Shown here in pieces: positions 1 to 64,000 of a DNA stretch of 64,000 bases. The DNA comes from Alphaproteobacteria bacterium (GTDB lineage: Bacteria > Pseudomonadota > Alphaproteobacteria > MPNO01). Each line of letters begins with the position of its first letter. The first letter of the stretch is position 1. Both the position numbers and the translations under genes were made by a program. Below the pieces are notes generated by a model. That model saw only the letters and a list, made by a program, of their open reading frames with translations, was not told where the DNA came from and searched no databases. The stretch spans positions 672,001 to 736,000 of the forward strand of contig OZ219865.1 in assembly GCA_964291675.2 (NCBI GenBank), read 5' to 3'.

Positions 1-1
1 G

Positions 2-253
2 CTGTTCATCCTCGCCGCGCTCGGCACGTGCGGGCATCTCTGCCTCAACCAGGCGCTCAAGGAGGGCGACACCAGCCTGGTCTCGCCGGTCGACTACGTC
101 CGGCTGGTCTGGGCGGCGCTGATCGGCTATCTCGCATTCGGCGAGGTGCCGGACGCGATGACCTGGATCGGCGGCCTCATGATCTGCGCCGGCGCCTGCT
201 TCGTCGCCTGGCACGAGGGGCGGCGCAAACCCGGGACGAGGGAGGCGGCGTGA
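2..253 (+). CDS. DMT/EamA family transporter, 3' part (truncated by window edge)
   Basis: Read manually in frame 2: hydrophobic LFILAALGTCGHLCLNQALKEGDTSLVSPVDYVRLVWAALIGYLAFGEVPD..., typical EamA C-terminal repeat; TGA overlaps next ATG. Confidence 0.85.
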   Translation: MFILAALGTCGHLCLNQALKEGDTSLVSPVDYVRLVWAALIGYLAFGEVPDAMTWIGGLMICAGACFVAWHEGRRKPGTREAA

Positions 254-1128
254 TGGAGAGGTTCGCGATCGGCGACGTGGAGGTCGCCAGCATCGTCGAG
301 CGCGACGGCCCCTGGCGCAACCCGCTGGTCATGTATCCGGGCGCCGGGCGGGAGCAGGTGGACGAGCATCTGCGCGGCCTGCCGGGCTTCGTCTACGACG
401 CCGCGCAGGACCTGCTGGTCATCACCTACCAGACCTTCGTGCTCAGATCGCCCCGCCACACCGTGCTGATCGACACCTGCGTCGGCGCCGACAAGCCCAA
501 CCGGGGCGCCTGGCTCGACTACCCCAAGCAGCCCTGGCTCGACGGCTTCGCCGCCCTCGGCCTCCGCTTCGAGGACATCGACTACGTGTTCTGCACCCAT
601 CTCCATGTCGATCACTGCGGCTGGAACACCCGGCTGGTCGACGGGCGCTGGGTGCCGACCTTCCCGCGCGCCAGATACGTGTTCGGCAGGCGGGAGTACG
701 AGTTCTGGGCCGCCGAGACCGAAAAGGGCGCCGACCCGCCGGGCGACATCTGGCGCGATTCCTGCCTGCCGGTGGTCGAGGCCGGCCAGGCGCTGCTGGT
801 CGACGACGACTACGCGCTCGACGATTCGATCTGGCTCACCCCGACGCCGGGCCACACGCCGGGCCATGTCTGCGTGAACCTGCGCTCGAACGGCATGCGC
901 GCGGTGTTCACCGGCGATCTGATGCACCACGCCTTGCAATGCCGCGAGCCCGACTGGCATTCCTGCTTCTGCTGGGACACCGCGATGTCGAACCGCTCGC
1001 GGCGGACGATCCTCGAATCGGTCGCCGACACCGACACGCTGGTCGTGCCCTGCCACTTTCCCGGCACCACCGCGGGGCGGGTGGTTTCCGACGGCGAGCG
1101 TTTCGACTACCGTTTTCGCGGCGCCTGA
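253..1128 (+). CDS. MBL-fold metallo-hydrolase
   Basis: THLHVDHCG, GHTPGH, FTGD motifs; start moved to ATG 253 (TGATG coupling). Confidence 0.92.
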   Translation: MERFAIGDVEVASIVERDGPWRNPLVMYPGAGREQVDEHLRGLPGFVYDAAQDLLVITYQTFVLRSPRHTVLIDTCVGADKPNRGAWLDYPKQPWLDGFAALGLRFEDIDYVFCTHLHVDHCGWNTRLVDGRWVPTFPRARYVFGRREYEFWAAETEKGADPPGDIWRDSCLPVVEAGQALLVDDDYALDDSIWLTPTPGHTPGHVCVNLRSNGMRAVFTGDLMHHALQCREPDWHSCFCWDTAMSNRSRRTILESVADTDTLVVPCHFPGTTAGRVVSDGERFDYRFRGA

Positions 1129-1158
1129 GACCGAACGCCGCCCACAGGGAGACGAGAG

Positions 1159-2154
1159 ATGAGGAAGACCATCGTGATCGCCGCGGCCGCGTCCCTCGCC
1201 GCGACGGCGGCGAGCGCCAAGACATACGACATGAAATGCGGCTTCGTGACGGTCAACGACTCGCAGCACCGCTCGGCCGAGATTTTCAGGGACAAGGTCG
1301 CCGAGAAGACCGGCGGCGAGGTCGACGTGCGCATCTTCCCGCTCGCCCAGCTCGGCACCATCCCGCGCCAGGTCGAGGGCATCCAGCTCGGCACCCAGGA
1401 ATGCTTCATCTCGCCGCCCGGCTTCTTCGTCGGCCTCAACCAGGCGTTTCAGGCGCCCGACGCCCCCGCTTTGTTCGACTCCCAGATGCACCAGCACCGC
1501 ACGCTCAACCACCCGACGGTGCGCGAGAAATTCCTCGCGCTCGCCTCGCATGCCGGCATCGTCGGCAACTACACCTGGTCGGCCGGCGCGACGGCGGTGG
1601 CCTCCAGGCGGCCGATCGAGACGCTCGACGACTTCAAGGGCCGCAAGATCCGGGTGCTCGCCACCAAGATGGAGATCGCGACGCTCAAGACCGTCGGCGC
1701 CGCCGGCATCCCGATGCCCTATTCCGAGGTCCTGCCGGCGCTCCAGCGCAAGGGGATCGACGGGGTCAGGAGCGGCATCATCGTCATGGGGCCGTCCAAG
1801 TTCTACACCGTCGCCAAATACATCTACAACGAGAAGTCGGCCTTCATCCCGAGCGGCATGTGGCTCAACCGCAAATGGCTCGACGGCCTGCCGGCCCAGC
1901 ACCGCGCGGCGATCTTCGACATCGGCAAGGAGATGGGCGACATCACCGGCAAGATCGCCATCGAGATCACCGCCAAGTGGGAGAAGCTCTGGGTCGAGAA
2001 GGGCGGCACGGTCACAGAGCCCACCGCCGCCGACCGCGAAGAGCTGTTCCGCCGCACCCGCCCGCTCGGCGACGAGTTTTTGGGCAAGAACCCCAAGATC
2101 GCGCCGATGTACAACCTCATCAAGGCAGCCGCCGAGGCGACGCGGGGGCAGTAG
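1159..2154 (+). CDS. TRAP transporter substrate-binding protein (DctP family)
   Basis: Signal peptide; FPLAQLG, DDFKGRKIRV, PMPYSEVLPALQ motifs. Confidence 0.92.
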   Translation: MRKTIVIAAAASLAATAASAKTYDMKCGFVTVNDSQHRSAEIFRDKVAEKTGGEVDVRIFPLAQLGTIPRQVEGIQLGTQECFISPPGFFVGLNQAFQAPDAPALFDSQMHQHRTLNHPTVREKFLALASHAGIVGNYTWSAGATAVASRRPIETLDDFKGRKIRVLATKMEIATLKTVGAAGIPMPYSEVLPALQRKGIDGVRSGIIVMGPSKFYTVAKYIYNEKSAFIPSGMWLNRKWLDGLPAQHRAAIFDIGKEMGDITGKIAIEITAKWEKLWVEKGGTVTEPTAADREELFRRTRPLGDEFLGKNPKIAPMYNLIKAAAEATRGQ

Positions 2155-2160
2155 GGCGGG
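1901..2160 (+). repeat. 260-bp direct repeat, copy 1 (3' end of dctP-like gene)
   Basis: Aligns to 2570-2829 at offset 669 with about 7 substitutions. Confidence 0.95.
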
Positions 2161-2219
2161 GCTATCCGCCGTTCCGATCCTGCCGTTTTCGATACTGAGG
2201 TGTAGCGGCGTTCCTGGGT

Positions 2220-2459
2220 CTACAGACCGGGCAAGAGCTTAACGGCGGCGACGATCACACCCGCGGTCCCGACCATGCGCCAAGTGAGGCGCGTTTCCGA
2301 CGCGGCGATCTCCGACTTGAGATCGGTCTTGGTCGCCAAGTCGGACCGGTTGGCCTCGGCGGCCTCGCTTGCCGCTTCGGCAACCGCTTCGGCCTGTCGT
2401 CGGTCCATGCCCGCCTCTTCCAGGCGGCGGGCGACGGCGAGGGTATTGAGCGCGGTCAT
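2220..2459 (-). CDS. DUF1640/CCDC90-like small coiled-coil protein with C-terminal TM
   Basis: MTALNTLAVARRLEEAGMDRRQAEAVAEA...DLATKTDL...RLTWRMVG pattern. Confidence 0.8.
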   Translation of the reverse strand: MTALNTLAVARRLEEAGMDRRQAEAVAEAASEAAEANRSDLATKTDLKSEIAASETRLTWRMVGTAGVIVAAVKLLPGL

Positions 2460-2569
2460 GGTCACCCTCGGTGGCGTTGGCCGCGGAGCTGACGACGACA
2501 GGGCCGAGCGCCTACCCAAGCGAACGTGGCACGGTTACGCTCATTTCGCAACACGGGACCCCAGAACGA

Positions 2570-2829
2570 ACCGCGCGGCAGTCTTCGACATCGGCAGGGA
2601 GATGGGCGACATCACCGGCAAGATCGCCATCGAGATCACCGCCAAGTGGGAGAAGCTCTGGGTCGAGAAGGGCGGCACGGTCACCGAGCCCACCGCCGCC
2701 GACCGCGAAGAGCTGTTCCGCCGCACCCGCCCCCTCGGCGACGAGTTTTTGGGCAAGAACCCCAAGATCGCGCCGATGTACAACCTCATCAAGGCAGCCG
2801 CCGAGGCGACACGGGGGAAGTAGGGCGGG
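2570..2829 (+). pseudogene. 260-bp direct repeat, copy 2: orphan 3' fragment of the dctP-like gene
   Basis: Encodes the last ~84 codons of the upstream DctP without its 5' part. Confidence 0.9.
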
Positions 2830-2846
2830 ATCGCGCGGCGTCCCTC

Positions 2847-2943
2847 GTCGTTTCGACCGAGCGGAGTGTGCGGAGAAACCTCCTGCACGCGGCGGGGAGA
2901 TTTCTCCGCTCCGCCTCCGCCCGGTCGGCTCCGGTTGAAATCA
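2847..2943. repeat. REP-like inverted doublet
   Basis: GTCGTTTCGACCG...CGGAGAAACCTC paired with GAGATTTCTCCG...CCGGTTGAAAT; a related half element lies near 5560-5592. Confidence 0.6.
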
Positions 2944-2971
2944 GGTGGCCCTGGCAAATCGCACAATTCGA

Positions 2972-3010
2972 TAAGGTGCATTCCTCCGTCGGACGGTGGA
3001 ATACACCTTA
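2972..3010. repeat. Palindromic hairpin (REP-like or terminator)
   Basis: TAAGGTGCATTCCTCCGTC-G-GACGGTGGAATACACCTTA, 19-bp arms with 2 mismatches. Confidence 0.7.
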
Positions 3011-3080
3011 ACCGAGCCGCCAACCCGTCCGAATAGGCGAAGCCACCTCACCGAGCCGCCAAGACCGCGAGAGCCATCAA

Positions 3081-3713
3081 TCAACCGCATCCGAGAGGTT
3101 CGGGCCAGTAGTAGTGCACCGGCCCAAGGCAGTAACTGAACGGGTCCTGCTCCAAGGAATGGCGTTGCTCGGCCAGGTCGGTCGTCCAGCACCCGCTGAA
3201 GCCCTCCCTGGCACTCACGGCGCAGATCGCCGCATCTCGCTCGTGTTCGTTCCTTCCATTTGCGCTGATGCAGAACCGCTCAGCGAAGCACCGAAACATG
3301 GATTCGTGATCGCCGCTGAGATCGAGTTCAAGTGTGCGCGCATGTAGCACGACCTTCGGGTGCGCTTCAGTGATCTTCGTGTCAGGAAACTCTTCTCGAA
3401 TCTTGTAAGCCAGCATCGCACCGCCTATGAGCGCGGCTCCTTGGAGTGAATTGATGGCCAGCACTCGGCGTGACGCAGCGAGATATTTGTCGCGCAACCT
3501 GCAATCCGCCTTGCGCCAGCCGCCTGCGCTCGTTGACCACCACATCGGCGCGTCGATGCCCAAGCCGAGCGGCTTGCCCCTGCTAAGGATTCGATCAACA
3601 GCTTCCTCTGCGGAAGAAACCGTCTCGCACTTCAACTCGCCGGATTTCGTGAGGAAAGCGAGACCGAATTTCTTTATCCCGCCGGGATCGGCGCCTACCC
3701 AAAATTCACTCAT
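3081..3713 (-). CDS. DUF429-like predicted nuclease (RNase H-like fold)
   Basis: VGADPGG, LGIDAP, EAHP, ERDAAICA motifs; more AT-rich codon usage than neighbours. Confidence 0.75.
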   Translation of the reverse strand: MSEFWVGADPGGIKKFGLAFLTKSGELKCETVSSAEEAVDRILSRGKPLGLGIDAPMWWSTSAGGWRKADCRLRDKYLAASRRVLAINSLQGAALIGGAMLAYKIREEFPDTKITEAHPKVVLHARTLELDLSGDHESMFRCFAERFCISANGRNEHERDAAICAVSAREGFSGCWTTDLAEQRHSLEQDPFSYCLGPVHYYWPEPLGCG

Positions 3714-3787
3714 CGACTTCTCCGATCGACTTGCTGACATAGCTCTACTCGCCACTACCCATGATGACGCTAACCCCTCGAAAAAAC

Positions 3788-3864
3788 TGGCGCGCCCGGC
3801 AGGATTCGAACCTGCGACCTGCGGATTAGAAGTCCGCTGCTCTATCCGGCTGAGCTACGGGCGC
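3788..3864 (-). tRNA. tRNA-Arg(TCT)
   Basis: GCGCCCG acceptor stem, CTTCTAA anticodon loop, GGTTCGAATCC T-arm, encoded CCA. Confidence 0.97.
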
Positions 3865-3938
3865 GCGGATTGGCGGTGGCCGCGCCTTGTCTTACAACAG
3901 GGGGGCGCATTTGACACCCCTGTTCGCGGAGCCCCGGC

Positions 3939-5024
3939 ATGCCCGACCTCTCGGCGTTCTCCCCCGACTACTGGACCGCGCGCCAAAAGTTCCGCGAGGC
4001 CGCGCGGGCGGCGGGGGCGGCGCTCGTGGATCACGTCAACCCGGCCGCCCCGCCTTCCGGGCATGACGGGAAGCTGACGACCGATGTCGCGGTGCTCGGT
4101 CCCGCCGATGCCGGGCTTGTGCTGCTGGTCAATGCCGGCACGCACGGGGTCGAGGCCTTCGCCGGCTCGGCGATCGAGATCGCCCTGCTCGCGCGCCGGC
4201 CCGCGCTGCCCGACGATACCCGGGTCGTGCTGGTGCATGCCATCAACCCGCACGGCTTCGCCTGGCTGCGCCGGGTGACCGAGAACAATGTCGACCTCAA
4301 CCGCAACTTCCTCGATCACGGCGGGCCGCACCCGGCGAACGAGGCCTATGGCAAGATCCACAAGCTGCTCTGCCCGGAGCGCTGGGACGAGCCGACCCTC
4401 GCCGAGATGGGGCGGACGATCGATTCCTATATCGAGAAGCACGGCGCGTTCGCGCTGCAGGCCGTGGTGACGCGCGGCCAGTACGACCACGCGGACGGGC
4501 TGTTCTACGGCGGCCGGCGGCCGGCATGGTCGAACGCGACCTTCCGCGCCATCCTGGATGCGCACGTGGCCGGGGCGCGCAGGGTCGCCTTCATCGACCT
4601 GCATACCGGGCTCGGCGGCTATGGCGATGCCGAGCTGATCGGCGGCGGGGCTCCGTCGACGCCGGGCGGGCGGCGGATGCGCGACTGGTACGGCGACATC
4701 GTCACTTCGCCCGCTTCCGGCACCTCGTCCTCGGCGCCGCTGACGGGCGTGATCGCCCGCGCGGTGCGCGAGGCGGCGGGCGGCGCCGAGGTGATCAGCG
4801 CCACCCTCGAATTCGGCACCTACCCGGTGCGCGAGGTCCTGCACGCGCTGCAGGCGGATAACTGGCTGCATGTCCACGGCGAGGTGGACAGCCCGCTCGG
4901 CCGCGAGATCAAGGCGGATATCAGGAAGCGGCTGTTCCCGGACGAGGATTCGTGGAAGGAACGCGTGCTGGACCAGGGGGTGCGCATCGTGAACCGGGCG
5001 CTTGAGGGGCTCGCCGGCGGCTGA
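3939..5024 (+). CDS. M14-like metallopeptidase/deacylase (DUF2817-like)
   Basis: GTHGVE, INPHG, NVDLNRNF, IDLHTG, LEFGT motifs. Confidence 0.85.
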   Translation: MPDLSAFSPDYWTARQKFREAARAAGAALVDHVNPAAPPSGHDGKLTTDVAVLGPADAGLVLLVNAGTHGVEAFAGSAIEIALLARRPALPDDTRVVLVHAINPHGFAWLRRVTENNVDLNRNFLDHGGPHPANEAYGKIHKLLCPERWDEPTLAEMGRTIDSYIEKHGAFALQAVVTRGQYDHADGLFYGGRRPAWSNATFRAILDAHVAGARRVAFIDLHTGLGGYGDAELIGGGAPSTPGGRRMRDWYGDIVTSPASGTSSSAPLTGVIARAVREAAGGAEVISATLEFGTYPVREVLHALQADNWLHVHGEVDSPLGREIKADIRKRLFPDEDSWKERVLDQGVRIVNRALEGLAGG

Positions 5025-5027
5025 GCC

Positions 5028-5336
5028 TCAATGGGTCCAGTTGCCCTCGCGGCCGAAGCGGAAATTGTCGGCATAGCTCTTGGGCCGCAGCCGGCGCTCG
5101 CGCGCGGGCTCCACCGCGTAGCTCAGGCCGTTGCGCCGGGCATAGGCGACGGCGTCGTCCTCGCTGTCGAATTCGAGCCGCACCTGCCGGCGGGTGTCGC
5201 CGCGCCCGGCCCAGCCCATCAGCGAATCGCGGCGCTGCGCGAGCGCGGTCGGGAACTCCAGCACCCATTTCGCCGAGCGCGCGCGGCCCGACTGGGTCGC
5301 GGTCTTGGCCGGGCGGTAGATCTTCACGTCGCTCAT
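5028..5336 (-). CDS. ETC complex I subunit (NDUFS4-like)
   Basis: IYRPAKTATQSG...W.LEF...LMGW...Q..L.F...SYADNF. Confidence 0.92.
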   Translation of the reverse strand: MSDVKIYRPAKTATQSGRARSAKWVLEFPTALAQRRDSLMGWAGRGDTRRQVRLEFDSEDDAVAYARRNGLSYAVEPARERRLRPKSYADNFRFGREGNWTH

Positions 5337-5361
5337 CGTCTGCCCCGAAGCCCTAGGGCGC

Positions 5362-5438
5362 TGGTCGGGGCGGCAGGATTCGAACCTGCGACCCCCTGCT
5401 CCCAAAGCAGGTGCGCTACCAGGCTGCGCCACGCCCCG
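5362..5438 (-). tRNA. tRNA-Pro(TGG)
   Basis: CGGGGCG acceptor stem, TTTGGGA anticodon loop, T-arm, encoded CCA. Confidence 0.97.
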
Positions 5439-5604
5439 CCGGAGCTATGTAGGGCGAATTGGGGGAGAGCGCAACATGGAGGGCGGCCCACCCCCATCGC
5501 CATGCCTCCAGACGCATCGCCGTGCGTGCGGAGGGGCCATGACGCGGAGGGGCGCCGGGAGCGGGATCTCTCCGCTGCGCGCCGGTCGAATTCCGGGATG
5601 TGGC

Positions 5605-6561
5605 TCAGGCCAGGGCGGCGCGGATGTAGGCGGCCGACTCCTTCGCCGCGTCGACGGCGAGGTCGATCCCGCCCAGCATGAACATGAAGCCGTGGATGGT
5701 GGTCTCCAGCACGCGGTAGGTCGCGGGCACGCCGGCGGCGGCAAGCGCGTCGACGAAGGCCGCGTTGTCGTCGCGGCGGGGATCGAACCCGGCGGTCATC
5801 AGAAAGGTCGGCGGCAGGATGGAGAAATCGGCCATCCTCATCGGCGCGACCAGCGGGTCGGCGAGGTCGGACGGGGCGTTGAGGTAATGCCCCATCGACC
5901 ACTTCATCAGCCCCGAATTGAGGAAATAGCCCTCCGACAGGGTGCGCATCGACTCGGTCTCGGGCCCGCCGGCGGTCCCCGGATACCACAGGAACTGGTG
6001 CGCGATCCTGGGCCCGCCGCGGCGCTGGGCGAGCTGGCAGACCCCGATGGCGAGCGTGCCGCCGGACGAATCGCCGGCGACGGCGATGCGCGCCGGATCG
6101 GCGCCGATCTCCCCCGCATGGGCGGCCGCCCAGGAAGCGGCGGCGTAAGCATCCTCGTGCGCGGCGGGGAATCTGTGCTCCGGCGCGCGCCGGTAGGCGA
6201 CCGAGAGGACCAGGCAGCCGGCGCCTTCGGCGATCAGCCGGCAGAAGCTGTCATGCGTCTCGATGCCGCCGAAGACGTAGCCGCCGGCATGGAAGAAGAC
6301 GACCAGCGGCAGCGCGCCGCCCGCCCCCGAGGGCCGGTATCGCCGCGCCGCGAGGGTCTGCCCGGCTTCGGGCCCCGGGATCTTCAGGTCGTCGGCCGCG
6401 CCGATCGGGGGTTTCGGGTCGAGGTCCCATTTGCGCACGAAATCCTCGATATGCCGCCTCGCTTCGGCGGGCGACATGTCGGCCACCTGGGCGACGCCGG
6501 GCCCGTCGAGGTCGGCCAGCACACGCGCGGTCCGGGGGTCGGGCTCGCGTCCTGCCGCCAT
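5605..6561 (-). CDS. Alpha/beta hydrolase, HSL-family esterase
   Basis: HAGG oxyanion motif, GDSSGG nucleophile, YRRAPEHRFP, IHGF. Confidence 0.92.
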   Translation of the reverse strand: MAAGREPDPRTARVLADLDGPGVAQVADMSPAEARRHIEDFVRKWDLDPKPPIGAADDLKIPGPEAGQTLAARRYRPSGAGGALPLVVFFHAGGYVFGGIETHDSFCRLIAEGAGCLVLSVAYRRAPEHRFPAAHEDAYAAASWAAAHAGEIGADPARIAVAGDSSGGTLAIGVCQLAQRRGGPRIAHQFLWYPGTAGGPETESMRTLSEGYFLNSGLMKWSMGHYLNAPSDLADPLVAPMRMADFSILPPTFLMTAGFDPRRDDNAAFVDALAAAGVPATYRVLETTIHGFMFMLGGIDLAVDAAKESAAYIRAALA

Positions 6562-6564
6562 CGC

Positions 6565-7170
6565 CTATCCGCCGCGCGCCCGGGAGAGCGGCTTGGCCCC
6601 CCGGAAGCCCAGCCTGGGCCCTTGCCGGTCGGGGCGGTGGAGCGCGTCCACGCGCTGCATCGAGGCCCAGGCCCGGTCGCGTGCGGCATAGTAGTCGGCG
6701 TTGGCGTCGATCATCCATCCGGCCTCTTCGGCGTCGATCCCGCGCAGCACCCGGGCCGGAACGCCGGCGGCGATGGTCCGTTCCGGGACCTCGAACTCGG
6801 CGCGGACGAAGGCGAGCGCAGCCACGATCGCCTGGGCGCCGACCACCGCCCCGTCCATCACCACCGCGTTCATGCCGATCAGCGCCCGGTCGCCCACCGA
6901 GCAGCCGTGCAGCACCGCGCCATGGCCGACCGAGACATCGGCGCCCACCACCGTCTCTCCGCCGGCGAAGCAGTGGACCGTGCAGTTGTCCTGGATGTTG
7001 GAGCCCTCGCCCAGCCGGATCTGGCCGAAATCGCCCCGGAGACTCGCCGAGGGCGCGATATAGCAGCCCGGCCCGACGATCACGTCGCCGATCAGGACCG
7101 CCGTCTCATGGACATAGGCCGTGGGGTGGACGACGGGGATCACCCCGTCGATGGCATAGACCCTGGGCAT
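6565..7170 (-). CDS. paaY: PaaY/CaiE-like gamma-carbonic anhydrase family protein
   Basis: Hexapeptide repeats, ASLRGDFG, NIQDNCTVH, GHGAVLHGC. Confidence 0.8.
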   Translation of the reverse strand: MPRVYAIDGVIPVVHPTAYVHETAVLIGDVIVGPGCYIAPSASLRGDFGQIRLGEGSNIQDNCTVHCFAGGETVVGADVSVGHGAVLHGCSVGDRALIGMNAVVMDGAVVGAQAIVAALAFVRAEFEVPERTIAAGVPARVLRGIDAEEAGWMIDANADYYAARDRAWASMQRVDALHRPDRQGPRLGFRGAKPLSRARGG

Positions 7171-7208
7171 TCAGACGTGTTGATGCAACGGGTACAAACG
7201 TGGGTACA
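7171..7208. other. att junction (paaY side): 9-bp core plus arm-type sites
   Basis: TCAGACGTG (displaced iscA end CAC GTC TGA) then GGGTACA at 7190 and 7202 (12-bp period). Confidence 0.8.
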
Positions 7209-7402
7209 TCAGCAATTCCGCGAGTTGGGCATTCAGCTATTCGGCGCCAAAGGCACGCGAGCATTCAGGGTTTTGGAGCGTCTTCCGAGCGCAGCAAAGC
7301 ACAGTGCCGATCACGCCGCAACCGAGCCCGAGCCGGGCCGCCTGGTGTCCTGATGCGGACCCGCCGAGCCGCCGGGGCGATAGGCATTTTGAACGCGCGG
7401 CA

Positions 7403-7888
7403 TCAGCGGGCAGCGGTGGGCGCTCGATATCGACAATCGAGCAAGTCACAACATCCCGACGCCAGTTTTTCGACGCCACTCGGCGGCATTGTCCAGCCTG
7501 TCATCCCGCGTAGCGCGATTTCGGCGGTTCGGTATATCGCCCGTCGCGGACACTCTTCGGCCTTCACCCCATCGACGGGCAGCGCGGGCTTGTGGCTGGG
7601 TGTCGTCCCTCCGCCGCGCGGTGCTGACGGCGTGCCGACGTTCGGATCGAAAAGCGCGTAGCCCGTCGCGAACGTGTAGCCGCGCCAGATGTTGACGTGA
7701 AGGACGCCGCACCATCGCGGCTCGCCCGCGTCCGCCTTCGGCACGCATCGTATCGACTTCAACACGCCGCGCCTGGCCGCCTGGTGGGCCGGAGTCTCGT
7801 CGCGCGCGATCCTATAGTCCGCGCCGAAGAACTCGCGAAGTTCCAGCCGTGCCGCTTCGGCTGCCCGTTCCAATCGCGCGTTGGCCAT
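7403..7888 (-). CDS. Hypothetical protein (satellite)
   Basis: ATG preceded by AAGGACTGAGGA RBS; no recognisable motif; 3' half less certain. Confidence 0.5.
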   Translation of the reverse strand: MANARLERAAEAARLELREFFGADYRIARDETPAHQAARRGVLKSIRCVPKADAGEPRWCGVLHVNIWRGYTFATGYALFDPNVGTPSAPRGGGTTPSHKPALPVDGVKAEECPRRAIYRTAEIALRGMTGWTMPPSGVEKLASGCCDLLDCRYRAPTAAR

Positions 7889-8142
7889 CGTCCTCAGTCC
7901 TTTGCGTTGTGTCCGAGCGTTGCTGTCGAGATCGTCGCGCGGGGCGCGCTTTTCAAATGCAAATTCGCAGCGTGTTGCAGCGCCAATTGTTGATGCGATG
8001 AATTGTTGATCAGTCACCCAACCCGGGCCTCTTTCCGAGGCTCGCAGAAAAAATTGCACTGGGCCATGCGATGCTGGAACCGCGGCCGAGGCGGCGCGGG
8101 TCCCCTTTCCGGCTGCGGCGCCGGGCTCGCGCGCGTCGGCCA

Positions 8143-8206
8143 GCGGAGATCGCGATGGGCGGAGATCGCGATGGGCGGAGATCGAGCCGAGCGGAGAACG
8201 AATGAG
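8143..8206. repeat. Four 16-bp-period tandem repeats GCGGAGA(T/A)CG, candidate iterons
   Basis: Units start at 8143, 8159, 8175, 8191; adjacent AT-rich tract ~8220-8320. Confidence 0.7.
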
Positions 8207-8317
8207 ACGCCGCGCCGATCTCTCTTTCATTGGGGGTACTCACTACTACCTCCTATACCAATACCCACTTTCATTGAAAGTATAGATAGACCCTCTCATT
8301 CTCTCGCGACAAGACTA

Positions 8318-8848
8318 TCAGCGCAGCGGCCACGGCTCCGCGGCAAAGCCCACACTGGCCGGGACGCGCGTATACCATTCGCCCCATGCATCGGCCGCGC
8401 GCTCTTTGGCGACTGGTTCGGGCGGCTCGATGCCGTGAAGCGCAACGACTTGCGCGGCGATGCGCTGCCCGTCGATGTCGGTCACGCCGCCAACGCCCTT
8501 CGCGATATCCGCGAGCTGGACGAATTCGCCCGCCAGATTTCGCAACATGCCGTCCGCTTGCCGCGCATGTCGGCGCCAAGCGTCATCTACAGCCCAGGGA
8601 TTGACCGTTTCATCGCGCGCGCCGTCCGGGCGCATCGCGACAATGCCATCGGCGAACATGCGCAACAGGACGCGCCGCACTTCTCTATGGTCGCGCTCGC
8701 CCGTCGTTTCGACGATCCACGGCGTAGCAACGCCAACGTCCGGTGCTTCCGCGCTCGCAAGCGCCAACGCTACGCCCGTTCGCACTCGGCCTGTTCGTGC
8801 TATTGGATCGGCGACAATCGGCCGCCATAGTGTCGCGCGTCGCGCCAT
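8318..8848 (-). CDS. Hypothetical protein (satellite)
   Basis: ATG with GAGGGGAG RBS just downstream of the previous gene; protein-like composition. Confidence 0.6.
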   Translation of the reverse strand: MARRATLWRPIVADPIARTGRVRTGVALALASAEAPDVGVATPWIVETTGERDHREVRRVLLRMFADGIVAMRPDGARDETVNPWAVDDAWRRHARQADGMLRNLAGEFVQLADIAKGVGGVTDIDGQRIAAQVVALHGIEPPEPVAKERAADAWGEWYTRVPASVGFAAEPWPLR

Positions 8849-8862
8849 AGCCGGTCTCCCCC

Positions 8863-9162
8863 TCAACGCTTGGTTCGGTCGATCCGCACAATCGCCCCCG
8901 CCGCTTCAAGCCGAGCGAACAAACGGTCGATCATCGCCCGCCGCCCGCGGTCCCGCGCAACCTGGCGCGTCAGCCAAAGCAAGTCGAGCCACGCCGCGGC
9001 GTCAGCTTGGTCGCCGTGTTCGTTGATATGCCGGATGGCAGCGATGAACCTGTCGACCATCTTGCGTCGTTTGAGCCGGGCGAGCTTCATGGCAGCCCGC
9101 TGGATTTCAGCGGCAGTCGGCTGCTCGCCCGTCGCGTCGCAATAGCTCCATTGGTCAGGCAT
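8863..9162 (-). CDS. Hypothetical helical protein (satellite)
   Basis: MPDQWSY...; AAGGGG RBS; alternative in-frame start at 9276. Confidence 0.6.
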   Translation of the reverse strand: MPDQWSYCDATGEQPTAAEIQRAAMKLARLKRRKMVDRFIAAIRHINEHGDQADAAAWLDLLWLTRQVARDRGRRAMIDRLFARLEAAGAIVRIDRTKR

Positions 9163-9284
9163 CAGACCGCCCCTTGTGGACGCCCAGGGAGCCCGTACAG
9201 CGCCATAGCGGTATTCTCGGCTACCCGATGCACCCCCGCCCCTCGCATGGACGCCGTACGCGCTCCGCAGCGCCATCGTTTCGC

Positions 9285-9608
9285 CTACGCCTCGATGCCG
9301 AGCGCCCGCATTGCGTCGCGCCAGCGTTTCGGCACCGACTTCCGAGGAGCCCCGCCGCCATCGAGGAACAGCCCGACGCGCTCGACGGTGTGCGGGCCGT
9401 CCGGCAAGTCGTCGGCCTCGATCCAGCGCCACGCATTCCCGCGCTGGATCGCAACGCCGAGGACGGTCCGACGATCCGGGCCTTCGTATCCGCAGACGAC
9501 CGCCGAGCGCCCGCGGACGAGATGGGCGGCGACGAACTCGGCCTCGCCTTGAGCCCGCGCACGGTGCGCCCGCGTCCGCCGTCTGGCCGCTTTCCTGTCG
9601 CCGCTCAT
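9285..9608 (-). CDS. Hypothetical protein (satellite)
   Basis: ATGA overlap with the portal-like gene stop. Confidence 0.65.
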   Translation of the reverse strand: MSGDRKAARRRTRAHRARAQGEAEFVAAHLVRGRSAVVCGYEGPDRRTVLGVAIQRGNAWRWIEADDLPDGPHTVERVGLFLDGGGAPRKSVPKRWRDAMRALGIEA

Positions 9609-10594
9609 TGGTCAAGTCCCGCGAGCCGCGCCGCGTCCTCGTTCGAAAACCCCGCCTGAACCAGCCGGTTCGCCGCCTGCGACCGCAGCGCCGCAGCGCG
9701 GGCAAGGTCGAGATGGCTTGCCGGTATCCACGCGTCGCGGTTGAGCCGGATTTCGGTTTCGAGCTTGGCGCTCGCTTCGACCTCGACCATGGACGCCAGC
9801 GGGTTGAACGTCCGCACGATTGCGAGCCGCCACGCCGCGGGCCCGCTGTCTCGGCCCGTCAATGGCTGCAACAGTCCGGTGATGCCGAACGCAGCCTCGA
9901 TGTCGTTGCGGACTTGCTCCCGCAGCGCCACGAGGCCCGCGCTCGGCTCGGGTCCGTAGTGCTGGCCGTGCTCGGCGCCTGGCGGCATGACTACCAGTCC
10001 GCTTCTCGCGAGCGCCGCGCCGAACGTCGCGGCGATCTGGTCGCGAACTTCCTTCCCGGCGCGCGCCATCTGTTCGCCCATGTTGATCGCATGGCCGGGC
10101 GGGATGGATGCCTCCGTTGCCGCCGCAGCGTCCACCACGACAGCGAGCGACGCGGCGCTATCGCCAGCGCCGATCGGAGCCCCGCCCGCGAGGACCAGAT
10201 GGACAACGCCGCCGTCCTCGGTGTCATGCTTCGCCGTGTTGCCGTCCGGCAGCGTGACGGAGCCCGTCCACTGGTCGCCCTTGCGCGTCGCGGCGTAGGG
10301 CAAGAGCGTTGCGGCCTCGCCTTCAAGCATGATGGCGAGCGTCGCCTTGCCGCGAAGCCCGAGTTGCCGTCCGGCCCAGTAGAGGACTTCGCCGGTCAAC
10401 GGAGCACCCGGCGTCGCGGCGGCCAGCGCCCAGCCCCATGTCCGGACGGCCGCGCCGATCAGCGTGACTTGCTCATGGCCCGGCAGCGATCCGCCGTCGA
10501 GCGTGAGCGCCCCGCCGGCCGCCAAGTCGGTTTCGGATTTCGTCCGCGTGACCCATGGCACGGCCGCGAGTAGCGCATTGAGACCCCAGCGCAT
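9605..10594 (-). CDS. Divergent phage portal-like protein
   Basis: Position after protease (TGATG coupling); portal-like segments VVH, LVALREQVRNDIEAAFGI..LL, TFNPLASMVEVEASAKL, LVQAGFSNEDAARLAGL. Confidence 0.65.
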   Translation of the reverse strand: MRWGLNALLAAVPWVTRTKSETDLAAGGALTLDGGSLPGHEQVTLIGAAVRTWGWALAAATPGAPLTGEVLYWAGRQLGLRGKATLAIMLEGEAATLLPYAATRKGDQWTGSVTLPDGNTAKHDTEDGGVVHLVLAGGAPIGAGDSAASLAVVVDAAAATEASIPPGHAINMGEQMARAGKEVRDQIAATFGAALARSGLVVMPPGAEHGQHYGPEPSAGLVALREQVRNDIEAAFGITGLLQPLTGRDSGPAAWRLAIVRTFNPLASMVEVEASAKLETEIRLNRDAWIPASHLDLARAAALRSQAANRLVQAGFSNEDAARLAGLDQ

Positions 10595-11082
10595 CAGTAG
10601 AGCCACGGCGACGGCGCCGTGTCCTCGTCGGCCGAGCGCGCCGCGACGGTCGCGTCCGGGTAGGCGCCGGTGTCGACGACCGCGACGCCGAACAGCTCGG
10701 CCTTCTCGATCACGCGGACCCCCGCCTCGCGGCGTTCGGACAACGCGCGAAACTCGACGGACAACCCGCGCAATATTCCCGCCTCGACCAGCGCAATCGT
10801 GTCGTCGGCGTCGCGCGTGTTGGGCAAGGTCGCCTCTATCGCGAGCGAGGCCGCACTGTCGCGCAATTCGAGCCCGCCGCCGCCCGTCCGCGCCAGTGGT
10901 CGCGCACGATCATGGTGGGCGTTCAGGATCACGTCGCCTTTCGGAATGAGGCTGCCGGGCTCGAAGCGTTCCCGCTGGCCGTTCTTGACGCCGCCGGCGC
11001 CGTATTTCATCGCCACGCCCGTCAGCTTGCGGCCGTCGAGCGTGACGCCATCGGCGTATCGCCGTTCGATTGTCTGTGTCAT
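10594..11082 (-). CDS. HK97-family prohead (maturation) protease
   Basis: LTGVAMKYG, ERFEPGSL, LNAHHD..RPLART, LPNTRDADD, GILRGLSVEF, VVDTGAYP. Confidence 0.9.
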   Translation of the reverse strand: MTQTIERRYADGVTLDGRKLTGVAMKYGAGGVKNGQRERFEPGSLIPKGDVILNAHHDRARPLARTGGGGLELRDSAASLAIEATLPNTRDADDTIALVEAGILRGLSVEFRALSERREAGVRVIEKAELFGVAVVDTGAYPDATVAARSADEDTAPSPWLY

Positions 11083-11115
11083 GTCGAATTTCCCGTTTCG
11101 TATGGACCTGGGGAG

Positions 11116-11185
11116 GCCGCAGAGCGTCCATCGTCGAGGCGCAAGTGTCTCGGTAGCCCGCGAAACGACCATGGCGCTCTGCGGC
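11116..11185 (-). promoter_or_regulatory. Long stem-loop between capsid and protease genes
   Basis: GCCGCAGAGCGTCCATCGTCG pairs with CGACCATGGCGCTCTGCGGC. Confidence 0.6.
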
Positions 11186-11210
11186 GTTCCCTGTGGCTGC
11201 TGCGCGGCCG

Positions 11211-12407
11211 CTACTGGTGCTGGGCTTGGACCCTGACGAAGCCGTCGCTACGCAACACGTCCCATGCCGCCAGCATGATCGCCGTGAGCTTGACCTCGCC
11301 CGTGCCGACCGCCGAAACGCGGTCCTCGACCAGCTCGACGTTCTCCCACACGGCCGCCGCGAAATCCTGGTTTCCACCCTTCCGAATGAGAACGTCCTGC
11401 TTGTTCGCCGCCGTGTCCGGAATGTTCGCCGACACGCGGAGCCCGCCGACCAGCGCCCGCACGGCCGCGACGGACGAAGCGTCCGAATTGTTGGTGCGGT
11501 AGAGCGCCGCCCAATCCGTCAACGTGTCGGCGCCCACCATGATCCGGAGCGCCGCCTCGTCGGCCGCATAGGTCCCGTCGACGTTCGGATAGACGAACCG
11601 CGAAAAGACGGTCGCGAACGTGTCGGCCGCATTGGCTGCCGTGCGGTTCACGTCGGCGACGATCTGCGCCACGACTTGCGCATCGAAGGCAGCGCCCAGC
11701 GCCTCGCGGAGCGCTTCGCGGAGACCGGTATCGAGGCCGGCGAACCGCGCCGCGTCCGTGCGCCGATAGCGGAAACCGGCCTGGACGCGCTCGGGCGGCA
11801 GCGAGTAGAGCGCGATCACGCCGTTCGTCTCGGTCGCGTCGGTGCTATCGGTGAACGGTCCCTTGACGCTCGGATCGCTGGTCAGTACGGGATAGCCCGC
11901 CGTCCCGACTTCGACGATTTCGGGCGCGATGCCGAAGAACGCCGCATCGCCGGTCGCGAACGGGCCATAGATCAACGGACGCTCGGCGACGGATACGCTG
12001 GCAGGAACCGTGGTTGCCGCGCGCGTCTCGACGGCCAGCGCGCGGATGCTGAACTGACCGTCGGGGATGTTCCGCTCGGCGTTGTATTCGGCGGTCGGGC
12101 CGTCGAGGCTTCGACGCTCGCCCGTCACCATTGCGGCGACGGCGCCAAGGTCATACCCCGCCACCAGCGCGTCGGCCTCGCGCTGTTCGGCGGAACGCTG
12201 GTCGTTGGGGAGCTTGTCCAGCTCGCCGTCGATCCGGTCCAGCTCGCCGTTGATGGCCACGTGGCGATCCTCGATTTCGCGCTGGCGCTCAGGCTTGGGA
12301 GCGTCGGCCCGCGCCAGCTCGATGCGCTCGTTCTGGAGCGACCGCTGTTCGCGCTCCAGCTTCTTGCGCTCCATCTTCAGGCGATGGCGCTGTTGTGCGG
12401 TTGTCAT
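11211..12407 (-). CDS. Major capsid protein, HK97-like fold with N-terminal coiled-coil (delta/scaffold) domain
   Basis: ~400 aa; charged coiled-coil N-terminus; C-terminal W.NVELVED...GEVKLTA...DVLR..GF pattern; adjacent to prohead protease. Confidence 0.8.
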   Translation of the reverse strand: MTTAQQRHRLKMERKKLEREQRSLQNERIELARADAPKPERQREIEDRHVAINGELDRIDGELDKLPNDQRSAEQREADALVAGYDLGAVAAMVTGERRSLDGPTAEYNAERNIPDGQFSIRALAVETRAATTVPASVSVAERPLIYGPFATGDAAFFGIAPEIVEVGTAGYPVLTSDPSVKGPFTDSTDATETNGVIALYSLPPERVQAGFRYRRTDAARFAGLDTGLREALREALGAAFDAQVVAQIVADVNRTAANAADTFATVFSRFVYPNVDGTYAADEAALRIMVGADTLTDWAALYRTNNSDASSVAAVRALVGGLRVSANIPDTAANKQDVLIRKGGNQDFAAAVWENVELVEDRVSAVGTGEVKLTAIMLAAWDVLRSDGFVRVQAQHQ

Positions 12408-12417
12408 GCGTAGTCCC

Positions 12418-12514
12418 TTCATCTGGCGGTCGCTGCGGCCACGGCCACGGGCTCGGCCGAATAGACTTCGCCCGCGTGGTGGCGCCGCATGTTGCCGCAG
12501 CGACCAGAGATGAA
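12418..12514 (-). promoter_or_regulatory. Long stem-loop in capsid gene leader
   Basis: TTCATCTGGCGGTCGCTGCGGC pairs with GCCGCAGCGACCAGAGATGAA, with nested inner stems. Confidence 0.6.
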
Positions 12515-12601
12515 AGAACGCGACGCCACCCGTCCGCGAGTGGGAGGACGATCCCGCCGCAGTCGCTTCGAGTGGTGCTATTCGTTGAGCGGGGGGATTG
12601 C

Positions 12602-13174
12602 TCAGATACCGAGAGACGCTATCGCGTCGCGCGCGATGTCTCGGTCAGCGTGCCAAATGCCCTCAACGGTCTTGTAGTTGAGACCATACTTGATCGCCAC
12701 GTTGTCACAGTGGCTTTCCCCGGCGATGGCACGCCCGCCCCGGTTCTTGTCAACGCGGCGTGTTGTGCGGAGGTTGGGATTTGATCGCTGGCTACGCACG
12801 ATGTCCTTCAGGATTTCGAGGTCGCGGTCCAGCTTCGGCGCTTGACCGGGCGGCCGCTTCGCGCCGTCCAGTCGCTCCAAAATCCACTCGCGGAACTGGC
12901 GCGGCAGCGGTGCTATGTCCTGCCGCAACAGCCAAGGCGTCAATGCCGCGAGTTGATCCCAAGCGAGACGGTGCTTGCGCGCCTTGACAACGAGCCCCGC
13001 GACGCGCCCGTTGAACAACAGAGGTTGCTCGCGCCCGAGTGTTTCCAGCACGCCAGCGTGGAGCTCCGCCCATTGGGCCGGCGATCGGAGGACCTCGGAG
13101 GCAATCCCCGCGAACGCGAAATCAACCTCGTCCGGATCGTCGGGCATGTAGTAGCTTGTAGGCGTATCGGTCAC
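12602..13174 (-). CDS. Hypothetical protein, possible C-terminal HTH regulator
   Basis: GTG start with GGAGG RBS; C-terminal CDNVAIKYGLNYKTVEGIW resembles a helix-turn-helix. Confidence 0.6.
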   Translation of the reverse strand: MTDTPTSYYMPDDPDEVDFAFAGIASEVLRSPAQWAELHAGVLETLGREQPLLFNGRVAGLVVKARKHRLAWDQLAALTPWLLRQDIAPLPRQFREWILERLDGAKRPPGQAPKLDRDLEILKDIVRSQRSNPNLRTTRRVDKNRGGRAIAGESHCDNVAIKYGLNYKTVEGIWHADRDIARDAIASLGI

Positions 13175-13253
13175 GGCGGGCCTCCGAGCGGCGGCGCAAC
13201 ATTGAGCGCTCCGCAAGCTGCTGTCTCCTGCAAATCGCAGCCCCTCGCAGCCG

Positions 13254-14513
13254 TCAGCCGGTCAGGAACTCCGCCCAGTCCGCCATGACTTCGCGGCGGC
13301 GCTCCAGCATGGTCGTCCGCATGTAGGCTTGCACCGTAGCGTTGCCGTTGGCGTGAGCGAGACAGGCTTCGGCGACCTCGAACGCGACGCCGGTCTCGGC
13401 CGCCCAATCGCGAAACGTCGAACGCCATCCGTGCGGAACGGCCTCGTCGGTGACGGCTCGCAGCGCACCCACCATGTACGATGTCGGTCTCCCACGCGCT
13501 CCGATCCGCGGGAACAGCAAGCGTCCGCCGTCGAGGCGCGGCGCCACGATGGACACGGCCGCGTCCGACAGCGGCGCGACGTGTTCCCGCCCCGTCTTCA
13601 TGCGTTCGCCGGGGATCGTCCACCGGAGCGTCTTCAAATCGAATTCGGCTTGCTCGGCCTTCGCCGCTTCGATGGGCCGAACGGCGGTCAGCGCCTGCAG
13701 GCGTACAGCCGCCCCGGCCTCGGTATCCGGCAGCGCGGCAAACACGGCCGGCGCATCCTCCCCGCGCAACGCGGCGTGATGCTTTTCGGCGGGCAGCTTC
13801 GGCAACAGCTTTGCGAGCGCCCGCCCCGTCGCCACGTTGTCCTCAAGGTGTTCGGCCGCAATCGCCCAGTCCAGTACGCTGCAAATATTGCTCCGGAGCT
13901 GGATCGCGGTCCCCCGCCGTCCTTCGCGATGGTGCGGCTCCAACACGGCCGCCACGTCGCGGCGCTTGATCGCGTCAACAGGTATGTTCGCCAGTGGCGC
14001 CGCCCAGCGTTTCAGACGGGCGGCGGCCTCTTTGCGCGGGCGCTCCTTCCGTCCCGAGATGGCCAGCCATTCATCCGCCGCTTCGGCGAAGGTCGGAGCA
14101 TCGCCGGGGCGCGACGGCTCGGGATCGTCCGCCTCGAAATTGACGCCCGCCGGCGTATGAGCGTTGAGGATCGCCGCGACGATCCGCTCCTTGTCGCTGA
14201 GGTCCATACGCTCCGCGGCCGTCATCGCCGCGTCTACGGCGGGCCGCGCTCGGGCAAGGCCTCGCTCAATCTGGGCGGCTTGGTACGTCGCCGCCGCCTG
14301 TTCGCGCGCGGCGTCAAGATCGTCGAGCTTGCCGAGGCTGCGATCTACGCGCTTGCCGTCGCGGTCGGGATAGCGAAGGCGGAGATACCAAGTGCGACTT
14401 CCCGCCTTCGTCTTGCGAACCACGAGCTGGAGCCCGTTCGCGTCATCCTGATCGGCGCCGTCCCAGTAGGTGCCAGGGGGCGCGGTTTCGAGCGCTTCGG
14501 CTGTGAATTTCAT
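13254..14513 (-). CDS. P4-like tyrosine integrase with N-terminal arm-binding domain
   Basis: GLQLVV...SRTWYLR arm domain; catalytic R (TAVRPIE), K (MKTG), HGWR, LAH, Y (AYMR) all present. Confidence 0.95.
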   Translation of the reverse strand: MKFTAEALETAPPGTYWDGADQDDANGLQLVVRKTKAGSRTWYLRLRYPDRDGKRVDRSLGKLDDLDAAREQAAATYQAAQIERGLARARPAVDAAMTAAERMDLSDKERIVAAILNAHTPAGVNFEADDPEPSRPGDAPTFAEAADEWLAISGRKERPRKEAAARLKRWAAPLANIPVDAIKRRDVAAVLEPHHREGRRGTAIQLRSNICSVLDWAIAAEHLEDNVATGRALAKLLPKLPAEKHHAALRGEDAPAVFAALPDTEAGAAVRLQALTAVRPIEAAKAEQAEFDLKTLRWTIPGERMKTGREHVAPLSDAAVSIVAPRLDGGRLLFPRIGARGRPTSYMVGALRAVTDEAVPHGWRSTFRDWAAETGVAFEVAEACLAHANGNATVQAYMRTTMLERRREVMADWAEFLTG

Positions 14514-14564
14514 GGCCGCATCTCCGCTTCGCGTTGTCGCTGCGGAGACAGTAGCGGGGAGGCG

Positions 14565-14600
14565 TGTACCCAGTCAAGTACCCAAAGACCATCAGACGTG
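14565..14600. other. att junction (iscA side): arm-type sites plus 9-bp core
   Basis: GTACCC at 14566 and 14578 (12-bp period, inverted relative to the other end); TCAGACGTG at 14592-14600. Confidence 0.8.
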
Positions 14601-14927
14601 GAAGGATTCGCCGCAGCCGCAGCGCCCCTTCTCGTTCGGATTGTTGAACACGAAGCCGGATTGCAGCTTGTCCTCGACATAGTCCATCTCGGTGCCGACC
14701 AGGAACATCAGCGCCCTGCCGTCGATCAGCACGGTGACCCCCTTGTCCTCGACGATCTCGTCGAGCGGGTTCCTTTCGGCGGCGAACTCCATCTGGTAGG
14801 CCATGCCCGAGCAGCCGCCGGTGCGGACGCCGATGCGGAGCCCGACGGCCGGCTCATCGCGCCGCGCCATCAGGTGCCGAACGCGGTCGGCGGCGGCATC
14901 GGTCATGGTCATCGCCTGCTTGTTCAT
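14592..14927 (-). CDS. iscA: Iron-sulfur cluster assembly accessory protein (IscA/SufA)
   Basis: GGCSG and CGCGESF motifs. Confidence 0.95.
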   Translation of the reverse strand: MNKQAMTMTDAAADRVRHLMARRDEPAVGLRIGVRTGGCSGMAYQMEFAAERNPLDEIVEDKGVTVLIDGRALMFLVGTEMDYVEDKLQSGFVFNNPNEKGRCGCGESFHV

Positions 14928-14964
14928 CGCCTCTCCTCCGCCGTCATCCTACCCGGTCCGGCCA

Positions 14965-15324
14965 TCACATGAACCCCAGCTCGAGCTTCGCCGCCTCGCT
15001 CATCATCTCCGGCGTCCAGGGCGGGTCCCAGGTGAGCTCGACATGGACGTCGTTCACGTCGTCGACCCCGCGGACCCGCGACTCCACCTCGATGGGCAGC
15101 GACTCGGCGACCGGGCACATCGGCGAGGTGAGGGTCATCAGGATGTCGACGTCCCGGGCCTCGGACACGCTCACGTCGTAGATCAGGCCGAGCTCGTAGA
15201 TGTTGACCGGGATCTCGGGGTCGTAGACCGAGCTCACCGCCTCGATCACAATCCGGCGCAGGGTTTCCGCCTCGCCCGCCGGGCCGACAGGGGAAGCCTC
15301 GATTCCGGTCGCGTTGTCATCCAT
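14965..15324 (-). CDS. sufT: SUF system Fe-S assembly protein (DUF59)
   Basis: DPEIPVNIYELGLIY, MTLTSPMCP, WDPPW. Confidence 0.93.
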   Translation of the reverse strand: MDDNATGIEASPVGPAGEAETLRRIVIEAVSSVYDPEIPVNIYELGLIYDVSVSEARDVDILMTLTSPMCPVAESLPIEVESRVRGVDDVNDVHVELTWDPPWTPEMMSEAAKLELGFM

Positions 15325-15341
15325 CGCCGCGCTCTCCGGGC

Positions 15342-15797
15342 TCACTCGGTTGTCACGTCTTCGGCGACGCCGTCGAGCGCCGCCGCCATGGTATGCCAGG
15401 GCAGGGTCGCGCATTTGATGCGCATCGGGAACTCGCGCACCCCGATCAGGGTGGCGAGCTTGTCGAGGGCCTCGATCTCCGCCTCGGAGATGTCGCCCTT
15501 GCGGGTCACGATCTCGTGGAACCGCGCGAAGATGGCGCGCGCGTCCTGGACCCCGCCGCCCTTGATCAATTCCGTCATCATCGAAGCGGAAGCTACTGAA
15601 ATCGCGCAACCTTTGGCTTCGAAACCGATATCGGCGACGGTCCCGTTCGCGAGCCGCATATAGACCTGTATCTTGTCGCCGCAGAGCGGGTTGTTGCCGT
15701 TGGCGCGGTGGCTGTGGGGCTCCAGCGGGCCGGAATTGCGCGGGTTGCGCGAGTGGTCGAGGATGACGTCCTGGTAGAGGCTGCGGAGGTCGATCAT
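15342..15797 (-). CDS. sufU: SUF system NifU-family scaffold
   Basis: LYQDVILDH, NPLCGD, GCAIS, RIKCATL. Confidence 0.95.
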   Translation of the reverse strand: MIDLRSLYQDVILDHSRNPRNSGPLEPHSHRANGNNPLCGDKIQVYMRLANGTVADIGFEAKGCAISVASASMMTELIKGGGVQDARAIFARFHEIVTRKGDISEAEIEALDKLATLIGVREFPMRIKCATLPWHTMAAALDGVAEDVTTE

Positions 15798-17032
15798 CGG
15801 CCGAAGATCTCCTGCACCCGGCCGAGCGCGTCGACCAGCGCGTCGACCTCGTGCCGGGTGTTGTAGAGCCCGAACGAGGCGCGCACCGTGGCCGCCACGT
15901 CGAAGCGGTCCATCACCGGCTGGGCGCAGTGATGCCCGGTACGGACGGCCACGCCCTCGCGGTCGAGGATGGTGCCGACATCGTGCGGATGCACGTCCTC
16001 CAGGTTGAACGAGACGATCGCCGCCTTGTCCGGCGCGGTGCCGATCAGCCGGACCGAGTTGAGCGCGCCGAGCCGCTCGGTGGCGTAGTCGAGCACGTCG
16101 TTCTCGTGCGCGGCGATGCGCTCGAAGCCGATCCCGGTCACGTAGTCGATCGCCGCGCCGAGACCGATGGCGCCCGCGATATGCGGCGTGCCGGCCTCGA
16201 ACTTGAAGGGGAGTCCGGCATAGGTGGTCTTCTCGAAGGTCACCGATTCGATCATCTCGCCGCCGCCCTGGTAGGGCGGCATCGCCTCCAGCAGCGCCTG
16301 CTTGCCGTAGAGCACGCCGATCCCGCTCGGCCCGTACAGCTTGTGGCCGGAGAAGACGTAGAAATCGGCGTCGAGCGCGCGCACGTCGACCTCCATGTGG
16401 GGCACCGCCTGGCAGCCGTCGAGCAGCACCAGCGCGCCGGCGCGGCGGGCAAGCCGGATCGCGTCCGCCACCGGCACCACCGTGCCGAGCGCGTTCGAGA
16501 CATGGGTGATCGCCACCATCTTCGTCCGCGGGCCGATCAGGGCTTCGAGCGCGTCCATGTCGAGCACGCCCTCATCCGAGATCGGCGCCACGCGGATCGC
16601 GGCGCCGGCCTGCTCGGCCACGATTTGCCACGGGACGATGTTGGAGTGGTGCTCCATCACCGAGAGCACGATCTCGTCGCCCGGCGCGAGGTTGGCGCGT
16701 CCCCAGCTGGAGGCGACCAGGTTGATCCCCTCGGTCGCGCCGCGCACGAAGATCGCCTCATGCGCGTGCTCGGCGTTGATCAGCGTGCGCGCCTTCTCGC
16801 GCGCCGCCTCCATCGCGTCGGTCGACTTCTGGCTCATGTAGTGCACGCCGCGATGGACGTTGGCGTATTCCGCCTCGTAGACATGGGCGAGGCTGTCGAT
16901 CACCGCGCGCGGCTTCTGGGCGCTCGCGCCGTTGTCGAGATAGACCAGAGTCTTGCCATAGACGCTCTCGCCGAGGATCGGGAAATCCCGGCGGATCGCG
17001 TCGACGTCGTAGGCTCCGTTGACCGCCGTCAT
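15794..17032 (-). CDS. sufS: Cysteine desulfurase
   Basis: YLDNGAS, FSGHK, RTGHHCAQP. Confidence 0.96.
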   Translation of the reverse strand: MTAVNGAYDVDAIRRDFPILGESVYGKTLVYLDNGASAQKPRAVIDSLAHVYEAEYANVHRGVHYMSQKSTDAMEAAREKARTLINAEHAHEAIFVRGATEGINLVASSWGRANLAPGDEIVLSVMEHHSNIVPWQIVAEQAGAAIRVAPISDEGVLDMDALEALIGPRTKMVAITHVSNALGTVVPVADAIRLARRAGALVLLDGCQAVPHMEVDVRALDADFYVFSGHKLYGPSGIGVLYGKQALLEAMPPYQGGGEMIESVTFEKTTYAGLPFKFEAGTPHIAGAIGLGAAIDYVTGIGFERIAAHENDVLDYATERLGALNSVRLIGTAPDKAAIVSFNLEDVHPHDVGTILDREGVAVRTGHHCAQPVMDRFDVAATVRASFGLYNTRHEVDALVDALGRVQEIFGR

Positions 17033-17033
17033 C

Positions 17034-18368
17034 TCAGCCGTCCCCGTTGGCGTTTCGGCGCAGCCAGGCGTCGACCGCCTCCTCGACCGCCGGGCGCAGG
17101 CAAGCGACCGGCAGCGAGGTCAGCAGATCGGCGACGAAGGCGCGGGTGAGCAGGGCGCGGGCCTCCTCCTCGTCGATCCCGCGGGCCCGCAAATAGAACA
17201 GCGCGTCCCTGTCGAGGTCGCCCACGGTCGCGCCGTGGCTGCATTTCACGTCGTCGGCGAAGATGCGGAGCTCCGGCTTGTTCTGGGCCTCGGCGCCCGG
17301 CGACAGCAGCAGGCTGCGGCTCGATTGCCGGGCGTTGGTCTTCTGCGCGCAGCGTTCGACCACGACGCGGCCCTGGAACACGGTCCGGGCGTTGTCGTCG
17401 GCGACGTTGCGGAAAACCTGCTCGCTCCCGGTGTGCGGGGCGGCATGGGTGATCTCGGTGGTGTGGTCGACATGGCGGCGCGCATCGGCCAGCGCGCCGC
17501 CCGACAGGCTGCATTCCGCCCCCGCCCCCGAAAGCCGGACGACGAACTCGTTCCGCACCACCCGGCCCCCCAAAGTGATCGCCTGGGTCGCACAGCGCGC
17601 GTCGCGCGCGACATCCATCGTCATCCGGCCGGTGTGAACGGCGTCCGCGCCGTGCCGGACCAGCACTGCATGGCGCAGCCGGCCGCCCTGCCCGATCGCG
17701 CCTTCGAGCACCGAATTGGTCCAGCCGGCGCCCGGGCGGCCGACGAAGACCTCGACCAGCTCCGCTTCCGCGCCCGCGCCGAGCTTCAACACGCTCCGCG
17801 GATGGACCGCCCCGGCCGCGCCGCTGAGCAGGTGGACCACCAGGACGGGTCGTTCCAGCCTGACGCCGTCGGCCAGGTCGAGCACCACGCCGTCCCGGGC
17901 CATCGCGGCGTTGAGGGCCGCGAGCCCCTCCTGCCCCGCCCCGTTCCACTCGCCGAGCCCGGGGCCGAGGATCGCCGCGGCATCGTCGCTTCCATTGCCG
18001 AGACGGGCCGACAGCACGTCGAGCCGCGCCCCGGCGGGCGGCGCGCCGCGCCGCGACCGTGCGGCGTCGTAGCGCCCGTCGACGAAGACGATGCGCTCGG
18101 CGTCGAGCGCCGCGATGGACTCCGGCAGGGCCGGCGCGGCCCCGTCGCCGCCGCGCAGCGTTTCCCCGGCGAGATCGAGCCGGTCGAGCCGGCGCAGGTC
18201 GGTGTAGCGCCAGCCCTCGTCGCGCCGGCCGGGGAGCCCGGCGGCGGCGAAGCGCGCCATCGCCGCCTCGCGCAGCCTCGCGATCTCGGCATTGCCGTGC
18301 CCCGGCAGATCCGCGCGCGCCGCCGCGAAGGCGCGGGCGAAACGGCCGGTATCGGGCGCCTGGCTCAT
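17034..18368 (-). CDS. sufD: Fe-S cluster assembly protein SufD
   Basis: EGWRYT, KPELRIFADDVKCSHGAT, LFYLRARG. Confidence 0.95.
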   Translation of the reverse strand: MSQAPDTGRFARAFAAARADLPGHGNAEIARLREAAMARFAAAGLPGRRDEGWRYTDLRRLDRLDLAGETLRGGDGAAPALPESIAALDAERIVFVDGRYDAARSRRGAPPAGARLDVLSARLGNGSDDAAAILGPGLGEWNGAGQEGLAALNAAMARDGVVLDLADGVRLERPVLVVHLLSGAAGAVHPRSVLKLGAGAEAELVEVFVGRPGAGWTNSVLEGAIGQGGRLRHAVLVRHGADAVHTGRMTMDVARDARCATQAITLGGRVVRNEFVVRLSGAGAECSLSGGALADARRHVDHTTEITHAAPHTGSEQVFRNVADDNARTVFQGRVVVERCAQKTNARQSSRSLLLSPGAEAQNKPELRIFADDVKCSHGATVGDLDRDALFYLRARGIDEEEARALLTRAFVADLLTSLPVACLRPAVEEAVDAWLRRNANGDG

Positions 18369-18378
18369 CGCGCGCTCC

Positions 18379-19133
<755 letters not shown>

Positions 19134-19134
<1 letters not shown>

Positions 19135-20591
19135 CAGCCGACGCTCCCTTCGAGGCTCACGGCGAGCAGCTTCTGCGCCTCGACGGCGAACTCCATCGGC
19201 AGCTCGCGCAGCACCTCCTTGCAGAACCCGTTGACGATCAGCGACACCGCCTCCTCCGGGTCGAGCCCGCGCTGCAGGCAGTAGAACAGCTGGTCCTCGC
19301 TGATCTTCGATGTCGTCGCCTCGTGCTCGACATTGGCCGAGGGGTCGCCGACCTCGATATAGGGCACCGTGTGGGCGCCGCAGGTCTCGCCGATCAGGAG
19401 CGAATCGCACTGGGTGAAGTTGCGCGCGCCCTCGGCCGAGCCCCTGACCTTGACCAGCCCGCGATAGGTGTTCTGCCCGTGCCCGGCCGAGATGCCCTTG
19501 GAGATGATGGTGCTCGACGAGTTGCGCCCGAGATGGATCATCTTGGTGCCGGTATCGGCCTGCTGGTAGTTGTTGGTGATGGCGACCGAGTAGAACGCGC
19601 CCACCGTGTCGTCGCCCTCCAGCACGCAGCTCGGGTATTTCCAGGTGATCGCCGATCCGGTCTCGACCTGGGTCCAGGTGATCTTGGCCCGGTCGCCGCG
19701 GCAGGCGCCGCGCTTGGTGACGAAATTGTAGATGCCGCCCTTGCCGTCCTCGTCGCCGGGGTACCAGTTCTGCACCGTCGAATACTTGATCTCGGCGTCG
19801 TCCAGCGCGATCAGCTCGACCACCGCGGCGTGGAGCTGGTTCTCGTCGCGCATCGGCGCGGTGCAGCCTTCGAGATAGCTCACATAGGAGCCCTCGTCGG
19901 CGACGATCAGGGTGCGTTCGAACTGCCCGGTCTTGGCCGCGTTGATGCGGAAATAGGTGCTGAGCTCCATCGGGCAGCGCACGCCCTTCGGCACGTAGAC
20001 GAAGGTGCCGTCGCTGAACACCGCCGAATTCAGGGTGGCGAAGAAATTGTCGGCCACCGGCACCACGCTGCCGAGATACTTGCGCACCAGGCCCGGGTGG
20101 TTCTGCACCGCCTCCGAGATCGGGCAGAAGATGACGCCCGCCTCCTCCAGCTTCTCCTTGAAGGTGGTGGCGACCGAGACGCTGTCGAACACGGCATCGA
20201 CGGCGACGCCGGCGAGCGCCGCGCGCTCGTGCAGCGGGATGCCGAGCTTCTCGTAGGTCTCCAGCAGCTTGGGGTCGACCTCGTCGAGGCTCTTGGGCGC
20301 GTCGTCCGGGTTCTTGGGCGCGGCGTAGTAATAGGCGTCCTGGTAGTCGATCGGCGGGTAGTCGACGAAGGCCCATTCCGGCTCGTCCATGGTCCGCCAC
20401 TGCCGGAACGCCTGCAGACGCCATTCGAGCAGCCAGGCCGGCTCGTCCTTCTTGGCCGAGATGAAGCGGACGATGTCGTCGTCGAGCCCCTTGGGCGCGA
20501 ACTCCGACTCGATCTCGGTGACGAAGCCGTACTTGTACGGCGCGTCGGTGACCTCGGCGATTACCGCCGTCGATTCGCTCGTTTCGGCCAT
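19134..20591 (-). CDS. sufB: Fe-S cluster assembly protein SufB
   Basis: [31 protein letters not shown]. Confidence 0.97.
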
Positions 20592-20597
20592 TCTTCC

Positions 20598-21047
20598 CTA
20601 CTCCGCCCGCACCTCGACCGGCGTTCGACCGGCGAAGGCCGCGTGCGGCACCGCCATCTCGGCCAGCGAGACCGAGGACAGCGCGTCGACCATCGCCCGG
20701 TTGATGCTCTGCCAGTTGGTGCGCGTCGGGCACAGCGCCTCGATCTCGCAGACCAGCCCGTCGGGGCCGATGCAGTCGGTGAGCGCGATCGGCCCGTCGA
20801 CCGCGCCGATCACGTCGGCCATGGTGATGCCGTCCGCCTGCCGCGCCAGCAGGTAGCCGCCCTTGTTGCCCCGGTAGGAGACCAGCAGCTCGGCGTGGGC
20901 CAGCAATTTCAGGATCTTGCTCACCGTGGGCTGCGGCAGGCCGCAGGACTGCGCCAGCTCGCCCGCGGTGCGCAGCGCGTCGGGCTCGCGCGCGAGCTGG
21001 GTCATCAGCACAACGGCGTAGTCGGCCATGCGGCTGAGCTTGATCAT
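20598..21047 (-). CDS. Rrf2-family SUF system regulator
   Basis: LSRMADYAV, SYRGNKGGY, three C-terminal Cys; first gene of suf operon. Confidence 0.92.
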   Translation of the reverse strand: MIKLSRMADYAVVLMTQLAREPDALRTAGELAQSCGLPQPTVSKILKLLAHAELLVSYRGNKGGYLLARQADGITMADVIGAVDGPIALTDCIGPDGLVCEIEALCPTRTNWQSINRAMVDALSSVSLAEMAVPHAAFAGRTPVEVRAE

Positions 21048-21077
21048 CGGTCCACCCGCGAACGACCGCGATCCGGC

Positions 21078-21132
21078 AAATAGGACCGCTTCGGTACGGT
21101 TGGGAAAATAGTGCGCGGTTCGGCAGTGTCAA
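21078..21132 (-). promoter_or_regulatory. Candidate suf promoter and Rrf2 operator
   Basis: Minus-strand TTGACA (21127-21132) N16 TATTTT (21105-21110); imperfect palindrome AAATAGGACC-N5-GGTACGGTT downstream. Confidence 0.5.
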
Positions 21133-21175
21133 CGGCCCCGTCCGCCCCGAGGCCCGCAAGGCGGCCGGGGGGACG

Positions 21176-22201
21176 TCAGCTCGGCAGGAATTTCTCGCTG
21201 TGGATCGAGGCCGGATCGACCCCGGCGCCGGCGAGCCAGTCGGTGGCGGCATCGATCATCGGCGGCGGGCCGCAGAGATAGGCGTCGCAATCGCCGGCGT
21301 TCAGAATCTCCGGCCGCAACAGTGTCGTGATGTGCCCGGTGGGCCCGGACCACCCCTCCCCGCCTTCGACGACGCAGAGCTCGACGGTGAGGTCGAGCCC
21401 GCGCCCGGCGCAGGCATCGAGCGCATCGAGAGAGAACAGCTCCGCCGGGCTATTGGCACCGTAGAGCAGGCGGATCGGCTGGTCCGTCGCGCCGGTCGCC
21501 AGCATGTGGTCGAACATCGAGAGCATCGGCGCGAGCCCGGTGCCGCCGGCCACCATGACGATCGGCCGGCTCGGCGGGCGCAGATAGAAGCGGCCGAACG
21601 GGCCGGTCACCGGCATCGCGTCGCCCGGTCGCGCCGGCCCGGCGACATAGCCGCTCATCGCGCCCTCCTCCAGCACCTTGATGAAGAAGGTGTAGCGCCC
21701 GGTCTCCCCGGGCGGGTTGGCGAAGGAGTAGGAGCGCACGGCGTCGGTCCCCGGCACGCCGAGATGGACGTATTGCCCGGGCATGAAGGCCAGCGGCCCG
21801 TGCTCGCCGTCCTCGGGCTCGACCACCAGCCGGACCACGCTCTCCGCCACGGTCTCGATCTCGGCGACGCGGGCCATGCGCGTGACCGGCGGTGCCTTGA
21901 GCGAGAACGTCGACGGGTAGGGATATTCTATTACGCAGTCCGACAGCACGTGCATCTGGCAGGTCAGCACCTCGCGCCTCGCCGCCTCCTCGGCGCTCAG
22001 CGCGTCCTCGCTGTACTCGTCGAGGCGGTACGCGCCCGAGGTGCAGACCCCCTTGCAGGTCGCGCAGGCGCCTTCGAGGCAGTCGGTCTCGATGCGGATG
22101 CGGTGCTTGAGCGCGGCCAGGTAGATCGTGTCGTGCTCTTCGGCCTGGATGCGCGCGATGCGCCCGTCGTCGAAGACCAGGGTGACGGTATGGGCGGTCA
22201 T
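21176..22201 (-). CDS. Ring-hydroxylating dioxygenase reductase (BenC/XylZ-like; 2Fe-2S + FAD/NAD)
   Basis: CLEGACATCK, RSYS, GGTGLAP, YLCGPPPM, EKF. Confidence 0.92.
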   Translation of the reverse strand: MTAHTVTLVFDDGRIARIQAEEHDTIYLAALKHRIRIETDCLEGACATCKGVCTSGAYRLDEYSEDALSAEEAARREVLTCQMHVLSDCVIEYPYPSTFSLKAPPVTRMARVAEIETVAESVVRLVVEPEDGEHGPLAFMPGQYVHLGVPGTDAVRSYSFANPPGETGRYTFFIKVLEEGAMSGYVAGPARPGDAMPVTGPFGRFYLRPPSRPIVMVAGGTGLAPMLSMFDHMLATGATDQPIRLLYGANSPAELFSLDALDACAGRGLDLTVELCVVEGGEGWSGPTGHITTLLRPEILNAGDCDAYLCGPPPMIDAATDWLAGAGVDPASIHSEKFLPS

Positions 22202-23229
22202 GGCACGAGGACGGGCTTGAGCGCTTCGCCGTCGCGGATCAGCTCGAACCCGCGCGGCGCCTCGGAGAGCGGGAGCGTATGGCTCCGCACCGGGGCGAGG
22301 TCGATCGTCCCCGCCGCCAGGAGCTCGGTCGCGCGCTGCCAGGTCTGCCAGATCAGCCGGCCGTGAATGTTTTGCATCGCCGGGCATTTGAGCAGCCAAT
22401 GGGTGAAGTCGACGGGAATCGCGGCGGGCGGCGCGCCGACCAGCCGGAAATCGCCGCCCTTGGCGAGCGCCTGGAAGACCGCGTTGAAGCCGGCCTCGCT
22501 GCCGGAAAACTCGATCCCCACATCGACCCCGGCCTCGCCGGTCATGTCGCGGGCGACCCGGGCCGGGTCCTCGCTGCCGGCATCGACCGCGCGGTCGGCG
22601 CCCATTCTCTCGGCGGCGCGGAGACGCAGCTTGTTGATGTCGCAGGCGATCACCCGCGCCGCGCCGAGCGCGCGGGCGACCGCGACGGCCATCAGCCCGA
22701 TCGGCCCGCAGCCGTTGACCAGCACCGCGAGCCCGGACACCCCCGCCCCGGCCAGGCAGGCATGCACCGCGATGCCGAAGGGCTCCAGCATCGCCGCCGT
22801 CTCGTGCGGCAGCTCCGGCGGGTTGACCCAGGCGATCGAGGCCGGAACGGTGAGGTACTCGGCGAAGGCGCCGTCGATGTCGATCCCCGGATAGCGCGTC
22901 GCCTCGCAGAGATGGGCGCGCCCCAGCCGGCAGGGCCGGCAAATTCCGCAGAAGATGTGGCTCTCCAGGCTCACCCGGTCGCCGACCGCGACGGTCTCGA
23001 CCCCTTGCCCCGCCGCCTCGACGGTGCCCGAGACCTCGTGGCCGAGCACGCGCGGCAGCGCCATGCGCCGCGCCATGCGTGGCGCCCAGTTGTAGATCTG
23101 CATGTCGGTGCCGCAGATCCCGGCCGCCCCCACCCGGATCGAGATCTCGCCCGGCCCGGGCTCGCGCGGGTCGGCCTCGCGGAGCGCGATTCCGCCGATC
23201 TCCGGGGCGATCTTCTGCAGGCTCAGCAA
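22198..23229 (-). CDS. Zn-dependent dehydrogenase (threonine dehydrogenase-like MDR)
   Basis: GICGTD, GHE, CGICRPC..G...C, GCGPIG. Confidence 0.9.
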   Translation of the reverse strand: MLSLQKIAPEIGGIALREADPREPGPGEISIRVGAAGICGTDMQIYNWAPRMARRMALPRVLGHEVSGTVEAAGQGVETVAVGDRVSLESHIFCGICRPCRLGRAHLCEATRYPGIDIDGAFAEYLTVPASIAWVNPPELPHETAAMLEPFGIAVHACLAGAGVSGLAVLVNGCGPIGLMAVAVARALGAARVIACDINKLRLRAAERMGADRAVDAGSEDPARVARDMTGEAGVDVGIEFSGSEAGFNAVFQALAKGGDFRLVGAPPAAIPVDFTHWLLKCPAMQNIHGRLIWQTWQRATELLAAGTIDLAPVRSHTLPLSEAPRGFELIRDGEALKPVLVP

Positions 23230-23235
23230 CGTCTT

Positions 23236-23742
23236 CTACAAATGGTAGATGTCGATCGGCCCTTCGAGCCGGTCGTCGATGAAGGTGATCTTCTTGCGCG
23301 CGATCTTGAGCGCGCCGTCATCGCGCCGGAACTCGAAGTCGTACAGGCTGCCGCGCGTCGCCGCCCCCTTCTTGCCGTAGACGTGGACGATGCAGTTGGC
23401 GGACGCCTCGATGCGGTCTTCCCCGGCGCTCTCGACCAGGATGTTGCCGATCAGGTGCACCGTCCGGTCGAGCGGCACCGAGGCGTAGGAATCGCGCGAC
23501 TCGATTCGGAAAACCCGGTCCTCCAGCCCGCCCCGGTTCCTGAGATAGATCAGGTTGAGCTGGGTGTCGGGGTCGGTGGTGGTCTCCTCCTCGCTTGCCC
23601 AGGCGGGCACCCAGTAGACCGCGTCCTCGGTGTAGAGGTCGATCCACTCGTCCCAGCGCCGCCGATCGAGCAGCATCGCCTCGCGGTTGATCAGCGCCGC
23701 GACCTCGCGTTCGAGCCCGGCGTCGGTCCCGTCCGTGCTCAT
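23236..23742 (-). CDS. Ring-hydroxylating dioxygenase beta subunit (BenB-like)
   Basis: REAMLLD..RWDEW, YWVPAW, GLEDRVFRI, IDIYHL. Confidence 0.92.
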   Translation of the reverse strand: MSTDGTDAGLEREVAALINREAMLLDRRRWDEWIDLYTEDAVYWVPAWASEEETTTDPDTQLNLIYLRNRGGLEDRVFRIESRDSYASVPLDRTVHLIGNILVESAGEDRIEASANCIVHVYGKKGAATRGSLYDFEFRRDDGALKIARKKITFIDDRLEGPIDIYHL

Positions 23743-25076
23743 CCGGCGGCGTTCCCGTTCTCCATGCGCTCGACCCAGGCGCGGTAGAAGCCGTGGAACA
23801 GCCCCTCGTGATCCCAGTCGGGACAGCACCCGGCGGGCTCGAAGCCGAGATCGCGGGCATCCCGGTCGGCACCGACCACCAGGTCCCGGAGCCCGCGGGT
23901 CATGTCGTTCCAGCGGCTGAGACGCCCGAAGGAGCCGTCCTGGACCGATTCCAGCGCCGCGATGTCGTCCGACGTCGCCATGCCGGCGGTCAGGTAGAAG
24001 TCCTCGAATTTGCGGAGCCGCGCGGCGCGCGCCGTGCCGCTCTCGCCCTTGGGCGCGATGCAATAGACCGTGACCTCGGCGAGGTCGGGCGAGAGCGGCT
24101 TCATCAGCCGGATCTGCGTCGACGGGTTGTCCATCAGCATCACGTTGGGGAACAGATACAGGTTGCGGCCCCGGTGGAGGATCCAGTCGACATCGACGGG
24201 ATCGAGGTTCTCTTCCAGCCAGTCCTTCGCCTCGTATATCGGGCGGACATGCGGCGTCGTGTGCAGCGCCCAGATCGACATGTGGCCGTTGCCGAGGTCG
24301 TAGGCGCCGGTCGGCACGTTGCCCTTGATGCGCCCCGACTCGGTGCGCCGCATGCCGGCCGTCGCATCGCGCGTCTCGCGGTGGGAAATCGTCGAGGCGA
24401 ACACCCGGTGGACCGTCGACACGTGATAGCCGTCGACGCTGTTCTCGGCCTGCAGCTTCCAGTTGCCGCGGATCATGTAGGTCGACGAGCCCGGCACCAC
24501 CTCGAGCCCGTTCTGCGCCTGGTCGGCCAGCAGGTCGATCCAGCGCGCGGCGGCGCCGAGATGGTCCTTTAGAGGCGGCACGTCGCCGGTCAGGCTGCCG
24601 AACACGAACCCCTTGTAGGAGCCGAGCGCGCCGATCCGGCGCAGGTTGAAGCGCTCGCGCGAGAAGTCCGGGTCGGGGAAGCCCGATTCCTCGTTCTTGA
24701 TCCTGATGCAACGCCCGCCGAGATCGTAGGCCCAGCCGTGGAAGCGGCAGGTGAGCGCCCGCGCGCTGCCCTGCTTGAAGGGCGTCAGAATCGCGCCGCG
24801 ATGCGAGCACGCGTTGATGAAGCAGCCGAGCGAGCCGTCCTTCTGGCGCATGACGAAGACCGGCTGGCGGCCGATCTCGGTGGCGAAGTAATCGCCCGGG
24901 TTCTCCACCTGCCCCTCGTGGCAGAGGAACACCCAGCCGCCCTCGAAGATGCGCTCGATCTCGGCCTCGAAAATCCCTTGGTCGGTGTAGATCGACCGGT
25001 CGACCCGGAAGACCCCCTCGTCGACCCGGTCATCGACCAGCTCGCGGAAGCTCTCTCGACAGTCGGTTCCGTCCAT
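23739..25076 (-). CDS. Ring-hydroxylating dioxygenase alpha subunit (BenA/AntA-like)
   Basis: Rieske CSHRG...CRFHGW; NWKLQAEN..DGYHVSTVH; GMATSDD. Confidence 0.93.
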   Translation of the reverse strand: MDGTDCRESFRELVDDRVDEGVFRVDRSIYTDQGIFEAEIERIFEGGWVFLCHEGQVENPGDYFATEIGRQPVFVMRQKDGSLGCFINACSHRGAILTPFKQGSARALTCRFHGWAYDLGGRCIRIKNEESGFPDPDFSRERFNLRRIGALGSYKGFVFGSLTGDVPPLKDHLGAAARWIDLLADQAQNGLEVVPGSSTYMIRGNWKLQAENSVDGYHVSTVHRVFASTISHRETRDATAGMRRTESGRIKGNVPTGAYDLGNGHMSIWALHTTPHVRPIYEAKDWLEENLDPVDVDWILHRGRNLYLFPNVMLMDNPSTQIRLMKPLSPDLAEVTVYCIAPKGESGTARAARLRKFEDFYLTAGMATSDDIAALESVQDGSFGRLSRWNDMTRGLRDLVVGADRDARDLGFEPAGCCPDWDHEGLFHGFYRAWVERMENGNAAG

Positions 25077-25173
25077 CTTCCCCTCCGTTCGTCCCACAGC
25101 CTCGCGGATATGGCCGGCCCCCGCAGTATTTAGCAAACGACGGCGAAGCGGTGAAGGCGAAGCCTCGCCGGCC

Positions 25174-26085
25174 TCAGCCCAGCAGGTCGCAGGCGAGCCT
25201 GGCGGCCGCCACGTCCATGATGGCGATGCCGACCGTGTCGTAGACCGCGGTCGCGCCGGCCGGGACGGTCCTTTCGCCGGACAGGATTTCGCCGAGCTCG
25301 GCGAAGATCGCGCAGCCCGAGCCCCGCACGTTGCCGGACTGGTCGCGCGCGGCATCGCGGGAATCGACGACCACCGTATTGGCCATCGCCGCGTCGTCGA
25401 GCTCGCGCCCGTCCCTGCCGTTCCAGCCGACGGCGGCAACGAAGGCGCCGGGTTTCAGCCAAGCCCCGCGCAATATCGGCTCGGTCGCCGATGTCGTGCA
25501 GGCGACGATGTCGGCGTCGCGCACCGCGCTCCCGGCATCGGCCACGAAGACCGCGCCGATCTCCTCGGCGCAGGCGCGGCCGGCGACCTCGGAGCGCGCC
25601 CACAGCCGGAGCTCGCCGAGCGGCCGCACGGCGGCGAGCGCGCTCGCGTGGGCGCGCGCCTGGACGCCGCTCCCCATGATCGTGGTCACCCCGGGGCTCT
25701 CGACGGCGAGCCTGCGCGCCGCCGCGGCGGAGCCCGCCGCCGTCCTCATCTCGGTGATCAGGCGGCCGTCGAGCGCGGCGACCGGCGAGCCGTTGTCCCG
25801 GTCGAAGACCAGGATTACCGCCTGGTGGGTCGGGATGCCGGTACCCGCATTGCCGTGAAAGAGGGTGACGACCTTGACCGCCATCGCCTCGCCGATCGCC
25901 GGCATCGCGCCCATGAAGGCGTCCTGGCCGGGGACCGGCAGCATCTGGCGCACCGGCTGCACCACCTCGCCGGCGGAGAACGCGATCATCGCCCGCTCCA
26001 GGGCATCGATCAGAACGGGCCAGTCGAGCACTTCGGCGATCGCCGCCTCGCTGTAGAACGGCAGCGCTTCCAGAGCCTTCGCCAT
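25174..26085 (-). CDS. Ornithine cyclodeaminase/mu-crystallin family protein
   Basis: VKVVT, ITEMRTAAGS, GSGVQAR, VGIAIMD. Confidence 0.92.
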   Translation of the reverse strand: MAKALEALPFYSEAAIAEVLDWPVLIDALERAMIAFSAGEVVQPVRQMLPVPGQDAFMGAMPAIGEAMAVKVVTLFHGNAGTGIPTHQAVILVFDRDNGSPVAALDGRLITEMRTAAGSAAAARRLAVESPGVTTIMGSGVQARAHASALAAVRPLGELRLWARSEVAGRACAEEIGAVFVADAGSAVRDADIVACTTSATEPILRGAWLKPGAFVAAVGWNGRDGRELDDAAMANTVVVDSRDAARDQSGNVRGSGCAIFAELGEILSGERTVPAGATAVYDTVGIAIMDVAAARLACDLLG

Positions 26086-26227
26086 CCGATCCCCCTCCGC
26101 GCGGGTCGCGCCGACCGGGGCGATGCGGAAGACCGCTCCTATTCCCTGGCGGCCCGGCCGGGCGCGCTCGAACCCGCCGTCAACATGTCAACACGGCGCG
26201 GCCCGTTGCAAGTCCCGTCACGACGCC

Positions 26228-27172
26228 TCAGCGCGCAATCCTGTCGAACACCGCCAGCAGGGCTTCCGGCTGCGCGAAGAACGGCGAGTGGCTGCCCGGC
26301 ATCCGGTGCACGGTGGTCTTGCCGCCGATGCCCGACGCATCGACCAGCTCGACCATCCGGTCCTGCGCGACCGCGGGGATCGCCCTGTCGTCCGCCAGGT
26401 GGATGTAGTGGCGCGCCACCTTTCCGTACCTGGCCGCGCTGACCGCCATCGGCACGCCCGCCGTCGAGGCGACCTCGTCGCAGTGCAGCAGGTTGGCGAT
26501 CGCCGCGAAATGACCGTCCGAGACGTCGTGATAGAAGGCGTGCTTCGCCTTGGCGACATAGTCCGGGTCCTGCGAGCGCGGATCGATGCGGAGCCCGCCG
26601 GTCTGGGCGGGATCGGCCATGAACAGCGGCGCGACCTGCCCGGTCTTGAAGCTGGGATCGCCCAGCATGGCTCCCGCCGTCATGCCGTTGGGCAGCATGA
26701 AGGCCGTCAGGTAGACGACGGCATGCAGCTTGTCCGGCACGGCTTCCGCGACATGGGAGATCGTGATCCCGCCCCATGAATGTCCGACGATCGCCACCTT
26801 GCCGTTGCCGAGCCCGGCGGCGTGGTTGACCGCGTCAATCGCAGCCTGGGTACGGTCCTTCTGGGTGACGCCGGCGACCGGCGACTTCTCGGTCGCGAAC
26901 GCGGCCTTGTCGAGCGGCCGCCTCAGAAAGGATTGCGGAAAGCGCGTGCGCGTGCCCGCACCCGGCAGATCGATGGCGATAGACGCATAGCCCGCCTTGG
27001 CCAGCAGCGGCGTCATCTCGTTCCACGTCCATGCGCCGTGCCACGAGCCGTGGATCAGCACGAAGGCGGGACGGTCGCTTCCGGCGGCCAGAGCGGCACC
27101 GGGCGAGGCCGACAAGAACGCTGTCGCGGCCGAGCCGAGAGCGGCGGTCTTCAGGACGTCGCGGCGTTTCAT
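26228..27172 (-). CDS. Tat-exported alpha/beta hydrolase (methylesterase-like)
   Basis: MKRRDVLK twin-arginine signal; LIHGSWHGAWTW, GHSWGG, SHSPF. Confidence 0.88.
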   Translation of the reverse strand: MKRRDVLKTAALGSAATAFLSASPGAALAAGSDRPAFVLIHGSWHGAWTWNEMTPLLAKAGYASIAIDLPGAGTRTRFPQSFLRRPLDKAAFATEKSPVAGVTQKDRTQAAIDAVNHAAGLGNGKVAIVGHSWGGITISHVAEAVPDKLHAVVYLTAFMLPNGMTAGAMLGDPSFKTGQVAPLFMADPAQTGGLRIDPRSQDPDYVAKAKHAFYHDVSDGHFAAIANLLHCDEVASTAGVPMAVSAARYGKVARHYIHLADDRAIPAVAQDRMVELVDASGIGGKTTVHRMPGSHSPFFAQPEALLAVFDRIAR

Positions 27173-27382
27173 GAATGCCTCCTTCCAAAGTGGACCGGCC
27201 ATGCTATGGGCATCCCGGTGGCCGGTCTTTGACCGGACATGCACGAGTCTTGCATCGGGCGAACGGCAGCGGTTCGACCGGGCAATCTCGCGGCCGAATT
27301 CCGGCGACAGGGCGCCGTTCCGCGAATTGTCGCGCGTTCGTTGGGCGGCTACACTCCGGTCCACAATTCGCAGGGTCAGAAC

Positions 27383-28330
27383 ATGGCTGCGTCAGTCGAC
27401 CTTTGCTGGGACACGACGCACGTCCGCCCGGACGAACGATTCTCCTACTTCGTCGAAGGCATTTGTCGGGCCTTCACCCATCTCGACCCCGAGCTGTCCG
27501 ACCCGGAGTTGGATTTCTTCGCCCGCATCCATCATCGCGAGGCCGGTGCCTCGGCGATCACCCATCTCAGCAGCTCGAAATACATCAGCCGGCGTCTGCC
27601 TGCGGGCATCGCCCGCTGTCCGGATCACGACTTCTACCTGAACGTCGTTGCCACCGGCACGATCCAAGGGCGCCAGGCGGACCGCGAACGGACGGTTTCG
27701 CGCGGCGACATCTTCATCCTCGACAACGCCTCGCCCTTCGAGCTCGTGCTGCGCTCGAACGGGATGTTGGACACGCATGTCGTCCGTCTGCGCCGCACGC
27801 GGTGCCTGGAAGACCGCGGCGCGGCGTTGCTCGACTTCGGCCGACGGCACGCCGGGCATCGCCTGATGCCGATCCTGCGCATGAACCTGCTTCAGCTCGC
27901 CCGTACCGGAGACACGGCAAGCGATGCGGAGATCGACTATTTCGGCGCCGCCGCGGCGCGTCTCGTCGACCTGATTCTCAGCGCCGACAGCGCCGAGAGC
28001 GTACCCGCCGCCTCGGCAGAGGCATGGCGCCTGATCCGGGCGGAAATCGATCGCCACATCGCCGACCAGGACTTCACCCTCGCGGGCCTCGCGGCGGGTC
28101 TCGGCGTTTCCCCCCGCTACGTCCAGAAAGTCTGCGCCGCGCGGGACTGCACGTTCTCCGATTACCTGCGGGAACGCCGGCTGTCGCTGGCCGCGCGCCG
28201 GCTGGAGACCGGCAGGGGGCATGCGAGCATCGAAACCATCGCCCATGAAAGCGGGTTCCGGGACCTGTCGACCTTCTACCGGTCGTTCAAGCGACACTAC
28301 GGCACGACGCCCGGAAGCTACCGCCATTGA
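27383..28330 (+). CDS. AraC-family regulator (FeaR-like)
   Basis: C-terminal LGVSPRYVQK...IAHESGFRDLSTFYRSFKRHYGTTP. Confidence 0.92.
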   Translation: MAASVDLCWDTTHVRPDERFSYFVEGICRAFTHLDPELSDPELDFFARIHHREAGASAITHLSSSKYISRRLPAGIARCPDHDFYLNVVATGTIQGRQADRERTVSRGDIFILDNASPFELVLRSNGMLDTHVVRLRRTRCLEDRGAALLDFGRRHAGHRLMPILRMNLLQLARTGDTASDAEIDYFGAAAARLVDLILSADSAESVPAASAEAWRLIRAEIDRHIADQDFTLAGLAAGLGVSPRYVQKVCAARDCTFSDYLRERRLSLAARRLETGRGHASIETIAHESGFRDLSTFYRSFKRHYGTTPGSYRH

Positions 28331-28351
28331 CCGTTCGACGCGGAACGCGCT

Positions 28352-29104
28352 CTAGCAGGTGTAGTTGAGCGCGAGCCGCCCGCCGTCGACATAGACCGTC
28401 TCGCCGGTGATGTAGCTCGCCTTGTCGCTCGCCAGGAAGGCGACCAGCTCCGCGACCTCGCCGGGCGTTCCCATGCGCTTCATCGGCGTGCGCGACATCG
28501 CGACCCGCATCGCCTCGGGGTCCTCGTTGACCGCCGCCATCATCGCCGTGTCGATCGAACCGGGGCCGACGGCGTTGACCCGGATGCCGTGCGGCGCGAG
28601 CGCCAGCGCGCTCGCCCTGGTGAGCTGCATCACGCCCCCCTTGGAGGCGCAATAGGCGGCGATCGAGGGGATCGCGACCCGGGCGTTGACCGAGGACATG
28701 TTGACGATGGACCCGGCGATCCCCGCCGCCACCATGGATTTGGCGGCGAGCTGCGTGGCGAGAAAGGTGCCGACCAGGTTCACGTCGATCACCGCGGTGA
28801 ACTGCTCCAGCGGGGTTTCCAGGAAGTCGCAGGGAATGGCGATCCCGGCGCAGTTCACCAGCACCGAGAGCGGACCGATCCCGGAGTCGATGCGCTCGAA
28901 CATGGACGCGACCCGGGCCGCATCCCCCATGTCGCACTGGATCGCCACCGCGTCGTCGCCGAGGCGCCGGGCGGCCGCCTCGACCCCGGACTCGTCGATA
29001 TCGGCGAGCAGGATGCGCGCGCCGTCCCGGGCGATCGCCGCGGCGCAGGCAAAGCCGATTCCGCGGGCACCGCCGGTGATCAGCGCAATGGGCCGGTCCG
29101 TCAT
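28352..29104 (-). CDS. SDR family oxidoreductase
   Basis: TGGARGIG, NCAG, YCASK, VDGG. Confidence 0.95.
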   Translation of the reverse strand: MTDRPIALITGGARGIGFACAAAIARDGARILLADIDESGVEAAARRLGDDAVAIQCDMGDAARVASMFERIDSGIGPLSVLVNCAGIAIPCDFLETPLEQFTAVIDVNLVGTFLATQLAAKSMVAAGIAGSIVNMSSVNARVAIPSIAAYCASKGGVMQLTRASALALAPHGIRVNAVGPGSIDTAMMAAVNEDPEAMRVAMSRTPMKRMGTPGEVAELVAFLASDKASYITGETVYVDGGRLALNYTC

Positions 29105-29116
29105 GGGAGACTCCGT

Positions 29117-30385
29117 TCAGATCGCTCTTGCCAGCTGGCTGGCGGCGAAGGCCGCCTGGTAGAAGCGCGATTTCACCGGGGCGAGGGCGTCGCGCGCCGG
29201 CTCGGTGACGGGCAGCGGCAGGTCCTCTTCCCGTCCGCCGGCCAGCAGCTCGGCCATCGCCTTGCCGAATACCGTGCCGGGCGCGATGCCGCGGCCGTTA
29301 TAGCCGATCGGCGTATAGAGCCCGTCCGCCAGGCGGTGAATCCTCGGCAAGTGCTCCGGGGTAAGCGCGATCTGGCCGTACCAGGCGGTCTCGAAGGCGA
29401 CCTCGCCCAGCGCCGGGAACAACCGCCGCAGCCGGCGCGCCGCCCAGCGCCGCGACAGGCCTTCCCCGCCGCCCATCACCCGCCCCATCGAGCCCGCGAT
29501 CAGCCGGTCGTGCGCGTCGCGCCGCAGCGAGAACATCACCGGCGCGGTGTCCCACATCCCTTGCCGCTCCGGGAGGACGGACCGGGCGCGGTCGCCGAGC
29601 GGTCGGGTCGCGACCTGGAAATAGTGGATGATCGTAAAGCTCCGCTTGAGCCCGGGCCACAGATCGTCGGTATAGGCGTTGGTACCGAGCACCACGGACC
29701 GCGCCGACACCCGGCCCCGGTCGGTCTCGACGATCCACCTCTCGCCGTCGCGGCGGAGAGCGCGCACGGCCGTGTCGGTCGAGATCCGCGCCCCGGCGGC
29801 CAGCGCCGCGCGCGCGAGCCCGCGGACATAGCCCATCGGGTTGATGGTGCCCGCGCGCCGGTCGAGCAGCCCGCCGCGATAGGCGTCGCTGCCGATCTTC
29901 TCCGCCGCCTCGGCCCGGGTGAGCAGCTCCACCGGCGCGCCGAGGCTCCGCCAGTCCTCGGCGCGCCGCGCGAGGTCGCTCAGCCCGCGCGGCGAATGGG
30001 CGGCGTGGACGGTCCCGCTCCGGGTCAGCTCGCAGCGGATCTGGTGGCGTTCGATCAGCGACATCACATAGGCGGGCGCGTCGCCCAGGACCCGCATCAG
30101 CACCGCCGCCTTCTCCTCGCCGAGGCGGGCGCGCACGTCGCGCGGCGGCAGCCAGACGCCGGCATTGACCAGCCCGACATTGCGCCCCGAGCCGCCATGG
30201 CCGATCCGCCTGGCCTCCAGCACGTGGCAGCCGAGCCCGCGCTCGGCCGCGTGCAGCGCGGTCGAGAGCCCGGTGAAGCCGCCGCCGACGATGGCGATGT
30301 CGGTCTCGACGTCGCCCTCCAGCGGCGCCGCGACATCCGCCTCGTCGGCGGTCGCGTCCCAGAGCGAGATCGCCGGCGTCGACAT
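29117..30385 (-). CDS. FAD-dependent oxidoreductase (DAO family)
   Basis: GGGFTGLS, GGSGRNVG, GYNGRG. Confidence 0.9.
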   Translation of the reverse strand: MSTPAISLWDATADEADVAAPLEGDVETDIAIVGGGFTGLSTALHAAERGLGCHVLEARRIGHGGSGRNVGLVNAGVWLPPRDVRARLGEEKAAVLMRVLGDAPAYVMSLIERHQIRCELTRSGTVHAAHSPRGLSDLARRAEDWRSLGAPVELLTRAEAAEKIGSDAYRGGLLDRRAGTINPMGYVRGLARAALAAGARISTDTAVRALRRDGERWIVETDRGRVSARSVVLGTNAYTDDLWPGLKRSFTIIHYFQVATRPLGDRARSVLPERQGMWDTAPVMFSLRRDAHDRLIAGSMGRVMGGGEGLSRRWAARRLRRLFPALGEVAFETAWYGQIALTPEHLPRIHRLADGLYTPIGYNGRGIAPGTVFGKAMAELLAGGREEDLPLPVTEPARDALAPVKSRFYQAAFAASQLARAI

Positions 30386-30390
30386 GGCGC

Positions 30391-31590
30391 CTATACGTGG
30401 GAGGCGGGCGAGAACATGTTGGGCTGGTTGTTCTTCGCGATGGCGGTCTTGCGCGTCGGCGGCGGGGTGTTGCGGCTGCGCCCGATGAAGCGGGGGATGC
30501 CGGAGGTGAAGCAGGCGGCGATGGCCGGGAAGTCGCCGTTCTTGATCGAGCCCAGCGCGTCGTCCTTGGAGCAGCCGAGCGGCGCGTCGAGCACCAGCAC
30601 ATCGGCCTCCAGCCCGGGCCTGAGGAAGCCGGTGTCGAGACGGTAGATCTTGGCGACGTTGCCGGTCGCCGCCGCGATGATCATCTCGGCCGGGCAGTCG
30701 GAGAGACAGGACAGCTCGCAGACCGACTTGATCATGCCGAGCGGCATCACCCCGGTGCCGGTCGGCGTGTCGGTGGCGATCAGGAAGCGGTCGTACTGGT
30801 CGGCCTCGACCGCAAGGTTGAGGCAGAGCAGCGCGGTGCGGAAATTGCCGGCCTGGCAGATCTGCAGCGCGATCTCGGTCTCGTTGACGATGGGCGCAAA
30901 ATCCTCGTCCGGCATCGCCACCGGCCCGCCATTGACGTGGAAGGAGACGTCGGGGCGCATGTCGAGCAGGTGCTTGCCGGTGATCGCCGACGAATCGGGG
31001 ATCGACGCGCCGCCCGTGTGGCAGTTGACGATCATCCCCGCCGCCTGCGCCATATGCACATAGGGGGTGTATTCGAAGGGCGACTGGAACCTGCCGAACC
31101 CCGCCTTGGCGAGCCAGATGCCCTTGTCCGCCATCTCGTCGAAATCGGCCGCCGACAGCCCGGGCTCGAGGATCACCGCGCCGGCATGCACCCGCATGCC
31201 GCCCGGGCGGAAATTGTCAAAACACTTCTTGGCGGCGATGGCGAGCGCCTTCACCCCTTCCGGGTCGTTCGGCCGGCCGGGTACGTGCACCTCGCAGGCG
31301 GTGATCGAGGTCGTGGTGCCGCCATGCAGGTAGCTCTCCAGGAAGCCCACCGTCTTCTGCCGCGGCGTGTAGTCGCCAAAGGTGTTGTGCACCTGGGAAT
31401 CGATCATCCCCGGCATGGCGGTCATGCCGCCGGCGTCCAGCACCACGTCGCAGGCCTCGATCCGGGCGGCGTCGACGCTGCCGACCTCCTTGATGAGGCC
31501 GTCTTCCATCAGGATCGAATCGCCGGGCGCGATGGGGGCCCGCCAGTCGCCGGTGACGATGGTGGCAAGGTTGACGATTGCGGTCTTCAT
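30391..31590 (-). CDS. Amidohydrolase, enamidase-like
   Basis: PGMIDSQVH, GDYTPRQ, HTGGASIP, HVNGGP, TDTPTG. Confidence 0.85.
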   Translation of the reverse strand: MKTAIVNLATIVTGDWRAPIAPGDSILMEDGLIKEVGSVDAARIEACDVVLDAGGMTAMPGMIDSQVHNTFGDYTPRQKTVGFLESYLHGGTTTSITACEVHVPGRPNDPEGVKALAIAAKKCFDNFRPGGMRVHAGAVILEPGLSAADFDEMADKGIWLAKAGFGRFQSPFEYTPYVHMAQAAGMIVNCHTGGASIPDSSAITGKHLLDMRPDVSFHVNGGPVAMPDEDFAPIVNETEIALQICQAGNFRTALLCLNLAVEADQYDRFLIATDTPTGTGVMPLGMIKSVCELSCLSDCPAEMIIAAATGNVAKIYRLDTGFLRPGLEADVLVLDAPLGCSKDDALGSIKNGDFPAIAACFTSGIPRFIGRSRNTPPPTRKTAIAKNNQPNMFSPASHV

Positions 31591-31616
31591 GTGCTCCTCC
31601 CGATGCGGCCGGCGGT

Positions 31617-32192
31617 TCAGACCAGCCCGTCCTCGCCCCTGGCGTCTTCCTTGCGGAGCCCGCCGACGCGATGGTTGAGCCGGCCGCGATTGGCGATGCA
31701 GCAGATCACCGCGATCTCGTCGGGCAGCGGCGCGTCGGGCACCATGACGCTCATCCCGTCGTAATGCGAGCGCACATAGAGCGCGTCCTTGTGGGCCAGC
31801 GGGATGTCGATCGCCTCGCCGGGACGGGCCCGCTTGGTGAAGGACGAGATCCAGGCCTGGCCGCCGCCCACCGCGTCGCGCATCGCGTTGCCGTAGACCG
31901 TGGTCAGCATCGCCACCCCGTGCTCCTGCTCGCCGGCCGAGCCGATCAGCGCCGCCTTGCCGTAGGAATCGGGCGCATACGGGCCAAGCGCCTCGACGGC
32001 CATGGCGGAGATCTTCTCGCCGATCGCGGTCGAGGCGTCGATCAGCGCGCTCAGATCCTCGACATAGCCCTGGCCGGCGAGCGGGTTCCTGACCACCGCG
32101 ACCACGGCCACCTTCCGGAGCGGCTCGTTCGCCTCGCGCCCCATCTCGCTCATCGTCTCGTCGACGGCGGTGAACAGCTTGCGGATATGCAT
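31617..32192 (-). CDS. DUF1185 / amino acid synthesis family protein
   Basis: VRNPLAG, SYGKAA, GEQEHG, IDIPLAHK..YVRSHYD. Confidence 0.88.
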   Translation of the reverse strand: MHIRKLFTAVDETMSEMGREANEPLRKVAVVAVVRNPLAGQGYVEDLSALIDASTAIGEKISAMAVEALGPYAPDSYGKAALIGSAGEQEHGVAMLTTVYGNAMRDAVGGGQAWISSFTKRARPGEAIDIPLAHKDALYVRSHYDGMSVMVPDAPLPDEIAVICCIANRGRLNHRVGGLRKEDARGEDGLV

Positions 32193-32321
32193 CGGCCTCC
32201 CCCGGTATCGCCCGCGATCTTAGGCGCCGGAGACCGCGCAGGAAACCGCGCGCGTCCCTCGATACGGCGCTGGCGCGCCTACTCGGGATGAGGACATTTC
32301 TCTTGGCCATACCAACCTCTC

Positions 32322-32363
32322 CTCATCCTGAGTAGCCCGCCGCAGGCGGGCGTATCGAAGGAC
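32322..32363. repeat. REP-like hairpin
   Basis: CTCATCCTGAG-TA-GCCCGCC-GCA-GGCGGGC-GTATCGAAGGA. Confidence 0.55.
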
Positions 32364-32420
32364 GGCCGGCTGGCGTTGGGACGCGTATTTCGGCACACTC
32401 GCGCGCGGGAGAGCGCGCGC

Positions 32421-33533
32421 ATGACCAACCCGCTGTTCAACGACAACCGGATGAAGCTCGGCATCATCGCGATGAACTGCAGCCACGGCTCGACCATCAC
32501 CACCGCCGAGAACACCTGGGAGATGACCTGGCCCGATACCCGAGAGGTCGCGATGATGGCCGACCGGGCGGGGCTCGAGGTGCTGCTCCCGGTCGCCCGC
32601 TGGAAGGGCTATGGCGGGCCGACCAACTTCAACAACCGCACCTTCGAGACCTATACCTGGGCGTCCGCCGTCGCCGCGGTCACCGACTATTCCTGCGTCT
32701 TCTCGACCTCGCACGTGCCGCTGATCCACCCGGTGGCCGCCGCCAAGCAATGCGCCACCATCGACCACATCTCGGGCGGGCGGTTCGGGCTCAACGTGGT
32801 CTGCGGCTGGTTCAAGAACGAGTTCGAGATGTTCGGCGCCGAGTGGCGCGAGCACGATGTGCGCTACGAGTACGCCACCGAGTGGCTCGACTTCGCCCGG
32901 CGGATCTGGACCCGGGAGGGCGAGTTCGACTTCGAGGGCCGCTGGTTCGACGCGAAGAACGTGTGGAGCGAGCCCAAGCCGGTGCAGGACGCGATCCCGG
33001 TGATGAACGCGGGCGGCTCGCCGGCGGGCCAGCGTTTCGCCGCCACCCAGGCGGACATGAACTTCGTCATCCTCAAGGAGCACGAGGCCGAGGCCGGCAA
33101 GGCGCAGATCGACAAGCTCAAGGCGATGGCGCGCGAGGCCGGGCGCGAGATCCAGAGCTGGATCCACGTCTATGTCGTCTGCCGCGACACCGACGCCGAG
33201 GCCGAGGACTATCTCGACTACTACGTCCGCCGGAAGGGCGATTACGAGGCGGTGAACAACCTGCTCGACATCTTCGGCATGCAGTCCAAGACCCTGGATC
33301 CCAAGGTGCTCGACGAGTTCCGCTTCCACTTCATCGCCGGCCATGGCGGCTACCCGCTGGTCGGCACGCCCGAGACCATCGTCGCCGAGATCGACAAGCT
33401 GATCGAGATCGGCATCGACGGCGTGCTGATGTCCTGGGTCGACTACAAGACCGAGCTCGCCCAGTGGATCGACCGGGTCATGCCGCTGATGGAGCAGGCC
33501 GGCCAGCGGAGCCCGATGCGCAAGGCGGCGTGA
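32421..33533 (+). CDS. LLM-class flavin-dependent monooxygenase
   Basis: PVARWKGYGG, TIDHISGGRFGLNVVCGW, NAGGSPAG. Confidence 0.93.
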   Translation: MTNPLFNDNRMKLGIIAMNCSHGSTITTAENTWEMTWPDTREVAMMADRAGLEVLLPVARWKGYGGPTNFNNRTFETYTWASAVAAVTDYSCVFSTSHVPLIHPVAAAKQCATIDHISGGRFGLNVVCGWFKNEFEMFGAEWREHDVRYEYATEWLDFARRIWTREGEFDFEGRWFDAKNVWSEPKPVQDAIPVMNAGGSPAGQRFAATQADMNFVILKEHEAEAGKAQIDKLKAMAREAGREIQSWIHVYVVCRDTDAEAEDYLDYYVRRKGDYEAVNNLLDIFGMQSKTLDPKVLDEFRFHFIAGHGGYPLVGTPETIVAEIDKLIEIGIDGVLMSWVDYKTELAQWIDRVMPLMEQAGQRSPMRKAA

Positions 33534-33564
33534 GCCGGCACCCTCCCCGGTGGGGGAAGAGTCC

Positions 33565-33654
33565 ATGCAGGTCTTCCCGTTCCACCCGATGCCCCATGCC
33601 GCGCTCGACGACGGCAACGACGCCGGGCTGGAAGCGGCGATCGCCGCCGAGTAG
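33565..33654 (+). pseudogene. 29-codon mini-ORF, possible collapsed remnant of a second LLM gene
   Basis: GGGGGAAGA RBS; MQVFPFHPMPHAALDD...AIAAE*. Confidence 0.35.
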
Positions 33655-33658
33655 CGCT

Positions 33659-34858
33659 TCAGCCGACCGCCTCGGCCCGTCTCAGCGCCGCGATCATCGA
33701 GGAGCGCAGCAGGAATTCGCGCGCCTTGGCCGGGTCCTCGGCCTGGCGGGCGAGGTCGTCGAGCCGCTTCTCGCGCACGGCCCGGTCCTTTTCCTCCAGC
33801 AGCGCCTTGTTGCGCAGCGTCGCCGCCTGCACGTATTCGACGGCGATCGGCCGGCGCTGCGCGTCGTAGAGGTCGAACAGCGTATCGTCCGCCTCGCCGC
33901 GCCACACCGCGACGATCTTGGCGCACAGATTGACCGCGTCGTGGATGCCGCCGTTCATCCCCATCCCGCCAAGCGGGTTGTTGATATGGGCCGAATCGCC
34001 GGCGAGGAAGATCCGGCCCTTGCGGTAGGTCTCGGCGACCCGCTGATGCACCGCGTAAGCCGTCCGGTGGTAGGTCTGGTAAGCCCCGTCCTTGGGACAG
34101 ACGGCGTGCATCCGCGCCTGCACCACCTCCTCGCTCACCAGCTCCTCGGCGGTGTCGCCGGGCCGGGTCGGCATCAGCAGCCGCCACAGACCGGGCACGC
34201 GCACGAACACGAACCACGACTCGGGGTCGGCGACATAGGCGATCGGCGCCAGGTTCTCGAAATGGGCGCCGAAATCGTACTCGGTCGAGGTGCAGAGCCA
34301 GAGCTCGGGAAAGGTGAGCCCCGGGAATTCGATCCCGGCGCCGATGCGGATAACGCTCGATGCACCGTCGGCGGCGATCAGGTAGCGCCCGGTCAGGGTC
34401 TCGCCACCCGGCCCGTCCAAATCGAGCATCACCCGGTCGGCATCCTGGCGGGCGGCGACGGCCCGGGTGGAGAACCTGACTTCGGCCTCGGGCATCCCCT
34501 CCAAGATGTCGACGACGATGCCGTTGAGCTTGTACTGCTCGGCCTGCACCCGGTAGGGGTGGCCGGTGTCGTCCTTCAGGATGCCGAGATCCCACTCGGC
34601 GACGATGCCGCGCGCGGTGTCCCGGTTCTGCCAGACCGGGCAGACGATGCCCTGGGCGATCAGCGCCTCGACCACGCCGAGCCCGTCCAGCATGTCGAGG
34701 GTCGGCGGGTGGAAGGTCGAGGCGCGGAGGTCGAGCGGCAGGCTGGCGCAGGCCTCGACCAGGGTCACCGGGATGCCGGCGCGCGCGAGCGCCAGCGCGG
34801 CGACGCTGCCGACCGGACCCGCCCCCGCGACCAGGACGCGATCCCGGGTCCCGCTCAG
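33659..34858 (-). CDS. FAD-dependent monooxygenase (MhpA/PHBH-like), probable CTG start
   Basis: GAGPVG, AADGASS, LAGDSAHINNPLGGMGMNGGIHDA. Confidence 0.88.
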   Translation of the reverse strand: MSGTRDRVLVAGAGPVGSVAALALARAGIPVTLVEACASLPLDLRASTFHPPTLDMLDGLGVVEALIAQGIVCPVWQNRDTARGIVAEWDLGILKDDTGHPYRVQAEQYKLNGIVVDILEGMPEAEVRFSTRAVAARQDADRVMLDLDGPGGETLTGRYLIAADGASSVIRIGAGIEFPGLTFPELWLCTSTEYDFGAHFENLAPIAYVADPESWFVFVRVPGLWRLLMPTRPGDTAEELVSEEVVQARMHAVCPKDGAYQTYHRTAYAVHQRVAETYRKGRIFLAGDSAHINNPLGGMGMNGGIHDAVNLCAKIVAVWRGEADDTLFDLYDAQRRPIAVEYVQAATLRNKALLEEKDRAVREKRLDDLARQAEDPAKAREFLLRSSMIAALRRAEAVG

Positions 34859-35472
34859 CCTATCCTCGCCACCGCCCGGTCGATCTTCAGGCGGAACGCC
34901 TCCAGCCGCCGCTCGTCCAGGAGGTTGACGCCGTAGAGGCTCAGCATCTCCAGCGTCGCCTGCGGCGCGCAGCCCTTGAGGATGCCGCCCTTGAGGACCC
35001 GCTTGACCGGCTGGCGCAGCAGCAGGCGGTCGACCTTCCAGGGCGAGGCGAGCGTGGTGATCGCGAGGCAGTGCTTGAGACCGTCCAGGATCGGCGAGAT
35101 GCTGCCGGTCGCCGGCACGTGGACGAAGGCGACGTCGGGCGCCCACACCCGGTCGAACCAGCCTTTTAGCAGCGCCGGCATGCCGAACCACCAGGTGGGG
35201 AAGACCAGGACCACCGTCTCCGCCCGCTTGAGCTGGGCCATCTCGGCCTCGATCCGGCTGCCGTCGAAGCCGTCGAAATAGCTGCCGCGCTCGGCCGCCG
35301 ACAGCGGCGCCTCGAACCCGTGCCGGTAGAGGTCGAGATGCTCGTAGACGACGCCTCGCGCCTTCAGCCCCGCCTCCACCCGGGCGACCAGATGGTGGCA
35401 CAGGCTGTCCTCCAGCGGATGACAGGAGACGAGCAGGCAGTTCGCCTCCTCGTTGCGGAGCGTCTCGGTCAT
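34855..35472 (-). CDS. Flavodoxin-fold NAD(P)H dehydrogenase (quinone)
   Basis: CHP...S, DLYR, FPTWWFGMPALLKGWFDRV. Confidence 0.92.
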   Translation of the reverse strand: MTETLRNEEANCLLVSCHPLEDSLCHHLVARVEAGLKARGVVYEHLDLYRHGFEAPLSAAERGSYFDGFDGSRIEAEMAQLKRAETVVLVFPTWWFGMPALLKGWFDRVWAPDVAFVHVPATGSISPILDGLKHCLAITTLASPWKVDRLLLRQPVKRVLKGGILKGCAPQATLEMLSLYGVNLLDERRLEAFRLKIDRAVARIG

Positions 35473-35640
35473 CGTCCCCCTCCCCGCGGTCAGCCGCCAC
35501 ACAGTAAAGCGCATCCGCCGGCGATGGAACCGGGGGCTCGTTTCGCCCGCTTCGCCGCCCCACCCCGTCTTGGCGGGCTTGTTCCACTGCTGTCCGGTCT
35601 GGATTGACGACGCGGGCCGCACCCGGCCTCCCTGCACCGC

Positions 35641-35847
35641 CCATGGATGGCCGGATCAAGTCCGGGCATGACGTGCGGGGAGTGCGGCGAGTGTGGGGGG
35701 CGGCGGCCCGCGCGTCCTTCCTCGATGTGTTCCACCCCGTCATGGCCGGACTTGATCCGGCCATCCATGCGGCCCCTCCGCCCGCACGGCGGCCCGTCGG
35801 GAGGGGTGGTGGCGCCAGTGTATGCTAGGAACGAGTCCGGGCATGAC
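35641..35847. repeat. Cluster of three alphaproteobacterial REP-like palindromes
   Basis: ATGGATGGCCGGATCAAGTCCGGGCATGAC (~35643), inverted GTCATGGCCGGACTTGATCCGGCCATCCAT (~35739), partial GAGTCCGGGCATGAC (~35833). Confidence 0.8.
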
Positions 35848-35940
35848 GCACGGGAGGTGGACCGCCGTCCGCTGTTGCGCCGCTTGTCGCCCTCCCACCG
35901 TCTTGGCAAGCTCGAAGCCAACCCGACAGAGGAAACGCCC

Positions 35941-36681
35941 TTGTCCCTGGAAACTATCCGGCCCGACGGCTGGCGCGCCCGCATCGGGGTGATCGTGCCG
36001 CCGAGCAACACCGTCAACGAGACCGAGTTCAACCGGTTGAAGCCCGACGGCGTCACCTTCCACTTCACCCGCTCGCCGCTGCACCCCGACCCGGCGGCGG
36101 ACGATTTCGCGGAGATGATGCGCGACCTCGACCGCGCCTGCGGCGAGCTCGCTTCCTGCGCGATCGACCTCGTCGCCTATGGCTGCACCGCCGGGTCGAT
36201 GGCCTGTCCCGCCGACCGCCTGCTCGGCAAGATGCGCGAGGTCTCCGGGGTCGAGGGGATTTCGACCGCGGGCGCGATCCTCGCCGCGCTGAAGGCGCTC
36301 GGCATCTCGCGGATCGCCATGGCGACGCCCTATACCGAGAAGACCAACGCGCACGAGGCGGAATACCTCGCCGAACACGGAATCGAGGCGGTCGCCGCCT
36401 CCGGGCTCGGGCTCAATACCTCGCTCGAAGGCATCCAGCGGATCTCGCGCGTGGCCCCAAGGGCGGTGTTCGATCACGCGATGGCGGTGGACCGGCCCGA
36501 AGCCGAGGCGCTGCTGATCTGCTGCACCGACTTCAACACCGTCGATGCCATCGAGCCGCTGGAGCAAACGCTCGGCAAGCCGGTCGTCACCAGCAACACG
36601 GCAACCCTATGGGCCGCGCTGAGGACGCTCGGCATCGACGACCGGATCGCCGGCTGCGGCCGTCTGCTGCGGGAGTTCTAG
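35941..36681 (+). CDS. Maleate cis-trans isomerase / Asp-Glu racemase family
   Basis: RIGVIVPPSNTVNE, YGCTAGS, CCTDF, PVVTSN; TTG start after GAGGA. Confidence 0.88.
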   Translation: MSLETIRPDGWRARIGVIVPPSNTVNETEFNRLKPDGVTFHFTRSPLHPDPAADDFAEMMRDLDRACGELASCAIDLVAYGCTAGSMACPADRLLGKMREVSGVEGISTAGAILAALKALGISRIAMATPYTEKTNAHEAEYLAEHGIEAVAASGLGLNTSLEGIQRISRVAPRAVFDHAMAVDRPEAEALLICCTDFNTVDAIEPLEQTLGKPVVTSNTATLWAALRTLGIDDRIAGCGRLLREF

Positions 36682-36712
36682 GCGGAGGGCGCCGGCGCCG
36701 TATCGAGGGACG

Positions 36713-37093
36713 CTACTGCTCCAGCCCGTCCAGCGCCTCCTTGGCGTTGCGGAAGGCGTCGACGCCGGCCGGCACGCCGGCATAGACGGTGGCATGCAGC
36801 AGCACCTCGCGGATCTCGTCGACCGTGCAGCCGTTGTGGATCGCGCCCCGGACGTGGCCCTTGAGCTCGGTCATCTTGCCGAGCGTGGTCAGGATCGCGA
36901 GCGTCAGCATCGACCGCGTCTTGCGGTCGAGCCCGTCGCGGGTCCAGACCAGCCCCCAGCAGTGCTCGGTGACGTGTTCCTGGATGGTGTTGACGAAATC
37001 GTCGGCCTTCGCCTTCTCGAGCTGCGGGTCCACCCACTTGGCACCGAGCACGCTGCGGCGGATCTCCAACCCCTCGTCATAGGCCTTGCTCAT
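36713..37093 (-). CDS. Carboxymuconolactone decarboxylase family protein
   Basis: GLEIRRSVLG, WGLVWTRDGLDRKTRS, YAGVP. Confidence 0.92.
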   Translation of the reverse strand: MSKAYDEGLEIRRSVLGAKWVDPQLEKAKADDFVNTIQEHVTEHCWGLVWTRDGLDRKTRSMLTLAILTTLGKMTELKGHVRGAIHNGCTVDEIREVLLHATVYAGVPAGVDAFRNAKEALDGLEQ

Positions 37094-37797
37094 GTCTTGT
37101 CTCCCTCCAGGAACGGATCGGTCTTGAGGAATCGCCGGCCGCGCTTGCGGTAGGTGACGATTCGCGGGTTCCACCAGCTCTCGCCCGCCAGGCGGTTGCG
37201 GCGCACGGTGTCGCGCGCGGCGCGGACCTCCGGCGCATCGAGCACGTCCGCGCGCCGGACATAGTGCAGCATCATGTGGGTGAACGGGTCGGGATCGGCC
37301 GCCGCCACCGCCGTCATGCGCGCCATCCGCCAGTCCGGGCAGGCGAGCAGCGTCCCCATGTGCTCGTCCCGGTACCAGTCCTCGAAACCCGGCCGCTTTG
37401 CGTCGGGCACGGCGAAGAAGACGGCGAGGACCCAGGGGCAGTCCAGCGCCTCGATGCCGGCGCCGTCTCCGAACGCGCAACCGATCTCGCGCCCGACATA
37501 GCGGGTGAAGCCCGACACCGAGGACAGCATCGCCCTGGTCCGCGCATCGGGGGTGTATTTGCGCGACCGGTATTCCGGGCTCTCCAGCGTCTCGGCCCCG
37601 TCGAGGTCGTAGACCGCGAGAAAGCCCGGTCCGTCCGGCGCGGCGTAGCGCTGCGCGCTCAGGAACCCCGGCACGCCGGTCACGTGGTTCGGCGTGTGGT
37701 GGTTGTCGTACCAGTCGTTGAACCGGTCCTCGTCGCCCGGCGCCGGCGTCATCTCCGAGAAGAGGATCGCGCTTCCCTTGATCCGCGCGCCGGTCAC
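37090..37797 (-). CDS. Tandem EthD/DUF4286-like domain protein
   Basis: Repeated F.DWY...H motif (FNDWYDNHH; FEDWYRDEH); GTGA overlap with upstream gene. Confidence 0.7.
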   Translation of the reverse strand: MTGARIKGSAILFSEMTPAPGDEDRFNDWYDNHHTPNHVTGVPGFLSAQRYAAPDGPGFLAVYDLDGAETLESPEYRSRKYTPDARTRAMLSSVSGFTRYVGREIGCAFGDGAGIEALDCPWVLAVFFAVPDAKRPGFEDWYRDEHMGTLLACPDWRMARMTAVAAADPDPFTHMMLHYVRRADVLDAPEVRAARDTVRRNRLAGESWWNPRIVTYRKRGRRFLKTDPFLEGDKT

Positions 37798-39119
37798 GCG
37801 ACGCTGCGGCAGGCCGCGTCGAGCGCCTTCAGGGTCTGCTCGAAATCGTCCTCCCCGTGCGCCGCCGAGACGAAGCGCCGCACATTGGGCAGCACGTAGA
37901 TCCCGCCCTGGAGCAGGGCGAGGTCGAGCGCGCGGCTCGCCGCCCGGTCCGAGGCCATGATGTCGCCGTGGTTCACCGGATGCCGGTCGGCGAACAGGAT
38001 CTGCCAGAGCGAGGCCTTGCCGGTGACGATGGCGGGCAGCCGGTGGCGGTCGAGCACGGCCTGGCACTCGGCGCCGAAGGCCTCCGCATCTCCATGCAGG
38101 CGGGCGTAGAAGCCGGGCTCGGACAGGATGTCGAGCGTCGCCATGCCGGTGGCCGAGCCGATCGGGCTGCCGTGCATGGTCCCCTTGACGTGGGCGTATT
38201 CCGGGGTGCCCTCCGCCGCCGGATCGGCGAGGTCGACGATCTCGGCCGGGCCGGCGACGGCGGACAGCGCGACGCCGCCGCCGATCACCTTGGCGTAGGC
38301 CGCGAGATCGGGCCGGATGCCGTAATACTCCTGCGCGCCGCCGAGGGCGAGCCGGAAGCCGGTCACGCACTCGTCGAACACCAGAAGCACGTCGTTGGCG
38401 TCGCAGATCTTCCTGAGCCCGGGCAGGAACCCGTCCAGCGGGAAGATCACCCGCTGCGCCGGCTCGACGATCACGCAGGCGAGGTCGTCCCGGTGTTCCG
38501 CGACGATCTTTTCGACGGTCTCCAGGTCGTTATAGGGCGCCACCAGCACGCAGTCGTGCAGCGGCCTCGGGATGCCGGCCGAATCGGGCTGGCCCTGCGG
38601 GTAGTTGGACAGCGCGTTCGGGATCACGCTGAAATTGGAGTAGTCGTGGTTGCCGTGAAAGGCGCCTTCGAATTTGAGGATCTTGTCGCGTCCGGTGAAG
38701 GCGCGGGCAAGGCGCAGCGCATAGGCCGTCGCCTCCGACCCGGTTGTGGCGAAGATCACCTTCTCCGCGCAGGGGATCGCGTCGACCAGGCGGTCGGCGA
38801 ACTGGAGCACCGGCTGGTGCGGGGCGCCGAACTGGTGCAGGCCCCGGACCACCTGCTCCTGGGCGGCGGCGACCACCGCGGGCGGCGCGTGGCCGAGGAT
38901 CAGCGCGCCGGCGCCGCCGACATAGTCGATGTACCAGTTGCCGTCGGTGTCCTGGAGCCTCGATCCCTCGCCCTTGCGGATCACGAAGCGGACGTCGTCC
39001 GGCAGCTTGTAGCCGCCGAACCCGCCACCCGGCAGCGCCCGTTCGGCGATCTCGAAATACGCCGCCTTGTCCATCGCGCCGGGGCGCTCGGGCGCCGCCT
39101 CGACCAGCGTGTCCGCCAT
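37794..39119 (-). CDS. Class III aminotransferase (GSA aminomutase-like)
   Basis: ILGHA, TGSEAT, FHGNHD, FDECVTGFR, YAKVIGGG. Confidence 0.92.
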   Translation of the reverse strand: MADTLVEAAPERPGAMDKAAYFEIAERALPGGGFGGYKLPDDVRFVIRKGEGSRLQDTDGNWYIDYVGGAGALILGHAPPAVVAAAQEQVVRGLHQFGAPHQPVLQFADRLVDAIPCAEKVIFATTGSEATAYALRLARAFTGRDKILKFEGAFHGNHDYSNFSVIPNALSNYPQGQPDSAGIPRPLHDCVLVAPYNDLETVEKIVAEHRDDLACVIVEPAQRVIFPLDGFLPGLRKICDANDVLLVFDECVTGFRLALGGAQEYYGIRPDLAAYAKVIGGGVALSAVAGPAEIVDLADPAAEGTPEYAHVKGTMHGSPIGSATGMATLDILSEPGFYARLHGDAEAFGAECQAVLDRHRLPAIVTGKASLWQILFADRHPVNHGDIMASDRAASRALDLALLQGGIYVLPNVRRFVSAAHGEDDFEQTLKALDAACRSVA

Positions 39120-39173
39120 CGTCACATCCTCGATTTCGCAGGGGTCCCGCGTCAGCGGCGCATAATGCCCGGC

Positions 39174-41216
39174 TCACCCTTCGGCCGGCAACCGGCAATC
39201 CAGCGACCCGGATTCGTGGACCGCGACCCGCCAGCGCGGCGGGATCACCGAGGTCCCGCCCGCCTCCTCGACGATCGCCGGCCCCTCCAGGGCGTAGCCG
39301 GCCGGCATCGCGGCGCGGTCGTAGACCGGGCAGTCGACCCAGCTCTCGTCGAACCAGACCGGGCGCCGTTCGAGCAGCGGATCGCCCCCGCGCTGCGGAC
39401 CGAAGGCGAGGATGGGCCGGTCGGCGAGGCCGCGCGAGACCAGCCGGATGTTGACGATTTCCGCGTCCGACGCGGTGTCGTCGTGGCCGAAGGTCCGCGC
39501 GTGGCTGGCGCCGAACGCGGTCCTGAGCTCGGCCAGCTCCACGGTCTCCGGGTCGCAGGGCACGGCGAGCGTGTAGGACTGGCCGACATAGCGCATGTCG
39601 ACGCTGAAATCGTGCCTGTGACGGTCGGGTACGAAGCCGTCGCCCTCCAGCAGCGCCCGGGCCTGGCTGCGCATGGCATCCGCCTCGGCGCGGAAATCGG
39701 CGACGTCGAGCGCCGCCAGCCGCCCGCCCCAGACCCGCACGAAGTCGCGCCGCAGATCGGCGAGAAGCTGCCCCAGCGCCGAGAGATGGCCGGGATAGCG
39801 GGGGATCAGGACGCGCGGGATGGCGAGCTCCTCGGCGACCAGGAAGACGTGCATCGGGCCCGCCCCGCCGAAGCCCAGCAGGCAGAAATCGCGCGGATCG
39901 AAGCCGCGATGGACCGAAACCTCGCGCACCGCGCCGGCCATCTTGGCGACGGCGACCCCGAGCACGCCGTCGGCGAGCCGGACGACATCCTCGGCATCGA
40001 GCGCGTCGGCGAGCCGGCGAAACGCGTCTTCCGCCAGCGCCTTCGACAGCCGCAGATCGCCGGCCAGCGCGCGATCGCCGGGCAGCCGGCCGAGGATCAG
40101 GTTGGCGTCCGAGATCGTCGCCTCGGCGCCGCCGCGCCCGTAGCAGGCGGGGCCGGGGATCGCGCCGGCGCTCCGCGGGCCGACTTCCAGCGTGCCGTCC
40201 TCCCGGATCCAGGCGATGGAGCCGCCGCCGGCGCCGATGGTGTGGATGTCGAGCTGCGGAACCTGGAGCGGATAGGCGTCGATCTGGTTGGCGTGGCTGA
40301 TCCGGGGCGTGAGCTCGTGGATCAGCGACACGTCGGTCGAGGTGCCGCCCATGTCGAAGGTGATGCAGGAGGCGACCCCCGCCATCTCGCAGATGCGCAC
40401 CGCCCCGCCGGCCCCGCCCACCGGGCCGGAGAGAAACGTGCCGGCGGCGAACTCCGCCGCCTTGGCCAGCGTCATCACGCCCCCGTTGGAGCCCATGATG
40501 CTGACCGGGGCGGCGATCCCCTGCCCTTCCAGCTCGGCGGTCAGCGTGTCGAGATAGTCGTCGATCACCGGCGTCAGATAGGCGTTGAGCACGCAGGTGG
40601 AGAAGCGTTCGAACTCGCCTTTCTCGCGCACCACCGCTGCCGATTGCGACACCGCGACGCCGTCGAGCGCCTGCGCCAGCGCGTCCGCGGCGCGGCGTTC
40701 GTTGGCGTCGTTGGCGTAGGCGTTGATGAAGCAGACCGCCACCGCTTCGCAGCCGCGCGCGCGCAGCCGCTCGGCGATGGCGGCGATCCCGTCCGGCTCG
40801 ACATCGGACAGGATGCCGCCGTCGGCCGCGACGCGCTCGCCGATCTCGAACCGCCGGTCGCGCGGCACCAGCGGCCTGGGGCGCTGGAATTTTATGTCGA
40901 ACAGCCCGCCGATCAGCCGCCTGGTGCGGCCGATCTCCAGCGTGTCGCGGAACCCTTCGGTGGTCACCAGCGCGGTCTTCGCGCCCTTGCGCTCGAGCAG
41001 GGTGTTGGTCGCGATGGTGGTGCCGTGCACGAAGACCCGGATCGCGCCGGCGTCGATGCCGAGCTCGGCCAGCGCGTTCAGCACGCCGCGCCACTGGCGG
41101 CCCGGCAAAGAGGGCACCTTGGCGGACAGCAGCCTCTCCCCGTCGAGGCAGAGAATGTCCGTAAAAGTCCCCCCCACATCGACCCCGATGCGGTATCCGG
41201 TCTGCGTTTCGGTCAT
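39174..41216 (-). CDS. Hydantoinase A / 5-oxoprolinase subunit
   Basis: DVGGTFTD, HGTTIATN, DMGGTSTD, GAGGGS, PGPACY. Confidence 0.95.
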   Translation of the reverse strand: MTETQTGYRIGVDVGGTFTDILCLDGERLLSAKVPSLPGRQWRGVLNALAELGIDAGAIRVFVHGTTIATNTLLERKGAKTALVTTEGFRDTLEIGRTRRLIGGLFDIKFQRPRPLVPRDRRFEIGERVAADGGILSDVEPDGIAAIAERLRARGCEAVAVCFINAYANDANERRAADALAQALDGVAVSQSAAVVREKGEFERFSTCVLNAYLTPVIDDYLDTLTAELEGQGIAAPVSIMGSNGGVMTLAKAAEFAAGTFLSGPVGGAGGAVRICEMAGVASCITFDMGGTSTDVSLIHELTPRISHANQIDAYPLQVPQLDIHTIGAGGGSIAWIREDGTLEVGPRSAGAIPGPACYGRGGAEATISDANLILGRLPGDRALAGDLRLSKALAEDAFRRLADALDAEDVVRLADGVLGVAVAKMAGAVREVSVHRGFDPRDFCLLGFGGAGPMHVFLVAEELAIPRVLIPRYPGHLSALGQLLADLRRDFVRVWGGRLAALDVADFRAEADAMRSQARALLEGDGFVPDRHRHDFSVDMRYVGQSYTLAVPCDPETVELAELRTAFGASHARTFGHDDTASDAEIVNIRLVSRGLADRPILAFGPQRGGDPLLERRPVWFDESWVDCPVYDRAAMPAGYALEGPAIVEEAGGTSVIPPRWRVAVHESGSLDCRLPAEG

Positions 41217-41836
41217 GTCCGGTCGTTCTGACTACTGTTTCGGGCGCGGAAGCCGCTCCATTTAGCAGATCGGCCGCGGCGGCGTGAGGGGGGTCGCGGG
41301 ACCAGCATGCGCCGCAGCGTCGATCCCCGGTCGACGAAATGATGCTTGAGCGCCGCGCCGGCATGCCCCGCGACCAGGACGATCAGCCCGTAGGCCAGGT
41401 AGAAGTGGAGTTCGATGGCGAGGTCGCGGGTCCGCTCCGATATTTCGAACAGCGCGGGCAGCTCGAACACGCCGAACATGTCGATTCCCGCGCCCTCGGA
41501 GGTCGATATCGCGTAGCCGGTGACCGGGAGAAGCACGATGGCGGCGTTCAGGACCCAGTGCATCGCCGTCGCGCCCGCCCGCTCCCAGGCCCCGACCCCG
41601 GGGTCGAAGCCGGGGCCGCGGCCGGCGGCCCGCCAGCCGAGCTTGGCCGCCGCAAGCGCCAGCACCGCGATGCCGAACGCCTTGTGGAGCGCCAGCGACT
41701 CGTTGTACCAGGGATCGTAATAGGTGAGCCCCACCATCCAGGCGCCGAGCGCCACCAGGCCGATCGTGCCGAGGGCGATGGTCCAGTGCAGCGCGATCGA
41801 GACCAGACCGTAGCCGTCGGCGCCGTTGCGCCACAT
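41213..41836 (-). CDS. Cytochrome b561 (YceJ-like)
   Basis: LHW, HKAFG, MHW, LHFY, HAGAALKHHF heme ligands; follows YceI. Confidence 0.9.
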   Translation of the reverse strand: MWRNGADGYGLVSIALHWTIALGTIGLVALGAWMVGLTYYDPWYNESLALHKAFGIAVLALAAAKLGWRAAGRGPGFDPGVGAWERAGATAMHWVLNAAIVLLPVTGYAISTSEGAGIDMFGVFELPALFEISERTRDLAIELHFYLAYGLIVLVAGHAGAALKHHFVDRGSTLRRMLVPRPPSRRRGRSAKWSGFRARNSSQNDRT

Positions 41837-41851
41837 GGCGGCGCTCTCCGG

Positions 41852-42427
41852 CTAGTTGCGGATGCCCTCGATGGAGAGGAAGAACTGCATCGTCTCCGAC
41901 GCCGGGCCCAGCATGCGCCCGGCGTTGAAATCCCGCCGGTTGAGCGTCACCGTGCCCTCGAAGCCGGCCCGGTAGCCGCCCCAGGGATCGTCCCCCTCGC
42001 CCACCTTCTTCACCGCGATGGCGATCGGCCTGGTCACCCCCATCAGCGTGAGCTTGCCCGTCATCGTGCCGCCCCCGGCGCCGCCCTCGTAGCCGGTGCT
42101 GACGAAACCCGCCCTCGGGAACCTCTGCACGTTGAGGAAGCCCGGCGAGCGCAGATGCTTGTCGCGCTCGGCATGGCCGGTATCGATGCTGGCGGTCTCG
42201 ATCTCGACCGAGACGCTCTGGCCCGCCGGCCCCGCCGCGGGATCGAAGGTGAAGCTGCCGGAGATCCCGTCGAAGACGCCGACCATCCAGGAAAAGCCGA
42301 GATGGGAGATCTTGAACTGGACGACGCTGTGCGCCGGGTCGATGCGGTACTCGGCGGCGCGGCTCGCCGCGCCGGGGAATGCGATGACGGCCACGGCGAG
42401 CAGAGCCCCCAGGACGCGTGCGTTCAT
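41852..42427 (-). CDS. YceI family protein
   Basis: YRIDPAHS, HLGFS, RDKHLRS, DPWGGYRAGF. Confidence 0.95.
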   Translation of the reverse strand: MNARVLGALLAVAVIAFPGAASRAAEYRIDPAHSVVQFKISHLGFSWMVGVFDGISGSFTFDPAAGPAGQSVSVEIETASIDTGHAERDKHLRSPGFLNVQRFPRAGFVSTGYEGGAGGGTMTGKLTLMGVTRPIAIAVKKVGEGDDPWGGYRAGFEGTVTLNRRDFNAGRMLGPASETMQFFLSIEGIRN

Positions 42428-42449
42428 TGCGCAAACCTCCATGCGATGT

Positions 42450-43628
42450 TCAACCGGTACGAAACAGGCCCTCCGCCGGCGCGAGCTCGCGGCTGTCGGG
42501 GAAGACCGCGTCTTCGACGGCGGCCGGAGAGACGCCAAGGTGGCCGATCAGCACCCCCTTGAAAAGGCTCTCGTAGTCCGTGGTCGACCGGATGTCCCGC
42601 CCCTCGTGCAGTGCTGACGGGCCGAGACCCGGCCAGGCGCCGGCGATGCGCCCGCCCTTGACCGCGCCGCCCAGCAGGACGGCGAGCCCGCCGACCCCGT
42701 GATCGGTTCCCCGGCTGCCGTTCTCCGCCGCGGTACGCCCGAACTCGGAGACCACCATCACGGCGGTTTCGCGCCAGTCGCTCCCGAGCCCGTCCCTGAG
42801 GGCGACAAGCCCGGCGGACAATTGTTCGAACAGGCCGGAGAGCCGCCGGTCCTGGGCGAAATGCGTGTCCCAGCCCTGCGACTCCATCACCGCGACCCGC
42901 GGCCCCTCTGGACGGGAGAGCAGCTCCGCCGCCGCCTTCGCCGCGATTTCCAATTCCTTGCCGCGCCTCGCCCGCTCATCCATCGCCCCGTCCATGGCCG
43001 GCTGCATGCCGCCTCTCGCATCGGTCAGGGCGCGGGCGAACGGCGGGTCGCCGCGATAGGTGTAGGCCAGGCGCCGGAGAAAATCCTCATCCGCCTTCGG
43101 CAGCGGGCTGTCGGCCCAGGTGACCACCGGCGCAGCGCCGCGCAGCAGGAGGGGGATTGCCGGGCCCAGCGCGAGCCCGAGCCGGCGGTCGCCCCGTCCC
43201 AGGCTGGCGAGCGCGCGGTTGAGCCAGCCGTCGGCGGCGCCGAAGGGTATGCCGCTGCCGTTCTCCAGCAGGTTCTGGCCGTCGAAATGCGAGCGGTCCC
43301 GGTAGCGGGTGGCCGCCGCCGGAACCACCAGGAGCTCGCCCGCCGCGAACAGGCGGTGCAGCGGCGCCAGCGCCGGGTGGAGACCGAAATACCCGTCGAG
43401 GTCCAGCGCGCCGCCTTCTTCGCCCGGCGCCGCAACGGCGAGGTTGGGCCGCAGCTCCCGGTATTTGGCGTCGGCATGGGGAGGCACGGCGTGGAGGGCG
43501 TCGAGCCCGCCCCGCAGCACCACGAGGACGAACCTGCGCTCGGTCGGCGCCGCCGCGAGCGACAGGCGGGGCATTCCGGCCGCGGCTCCGGCGGCGCACA
43601 GCTTCAGAAAGATGCGGCGGTCGATCAT
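42450..43628 (-). CDS. DUF1501 family protein (Tat signal)
   Basis: LRGGLD, RSHFDGQ, GWDTH, SEFGRT, GTDHG. Confidence 0.92.
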   Translation of the reverse strand: MIDRRIFLKLCAAGAAAGMPRLSLAAAPTERRFVLVVLRGGLDALHAVPPHADAKYRELRPNLAVAAPGEEGGALDLDGYFGLHPALAPLHRLFAAGELLVVPAAATRYRDRSHFDGQNLLENGSGIPFGAADGWLNRALASLGRGDRRLGLALGPAIPLLLRGAAPVVTWADSPLPKADEDFLRRLAYTYRGDPPFARALTDARGGMQPAMDGAMDERARRGKELEIAAKAAAELLSRPEGPRVAVMESQGWDTHFAQDRRLSGLFEQLSAGLVALRDGLGSDWRETAVMVVSEFGRTAAENGSRGTDHGVGGLAVLLGGAVKGGRIAGAWPGLGPSALHEGRDIRSTTDYESLFKGVLIGHLGVSPAAVEDAVFPDSRELAPAEGLFRTG

Positions 43629-43630
43629 TG

Positions 43631-44977
43631 TCACCTCCTCTGGAACTCGGCGGCCGCCAGCACCAGCGCCACCCCGGCATCGCCCGACGGCGCGAGCTCG
43701 ACCATCCGCCTGGTCTCCGCCGAGGCCACCGGGCCGATCGAGCGATCGAGCAGGGCGGCCGGCGGTTCCGACTTCGACGCCCTGGCGGCGATGGCGCGGA
43801 GCCATTCGATCCGCCTGAGCAGCGCCTCGGGCGCGATCCAGTGCCGGGCCTCGTCGGGCCAGCCCTGCGGCGAGGGCGCGCTAAAAGGTTCCTGGCCCAT
43901 GATCCTGAGCGGCGTGCGCAGATCGCGGAAGCCGAACGCCTCGATGCCGAGCGTCCGCAGCGCCGATACCACCAGCTCGTAGGGCGTCTTGACCTTGGGC
44001 AGCGGGTCTCGCCACACGGCCTCGAGCCGGGCAAGCGCGCGGGAGACCTGCGCCAGGTCGCCGCCGCTGTCCCGGAAGACGCCGGCGATCCGCTCGATCT
44101 CGGGTTTCGGCGGATCGTCGGCCACGAAATGCCGGACCAGCTTGGTCGCGACGAAGCGGGCGGTCGAGCTGTGGCGGGCGAGATCGCGCATCGCCGCCTT
44201 CGCCTGCTCCACGCCTTCCTCGGGATAAACCTTGCCGAGCACGGTTCTGGGGCCGGGCTCGTGCATCTCGTGCCTGAAGACGAAGCCGCCGGAAACCGGC
44301 ACGTCCCGGCGCCGGCCGACCATCCCGCCATGGGTCCAGCCGGTCAGCGCCTTGGCGAGCTCGGTCACGTCGGATTGCGCATACCCGCCATCCACCCCCA
44401 GCGTGTGGAGCTCCAGGATCTCGCGGGCGAGGTTCTCGTTGATCCCGCGCCCGGTACGCTGCCCGATCCGGGAGTTGGGCCCGAAGGACAGGTTGTTGTC
44501 GAGATAGGACAACATGCAGACATGGCCGGCCACGGCCAGCAGCATGTCCTCGAACCGGCCGAAGACGTGCGGGCGGATCGCCTCGCGCTCGTAGGCGGGC
44601 AGCGCCGGGCCGACGATCGCCTTGGTGCGCGATACCGTGAAATGGTTCGACCAGAACAGCACCATGCGCTCGACGAAGGGCGTGCGCGTCGTCACCGCAT
44701 GCCGCGCGCGGGCGGCGATCTCGGGCGCGAAGCTCTCCCGGTAGTGGCGGCGCGCGGTATCGCGCAGCGCTTCCGGGCCCTCCAGCCGCGCCTCGTGGAT
44801 CTGCTCCACGATCGAGGCCGCGCCCGGGAAGGCAGCGAGAGAGTCCGGCACCCGCTGCCGGGGGACGATCTGCCGTTCGATCCACCCGATGGGATCGGCC
44901 GCGACCGACTCCGCATCGCCCGGCCCGGCTCCGAGGCCGAAGCGGTTGAGCGCGATATAGCTCGCAAGGTCCTGCAT
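43631..44977 (-). CDS. DUF1800 family protein
   Basis: ERMVLFWSNHF, YLDN, NENLAREILELHTLG, TGW. Confidence 0.93.
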   Translation of the reverse strand: MQDLASYIALNRFGLGAGPGDAESVAADPIGWIERQIVPRQRVPDSLAAFPGAASIVEQIHEARLEGPEALRDTARRHYRESFAPEIAARARHAVTTRTPFVERMVLFWSNHFTVSRTKAIVGPALPAYEREAIRPHVFGRFEDMLLAVAGHVCMLSYLDNNLSFGPNSRIGQRTGRGINENLAREILELHTLGVDGGYAQSDVTELAKALTGWTHGGMVGRRRDVPVSGGFVFRHEMHEPGPRTVLGKVYPEEGVEQAKAAMRDLARHSSTARFVATKLVRHFVADDPPKPEIERIAGVFRDSGGDLAQVSRALARLEAVWRDPLPKVKTPYELVVSALRTLGIEAFGFRDLRTPLRIMGQEPFSAPSPQGWPDEARHWIAPEALLRRIEWLRAIAARASKSEPPAALLDRSIGPVASAETRRMVELAPSGDAGVALVLAAAEFQRR

Positions 44978-45086
44978 GGCGATCGTCCTCCACCTCTCCC
45001 TGACACGCGCGGGACGGCGATATCCGTCGCCTCCGGGGAGAGGCTTGGTGCGGAGGTTGAAGCCCGGGGCATGTGTGCGTATGTTT

Positions 45087-45104
45087 TCCTTACAATCTTA
45101 CTAT
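45087..45104 (+). promoter_or_regulatory. Candidate TA operator (CTTAC repeats)
   Basis: TCCTTACAATCTTACTAT immediately upstream of the AbrB-type antitoxin. Confidence 0.45.
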
Positions 45105-45115
45105 CGGAAGACCCT

Positions 45116-45352
45116 ATGCTGGCCAAGCTCACCTCCAAGAACCAGCTGACGCTGCCGAAGGCGGTCCTGGCGTTCTGTCCGGGAACCGAGTATTTCGAAG
45201 TCTCGCAGGACAAGGGAAGGATCGTGCTGACTCCCGTACGCCTCAACCGGGCCGATGCCGTACGCGCCAAGCTCGCCGAGCTTGGCATCGGCGAGGAAGA
45301 CGCGGCCGACGCGGTCGCATGGGCCCGCAGCGGAGACCGCAAGACCGGATGA
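45116..45352 (+). CDS. AbrB/MazE-family antitoxin
   Basis: MLAKLTSKNQLTLPK...GRIVLTPV; ATGA overlap with PIN gene. Confidence 0.9.
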   Translation: MLAKLTSKNQLTLPKAVLAFCPGTEYFEVSQDKGRIVLTPVRLNRADAVRAKLAELGIGEEDAADAVAWARSGDRKTG

Positions 45353-45777
45353 CGGCGCCGCGCGTGGTGCTCGACACCAATGTACTGCTCTCGGCATTGC
45401 TGTTCCCTGCGCACTCGCTTGCCTGGCTGCGGCACGCCTGGCAATCGGGCTCCATCATCCCGCTGGCCAGCCGGGCCACGACGGAAGAGCTGATCCGCGT
45501 CCTCGCCTATCCTAAGTTCGCTCTGGCCGAGGACGACCGCGAAGACCTTCTGGGCGACTACCTGCCCTGGTGCGAGGCTTACGCCGTCCCCGACTTGACG
45601 GGACTTCCCCATTGCCGCGATCCGTTCGACCGGCCCTTCCTCGCCCTGGCCCTCGCCGCCAAGGCCGACGCGCTGGTGACCGGCGACAAGGGTCTGCTGG
45701 CGCTGGCAGGCGGCTTCGACGTTCCGATCCTGACGCCGGTCGCGTTCAGGAAACGCCTGGCCGAAGGGAGGGGGTGA
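45349..45777 (+). CDS. PIN-domain toxin
   Basis: [31 protein letters not shown]. Confidence 0.9.
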
Positions 45778-45789
45778 TACCGGCACCCC

Positions 45790-47234
45790 TCAGGGCGAAC
45801 TGTCGCCATCCCCCGCCCCCCGGCTCCGCAACAGCCGCAGCACCGCGTCCGCCGCCCGGTCGGCCGGGAGCGCCGTCGTATCGATGCGCAAATCCGGGGT
45901 CTCCGGCGGCTCGTAGGGCGAATCGATCCCGGTGAAGTTCGCCAGCTCTCCGCGCCGCGCCTTGGCGTAGAGCCCCCTGGGGTCGCGCGCCTCGCAGACT
46001 TCGACGGGGGTGTCGACGAACACCTCGAAGAACTCCCCCCTCCTCCATCGTCCCCCGCGCCATCGCGCGTTCCGAGCGAAACGGGGAGATCAGGGCGACG
46101 ATGACGATCAGCCCGGCATCGACCATCAGCTTCGCGACCTCGGCCACCCGGCGGATGTTCTCGACCCGGTCCCGGTCGGTGAAGCCGAGATCCCGGCTGA
46201 GTCCGTGGCGCAGATTATTCCCGTCCAGCAGATAGGTGTGCCGCCCCGCCGCCTGGAGCTTCCGTTCCACGAGGTCGGCGACGGTCGACTTGCCCGCCCC
46301 CGGCAGCCCGGTCAGCCAGACCACGCAGGGTTCTTGGCCGAGCGCGCGCCCGCGCCGCCTTGTCGATCCCGGTCTCCTGCCAGGCGATGCTGGAAGCGCG
46401 GCGGAGCGCGAAGCGGAGCGCGCCGGCCCCCACCGTGGCGCCGCTGAACCGGTCGGCCAGCTCGAACGCGCCCGCCGCGCCGGTGGCGAACGGAACCGGA
46501 CGGTCGAGCGCGATCTTGCAATAGCCGATCTCGTTCGCCGCCAGCGTCTTGGCGGCGAGATGCCGCAGCGTCTCGATTTCGACCCGGTGCGTCAGGTCGG
46601 TCACCTGCGCGACGGCCGACGCGCCGGCGAAACGCGCCCGATAGGCCCGTCCGGGCAGCATCGGCTCGGCACCCGTCCAGATCAGGTCGACGGCGAACTG
46701 GTCGGCCGGTTGCGTCGGCCGGGTCCGCCCCGCCGCCGCATCGCCGCGATCGATCTCGGCGCCATCGAGCGCTTCGATCAGCGTCGGGCCGTCATACCGG
46801 CGGGCCGCCAAGACCTCCTCTCCCGCCCGCCCGGGGAGAGGCACGGCGTTCACGTCGTCGATCCCGAGCTCGCGCGCGAAGGCACGACATTCCTCGGCCA
46901 GGGCCGCGAACGCGTCGCCGCCGCAATCCGCCAGGTCCATCCTGTCGATCGCCAGGATCGCCCGGCGGATTCCGCTCAGCGCGGCGATGTGGAGCTGCCG
47001 CCGGGTCCCCGCCGGAACGCCCGCGCGGGCATCGACCATGACCAGGGCGAGGTCGGCGCCCGCCGCCGCGGCGAGGGAGCTTCGCGTGTACCGCCCGTCG
47101 CCGGGCATGTCGATGGCGACGAGGCGGCGGGTATCGGTCTCGAAAGGCAGGGCGGCGGCCGCCGCGCCGCAAACGATGACGCGGAGCTCCGGCTTCGAGC
47201 CGCCGAACCCGCCCGGGGCTTCGGCATCCGTCAC
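45790..47234 (-). pseudogene. cysNC: Degenerate CysN-CysC fusion (APS kinase), two frameshifts
   Basis: CysN-like IDMPG..RYTR, VDARAG, IDRMDL; APS kinase [27 protein letters not shown]...[11 protein letters not shown] split over three frames. Confidence 0.8.
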
Positions 47235-47326
47235 CGCCTTCTCGCCCTCATTTCGCCACCGTAGAGAACTTACCCCAAAACGCGTCCCATGTCAAGGATT
47301 ATTTTCCTGATACGCAATTTTTTAAG

Positions 47327-49339
47327 CTACAGCTCGGGCACCGAGCGGGCCGGCGCGATGTCGATCCGGTCGCCCGGAGAGGCGCGGACGATGGCAAGGC
47401 TGGATGCGCCGGCGAGCACGGCCTGGCCCTCGCCGGCGATCCGCGCCCAGGCCCTGAGCGGCGCGCCGCGGCCGGTCGAGACCTCGACCAGGGCGCCGTC
47501 GGCGATGCCGGCCTGCTCGGCGATCCCGGCGGGCACGATGACGCGGCGCCTGGTGCCGTCGAACATCTCCTCGTTCGCCGCCTCGATCCGCGGCCTCGGC
47601 CGCGCCGCCGCCAGCGCCTCCCGCTTCGCGCGCGTCGCTTGCGGATCGACCGAGAGATCGGGGCCGAGCGCCACGCCGTAGCGGCGTTCGGCCTGGCCGG
47701 GGGTCAGGTAGTCCCCGACCACGTCCTCGCGCACCCGCTCCGGGTCGCGCGACAGCGGATCGCCGTGACCGCCGCCGCCGGCGGTCTCCTCGCGCACCAC
47801 GTCGCCCGCCTCCAACCGGAAGCCCGACACCTTGCCCGGCATGTCGGAGGGCTCGACCGTCTCGCCGCCGCGGATGACGAAGAACCGGTTGGACGCCCCC
47901 GCCCTGCCGCCCTCGACGCCGTAGGGCGGGATGACATTCTTCTCCGACAGCACCGACAGCATCGCGCTCTCGCCGAGGATGCGGATGTCGCGGCGCAGCC
48001 CGAACCCGCCGCGAAACGCGCCGTCGCCGCAGCAGCCCCGGCGCAGCTCGCAGCGCTCGACGCGCAGCGGGAACGCGCCCTCGACGGTCTCCACCGACTG
48101 GATCGAGTTGAAGTCGCCCTCGTTGTAGCTGCGGCACGCGTTGTTGCCGTCGACGCCGAGGGAAGCCCCGGTGCCGCCCGCCGGCCACTCGTAGTGGATA
48201 TAGGTGCCCTCGCCGCCGGGTGCCGGACCGGCGATGTGGATGTGGTTGGCCCCGCCCTTCAGGTCGCCCACGCTCATCTCCGGCACCACCTGGCTCATCG
48301 CCGAGGCAACCACGGCATCGATCAGGAACTTGACCTCCGCCATGCCGCCGCAGGGCGCGGTCTCGCGCGCGTTCACGATGCTGCGCTCGGGGGCGATCAC
48401 GGTAATCGGGTTGAACGAGCCGTGGTTGATCGGCGTCTTCGGATCGAGGAAGGCCTTGACGATGGTGCCGGCCCCGTTGAGCGCCATCGCCGGCCCGCAA
48501 TTGGTGGGCCCGTTGGTCTGCGCCGAGGTGCCGGTAAAATCGGCAGTGATCTCCTCGCCGTCCACGGTGAGCTTGAGGCGGACGACCAGCGGCTCGGGGT
48601 TGGTGCCGTCGCTCTCGATATAGCCCTCGGCGAAATAGACGCCGTCCGGGCATTCGGCGATCCGGGCGCGCAGCAGGCCCTCCGAGCGCCGCATCAACTC
48701 CTCGATCCCGTCGAGCAGCCCCTGCCCGCCGAAGCGCACGAACAGCCGTCCGATATGCTCGGCCGCCTTGCGGCCCGTCCCCAGCATCGCGTTGAAGTCG
48801 CCGAGGCGTTCGTTGCGCCCCCGCATGTTGTTGAACAGGAGCTCGAGAAAGGCGTCGTTCATCGCGCCCCTGGAGCAGATCCGGGTCGGCGCGATCCGCA
48901 TCCCCTCCTGGTAGACCTCGTTCACCCGTCCCGACAGGCTGCCCGGCGTCATGCCGCCGACATCGTTCCAGTGGCAGCGGATGGCGGCGAACATGGCCAG
49001 CCGGCCGGCGAAGAACACCGGGTGCAGCAGCAGCACGTCGTTGAGATGGGTACCGCCGGTATAGGGGTCGTTGTGCAGGAACAGATCGCCCTCGTGGATG
49101 TCGCCGGCGAAGGCCTCGACCACGCGCTGCGTCGAATAGGGCACGGCGAAGATGTGCAGCGGATGGTCGGCCAGCCCCTGGGCGATCTGCCGCCCGTCGG
49201 CCGACATCAGCGCGCAGGAGAAATCGTGCCCCTCGTAGATGATCGGCGCGTAGGACGAGTGGATGATGTTGGCGCGCATCTCGTTGACCACGGCGATCAG
49301 CGATTCGCGGATCAATTCGAGGCGAACGATCGGGTTCAT
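47327..49339 (-). CDS. Hydantoinase B / 5-oxoprolinase subunit with C-terminal extension
   Basis: DFSCAL, NDPYTGGTHLND, HWNDVGG, GDGAFRGG, AGGGGHGDP. Confidence 0.94.
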   Translation of the reverse strand: MNPIVRLELIRESLIAVVNEMRANIIHSSYAPIIYEGHDFSCALMSADGRQIAQGLADHPLHIFAVPYSTQRVVEAFAGDIHEGDLFLHNDPYTGGTHLNDVLLLHPVFFAGRLAMFAAIRCHWNDVGGMTPGSLSGRVNEVYQEGMRIAPTRICSRGAMNDAFLELLFNNMRGRNERLGDFNAMLGTGRKAAEHIGRLFVRFGGQGLLDGIEELMRRSEGLLRARIAECPDGVYFAEGYIESDGTNPEPLVVRLKLTVDGEEITADFTGTSAQTNGPTNCGPAMALNGAGTIVKAFLDPKTPINHGSFNPITVIAPERSIVNARETAPCGGMAEVKFLIDAVVASAMSQVVPEMSVGDLKGGANHIHIAGPAPGGEGTYIHYEWPAGGTGASLGVDGNNACRSYNEGDFNSIQSVETVEGAFPLRVERCELRRGCCGDGAFRGGFGLRRDIRILGESAMLSVLSEKNVIPPYGVEGGRAGASNRFFVIRGGETVEPSDMPGKVSGFRLEAGDVVREETAGGGGHGDPLSRDPERVREDVVGDYLTPGQAERRYGVALGPDLSVDPQATRAKREALAAARPRPRIEAANEEMFDGTRRRVIVPAGIAEQAGIADGALVEVSTGRGAPLRAWARIAGEGQAVLAGASSLAIVRASPGDRIDIAPARSVPEL

Positions 49340-49439
49340 CGGCGGCGACCTTCGTGGCGGGCGCCGGACCCTATAGCGTATCCGCCCGGGATGGAACCGT
49401 GGCGGCGCGGCGGGGCGTCGATGCGGTCCGGGGTGCGCG

Positions 49440-49841
49440 TCAACCGAATCCCGGCAATCCTTCCGCCGCAGCGGCATCGTTCAACCGGCGGTCGAGCGTG
49501 GCCAGCGGACAATATTCCTGGGTCGCGAGAGCGAGATAGCTCGCGTCGTAGGCGGTCAGGCGGTGACGACGCGCCAGGGCAAGAACGTGATCGTCCTCGG
49601 CCTGGCGTGGAACGTGGATGGGAAGCCGCCGGATGCGCGCCATGGACGTATCGGCATGGCGCCGGTCGATGCGTCCACGGCGCTCGGCGGAAATCAGGAT
49701 GTTGCGCAGCTCGTGCCAGAAGAGGTCCGGAACGCTGGCGGTCTCCTCGGCGAGCCGTTCGACGGCCGATTCCGCCAGCGCGGCCCGCTCGTCGGGCAGA
49801 AGCCAGGCGGCCGCGATGGAGGCGTCGATCACGTATGCCAT
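49440..49841 (-). CDS. vapC: VapC-family PIN toxin
   Basis: VIDASIAAAWLLPDE, ELRN, LTAYDASYL, LATLD. Confidence 0.92.
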   Translation of the reverse strand: MAYVIDASIAAAWLLPDERAALAESAVERLAEETASVPDLFWHELRNILISAERRGRIDRRHADTSMARIRRLPIHVPRQAEDDHVLALARRHRLTAYDASYLALATQEYCPLATLDRRLNDAAAAEGLPGFG

Positions 49842-50083
49842 CAGCGCGCGTGTCCTTCGTGGCGCCAGGAAAGGATTTCGGCCGTGGTCACTGGCTGCTG
49901 CTTGGCCCTTTCGCGCCGGAGAGTTTCGACAAGGGCGGCGTGGTCGGAAGCGGAGACGATCCGCGTGACGCGTGCGATCGGCGTGGAACCGCGGCAGATG
50001 ACGAGGTCTTCGCCGGCTTCGACCTGGGCGAGTAGCGCGGACAGGTGCGTCTTGGCTTCTCCGATCTTTACGTGGCGTGCCAT
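49841..50083 (-). CDS. Phd/YefM-family antitoxin
   Basis: VKIGEAKTHLSALLAQVEAGE..VICRG..PIAR. Confidence 0.9.
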   Translation of the reverse strand: MARHVKIGEAKTHLSALLAQVEAGEDLVICRGSTPIARVTRIVSASDHAALVETLRRERAKQQPVTTAEILSWRHEGHAR

Positions 50084-50132
50084 GTTTGCGGTGTTCCCTG
50101 CGCCGTTCCGACTTCGAGCCTCGACGCTATCG

Positions 50133-50154
50133 TTGGTCAAGTGCTTGGTCAAGT
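50133..50154. promoter_or_regulatory. Candidate TA operator: TTGGTCAAGT direct repeat
   Basis: Exact 10-mer at 50133 and 50145 upstream of the antitoxin. Confidence 0.55.
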
Positions 50155-50216
50155 CAATGACGGCGTCGGCGCCACCGCCTCTTGGCTTGCCCTGGCGCCG
50201 CGGCTAGGTTCCGCCG

Positions 50217-51866
50217 ATGATCGAACCCTCGGCGCATGTCGACCGCTTCCTCAACGACAACCTGCCGCCGCGCGCGCTGTGGCCGGAGATGGACTATTCC
50301 GTCCTGCCGGAGCTCGCCGCCTACCCGGCGCGGTTCAACGCCGCCGTCGAGCTGCTCGACCGGCAGGCGGCGGGCGGCTTCGCCGACAAGCCCATGTTCC
50401 GCTTCGGCGAGCGGGCCTGGAGCTATGGCGAGGTGCTGGAGCGGGCCAACCGCATCGCCAATTTTCTGGTCGAGGATTGCGGGCTGGTCCCCGGCAACCG
50501 GGTGCTGCTGCGCTCGGGCAACCACCCGATGCTGGCGGCCTGCTGGTACGCGGTGCTCAAGGCGGGCGGGGTCGCGGTCACCACGATGCCGACGCTGCGC
50601 GCCCGGGAGATCGAGTACATCGCAGGCAAGGCGCGGATTCAACTGGCGATTTCCCATCGGTCGCTTGCCGCCGATATCGCGGCGGCGGCGCCCGCCTGCG
50701 CCGATCTGAGGCGGGTTCTCCATTTCGGGGATGACGCGGCTGACGGTCTCGAAGCCCTCGCCGGGGCCAAGCCCGCGACCTTCGCCAATGTCGACACCGC
50801 GGCCGAGGACGTGGCCATCATCGGCTTCACCTCGGGCTCGACCGGAACGCCCAAGGGGACGATCCACTTCCACCGCGACCTGCTTGCCGCCGCCGACTGC
50901 TTCGCCGGGCGCATCGTCGACATCCGCCCGGGCGACATCGTCTGCGGCTCGCCGCAGATCGCCTTCTTGTACGGGCTCTGCGCCTTCCTGGTCGACGCGC
51001 CGCGCTTCGGCGCCGAGACCGTGCTGCTGGAGCGGGCGACGCCGACGCTGCTGCTGGAGACCATCGAGAAGACCCGCGCGACGGTCTGCTTCTCGACGCC
51101 CTCCGGCTACAAGCTGATGCTGGAGGACGCCGCGAGCTACGACCTCTCCAGCCTGCGGGTCTGCGTCGGCGGGGGCGAGCCGCTGGCGCCCGCGGTGTTC
51201 GAGCGCTGGAAGGACATCACCGGGGTCTCGATGATCAACGGGCTCGGGATCTCCGAACTCCTGCACATCTTCATCTCGGCCGCCGGGGACGACATCCGCC
51301 CGGGCGCCATCGGCAGGTCCATACCGGGCTTCCGGGTGCGGGTGGTGAACGACGAGTTCGAGGACGCCGCGCCGGGCGAGATCGGCCAGATGATCGTCAA
51401 GGGCCCCAACGGCTGCCGTTATCTCGACGACGCGGAACGCCAGGCCAAATACGTGCGCGACGGCTGGAACCTGTCGGGCGATCTCTGCCGCGTCGACGGG
51501 GACGGCTATGTCTATTACGAGGCGCGCAGCGACGACATGATTCTGACCAGCGGGTACAACGTCTCGGGGCTGGAGGTCGAGGCGGTGCTGCTCGAACACC
51601 CGAGCGTGCGCGAATGCGCCGTCGTCGGCTCGCCGGACCCGGACCGGGGCGCGATCGTCAAGGCCTTCGTCGCGCTGTCGGACGGGGCGGCGGGCGACTC
51701 GACGCTCGCCGGGGAGCTGCAGGACTACGTGAAATCGCAGATCTCCGCCTTCAAGTACCCGCGCGCGATCGAGTTCGTCGACGCCTTGCCGCTGACCCCG
51801 ACGGGCAAGATCCAGCGCGGCGCGCTGCGCGCCCTCGAACGCGAGCGCGCCGGGACCGGCGGGTGA
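50217..51866 (+). CDS. Aryl-CoA ligase (2-aminobenzoate/benzoate-CoA ligase-like)
   Basis: FTSGSTGTPKGTIHFHRD, GWNLSGD, RSDDMI, FKYPR, TGKIQR. Confidence 0.9.
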   Translation: MIEPSAHVDRFLNDNLPPRALWPEMDYSVLPELAAYPARFNAAVELLDRQAAGGFADKPMFRFGERAWSYGEVLERANRIANFLVEDCGLVPGNRVLLRSGNHPMLAACWYAVLKAGGVAVTTMPTLRAREIEYIAGKARIQLAISHRSLAADIAAAAPACADLRRVLHFGDDAADGLEALAGAKPATFANVDTAAEDVAIIGFTSGSTGTPKGTIHFHRDLLAAADCFAGRIVDIRPGDIVCGSPQIAFLYGLCAFLVDAPRFGAETVLLERATPTLLLETIEKTRATVCFSTPSGYKLMLEDAASYDLSSLRVCVGGGEPLAPAVFERWKDITGVSMINGLGISELLHIFISAAGDDIRPGAIGRSIPGFRVRVVNDEFEDAAPGEIGQMIVKGPNGCRYLDDAERQAKYVRDGWNLSGDLCRVDGDGYVYYEARSDDMILTSGYNVSGLEVEAVLLEHPSVRECAVVGSPDPDRGAIVKAFVALSDGAAGDSTLAGELQDYVKSQISAFKYPRAIEFVDALPLTPTGKIQRGALRALERERAGTGG

Positions 51867-51899
51867 TGACATCCGGCGCGGCCTGCACTAGGCTCGGCC

Positions 51900-52046
51900 A
51901 TGTCGCCCGAGCCGATCGCCATCCTCGCCGTCGGGGTCGCCCTGGCCGGGATGATGGCCACCCTGCCCGGGCGGCTGGAGCGACGGCTCGAAGGGTTGCT
52001 CGACGGTCTCCGCGAAGCGGTTGCGGGCCGGCAGACGGCGCAATAA
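51900..52046 (+). CDS. 48-aa small protein, N-terminal TM plus short amphipathic helix
   Basis: Manual translation MSPEPIAILAVGVALAGMMATLPGRLERRLEGLLDGLREAVAGRQTAQ; fills the intergenic gap; high-GC3 codons. Confidence 0.55.
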   Translation: MSPEPIAILAVGVALAGMMATLPGRLERRLEGLLDGLREAVAGRQTAQ

Positions 52047-52136
52047 AACCGGCCCGGGATCGCTCTTGTAGACATGGATGAAGAAGCCGGGGTCCGCGGC
52101 AGGGCCTGCGCCGCCCCGGACGGCGAGGAGAAAAAC

Positions 52137-52718
52137 ATGCGCGCCGATATCTTGGACTTCCTGATGACCCGCCGCTCGGTGACGGCACGCAATCTGGGCG
52201 ACCCGGGGCCGGGCGACGACGAGCTCGACATGATCCTCAAGACGGGCATGCGGGTGCCGGACCACGGCAAGCTGGGTCCGTGGCGGTTCACCGTCATCAG
52301 GGGCGCCGCCCGGGCCGCCTTCGGCGACGTTCTCGCCGACGCGTTCAGGAAGGAGAACCCGGATGCGTTCGACGAGCTGGTCGAGGTCGAGCGCGAACGC
52401 TTCCAGCGCGCCCCCGTCATCGTCGCCGTGACGTCTCGCATCACGCCCGAGCACAAGATCCCGGAATGGGAGCAGACGCTGTCCTCGGGCGCGGTCTGCA
52501 TGAACATGCTGAACGCGGCGCACGCCATCGGCTATTCCGCGCAGTGGCTGACCGAGTGGCCGGCCTATAACGCCGACGTGGCGGCGGCGCTCGGCTGCGG
52601 CGAGAACGAGCGGGTGGCGGGTTTCGTCTATGTGGGCACCGCCAAGGAGCCGCCCGCCGAACGCACCCGGGCGGAGTACGAGACCGTCGTCCGCGAGTGG
52701 ACGCCGAACGCGCCGTGA
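52137..52718 (+). CDS. Nitroreductase (YdjA-like)
   Basis: TRRSV, RVPDHGKLGPWRF, IPEWEQ, QWLT. Confidence 0.93.
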   Translation: MRADILDFLMTRRSVTARNLGDPGPGDDELDMILKTGMRVPDHGKLGPWRFTVIRGAARAAFGDVLADAFRKENPDAFDELVEVERERFQRAPVIVAVTSRITPEHKIPEWEQTLSSGAVCMNMLNAAHAIGYSAQWLTEWPAYNADVAAALGCGENERVAGFVYVGTAKEPPAERTRAEYETVVREWTPNAP

Positions 52719-53194
52719 CGGCGAGCATCGCGCTGCGCCCCATCGGCTTCGTCCGCGGCGGGCGCAAGGAGCCCTTCAACGACGACTGGGGCGGCGTGCA
52801 GGCCGCCATCGAGCTCGACACCGACTGGCTCGGCGCCGATGCGATCCGCGGGCTCGACGGCTTCTCCCACGCCGTCGTCCTGTACCGCTTCCACGTCACC
52901 GATCCCGCGACCATCGTCACCGGCGCGCGCCACCCGCGCAACGACCCGGCGTTGCCGCTGACCGGGATCTTCGCCCAGCGCGGCCATTACCGGCCCAATT
53001 TGATCGGCTCCACGGTGTGCCGCGTGCGCGGCGTGGCGGGGACGACGGTCCACGTCCAGGGGCTCGATGCGGTCGACGGCACGCCGGTGATCGACATCAA
53101 GCCCTATATGACCGCCTTCGCCCCGCGCGGCGAGGTGCGCGAGCCGGGCTGGGTCGAAGAGGTGATGAAGAGCTACTGGAAGAAAATTTCCTAA
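52715..53194 (+). CDS. TsaA/TrmO-like SAM-binding protein
   Basis: LRPIGFV, GLDGFSH, GIFAQR...RPNLIG, GLDAVDGTPVIDIKPY. Confidence 0.88.
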   Translation: MTASIALRPIGFVRGGRKEPFNDDWGGVQAAIELDTDWLGADAIRGLDGFSHAVVLYRFHVTDPATIVTGARHPRNDPALPLTGIFAQRGHYRPNLIGSTVCRVRGVAGTTVHVQGLDAVDGTPVIDIKPYMTAFAPRGEVREPGWVEEVMKSYWKKIS

Positions 53195-53198
53195 AACC

Positions 53199-53891
53199 AT
53201 GTCTTTTCAGGATTATCGAGCGGACGCCAAACGGGTTTACGCGACGCTCGCCGATGGCGGTATCGGGATCGTTCCGACCGACGTGGGCTACGTCATCCTC
53301 GCCATTTCGAGCGCCGCGATCTGGCGCATCTTCGAGGTCAAGCGGCGCAAGCCCGACAAGCTCAACGCCATGTGCGGCTGCCTGGAGATGCACCGGGACC
53401 TGCATGTGCTCGACGACGACCGCCGCGCCGTCGTCTCGGCCATCGTCGGCGATGCGGACCTGCCGATGGGAACGGTCGCGCCGGGCCGGCTCGACCACCC
53501 GGCGCTCGCCTCGCTGGAGACCGACGTGCTCGACCAGACCACCGACGAGGGCACCATCGCGATGCTGCTCAACGCCGGGCCGCTGCTCGACGAGCTGGCG
53601 CGGATCGCGTTTGCCGACGGCCGCCTGGTGATCGGCTCGTCGGCCAACATCTCGCTCCGGGGCGTGAAATTCCGCGCCGAAGACATCGAGCCCGAGATCC
53701 GCGCGGCCGCCGATATCGCGATCGATTACGGGCTCGCGCGCTGGAACCGCTACGGCAGGTCGTCCACGATGATCGATGTCGGGCGCATGCGGGTGGTGCG
53801 CTACGGCTCCTGCTTCGATTTGATCGACGACCTGTTGCGACGCCGCTTCGGCATCGCCCTGCCACCCGACCCCGAGCGTCCGCTAGAGTAG
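53199..53891 (+). CDS. YrdC/Sua5-like domain protein (divergent)
   Basis: IVPTDVGY, IFEVKRR, GSSANISL, SSTMID. Confidence 0.8.
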   Translation: MSFQDYRADAKRVYATLADGGIGIVPTDVGYVILAISSAAIWRIFEVKRRKPDKLNAMCGCLEMHRDLHVLDDDRRAVVSAIVGDADLPMGTVAPGRLDHPALASLETDVLDQTTDEGTIAMLLNAGPLLDELARIAFADGRLVIGSSANISLRGVKFRAEDIEPEIRAAADIAIDYGLARWNRYGRSSTMIDVGRMRVVRYGSCFDLIDDLLRRRFGIALPPDPERPLE

Positions 53892-53917
53892 CGTCTTCAC
53901 GACCAGGGAGGACGCCG

Positions 53918-54322
53918 ATGGAACGCGAGCACATCAACCCCGACGGGATCTACAGGCATCCCGCCTTCACCCGCGTGGTCACCGTCACCGGGCCGATGAA
54001 GCTGGTCTTCATCGCCGGCCAGACGCCGTCGGACGAGAACTACCGCCCGGTGGCGCCGGGCGATTACCGGGCGCAGTACATCCAGGTGAACGAGAACCTT
54101 GAGGTCCAGCTCAAGGCCGCCGGCGCCGGCTGGGAGGACGTGGTGTACCGCCGGATCTTCGTCCTCGACGTGGACGAGTATCTCAGGATCCAGACCGACC
54201 CCACGACCCCGGTATTCGGCGATCCCGAGAAGCCGGCCCCCTCGACCCTGGTGGGCGTCACCCGCCTGTCCAACCCGCAATTCCTGATCGAGATCGACCT
54301 TCTGGCGGTGGTCCCGGGCTGA
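53918..54322 (+). CDS. RidA family protein
   Basis: VFIAGQ, PSTLVGVTRL..PQFLIEID. Confidence 0.88.
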   Translation: MEREHINPDGIYRHPAFTRVVTVTGPMKLVFIAGQTPSDENYRPVAPGDYRAQYIQVNENLEVQLKAAGAGWEDVVYRRIFVLDVDEYLRIQTDPTTPVFGDPEKPAPSTLVGVTRLSNPQFLIEIDLLAVVPG

Positions 54323-54324
54323 GC

Positions 54325-55371
54325 ATGCAGGAGCGTCCGGTCCATCTCGTCGGCAGCATCCCGCTGGAAGACGCCAGCGCGGTGTTTCGCGAGGCGGGAC
54401 GGCGCCTCGGCGCCCGCCTCGCGCGCATACCCGATGGCGAGACCGGGGTCCGCAGCAACTGGATATCGTGGCAGCACCGCCTGTTCGCCGGGCAGGCGGC
54501 GCTAGTCGTATCGGAGGCGAAGGAGCGCGCGTACCAGCTCGGACCGCCGTTTCGCCTCGCGCCGGGCCGCGGAGCGGACGCGCTCGACTTCGGCGAGCTC
54601 GGCTATGCGCGCGCGGCCGCCGCCTCGTGGCGGGATTTCGCGGCGGCCCGGGCGGAGGGCGCGGTGCCGGAAAGCTGCCGCTTCCAGGTCTGCCTGCCCA
54701 CCCCCTTCGCGCCGGTCTATTCCTTCGTCGCCTATCGCGACCAGGGCGCGGTGATTCCGCTCTACGAGGCCCGCATGCTGGCCGAGCTCGCGGAAATCTG
54801 CCGGACGGTGCCGGCTTCCCGGCTCGCCGTGCAGTGGGACGTGGCCACCGAGATGAGCATCTTCGAGGGTCTCTTCCCCGTCCCCTTTCTCGGCGAGGTG
54901 CCGGAGGGGGCGCTGATCGAGCGCATCGCGCGTCTCGGCGACGCGGTGCCGGCGGAGGTCGAGCTCGGCTTCCACCTGTGCTACGGCGACATGAACCACC
55001 GGCACTGGAAGGAGCCGGAGGATACGGGAGTCCTCGTCCGCATCGCCAACGCGATCGCCGCCTCGGTCACCCGCCCGATCGACTGGGTCCACATCCCGGT
55101 GCCGCGCGAGCGCGACGACGACGCCTATTTCGCGCCGCTCCGCGACCTCGCGCTCGACCCGGCGACCCGGCTCCATCTCGGGCTGGTCCACTTCACCGAC
55201 GGGGTCGCCGGCGCGAGACGGCGCATCGCCGCGGCCGAGCGCGCGGTCTCCGGGTTCGGGATCGGCACCGAATGCGGCTTCGGCCGGCGCGATCCGGCGA
55301 CCGTCCTCGGCCTGCTCGACCTGCACCGCGCCATCGCCGGCGGGTCCGGGGAAACAGGCTCGGAACGTTGA
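54325..55371 (+). CDS. Cobalamin-independent methionine synthase-like TIM-barrel protein
   Basis: HLVGSIP, PDGETG.R..W, QWD, FHLCYGD, HLGLVH, TECGFGR. Confidence 0.75.
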   Translation: MQERPVHLVGSIPLEDASAVFREAGRRLGARLARIPDGETGVRSNWISWQHRLFAGQAALVVSEAKERAYQLGPPFRLAPGRGADALDFGELGYARAAAASWRDFAAARAEGAVPESCRFQVCLPTPFAPVYSFVAYRDQGAVIPLYEARMLAELAEICRTVPASRLAVQWDVATEMSIFEGLFPVPFLGEVPEGALIERIARLGDAVPAEVELGFHLCYGDMNHRHWKEPEDTGVLVRIANAIAASVTRPIDWVHIPVPRERDDDAYFAPLRDLALDPATRLHLGLVHFTDGVAGARRRIAAAERAVSGFGIGTECGFGRRDPATVLGLLDLHRAIAGGSGETGSER

Positions 55372-55462
55372 CGGTTATCGCGCGATTACCTACCGTGCCG
55401 ACAAGGTCGACGGGGGCCGGAACCCCGACCCCATCGCCGCATTCCTGAGGGGAGAGAATTCG

Positions 55463-56467
55463 ATGCAGAAAGCGATCGTCAGCGTCGTCGCGGCCCTGGC
55501 CGCGGCCGGTCTTGCCGCCGAGGCGTCCGCCAAGTGCGACAAGGGCGAGATGGTCATCAAGTTCAGCCACGTCACCAACACCGACAAGCACCCCAAGGGG
55601 ATCGCGGCCACGCTTCTGGCCAAGCGGGTGAACGCCGAGATGAACGGCAAGGCCTGCATGCAGGTCTTCCCCAACTCCACCCTCTACGACGACAACAAGG
55701 TGCTGGAGGCGATGCTCCAGGGCGACGTCCAGCTCGCCGCGCCGTCGCTGTCGAAGTTCGAGAAGTTCACCAAGAAGTTCCGCATCTTCGACCTGCCCTT
55801 CATGTTCAAGGACATCGCGGCGGTGGACCGCTTCCAGAATTCCCAAGCCGGCCAGGCGCTGAAGGACTCGATGAAGCGCCGCGGCCTCCAGGGGCTGCAA
55901 TTCTGGCACAACGGCATGAAGCAGATGTCGGCGAACAGGCCGCTGCTGGTGCCGGCGGACGCGAACGGGCTCAAGTTCCGCGTCCAGCCCTCCGACGTGC
56001 TGGTCGCCCAGTTCAGGCAGCTCGGCTCCAACCCGCAGAAGATGGCCTTCAAGGAGGTCTACGGCGCGCTCCAGACCAAGGTGGTCGACGGCCAGGAGAA
56101 CACCTGGTCGAACATTTATGGCAAGAAGTTCTTCGAGGTGCAGGACGGCGTGACCGAGACCAATCACGGCATCATCGACTACCTCGTCGTCACCTCGACC
56201 GAATGGTGGGACGGGCTGCCCAAGGACGTCCGCGGCCCGTTCGCCAGGATCCTCATGGAGGTCACGGTGCAGCGCAACAAGGAAGCCTGGACCGTGAACC
56301 AGGAGAACAAGAAGAAGATCGTCGAGTCGGGCGGCAAGATCCGCACGCTCAACGCGCAACAGCGCGAGGCCTGGGTGAAGGCGCTCCAGCCGGTGTGGAA
56401 GAAGTTCGAGAAGGATATCGGCGCCGAGCTGATCGAGGCCGCCCAGGCGGCCAACGTCGGAAGCTGA
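55463..56467 (+). CDS. dctP: C4-dicarboxylate TRAP substrate-binding protein
   Basis: IKFSHV, APSLSKF, WHNGMKQ, VDGQENTWSNIY. Confidence 0.95.
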   Translation: MQKAIVSVVAALAAAGLAAEASAKCDKGEMVIKFSHVTNTDKHPKGIAATLLAKRVNAEMNGKACMQVFPNSTLYDDNKVLEAMLQGDVQLAAPSLSKFEKFTKKFRIFDLPFMFKDIAAVDRFQNSQAGQALKDSMKRRGLQGLQFWHNGMKQMSANRPLLVPADANGLKFRVQPSDVLVAQFRQLGSNPQKMAFKEVYGALQTKVVDGQENTWSNIYGKKFFEVQDGVTETNHGIIDYLVVTSTEWWDGLPKDVRGPFARILMEVTVQRNKEAWTVNQENKKKIVESGGKIRTLNAQQREAWVKALQPVWKKFEKDIGAELIEAAQAANVGS

Positions 56468-56486
56468 CCGGCGCGTTGCCCACGAA

Positions 56487-56513
56487 CCCCCGCCCGGCCG
56501 GCCCGGGCGGGGG
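56487..56513 (+). promoter_or_regulatory. Intercistronic hairpin after dctP
   Basis: Perfect 11-bp stem CCCCCGCCCGG / CCGGGCGGGGG, no U-tract. Confidence 0.6.
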
Positions 56514-56535
56514 CCGTTGACCCGGTAGCCGGGGC

Positions 56536-57141
56536 ATGCCGGAACCTCCGGGCTCCAGATTCGGGCAGGTCTTCGACCGGATCGAGGAGACCCTGATCGC
56601 GGTCTTCCTCGGCCTGATGACCGTGATCACCTTCGCCAACGTGGTCGCGCGCTACGTCTTCAACGACAACATCCTGTGGGCGCTGGAGGCGACGGTCTTC
56701 CTGTTCGCCTGGCTGGTGCTGCTGGGCGCGTCCTACGCCGTCAAGCACTCGCTCCATCTCGGCATCGACCTGCTGGTCAACGCGCTCGGCCCGGCGGCCC
56801 GGCGCGCGCTCGGCCTGGTCTCGGTCGCCGCCTGCCTCGGCTTCGCCGTGCTGCTGCTGATCGGGTCCTGGGAGTACTGGTACCCGTTCGCCACCAAGCG
56901 CGCCTTCCTCGAGGTCAACGACGTGCCGATGCCGGGCTTCCTCCAGTTCCTCGCCGAGTGGTTCAACGAGGGCGAGGCCTACGAGAAGATTCCCCGCTTC
57001 ATCCCCTACGCGGCGCTGCCGATCGGCATGGCGCTGCTGACCTGGCGCTTCGTCCAGGCGGGGATCGCCATCGCGCGCGGCACGCAGGCCACCGTGATCG
57101 CCTCGCACGAGGTCGCCGAGTCCGACCGCGCGGAGGGCTGA
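56536..57141 (+). CDS. dctQ: TRAP small permease
   Basis: IEETLIA, NVVARY, WALEAT; 4 TM. Confidence 0.93.
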   Translation: MPEPPGSRFGQVFDRIEETLIAVFLGLMTVITFANVVARYVFNDNILWALEATVFLFAWLVLLGASYAVKHSLHLGIDLLVNALGPAARRALGLVSVAACLGFAVLLLIGSWEYWYPFATKRAFLEVNDVPMPGFLQFLAEWFNEGEAYEKIPRFIPYAALPIGMALLTWRFVQAGIAIARGTQATVIASHEVAESDRAEG

Positions 57142-57144
57142 GGC

Positions 57145-58509
57145 ATGACCGTCGCCCTGCTGTTCGGCCTCGTCATCCTGCTGATGGTGATCGGCGTCCC
57201 GGTGGCGGTCTCGCTCGGGCTCTCCAGCATCCTGTTCCTGGTGCTCCACTCGGACGGCTCGCTCGCCTCCATCGCGCAGACCCTGTTCTCGGCCTTCGAC
57301 GGGCATTACACGCTGCTCGCCATCCCGTTCTTCATCCTCGCCTCGACCTTCATGTCGACCGGCGGGGTGGCACGGCGCATCATCCGCTTCGCCATCGCGC
57401 TGGTCGGCCACATCAAGGGCGGGCTCGCCATCGCCTCGGTGGTCGCCTGCATGATGTTCGCCGCGCTGTCGGGCTCCTCGCCGGCGACGGTGATCGCCAT
57501 CGGCTCGATCGTGATCGCCGGCATGCGCGAGGTCGGCTACTCGAAGGAGTTCGCCGCCGGCGTGATCTGCAACGCCGGCACGCTCGGCATATTGATCCCG
57601 CCCTCCATAGTCATGGTGGTGTACGCCGCGGCGACCGACGTCTCGGTCGGGCGCATGTTCCTCGCCGGCATCCTGCCCGGCATCGTCGCCGGGCTGATGC
57701 TGATGGCGGGGATCTACGTCACCGCGCGCCTCCGCGGCCTGCCGTCGCAGCCCTGGGCGGGCTGGCGCGAGCTGTTCGAATCGGCGCGCGATGCGTTCTG
57801 GGGGCTGCTGCTGATCTTCATCATCCTGGGCGGCATCTATGGCGGGGTGTTCACCCCGACCGAGGCCGCCGCGGTCGCCGCCGTCTACGCCTTCCTGATC
57901 GCCAACTTCGTCTATCGCGACATGGGGCCCTTCGCCGAGGCCGGACCGAGGGGGCTCGCGCTGGCCACGCGCACGGTCGCCGTGCTCTGGCACCCGGACA
58001 CGAAGAAGACCCTGCTCGAAGGCGGCAAGCTCACCGTCACGCTGATGTTCATCATCGCCAACGCGCTGATCCTCAAGCACGTGCTGACCGAGGAGCGGAT
58101 CCCGCAGGACATCGCCGAGGCGATGCTCGCCGCCGGGCTCGGGCCGATCCTGTTCCTGGTGGTGGTCAACGTGCTGCTGCTGATCGGCGGTCAGTTCATG
58201 GAGCCGTCGGGGCTGCTGATCATCGTCGCGCCGCTGGTCTTCCCGATCGCCATCGAGCTCGGCATAGACCCGATCCATCTCGGGATCATCATGGTGGTCA
58301 ACATGGAGATCGGGATGATCACCCCGCCGGTCGGGCTGAATCTGTTCGTGACCGCGGGCGTCGCCTCGATGTCGGTGATGGACGTGGTGCGCGCGGCTCT
58401 CCCCTGGGTCGGCATCATGTTCGCGTTCCTGATCCTGGTGACCTACGTGCCGTGGATCTCGACCTGGATCCCGATCGCCCTGATGGGGCCGGAGATCATC
58501 ACCAGGTAG
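57145..58509 (+). CDS. dctM: TRAP large permease
   Basis: LLAIPFF, LGILIPPSI, FTPTEAA, ITPPVGLNLFV. Confidence 0.95.
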   Translation: MTVALLFGLVILLMVIGVPVAVSLGLSSILFLVLHSDGSLASIAQTLFSAFDGHYTLLAIPFFILASTFMSTGGVARRIIRFAIALVGHIKGGLAIASVVACMMFAALSGSSPATVIAIGSIVIAGMREVGYSKEFAAGVICNAGTLGILIPPSIVMVVYAAATDVSVGRMFLAGILPGIVAGLMLMAGIYVTARLRGLPSQPWAGWRELFESARDAFWGLLLIFIILGGIYGGVFTPTEAAAVAAVYAFLIANFVYRDMGPFAEAGPRGLALATRTVAVLWHPDTKKTLLEGGKLTVTLMFIIANALILKHVLTEERIPQDIAEAMLAAGLGPILFLVVVNVLLLIGGQFMEPSGLLIIVAPLVFPIAIELGIDPIHLGIIMVVNMEIGMITPPVGLNLFVTAGVASMSVMDVVRAALPWVGIMFAFLILVTYVPWISTWIPIALMGPEIITR

Positions 58510-58581
58510 GCCTGCTCGCCGGGGCCCGAACGGTCCTCGCGGCCCTGCCCCAGCGCGTAGCAGGCGCGCCGGCGCGGCTAG

Positions 58582-60258
58582 CCCGGATTTCTCAAGGGAC
58601 TGCTGCATCGGGGCTCCGGATCTGGGATAATGCTTTTTGCAACAAAGGCTTATCCCGGACCGGAGGAAGTCCCCGATGCCCACACACTGTAACCCGGATC
58701 TGTTCGGTTTTGCACCCGTAGAGGACCGTTCGGTGGTCGCCGCGTTCGATGGCGGGGCGATGACGTCTGACGCCGGGGCGCTGCTGCTCGGCGCCGCCGA
58801 TCGGGCGGTTGGGCTGATCGACCGCTTCGCCGCCTGCTTCGTGGATCACCGCGACGGGCGGCTGATCGAACACGAGCTGCGCGGCCTGGTGGGCCAGCGG
58901 GTGTTCGGCATCGCGCTGGGCTACGAGGATCTGATCGATCACGATACGCTGCGCCACGATCCGGTGATGGCGGTTCTGGCCGGCAAGTTGCGGGCGAAAC
59001 GGCGGGGCTGCGCAGCGCAGGCCGGCAAGTCGACGCTGAACCGGCTGGAGCTCGGCGGCTCGCAACCGGGGCTGTATCACAAGATCGGCCATCGCCCGGC
59101 GGCGATCGAGGCTGTGTTCGTGGAGCAGTTCGTGGCGGCGCAGCGCAGGCCGCCGGCGCGGATCGTGCTGGACCTGGACGCCGCCGACGATCCGTTGCAC
59201 GGGCAGCAGGAGGGGCGCTTCTTCCACGGCTATTACGACGCCTGGTGCTACCTGCCGCTGTACATCTTCTGCGGCCGGCATCTGCTGGCCGCCAAGCTGC
59301 GGCGCGCGAACATCGACGCCTCGGCGGGCGCGGTCGACGAGGTGGCGCGGATCGTCGGCCAGCTGCGCCGGCACTGGCCGCGTGTGCGCATCCTGCTGCG
59401 GGCGGATGCGGGGTTCGCCCGCGAGGCGTTGATGGGCTGGTGCGAGGCCAACGGGGTCGACTACCTGTTCGGCCTGGCGCGCAATCCCCGGCTGGCGGCG
59501 GCGCTTGAGGGGGCGCTGGCGGCAGCGCGGGGCGCGGCCGAGGCGAAGGGCCGGCCGGCCCGGCGCTACCGGGACTTCCTGTGGTCGACCCGCGACAGCC
59601 GGTCGCGCCGGCGCCGAGCCTGCCCCCGCGAAGGCGGGGGTCGGCAAGGCGGAGTGGACCGGCGGCAAGGCCAATCCGCGCTTCGTGGTGACCTCGCTGG
59701 GGCCCGCAGAGGCGCGCTGCCGCCGGCTCTACGAGACGCTGTACTGCGCCCGCGGCGAGATGGAGAACCGGATCAAGGAATGCCAGCTCGACCTGTTCGC
59801 CGACCGCACATCGGCCGGTACCATGCGCGCCAACCAGCTCCGGCTGTGGTTCGCCTCGATGGCCTATGTGCTGCTCTGCGCGCTGCGCCGGATCGGCCTG
59901 GCCAATACCCGCCTCGCCAGGGCAAGCTGCGGCTCGATCCGGCTCAAGCTGCTGAAGATCGCCGCCCTGGTGCGCATCAGCGTGCGGCGGATCAAGCTCG
60001 CCATGGCCTCGACCTGTCCCTACCAGAGAGAGTTCCAGACCGCCCACGCCCGATTATCCGCCGCCGCGGCGTAAGCGGCCCAACCGAACCCGTCCCACCA
60101 ACAGCACAGGAACAGCACCGGACAGACCACCCGCCAAGAAGCGGGCGATGCGACGCGCCTCGAACCCGCCGCCCCGGCTCAGTCCTCGACGTCTCCGATC
60201 CAGACGCAAAAGCCCCGCCGACATTCACCGTCTCGTGACAGGGTTTGAGAAGTCCGGG
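58582..60258 (+). mobile_element. IS1380-family insertion sequence, copy 1 (1677 bp)
   Basis: Terminal IRs CCCGGATTTCTCAA / TTGAGAAGTCCGGG, flanked by CTAG on both sides. Confidence 0.95.
58676..60074 (+). pseudogene. IS1380 transposase, frameshifted at ~59618-59640
   Basis: FDGGAMTSDAG, GYED, LDLDA..DPLHGQQE, LRADAGF, then RGEMENRIKE in the +1 frame. Confidence 0.9.
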
Positions 60259-60262
60259 CTAG

Positions 60263-60352
60263 GGCAGTCGACGAGACTTGGCCCGGCACGTGCTCACAGG
60301 CCTCGAAGGGGCCAGCCGGAAGGTCGCCCAAGGCGTCGAGGTCGGCCGCCGC
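60263..60352 (-). pseudogene. IS21-family IstA transposase fragment
   Basis: ADLDALGDLPAGPFEACEHVPGQVSSTAL resembles the IstA LP..PF.AC....VSS.AL segment; cut at the IS1380 end. Confidence 0.55.
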
Positions 60353-60523
60353 CGCCGCCTCGCCCTGCTCCAGCGCGGCGAGCCGCTCCGGGCACCACCC
60401 CAAGTCGGGGCAGTGATTCAGATGTTGTGAATGAGGACACCGCCTTGCCGGGATACAACAAGCGTGCTACGGTCAGCGTGGTGGGGTGGAACATTCCGCT
60501 CTCGTAATGGGAGAGGATAACCC

Positions 60524-60913
60524 ATGAAAACTCCTGCATTCTTATCACCATATGTTGAGGGAAATTCTCTGACACGTCTCTTTCAAGGGTTGGCCGCGGG
60601 TGTGGTGGCCACCTTGATCATCGGCTTTTCTTGGGGCGGATGGGTTCTCGGCAGCACGGCCGCCGAAAGGGCCGAAATGGCGGCCCAAACCGCAATGGTC
60701 CAGGCATTGGCCCCGATTTGCGCCGCGAGATTCGAGAAGGCCGCCAATGCCGAAAACGGCATGGTCGCCGAATTCGCCGAGGTCGACTCGTGGCAACGCG
60801 ACAGCCATCTGATGAAAGCCGGCTGGGCGACTTTCCCCGGTGCGGTGAAGCCAGACAACGATGTGGCTGAGGCCTGTGCCAAATTGCTTATCACGTCGCT
60901 TAAAATCAAATAG
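60524..60913 (+). CDS. Hypothetical membrane-anchored protein (cargo)
   Basis: GGAGAGGA RBS; TM GFSWGGWV, two Cys (PIC, EAC), GWATFPG; lower GC. Confidence 0.8.
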   Translation: MKTPAFLSPYVEGNSLTRLFQGLAAGVVATLIIGFSWGGWVLGSTAAERAEMAAQTAMVQALAPICAARFEKAANAENGMVAEFAEVDSWQRDSHLMKAGWATFPGAVKPDNDVAEACAKLLITSLKIK

Positions 60914-61112
60914 GCCGATCACGACCGGCTCTTAGCGCTAACGGCCCCTTGCCAATTGCGGGGGCGGAGACGGCGGCGCGGACAGCGCGCCTTAGGGCGT
61001 TACGCTTGGCCAAAGAGAAGGCGGATGCCGCCAAGGCGGCGGCGGATACGCGGAAACCCTGGCGGCTTCCGCAAGCGCTCATGCACGGATAGAACCCTTC
61101 GGAGTCAGAACG

Positions 61113-61205
61113 ATGACATTTGGCAACAAGCTGTATTGGTGTTCGCTGATCTCCGTCCTGTGTGCGATCGCGGTCATGGTTGGCCTCGCCATCGTCGTCT
61201 CTTGA
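61113..61205 (+). CDS. 30-aa single-TM peptide (cargo)
   Basis: GGAG RBS; MTFGNKLYWCSLISVLCAIAVMVGLAIVVS*. Confidence 0.5.
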   Translation: MTFGNKLYWCSLISVLCAIAVMVGLAIVVS

Positions 61206-61210
61206 GCTAG

Positions 61211-62759
61211 CCCGGATTTCTCAAGGGACTGCTGCATCGGGGCTCCGGATCTGGGATAATGCTTTTTGCAACAAAGGCTTATCCCGGACCGGAGGAAGTC
61301 CCCGATGCCCACACACTGTAACCCGGATCTGTTCGGTTTTGCACCCGTAGAGGACCGTTCGGTGGTCGCCGCGTTCGATGGCGGGGCGATGACGTCTGAC
61401 GCCGGGGCGCTGCTGCTCGGCGCCGCCGATCGGGCGGTTGGGCTGATCGACCGCTTCGCCGCCTGCTTCGTGGATCACCGCGACGGGCGGCTGATCGAAC
61501 ACGAGCTGCGCGGCCTGGTGGGCCAGCGGGTGTTCGGCATCGCGCTGGGCTACGAGGATCTGATCGATCACGATACGCTGCGCCACGATCCGGCGATGGC
61601 GGTTCTGGCCGGCAAGTTGCGGGCGAAACGGCGGGGCTGCGCAGAGCAGGCCGCCGGCGCGGATCGTGCTGGACCTGGACGCCACCGACGATCCGTTGCA
61701 CGGGCAGCAGGAGGGGCGCTTCTTCCACGGCTATTACGACGCCTGGTGCTACCTGCCGCTGTACATCTTCTGCGGCCGGCATCTGCTGGCCGCCAAGCTG
61801 CGGCGCGCGAACATCGACGCCTCGGCGGGCGCGGTCGACGAGGTGGCGCGGATCGTCGGCCAGCTGCGCCGGCACTGGCCGCGTGTGCGCATCCTGCTGC
61901 GGGCGGATGCGGGGTTCGCCCGCGAGGCGTTGATGGGCTGGTGCGAGGCCAACGGGGTCGACTACCTGTTCGGCCTGGCGCGCAATCCCCGGCTGGCGGC
62001 GGCGCTTGAGGGGGCGCTGGCGGCGGCGCGGGGCGCGGCCGAGGCGAAGGGCCGGCCGGCCCGGCGCTACCGGGACTGCCTGTGGTCGACCCGCGACAGC
62101 CGGTCGCGCCGGCGCCGAGCCTGCCCCCGCGAAGGCGGGGGTCGGCAAGGCGGAGTGGACCGGCGGCAAGGCCAATCCGCGCTTCGTGGTGACCTCGCTG
62201 GGGCCCGCAGAGGCGCGCTGCCGCCGGCTCTACGAGACGCTGTACTGCGCCCGCGGCGAGATGGAGAACCGGATCAAGGAATGCCAGCTCGACCTGTTCG
62301 CCGACCGCACATCGGCCGGTACCATGCGCGCCAACCAGCTCCGGCTGTGGTTCGCCTCGATGGCCTATGTGCTGCTCTGCGCGCTGCGCCGGATCGGCCT
62401 GGCCAATACCCGCCTCGCCAGGGCAAGCTGCGGCTCGATCCGGCTCAAGCTGCTGAAGATCGCCGCCCTGGTGCGCATCAGCGTGCGGCGGATCAAGCTC
62501 GCCATGGCCTCGACCTGTCCCTACCAGAGAGAGTTCCAGACCGCCCACGCCCGATTATCCGCCGCCGCGGCGTAAGCGGCCCAACCGAACCCGTCCCACC
62601 AACAGCACAGGAACAGCACCGGACAGACCACCCGCCAAGAAGCGGGCGATGCGACGCGCCTCGAACCCGCCGCCCCGGCTCAGTCCTCGACGTCTCCGAT
62701 CCAGACGCAAAAGCCCCGCCGACATTCACCGTCTCGTGACAGGGTTTGAGAAGTCCGGG
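61211..62759 (+). mobile_element. IS1380-family insertion sequence, copy 2 (1549 bp, 128-bp internal deletion)
   Basis: Same IRs and CTAG flanks; near-identical to copy 1. Confidence 0.95.
61305..62575 (+). pseudogene. IS1380 transposase, deleted and frameshifted
   Basis: Split across three ORFs; deletion at ~61639-61653, hairpin insert at 62119-62140. Confidence 0.9.
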
Positions 62760-63743
62760 CTAGGCGAGGTTGAGGATGACCTTGCCGCGCACCCTGCGGT
62801 CGCGAATCACGTCGAACGCCGCCACGTAATCGGCCATCGGGAAGCTGGCCTGGACCGGGATCGCGATCCTGCCCTCGCGGTAGAGGTCGAAGATCTCCCC
62901 CTGCACGCGGCGCACCCAGGCCGGGTCGCGGTCGCGATAGGCCGCCCAGTTCACGCCGGTGACCGCGATCACCTTCAACAGCGCGTAGTTGGTCCTGAAG
63001 GACGGGATCTCGCCGCTGGTGAAGCCGACGACCACGGCCCTGCCGCCGAAATCGAGGGCGCGGAGGGCGCCGTCGAACACCGCGCCGCCGACGCTCTCGA
63101 TCACCACGTCGACCGCGCCGCAGGCCGCGCGCACCTGCTCGCGGATCGTCTCGCGCGGGTTCCCGGCGCCGAGGTCGACGACGTGATCGGCGCCGTTCTC
63201 CAGCGCGACCCCGGCCTTCGACATCGTGGTCACCCCGGCGAGAACGGTGCAGCCGAACGCCTTGGCGAGCTGGATGGCGGCGATCCCGACGCTGCCGGTC
63301 GCCGCGGTGACCAGCACGCGCTCGCCCTTCCCGACCCCGGCGCGGGCGACCAGCGCGAAATGCGCGGTCTGGTAGGCGATGCCGACCGCCGCGGCCTCGT
63401 CGAACCCCATGCCGTCCGGTATCGGGAAGCAGTGATCGGCCGCGACCGCCAGCTTCTCCGCATAGGTGCCCCATTCGACCTGCACCATCACCCTGTCGCC
63501 GACCGACAGCTCGTCCACGCCGTCGCCGACGGCCGCGACCGCTCCCGCCCCCTCCTTGCCGGGCACGAAGGGGTGCGGCGGGATGATCTGGTACTTGCCC
63601 TCGATCACCAGCAGGTCGGGGAAGTTGACCGCCGCCGCCCGCATGTCGACCAGCACCTCGCCGCTTCCGGGCACCGGATCGGGCAGGTCCTCCGTCGTCA
63701 GCTCTTCGGGCGGGCCGACGGCCCTGGCGACGATCGCGCGCAT
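62760..63743 (-). CDS. NADPH:quinone oxidoreductase family (MDR)
   Basis: VNFPDLL..EGKYQ, PFVPGKE, AATGSVG, GKVIL; stop TAG lies in the IS target CTAG. Confidence 0.93.
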   Translation of the reverse strand: MRAIVARAVGPPEELTTEDLPDPVPGSGEVLVDMRAAAVNFPDLLVIEGKYQIIPPHPFVPGKEGAGAVAAVGDGVDELSVGDRVMVQVEWGTYAEKLAVAADHCFPIPDGMGFDEAAAVGIAYQTAHFALVARAGVGKGERVLVTAATGSVGIAAIQLAKAFGCTVLAGVTTMSKAGVALENGADHVVDLGAGNPRETIREQVRAACGAVDVVIESVGGAVFDGALRALDFGGRAVVVGFTSGEIPSFRTNYALLKVIAVTGVNWAAYRDRDPAWVRRVQGEIFDLYREGRIAIPVQASFPMADYVAAFDVIRDRRVRGKVILNLA

Positions 63744-63823
63744 GCTGAAACTCCTTGTGGTCGAACCCGAAGGGACCCATGTTTGGCGAGCCGGTCCCGG
63801 CCGGGACCGAAATGGAGGGGCCC

Positions 63824-64000
63824 ATGTTAGTCGGCGTACCCCGGGAGATTAAGACCGAAGAACATCGCGTCGGCATGACTCTGGGCGCGGTGCGGGAGCT
63901 GGTCCGCGCCGGGCAGGAGGTGATCGTCGAGACCGGCGCCGCGCACCGGATCGGCATCGACGACGAGGACTATGTCGCGGCCGGCGCGCGGATCGCCGCC
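63824..64000 (+). CDS. ald: Alanine dehydrogenase, 5' part (truncated by window edge)
   Basis: MLVGVPREIKTEEHRVGMT...VIVETGA...DEDYVAAGARI. Confidence 0.85.
   Translation, partial: MLVGVPREIKTEEHRVGMTLGAVRELVRAGQEVIVETGAAHRIGIDDEDYVAAGARIAA

Follow-up and report, generated by a model that had tools for sequence, protein, structure and literature searches.

Capsid-forming PICIs (cfPICIs) were reportedly first described in 2023. As presented in PMC10085698 and PMC10690885, cfPICIs such as EcCIEDL933 encode an integrase and their own HK97 capsid, prohead protease and portal, and carry no tail or lysis genes. The SatelliteFinder definition in PMC10085698 comprises 11 core components, with terL as a distinguishing core gene, and at least 9 of the 11 are required for a cfPICI call. 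P4-like satellites and classical PICIs/SaPIs are integrase-bearing islands which, according to the same two sources, use the helper terminase, in the case of cos-type SaPIs and P4 directly, and also borrow the capsid protein and portal of the helper, redirecting only the size. The Streptomyces satellites MulchRoom and MiniFlayer are described in PMC10690885 with their own capsid and portal genes, no obvious replicase, small and large terminase genes and DTR genomes. The ‘twilight-zone’ mini HK97-fold genomes of about 5-11.6 kb (Aguilar et al. 2026, PMC13669383) hold an HK97-fold capsid gene and an integrase but no terminase; that source reports encapsulin-like capsid domains, Rep/RepA and no portal or tail-connector genes, and proposes a satellite lifestyle as one explanation. 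Known capsid-forming satellites bring their own terminase, and known terminase-borrowing satellites also borrow capsid and portal.

Here we describe an island in a window of 64,000 nucleotides (the whole stretch of DNA that was analysed) from an alphaproteobacterium. Like a cfPICI it encodes an integrase, a major capsid protein, a prohead serine protease and a portal; with no more than 4 of 11 core components present, a SatelliteFinder cfPICI call is not expected. Unlike the cfPICIs of PMC10085698 it has no TerL, HNH, AlpA/MerR or pri-rep gene and no recognisable TerS, adaptor or connector; it is also smaller (7.4 kb), and its capsid and portal sequences do not match the Pfam capsid and portal models. 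From P4-like satellites and classical PICIs/SaPIs it differs by its own capsid and portal, and the use of a helper terminase, common to these, is for this element a proposal. MulchRoom and MiniFlayer, likened to it by description only, differ by their terminase genes, and the ‘twilight-zone’ genomes by the portal, the S78 protease and the lack of a recognisable Rep in the island.

The insert is 7,421 bp long (7171-14591) and is flanked by an iscA-like gene on one side and a hexapeptide-transferase gene on the other. Its exact extent follows from 11 of 11 other genomes of the same genus, in which the site is empty and the start of the hexapeptide gene abuts the iscA-like stop (...GGGCAT directly followed by TCAGACGTGGAAGG...). 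The 9-bp direct repeat TCAGACGTG is perfect at both ends; it falls below the reach of the repeat search (minimum length 12) and was read from the sequence. An identical element, with 0 differences over 7593-13939, occurs in a metagenome from a second study. The element is a real, precisely bounded and intact integrated island.

All nine ORFs of the island are encoded on the minus strand (Table 1) and comprise integrase, capsid, protease, portal and five small ORFs without an assigned family; coding calls were based on the ORF list, GC3 phase and a codon model. All nine are open with coding-type GC3, and no pseudogenes or frameshifts were seen among them. Apart from integrase, capsid and portal the longest ORF has 204 aa. 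The protease stop and the portal start overlap by 1 nt if the 329-aa start of portal P0108 is used, and by the ORF coordinates the portal stop and the orf107 start overlap as ATGA. The integrase matches Pfam Phage_int_M (6.3e-13) and Phage_integrase (1.2e-10) as well as phrog_1 (7.3e-48). The catalytic set of tyrosine recombinases (Phage_integrase) consists of Arg, His-x-x-Arg and Tyr. Aligned with six relatives, H361, R364 and Y397 show no variation, and the first catalytic Arg (TAVRPIE) is aligned in six of the seven sequences.

Table 1. Features of the island (window positions; strand given as - or, for features without strand, as a dot)
Feature	Position	Strand	Basis and remarks
attL copy of TCAGACGTG	7171..7179	.	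Left end; insert starts directly after the start codon of the hexapeptide gene
orf161	7403..7888	-	Coding status marginal
About 4 tandem 16-bp repeats (GCGGAGATCGCGATGG)	8142..8206	.	TRF score 84/74
orf182	8318..8866	-	Preferred by the codon model over the overlapping + strand ORF 8003-8830
orf99	8863..9162	-	GC3 phase and codon model; no family match
orf107	9285..9608	-	GC3 phase and codon model; start overlaps portal stop; no family match
Short HK97-type portal protein, 329-333 aa	9605..10606	-	Family profile against PDB portals
HK97-family prohead serine protease	10594..11082	-	Pfam Peptidase_S78 3.2e-17
Major capsid protein, HK97 fold	11211..12422	-	AF2 model and Foldseek; likely start 12407
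Spacer with inverted repeats	12423..12601	.	179 bp; arms 12428-12442 / 12491-12505
orf204	12602..13216	-	All-helical, C-terminal HTH-like motif; probably 190 aa, start 13174
Tyrosine integrase	13254..14513	-	Pfam and PHROG matches; conserved catalytic residues
attR copy of TCAGACGTG	14592..14600	.	Last codons and stop of the iscA-like gene

The capsid protein has no match in Pfam, PHROG or PDB-sequence search; 107 homologues were found. Its AF2 model (pLDDT 85.3, helices at 8-99) predicts a helical, coiled-coil, delta/scaffold-like domain in the N-terminal ~100 aa. The model has 328 Foldseek PDB matches at E<=0.001, and all among the matches listed are HK97-fold capsids or encapsulins, including HK97, RcGTA, D3 and phage capsids and encapsulins at E about 1e-9 to 1e-7. 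The protease further matches phrog_80 (3.2e-23) and TIGR01543 (4.8e-15). The portal sequence itself gives no direct match in Pfam, PHROG or PDB-sequence search, but its family profile A4 matches PDB portals (9i8c_A, 8.5e-9; RcGTA portal, 2e-5), and PF04860 is present in 14 of the 21 portal-profile matches. In phmmer it matches the portal of the relative L004 (1.6e-11), which itself matches Pfam Phage_portal (4.4e-9). The original prediction, made from the sequence alone, had named capsid, protease and portal-like genes, nine co-oriented ORFs with translational coupling and no evident frameshifts, no further credible ORF over ~190 aa, intact integrase residues and both att ends, and it holds in all these points, including the HK97 fold of the protein of 11211-12407, for which it had suggested a Foldseek check.

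Encapsulins rank among the top Foldseek matches of the capsid, packaging genes are lacking, and defence-like cargo is carried by islands of the family, L044 for example with a SIR2-like gene. The head module could in principle be kept for another role, either as a procapsid decoy that acts as a sink for the terminase of an infecting phage (defence) or as an encapsulin-like compartment. We consider this improbable, as a delta-type N-terminal domain combined with S78 protease and portal makes a viral assembly set rather than an encapsulin set, integrase and att sites indicate a mobile element, and no PADLOC match or cargo-like gene was found among the six ORFs scanned (the five small ORFs and the overlapping + strand ORF). 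An encapsulin system proper, in which an HK97-fold shell goes with cargo protein(s) but with neither portal nor maturation protease, was rejected, with portal and S78 protease adjoining the shell gene and a delta-like N-domain in the capsid. RcGTA shares the small HK97-type heads with the element and its portal and capsid are matched by portal profile and capsid model, whereas gene transfer agents carry TerL, adaptors and tail genes and have no integrase or att bounds. An RcGTA-like agent was ruled out for an att-bounded insert without TerL or tail genes that is absent from 11 of 11 congeners; by the same absence the element is not a vertically kept cluster.

The relatives of the head genes are widespread cfPICI-like islands of ~9-10 kb with int, AlpA, primase/helicase, TerL, HNH, capsid, protease and portal. 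Their hosts are Acidobacteriota, Spirochaetota, Nitrospinota, Thermodesulfobacteriota, Gemmatimonadota and Proteobacteria. Because L039, L060, L062 and L044 also carry AlpA, AAA_25 primase/helicase, TerL and HNH, the wider family works like cfPICIs. Of 23 comparable loci 21 have TerL beside the capsid gene, for the most part immediately upstream of it; the two loci without it are this element and a 7.6-kb element in the congener G015. The suggestion that the island may be an undescribed satellite class is not upheld by this setting. Sequence comparison instead suggests that it belongs to a small branch without terminase, within a widespread family of cfPICI-like islands that parasitise phages; a real island with capsid, protease and portal and without TerL remains of the first interpretation, the stand-alone class does not. 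Close relatives with terL or primase between portal and att had been named as the sign of a deletion derivative. The relatives do carry terL, but they are distant (25-47% identity), and their terL, often accompanied by AlpA, an AAA_25 primase/helicase and HNH, lies between integrase and capsid, upstream of the capsid gene rather than on the att side of the portal. A TerL-bearing sister island is found at tRNA-Lys in the same genome as the element, and 10 of 12 genomes of the genus share a conserved podovirus-like structural cluster with host-like codon usage.

An ordinary tailed prophage from which tail, lysis, replication and packaging genes had disappeared would likewise leave a phage-type head gene trio beside an integrase. 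We regard this origin as very improbable. Judged by the 11 empty sites both ends are exact, which means that the insertion never exceeded 7.4 kb; capsid and portal have no tblastn match among 50,697 phage records; and in 20 of the 22 other comparable loci, which were scanned for these genes, TerL, capsid and portal form a tight run, mostly with an integrase, in a locus of ~9-10 kb. Tail and holin genes gave no Pfam or PHROG matches inside the element.

No terminase is recognisable, in agreement with the original prediction: there is no Pfam terminase match, the HK97-type and GpA-type TerL of relatives find nothing in six frames of the element, and none of its small ORFs has a TerS match in Pfam, PHROG or NCBIfam, although one TerS might escape detection because small terminases are diverse. 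Pfam gave neither an HNH nor an AlpA/MerR-type match in the element, and the L039 HNH and the AlpA of L039 and L060 found nothing as queries. No ORF or fragment of a primase/helicase (primase-replicase) was detected, and family searches recognised no head-tail adaptor or connector among the ORFs. In L039 the order is int, an orf204-like gene, an alpA-like gene, AAA_25 primase/helicase, TerL, HNH and capsid, which is the layout of this element plus a 4-kb block, and both flanks of the block are syntenic, the orf204-family gene behind int among them; the 179-bp spacer of the element stands where relatives have alpA-primase-terL-HNH. With TerL so regularly beside the capsid gene, a full cfPICI-like island may have lost this ~4-kb central block, leaving a defective derivative that perhaps still excises and integrates but cannot be packaged or spread. 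We hold this as the main alternative, tentative and somewhat unlikely on the present evidence. The element has perfect att repeats and no pseudogenes, frameshifts or leftover fragments, and searches for remnants of the relatives' alpA, primase, TerL and HNH gave nothing beyond noise at E<=5. A true relic is seen in G083, with an orphan capsid gene and a TerL fragment.

The G015 element (~7.6 kb) consists of capsid, protease, portal, small ORFs, a head-tail adaptor (phrog_442, 1.9e-11) and an integrase. It lies at a different chromosomal site in the same genus, is deeply diverged (36-42% identity) and is equally intact. In the ML portal tree this element, G015 and the metagenomic P0109 form a long-branched clade (SH-aLRT 99, stem 1.38) to which none of the 21 TerL-bearing loci belongs; two recent deletions that happened independently would not lead one to expect this. 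In the capsid tree the element and G015 do not form an exclusive pair but a polytomy with the TerL-bearing L004 (support 89); both trees are quick searches with midpoint roots. As both terminase-less elements belong to a single host genus, and a search of this genus is what turned up one of them, they cannot be counted as independent. A simple recent deletion is disfavoured by the diverged congener element, the 99%-supported portal clade and the lack of remnant fragments, and the separate portal clade with G015 would fit one old loss of TerL followed by long persistence.

A further point against a deletion derivative is that the TerL-bearing relatives examined have nothing equivalent to the module that follows the portal (orf107, orf99, orf182, repeats, orf161). 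The 16-bp repeats, with phased copies at 8143, 8159, 8175 and 8191, are followed by an AT-rich stretch at about 8230-8300; both lie just downstream of orf182, and the array is a candidate iteron-type origin or operator. For orf182, Atlas leads to PsiA/DnaT/DnaD_N (every score <0.9) and a BLASTP match (E 0.015) to the HTH_36 part of a DnaT-domain protein in L004 hint at a DNA-binding, replication-initiator-like protein of HTH_36/DnaT/DnaD type. The predicted absence of a replicase is thus borne out for primase/helicase and softened by the array and these weak leads. orf161 shows GC3 of 0.76-0.85 in phase, yet a codon-model score of 0.018 per codon, and no match in Pfam, PHROGs, NCBIfam, PADLOC or Atlas.

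We give an even chance to the reading that the element belongs to an old terminase-less branch, makes a procapsid by itself and depends on terminase and tails supplied in trans. It sits exactly at the 3' end of the iscA-like gene, where the tyrosine integrase placed it, and one co-oriented, partly overlapping gene string encodes a capsid with its own predicted scaffold-like domain, an S78 maturation protease and a short portal. After excision, small portal-bearing procapsids would be made and, as the element lacks TerL and HNH and has no recognisable TerS, would be filled by a terminase supplied in trans; head-completion parts and tails would come from a putative helper. For replication the element would depend on enzymes of host or helper, and orf182 may nucleate the process at the 16-bp array. 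Terminase normally docks on its cognate portal, which makes an own portal without an own terminase awkward for this explanation. The terminase-less portal clade might consist of old, self-sustaining, hyper-dependent satellites whose portal diverged to dock a foreign terminase, with the podovirus-like cluster or the TerL-bearing sister island as candidate donors; this extension is unlikely, and if it held, the element would depend as a satellite either on a domesticated phage-like element or on a second satellite.

With shell, protease and portal on the island and the motor missing from it, portal and terminase would be divided between satellite and helper. Satellites would then be dependent in more ways than known so far, and the specificity of portal for terminase could be tested directly. 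Regardless of the terminase-less reading, a compact cfPICI-like family (~9-10 kb) has been found whose present member has a capsid and portal unmatched among the sequenced phages; such islands are likely mis-called as incomplete prophages.

orf204 represents a stand-alone protein family with 31 homologues of 140-244 aa (one of 493) and the conserved motif GGSACDAV..YK.VE.IW. Structure comparison of its AF2 model (pLDDT 80) gave no clear fold match. The family also follows the integrase gene in L039 (HMM 1.2e-7) and L043 (HMM 0.0028). Given its HTH and this conserved place next to int, orf204 most likely acts as a regulator, which may be of another kind than AlpA/MerR.

The host genome comprises 4.8 Mb in two contigs, is of high GC content and contains the window at G000:C1:672001-736000. 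A repeat search at lengths of at least 12 found no flanking repeat; on direct reading of the ends, TCAGACGTG, the 3'-terminal sequence of the iscA-like gene, is present at 7171-7179 and again at 14592-14600. By itself a 9-bp repeat is weak evidence for the ends of an element. In every one of the other 11 genomes in the genus the two flanking genes adjoin exactly at TCAGACGTG, which places the insert at 7171-14591 (7,421 bp) and indicates that no larger insertion was ever present here. The nine minus-strand ORFs rest on an ORF list, the GC3 phase and a codon model for which the four identified genes served as training set; the remaining ORFs are named by their length in amino acids. GC3 ranges from 0.74 to 0.86 in the element, lower than in the flanking host genes (0.90-0.94), and orf182 and orf161 are set apart by 430 bp without coding sequence. 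A plus-strand ORF at 8003-8830 was disfavored as a gene by the codon model. The Rfam scan gave no match at gathering score, an atpB-like match being dismissed at 23.5 bits versus a cut-off of 37.4, and the 0 promoter and 2 terminator sites of a further scan did not exceed those of shuffled sequences.

Genes of the element and of its host flanks, in window coordinates
Feature	Coordinates	Strand	Remark
hexapeptide-transferase gene	6565-7170	minus	host flank
orf161	7403-7888	minus	
orf182	8318-8866	minus	
orf99	8863-9162	minus	
orf107	9285-9608	minus	
portal	9605-10606	minus	
protease	10594-11082	minus	
capsid protein	11211-12422	minus	
orf204	12602-13216	minus	
integrase	13254-14513	minus	
iscA/Fe-S_biosyn gene	14592-14927	minus	host flank

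The integrase has Pfam and PHROG matches, and its residues H361, R364 and Y397 are invariant in an alignment with six relatives. The protease matches Peptidase_S78 at 3.2e-17. For the capsid protein, searches of Pfam, PHROG and PDB sequences gave no match; its homologues number 107, and the closest are 46-47% identical to it. Its AF2 model (39 sequences; pLDDT 85.3, pTM 0.74) shows long N-terminal helices at residues 8-99, followed by a mixed domain resembling HK97-fold shells. The 328 structure matches at E<=0.001 include M. xanthus EncA (9.9e-10), phage R4C, RcGTA, D3, HK97 prohead II and the mature HK97 head (9.2e-8). The portal gave no direct match, and its only close homologue is the metagenomic portal P0109 (60% identity). 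A portal profile built with locus relatives recovered 21 proteins, 14 of them with PF04860, and matched the solved portals 9i8c_A (8.5e-9) and RcGTA (2e-5). Among solved structures the portal family comes closest to PDB 9i8c_A, a likewise short 'Phage portal protein' of 338 aa; a literature look-up gave no paper mentioning entry 9I8C. A tblastn search of 50,697 phage records matched neither capsid nor portal, and a search of 72,556 plasmids did not match the capsid. Ends, gene matches, capsid model and portal profile together bear out the original prediction of an island of nine co-oriented ORFs with capsid, protease, portal and integrase.

No scan of the element gave a signal for the large or small terminase (TerL, TerS), HNH, AlpA or a primase/helicase. 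A HMMER scan of 1.84 billion representatives yielded 31 homologues of orf204, of 140-244 aa except for one of 493 aa, in which a C-terminal motif GGSACDAV..YK.VE.IW is conserved; PHROG and PDB-sequence searches gave no match. The orf204 model is all-helical (pLDDT 80), with no convincing fold match in Foldseek (best E 0.93), while a VIA-wide comparison reached Z 7.5 at best, on generic helical repeats; over residues 110-190, small HTH domains scored a Z of roughly 5-6. That orf204 is a TerL remnant, as a same-frame tblastn match (E 2.2) might be read, was rejected since its homologues form a stand-alone family. Leads for orf182 are the Atlas matches PsiA, DnaT and DnaD_N, all below 0.9, and a BLASTP match in the relative L004, where a DnaT-domain protein aligns through its HTH_36 portion at E 0.015. 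Directly downstream of orf182, a 16-bp sequence is repeated about four times in phase, together with an AT-rich stretch; the arrangement is that of a putative iteron origin. No match was found for orf107, orf99 and orf161 in Pfam, PHROGs, NCBIfam and PADLOC, nor for any of the 6 ORFs submitted to PADLOC; for orf161 the Atlas gave no usable match.

Capsid-based fetches of related loci yielded two from genome contigs, one viral and two metagenomic, one of the latter being the same record as the viral one. Loci L020 and L008 are one element, a complete island that spans about 9.7 kb, has host genes and tRNA-Lys as its borders and carries integrase, two small ORFs, TerL, capsid, protease and portal. 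Scanning species-representative genomes with the portal profile gave 31 loci from many phyla, which were mapped with local HMMs plus Pfam checks. Their usual layout is integrase, small ORFs, TerL, capsid, protease and portal over about 9-10 kb, often with AlpA, an AAA_25 primase or DnaB-type helicase, and HNH as well. Islands of the order integrase-TerL-capsid-protease-portal (loci L039-L068) occur in MAGs of Acidobacteriota, Spirochaetota, Nitrospinota, Thermodesulfobacteriota, Gemmatimonadota and Alpha-/Gammaproteobacteria; for Deinococcota the same scan gave portal pieces, TerL and integrase only. In a Vicinamibacterales island (L044), a low-GC3 SIR2-like gene at 11486-12685 (minus strand) lies between portal module and integrase and may be defense cargo.

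Judged by the layout of these relatives, the wider family thus works like the capsid-forming PICIs (cfPICIs), as far as the accessible parts of PMC10085698 and PMC10690885 describe them. The cfPICI core is given as 11 components, with terL, adaptor and connector named as distinguishing (PMC10085698, accessible part); the element falls outside this definition in TerL and in a number of further core genes. In its accessible part, PMC13669383 reports terminase-less mini-genomes of about 8.75 kb that encode an HK97 capsid and an integrase; these also lack a portal, whereas the element has one. Searches of CC-licensed main texts yielded no description of portal-encoding, terminase-less capsid-forming satellites. 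The proposal of an undescribed satellite class that builds its own head and hijacks the packaging motor and tail of a helper stands in part: capsid, protease and portal do occur without TerL, but the family as a whole is cfPICI-like and mostly TerL-bearing.

Capsid and portal are both present in 24 loci, of which 23 were compared after L003, a 4.1-kb contig, was left out. TerL is encoded in 21 of the 23 (20 times of HK97 type; in L060 it is of GpA type and on the opposite strand), in a sample biased by fetching with patterns of the TerL-bearing portal group plus a genus search; the two loci without it are the element itself and L009 in the same-genus genome G015. Locus L039, from a Rhodospirillales MAG, has the order integrase, orf204-family gene (HMM 1.2e-7), alpA-like gene, AAA_25 primase/helicase, TerL, HNH and capsid, and from gene order the element would seem to be this layout minus its central 4 kb. 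Both this synteny and the prevalence of TerL favor a dead-end deletion derivative, a reading that we regard as possible though less likely than not. As a general rule a terminase docks on its own portal, which also speaks for such a relic.

Remnants of alpA, primase, TerL and HNH were looked for in the element and not found, and every ORF and both att copies are intact, all of which argues against a relic. A true relic is present in genome G083 (locus L019, G083:C1:330000-349999): an orphan capsid gene of the same family and a fragment of TerL, at 9466-10572 and 12638-13210, lie amid unrelated ORFs, an example of how a decayed copy appears. The G015 element, with capsid, protease, portal, integrase and four small ORFs including a head-tail adaptor, likewise lacks TerL; it shares only 36-42% identity with the present one and occupies a different site. 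A quick ML tree of 25 portals unites the element, P0109 (known from its portal protein alone) and G015 in a clade (SH-aLRT 99, stem 1.38) apart from all 21 TerL-bearing loci. Together with the divergence of the G015 element this is the pattern expected of a single old loss and long persistence since then, and not of two independent deletions of recent date, with the qualification that both hosts are from a single genus. In the capsid tree, the element, G015, the TerL-bearing L004 and P0013 form a polytomy (support 89), both trees being quick searches with midpoint roots. We give about an even chance to the element representing a transmissible terminase-less satellite branch. Its main interest lies in the distinct portal clade without terminase, which hints at a split portal-terminase partnership.

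The search for possible helpers in the G000 genome gave no Pfam matches to Phage_capsid, Phage_portal, TerL_ATPase or tape-measure proteins; two other terminases were found. One, a GpA-type TerL that within the genus occurs in G000 only, belongs to another island of cfPICI-like build, some 10.2 kb long (C1:591316-601503) and flanked by an approximately 64-bp repeat that corresponds to the 3' half of tRNA-Lys(ttt). This island (loci L002, L015, L023, L038) lies about 80 kb before the window and encodes, besides this TerL, an L020-related integrase, an S78 protease, a capsid 29% identical to that of the element and a putative portal-like ORF of 411 aa. Two further ORFs, both read from sequence, are AlpA-like and matched by phmmer (1.2e-05) to the HTH_36/DnaT protein of L004, respectively. 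The G015 element abuts, on the other side, the same alpha/beta-hydrolase-like gene as this island (L009 11271-11837 versus G000:C1:590487-591212); the gene is called at 188 aa in G015 versus 241 aa in G000, and insertion may have changed its 3' end. The other terminase, of Terminase_6N type, lies in a podovirus-like cluster (L069, G000:C2:3001121-3016246) with portal, holin, capsid, tail and tail-fiber proteins. Its GC3 of 0.94-0.97 is host-like, and its TerL recurs at 76-84% amino acid identity in 9 of the 11 other genus genomes, including G015. The whole resembles a domesticated or GTA-like phage cluster, and we count it as a helper candidate. As candidate donors, the tRNA-Lys island or the podovirus-like cluster could in principle supply terminase or tails.

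The element is present in two metagenomes of different studies. In run X2 it is identical over 7593-13939, and one empty-site contig with 14-15 differences per flank, from a strain about 9% diverged, was found; these differences assign the contig to a related strain and not to excision. At contig level, no junction of a circular form was seen, which does not bear on excision. In run X1, a low-depth contig carries the capsid N-terminus (window 12219-12371) with 16 differences in 153 bases and rejoins at about 13250 near the 3' end of the integrase gene, which suggests a variant element with a different spacer region between integrase and capsid.
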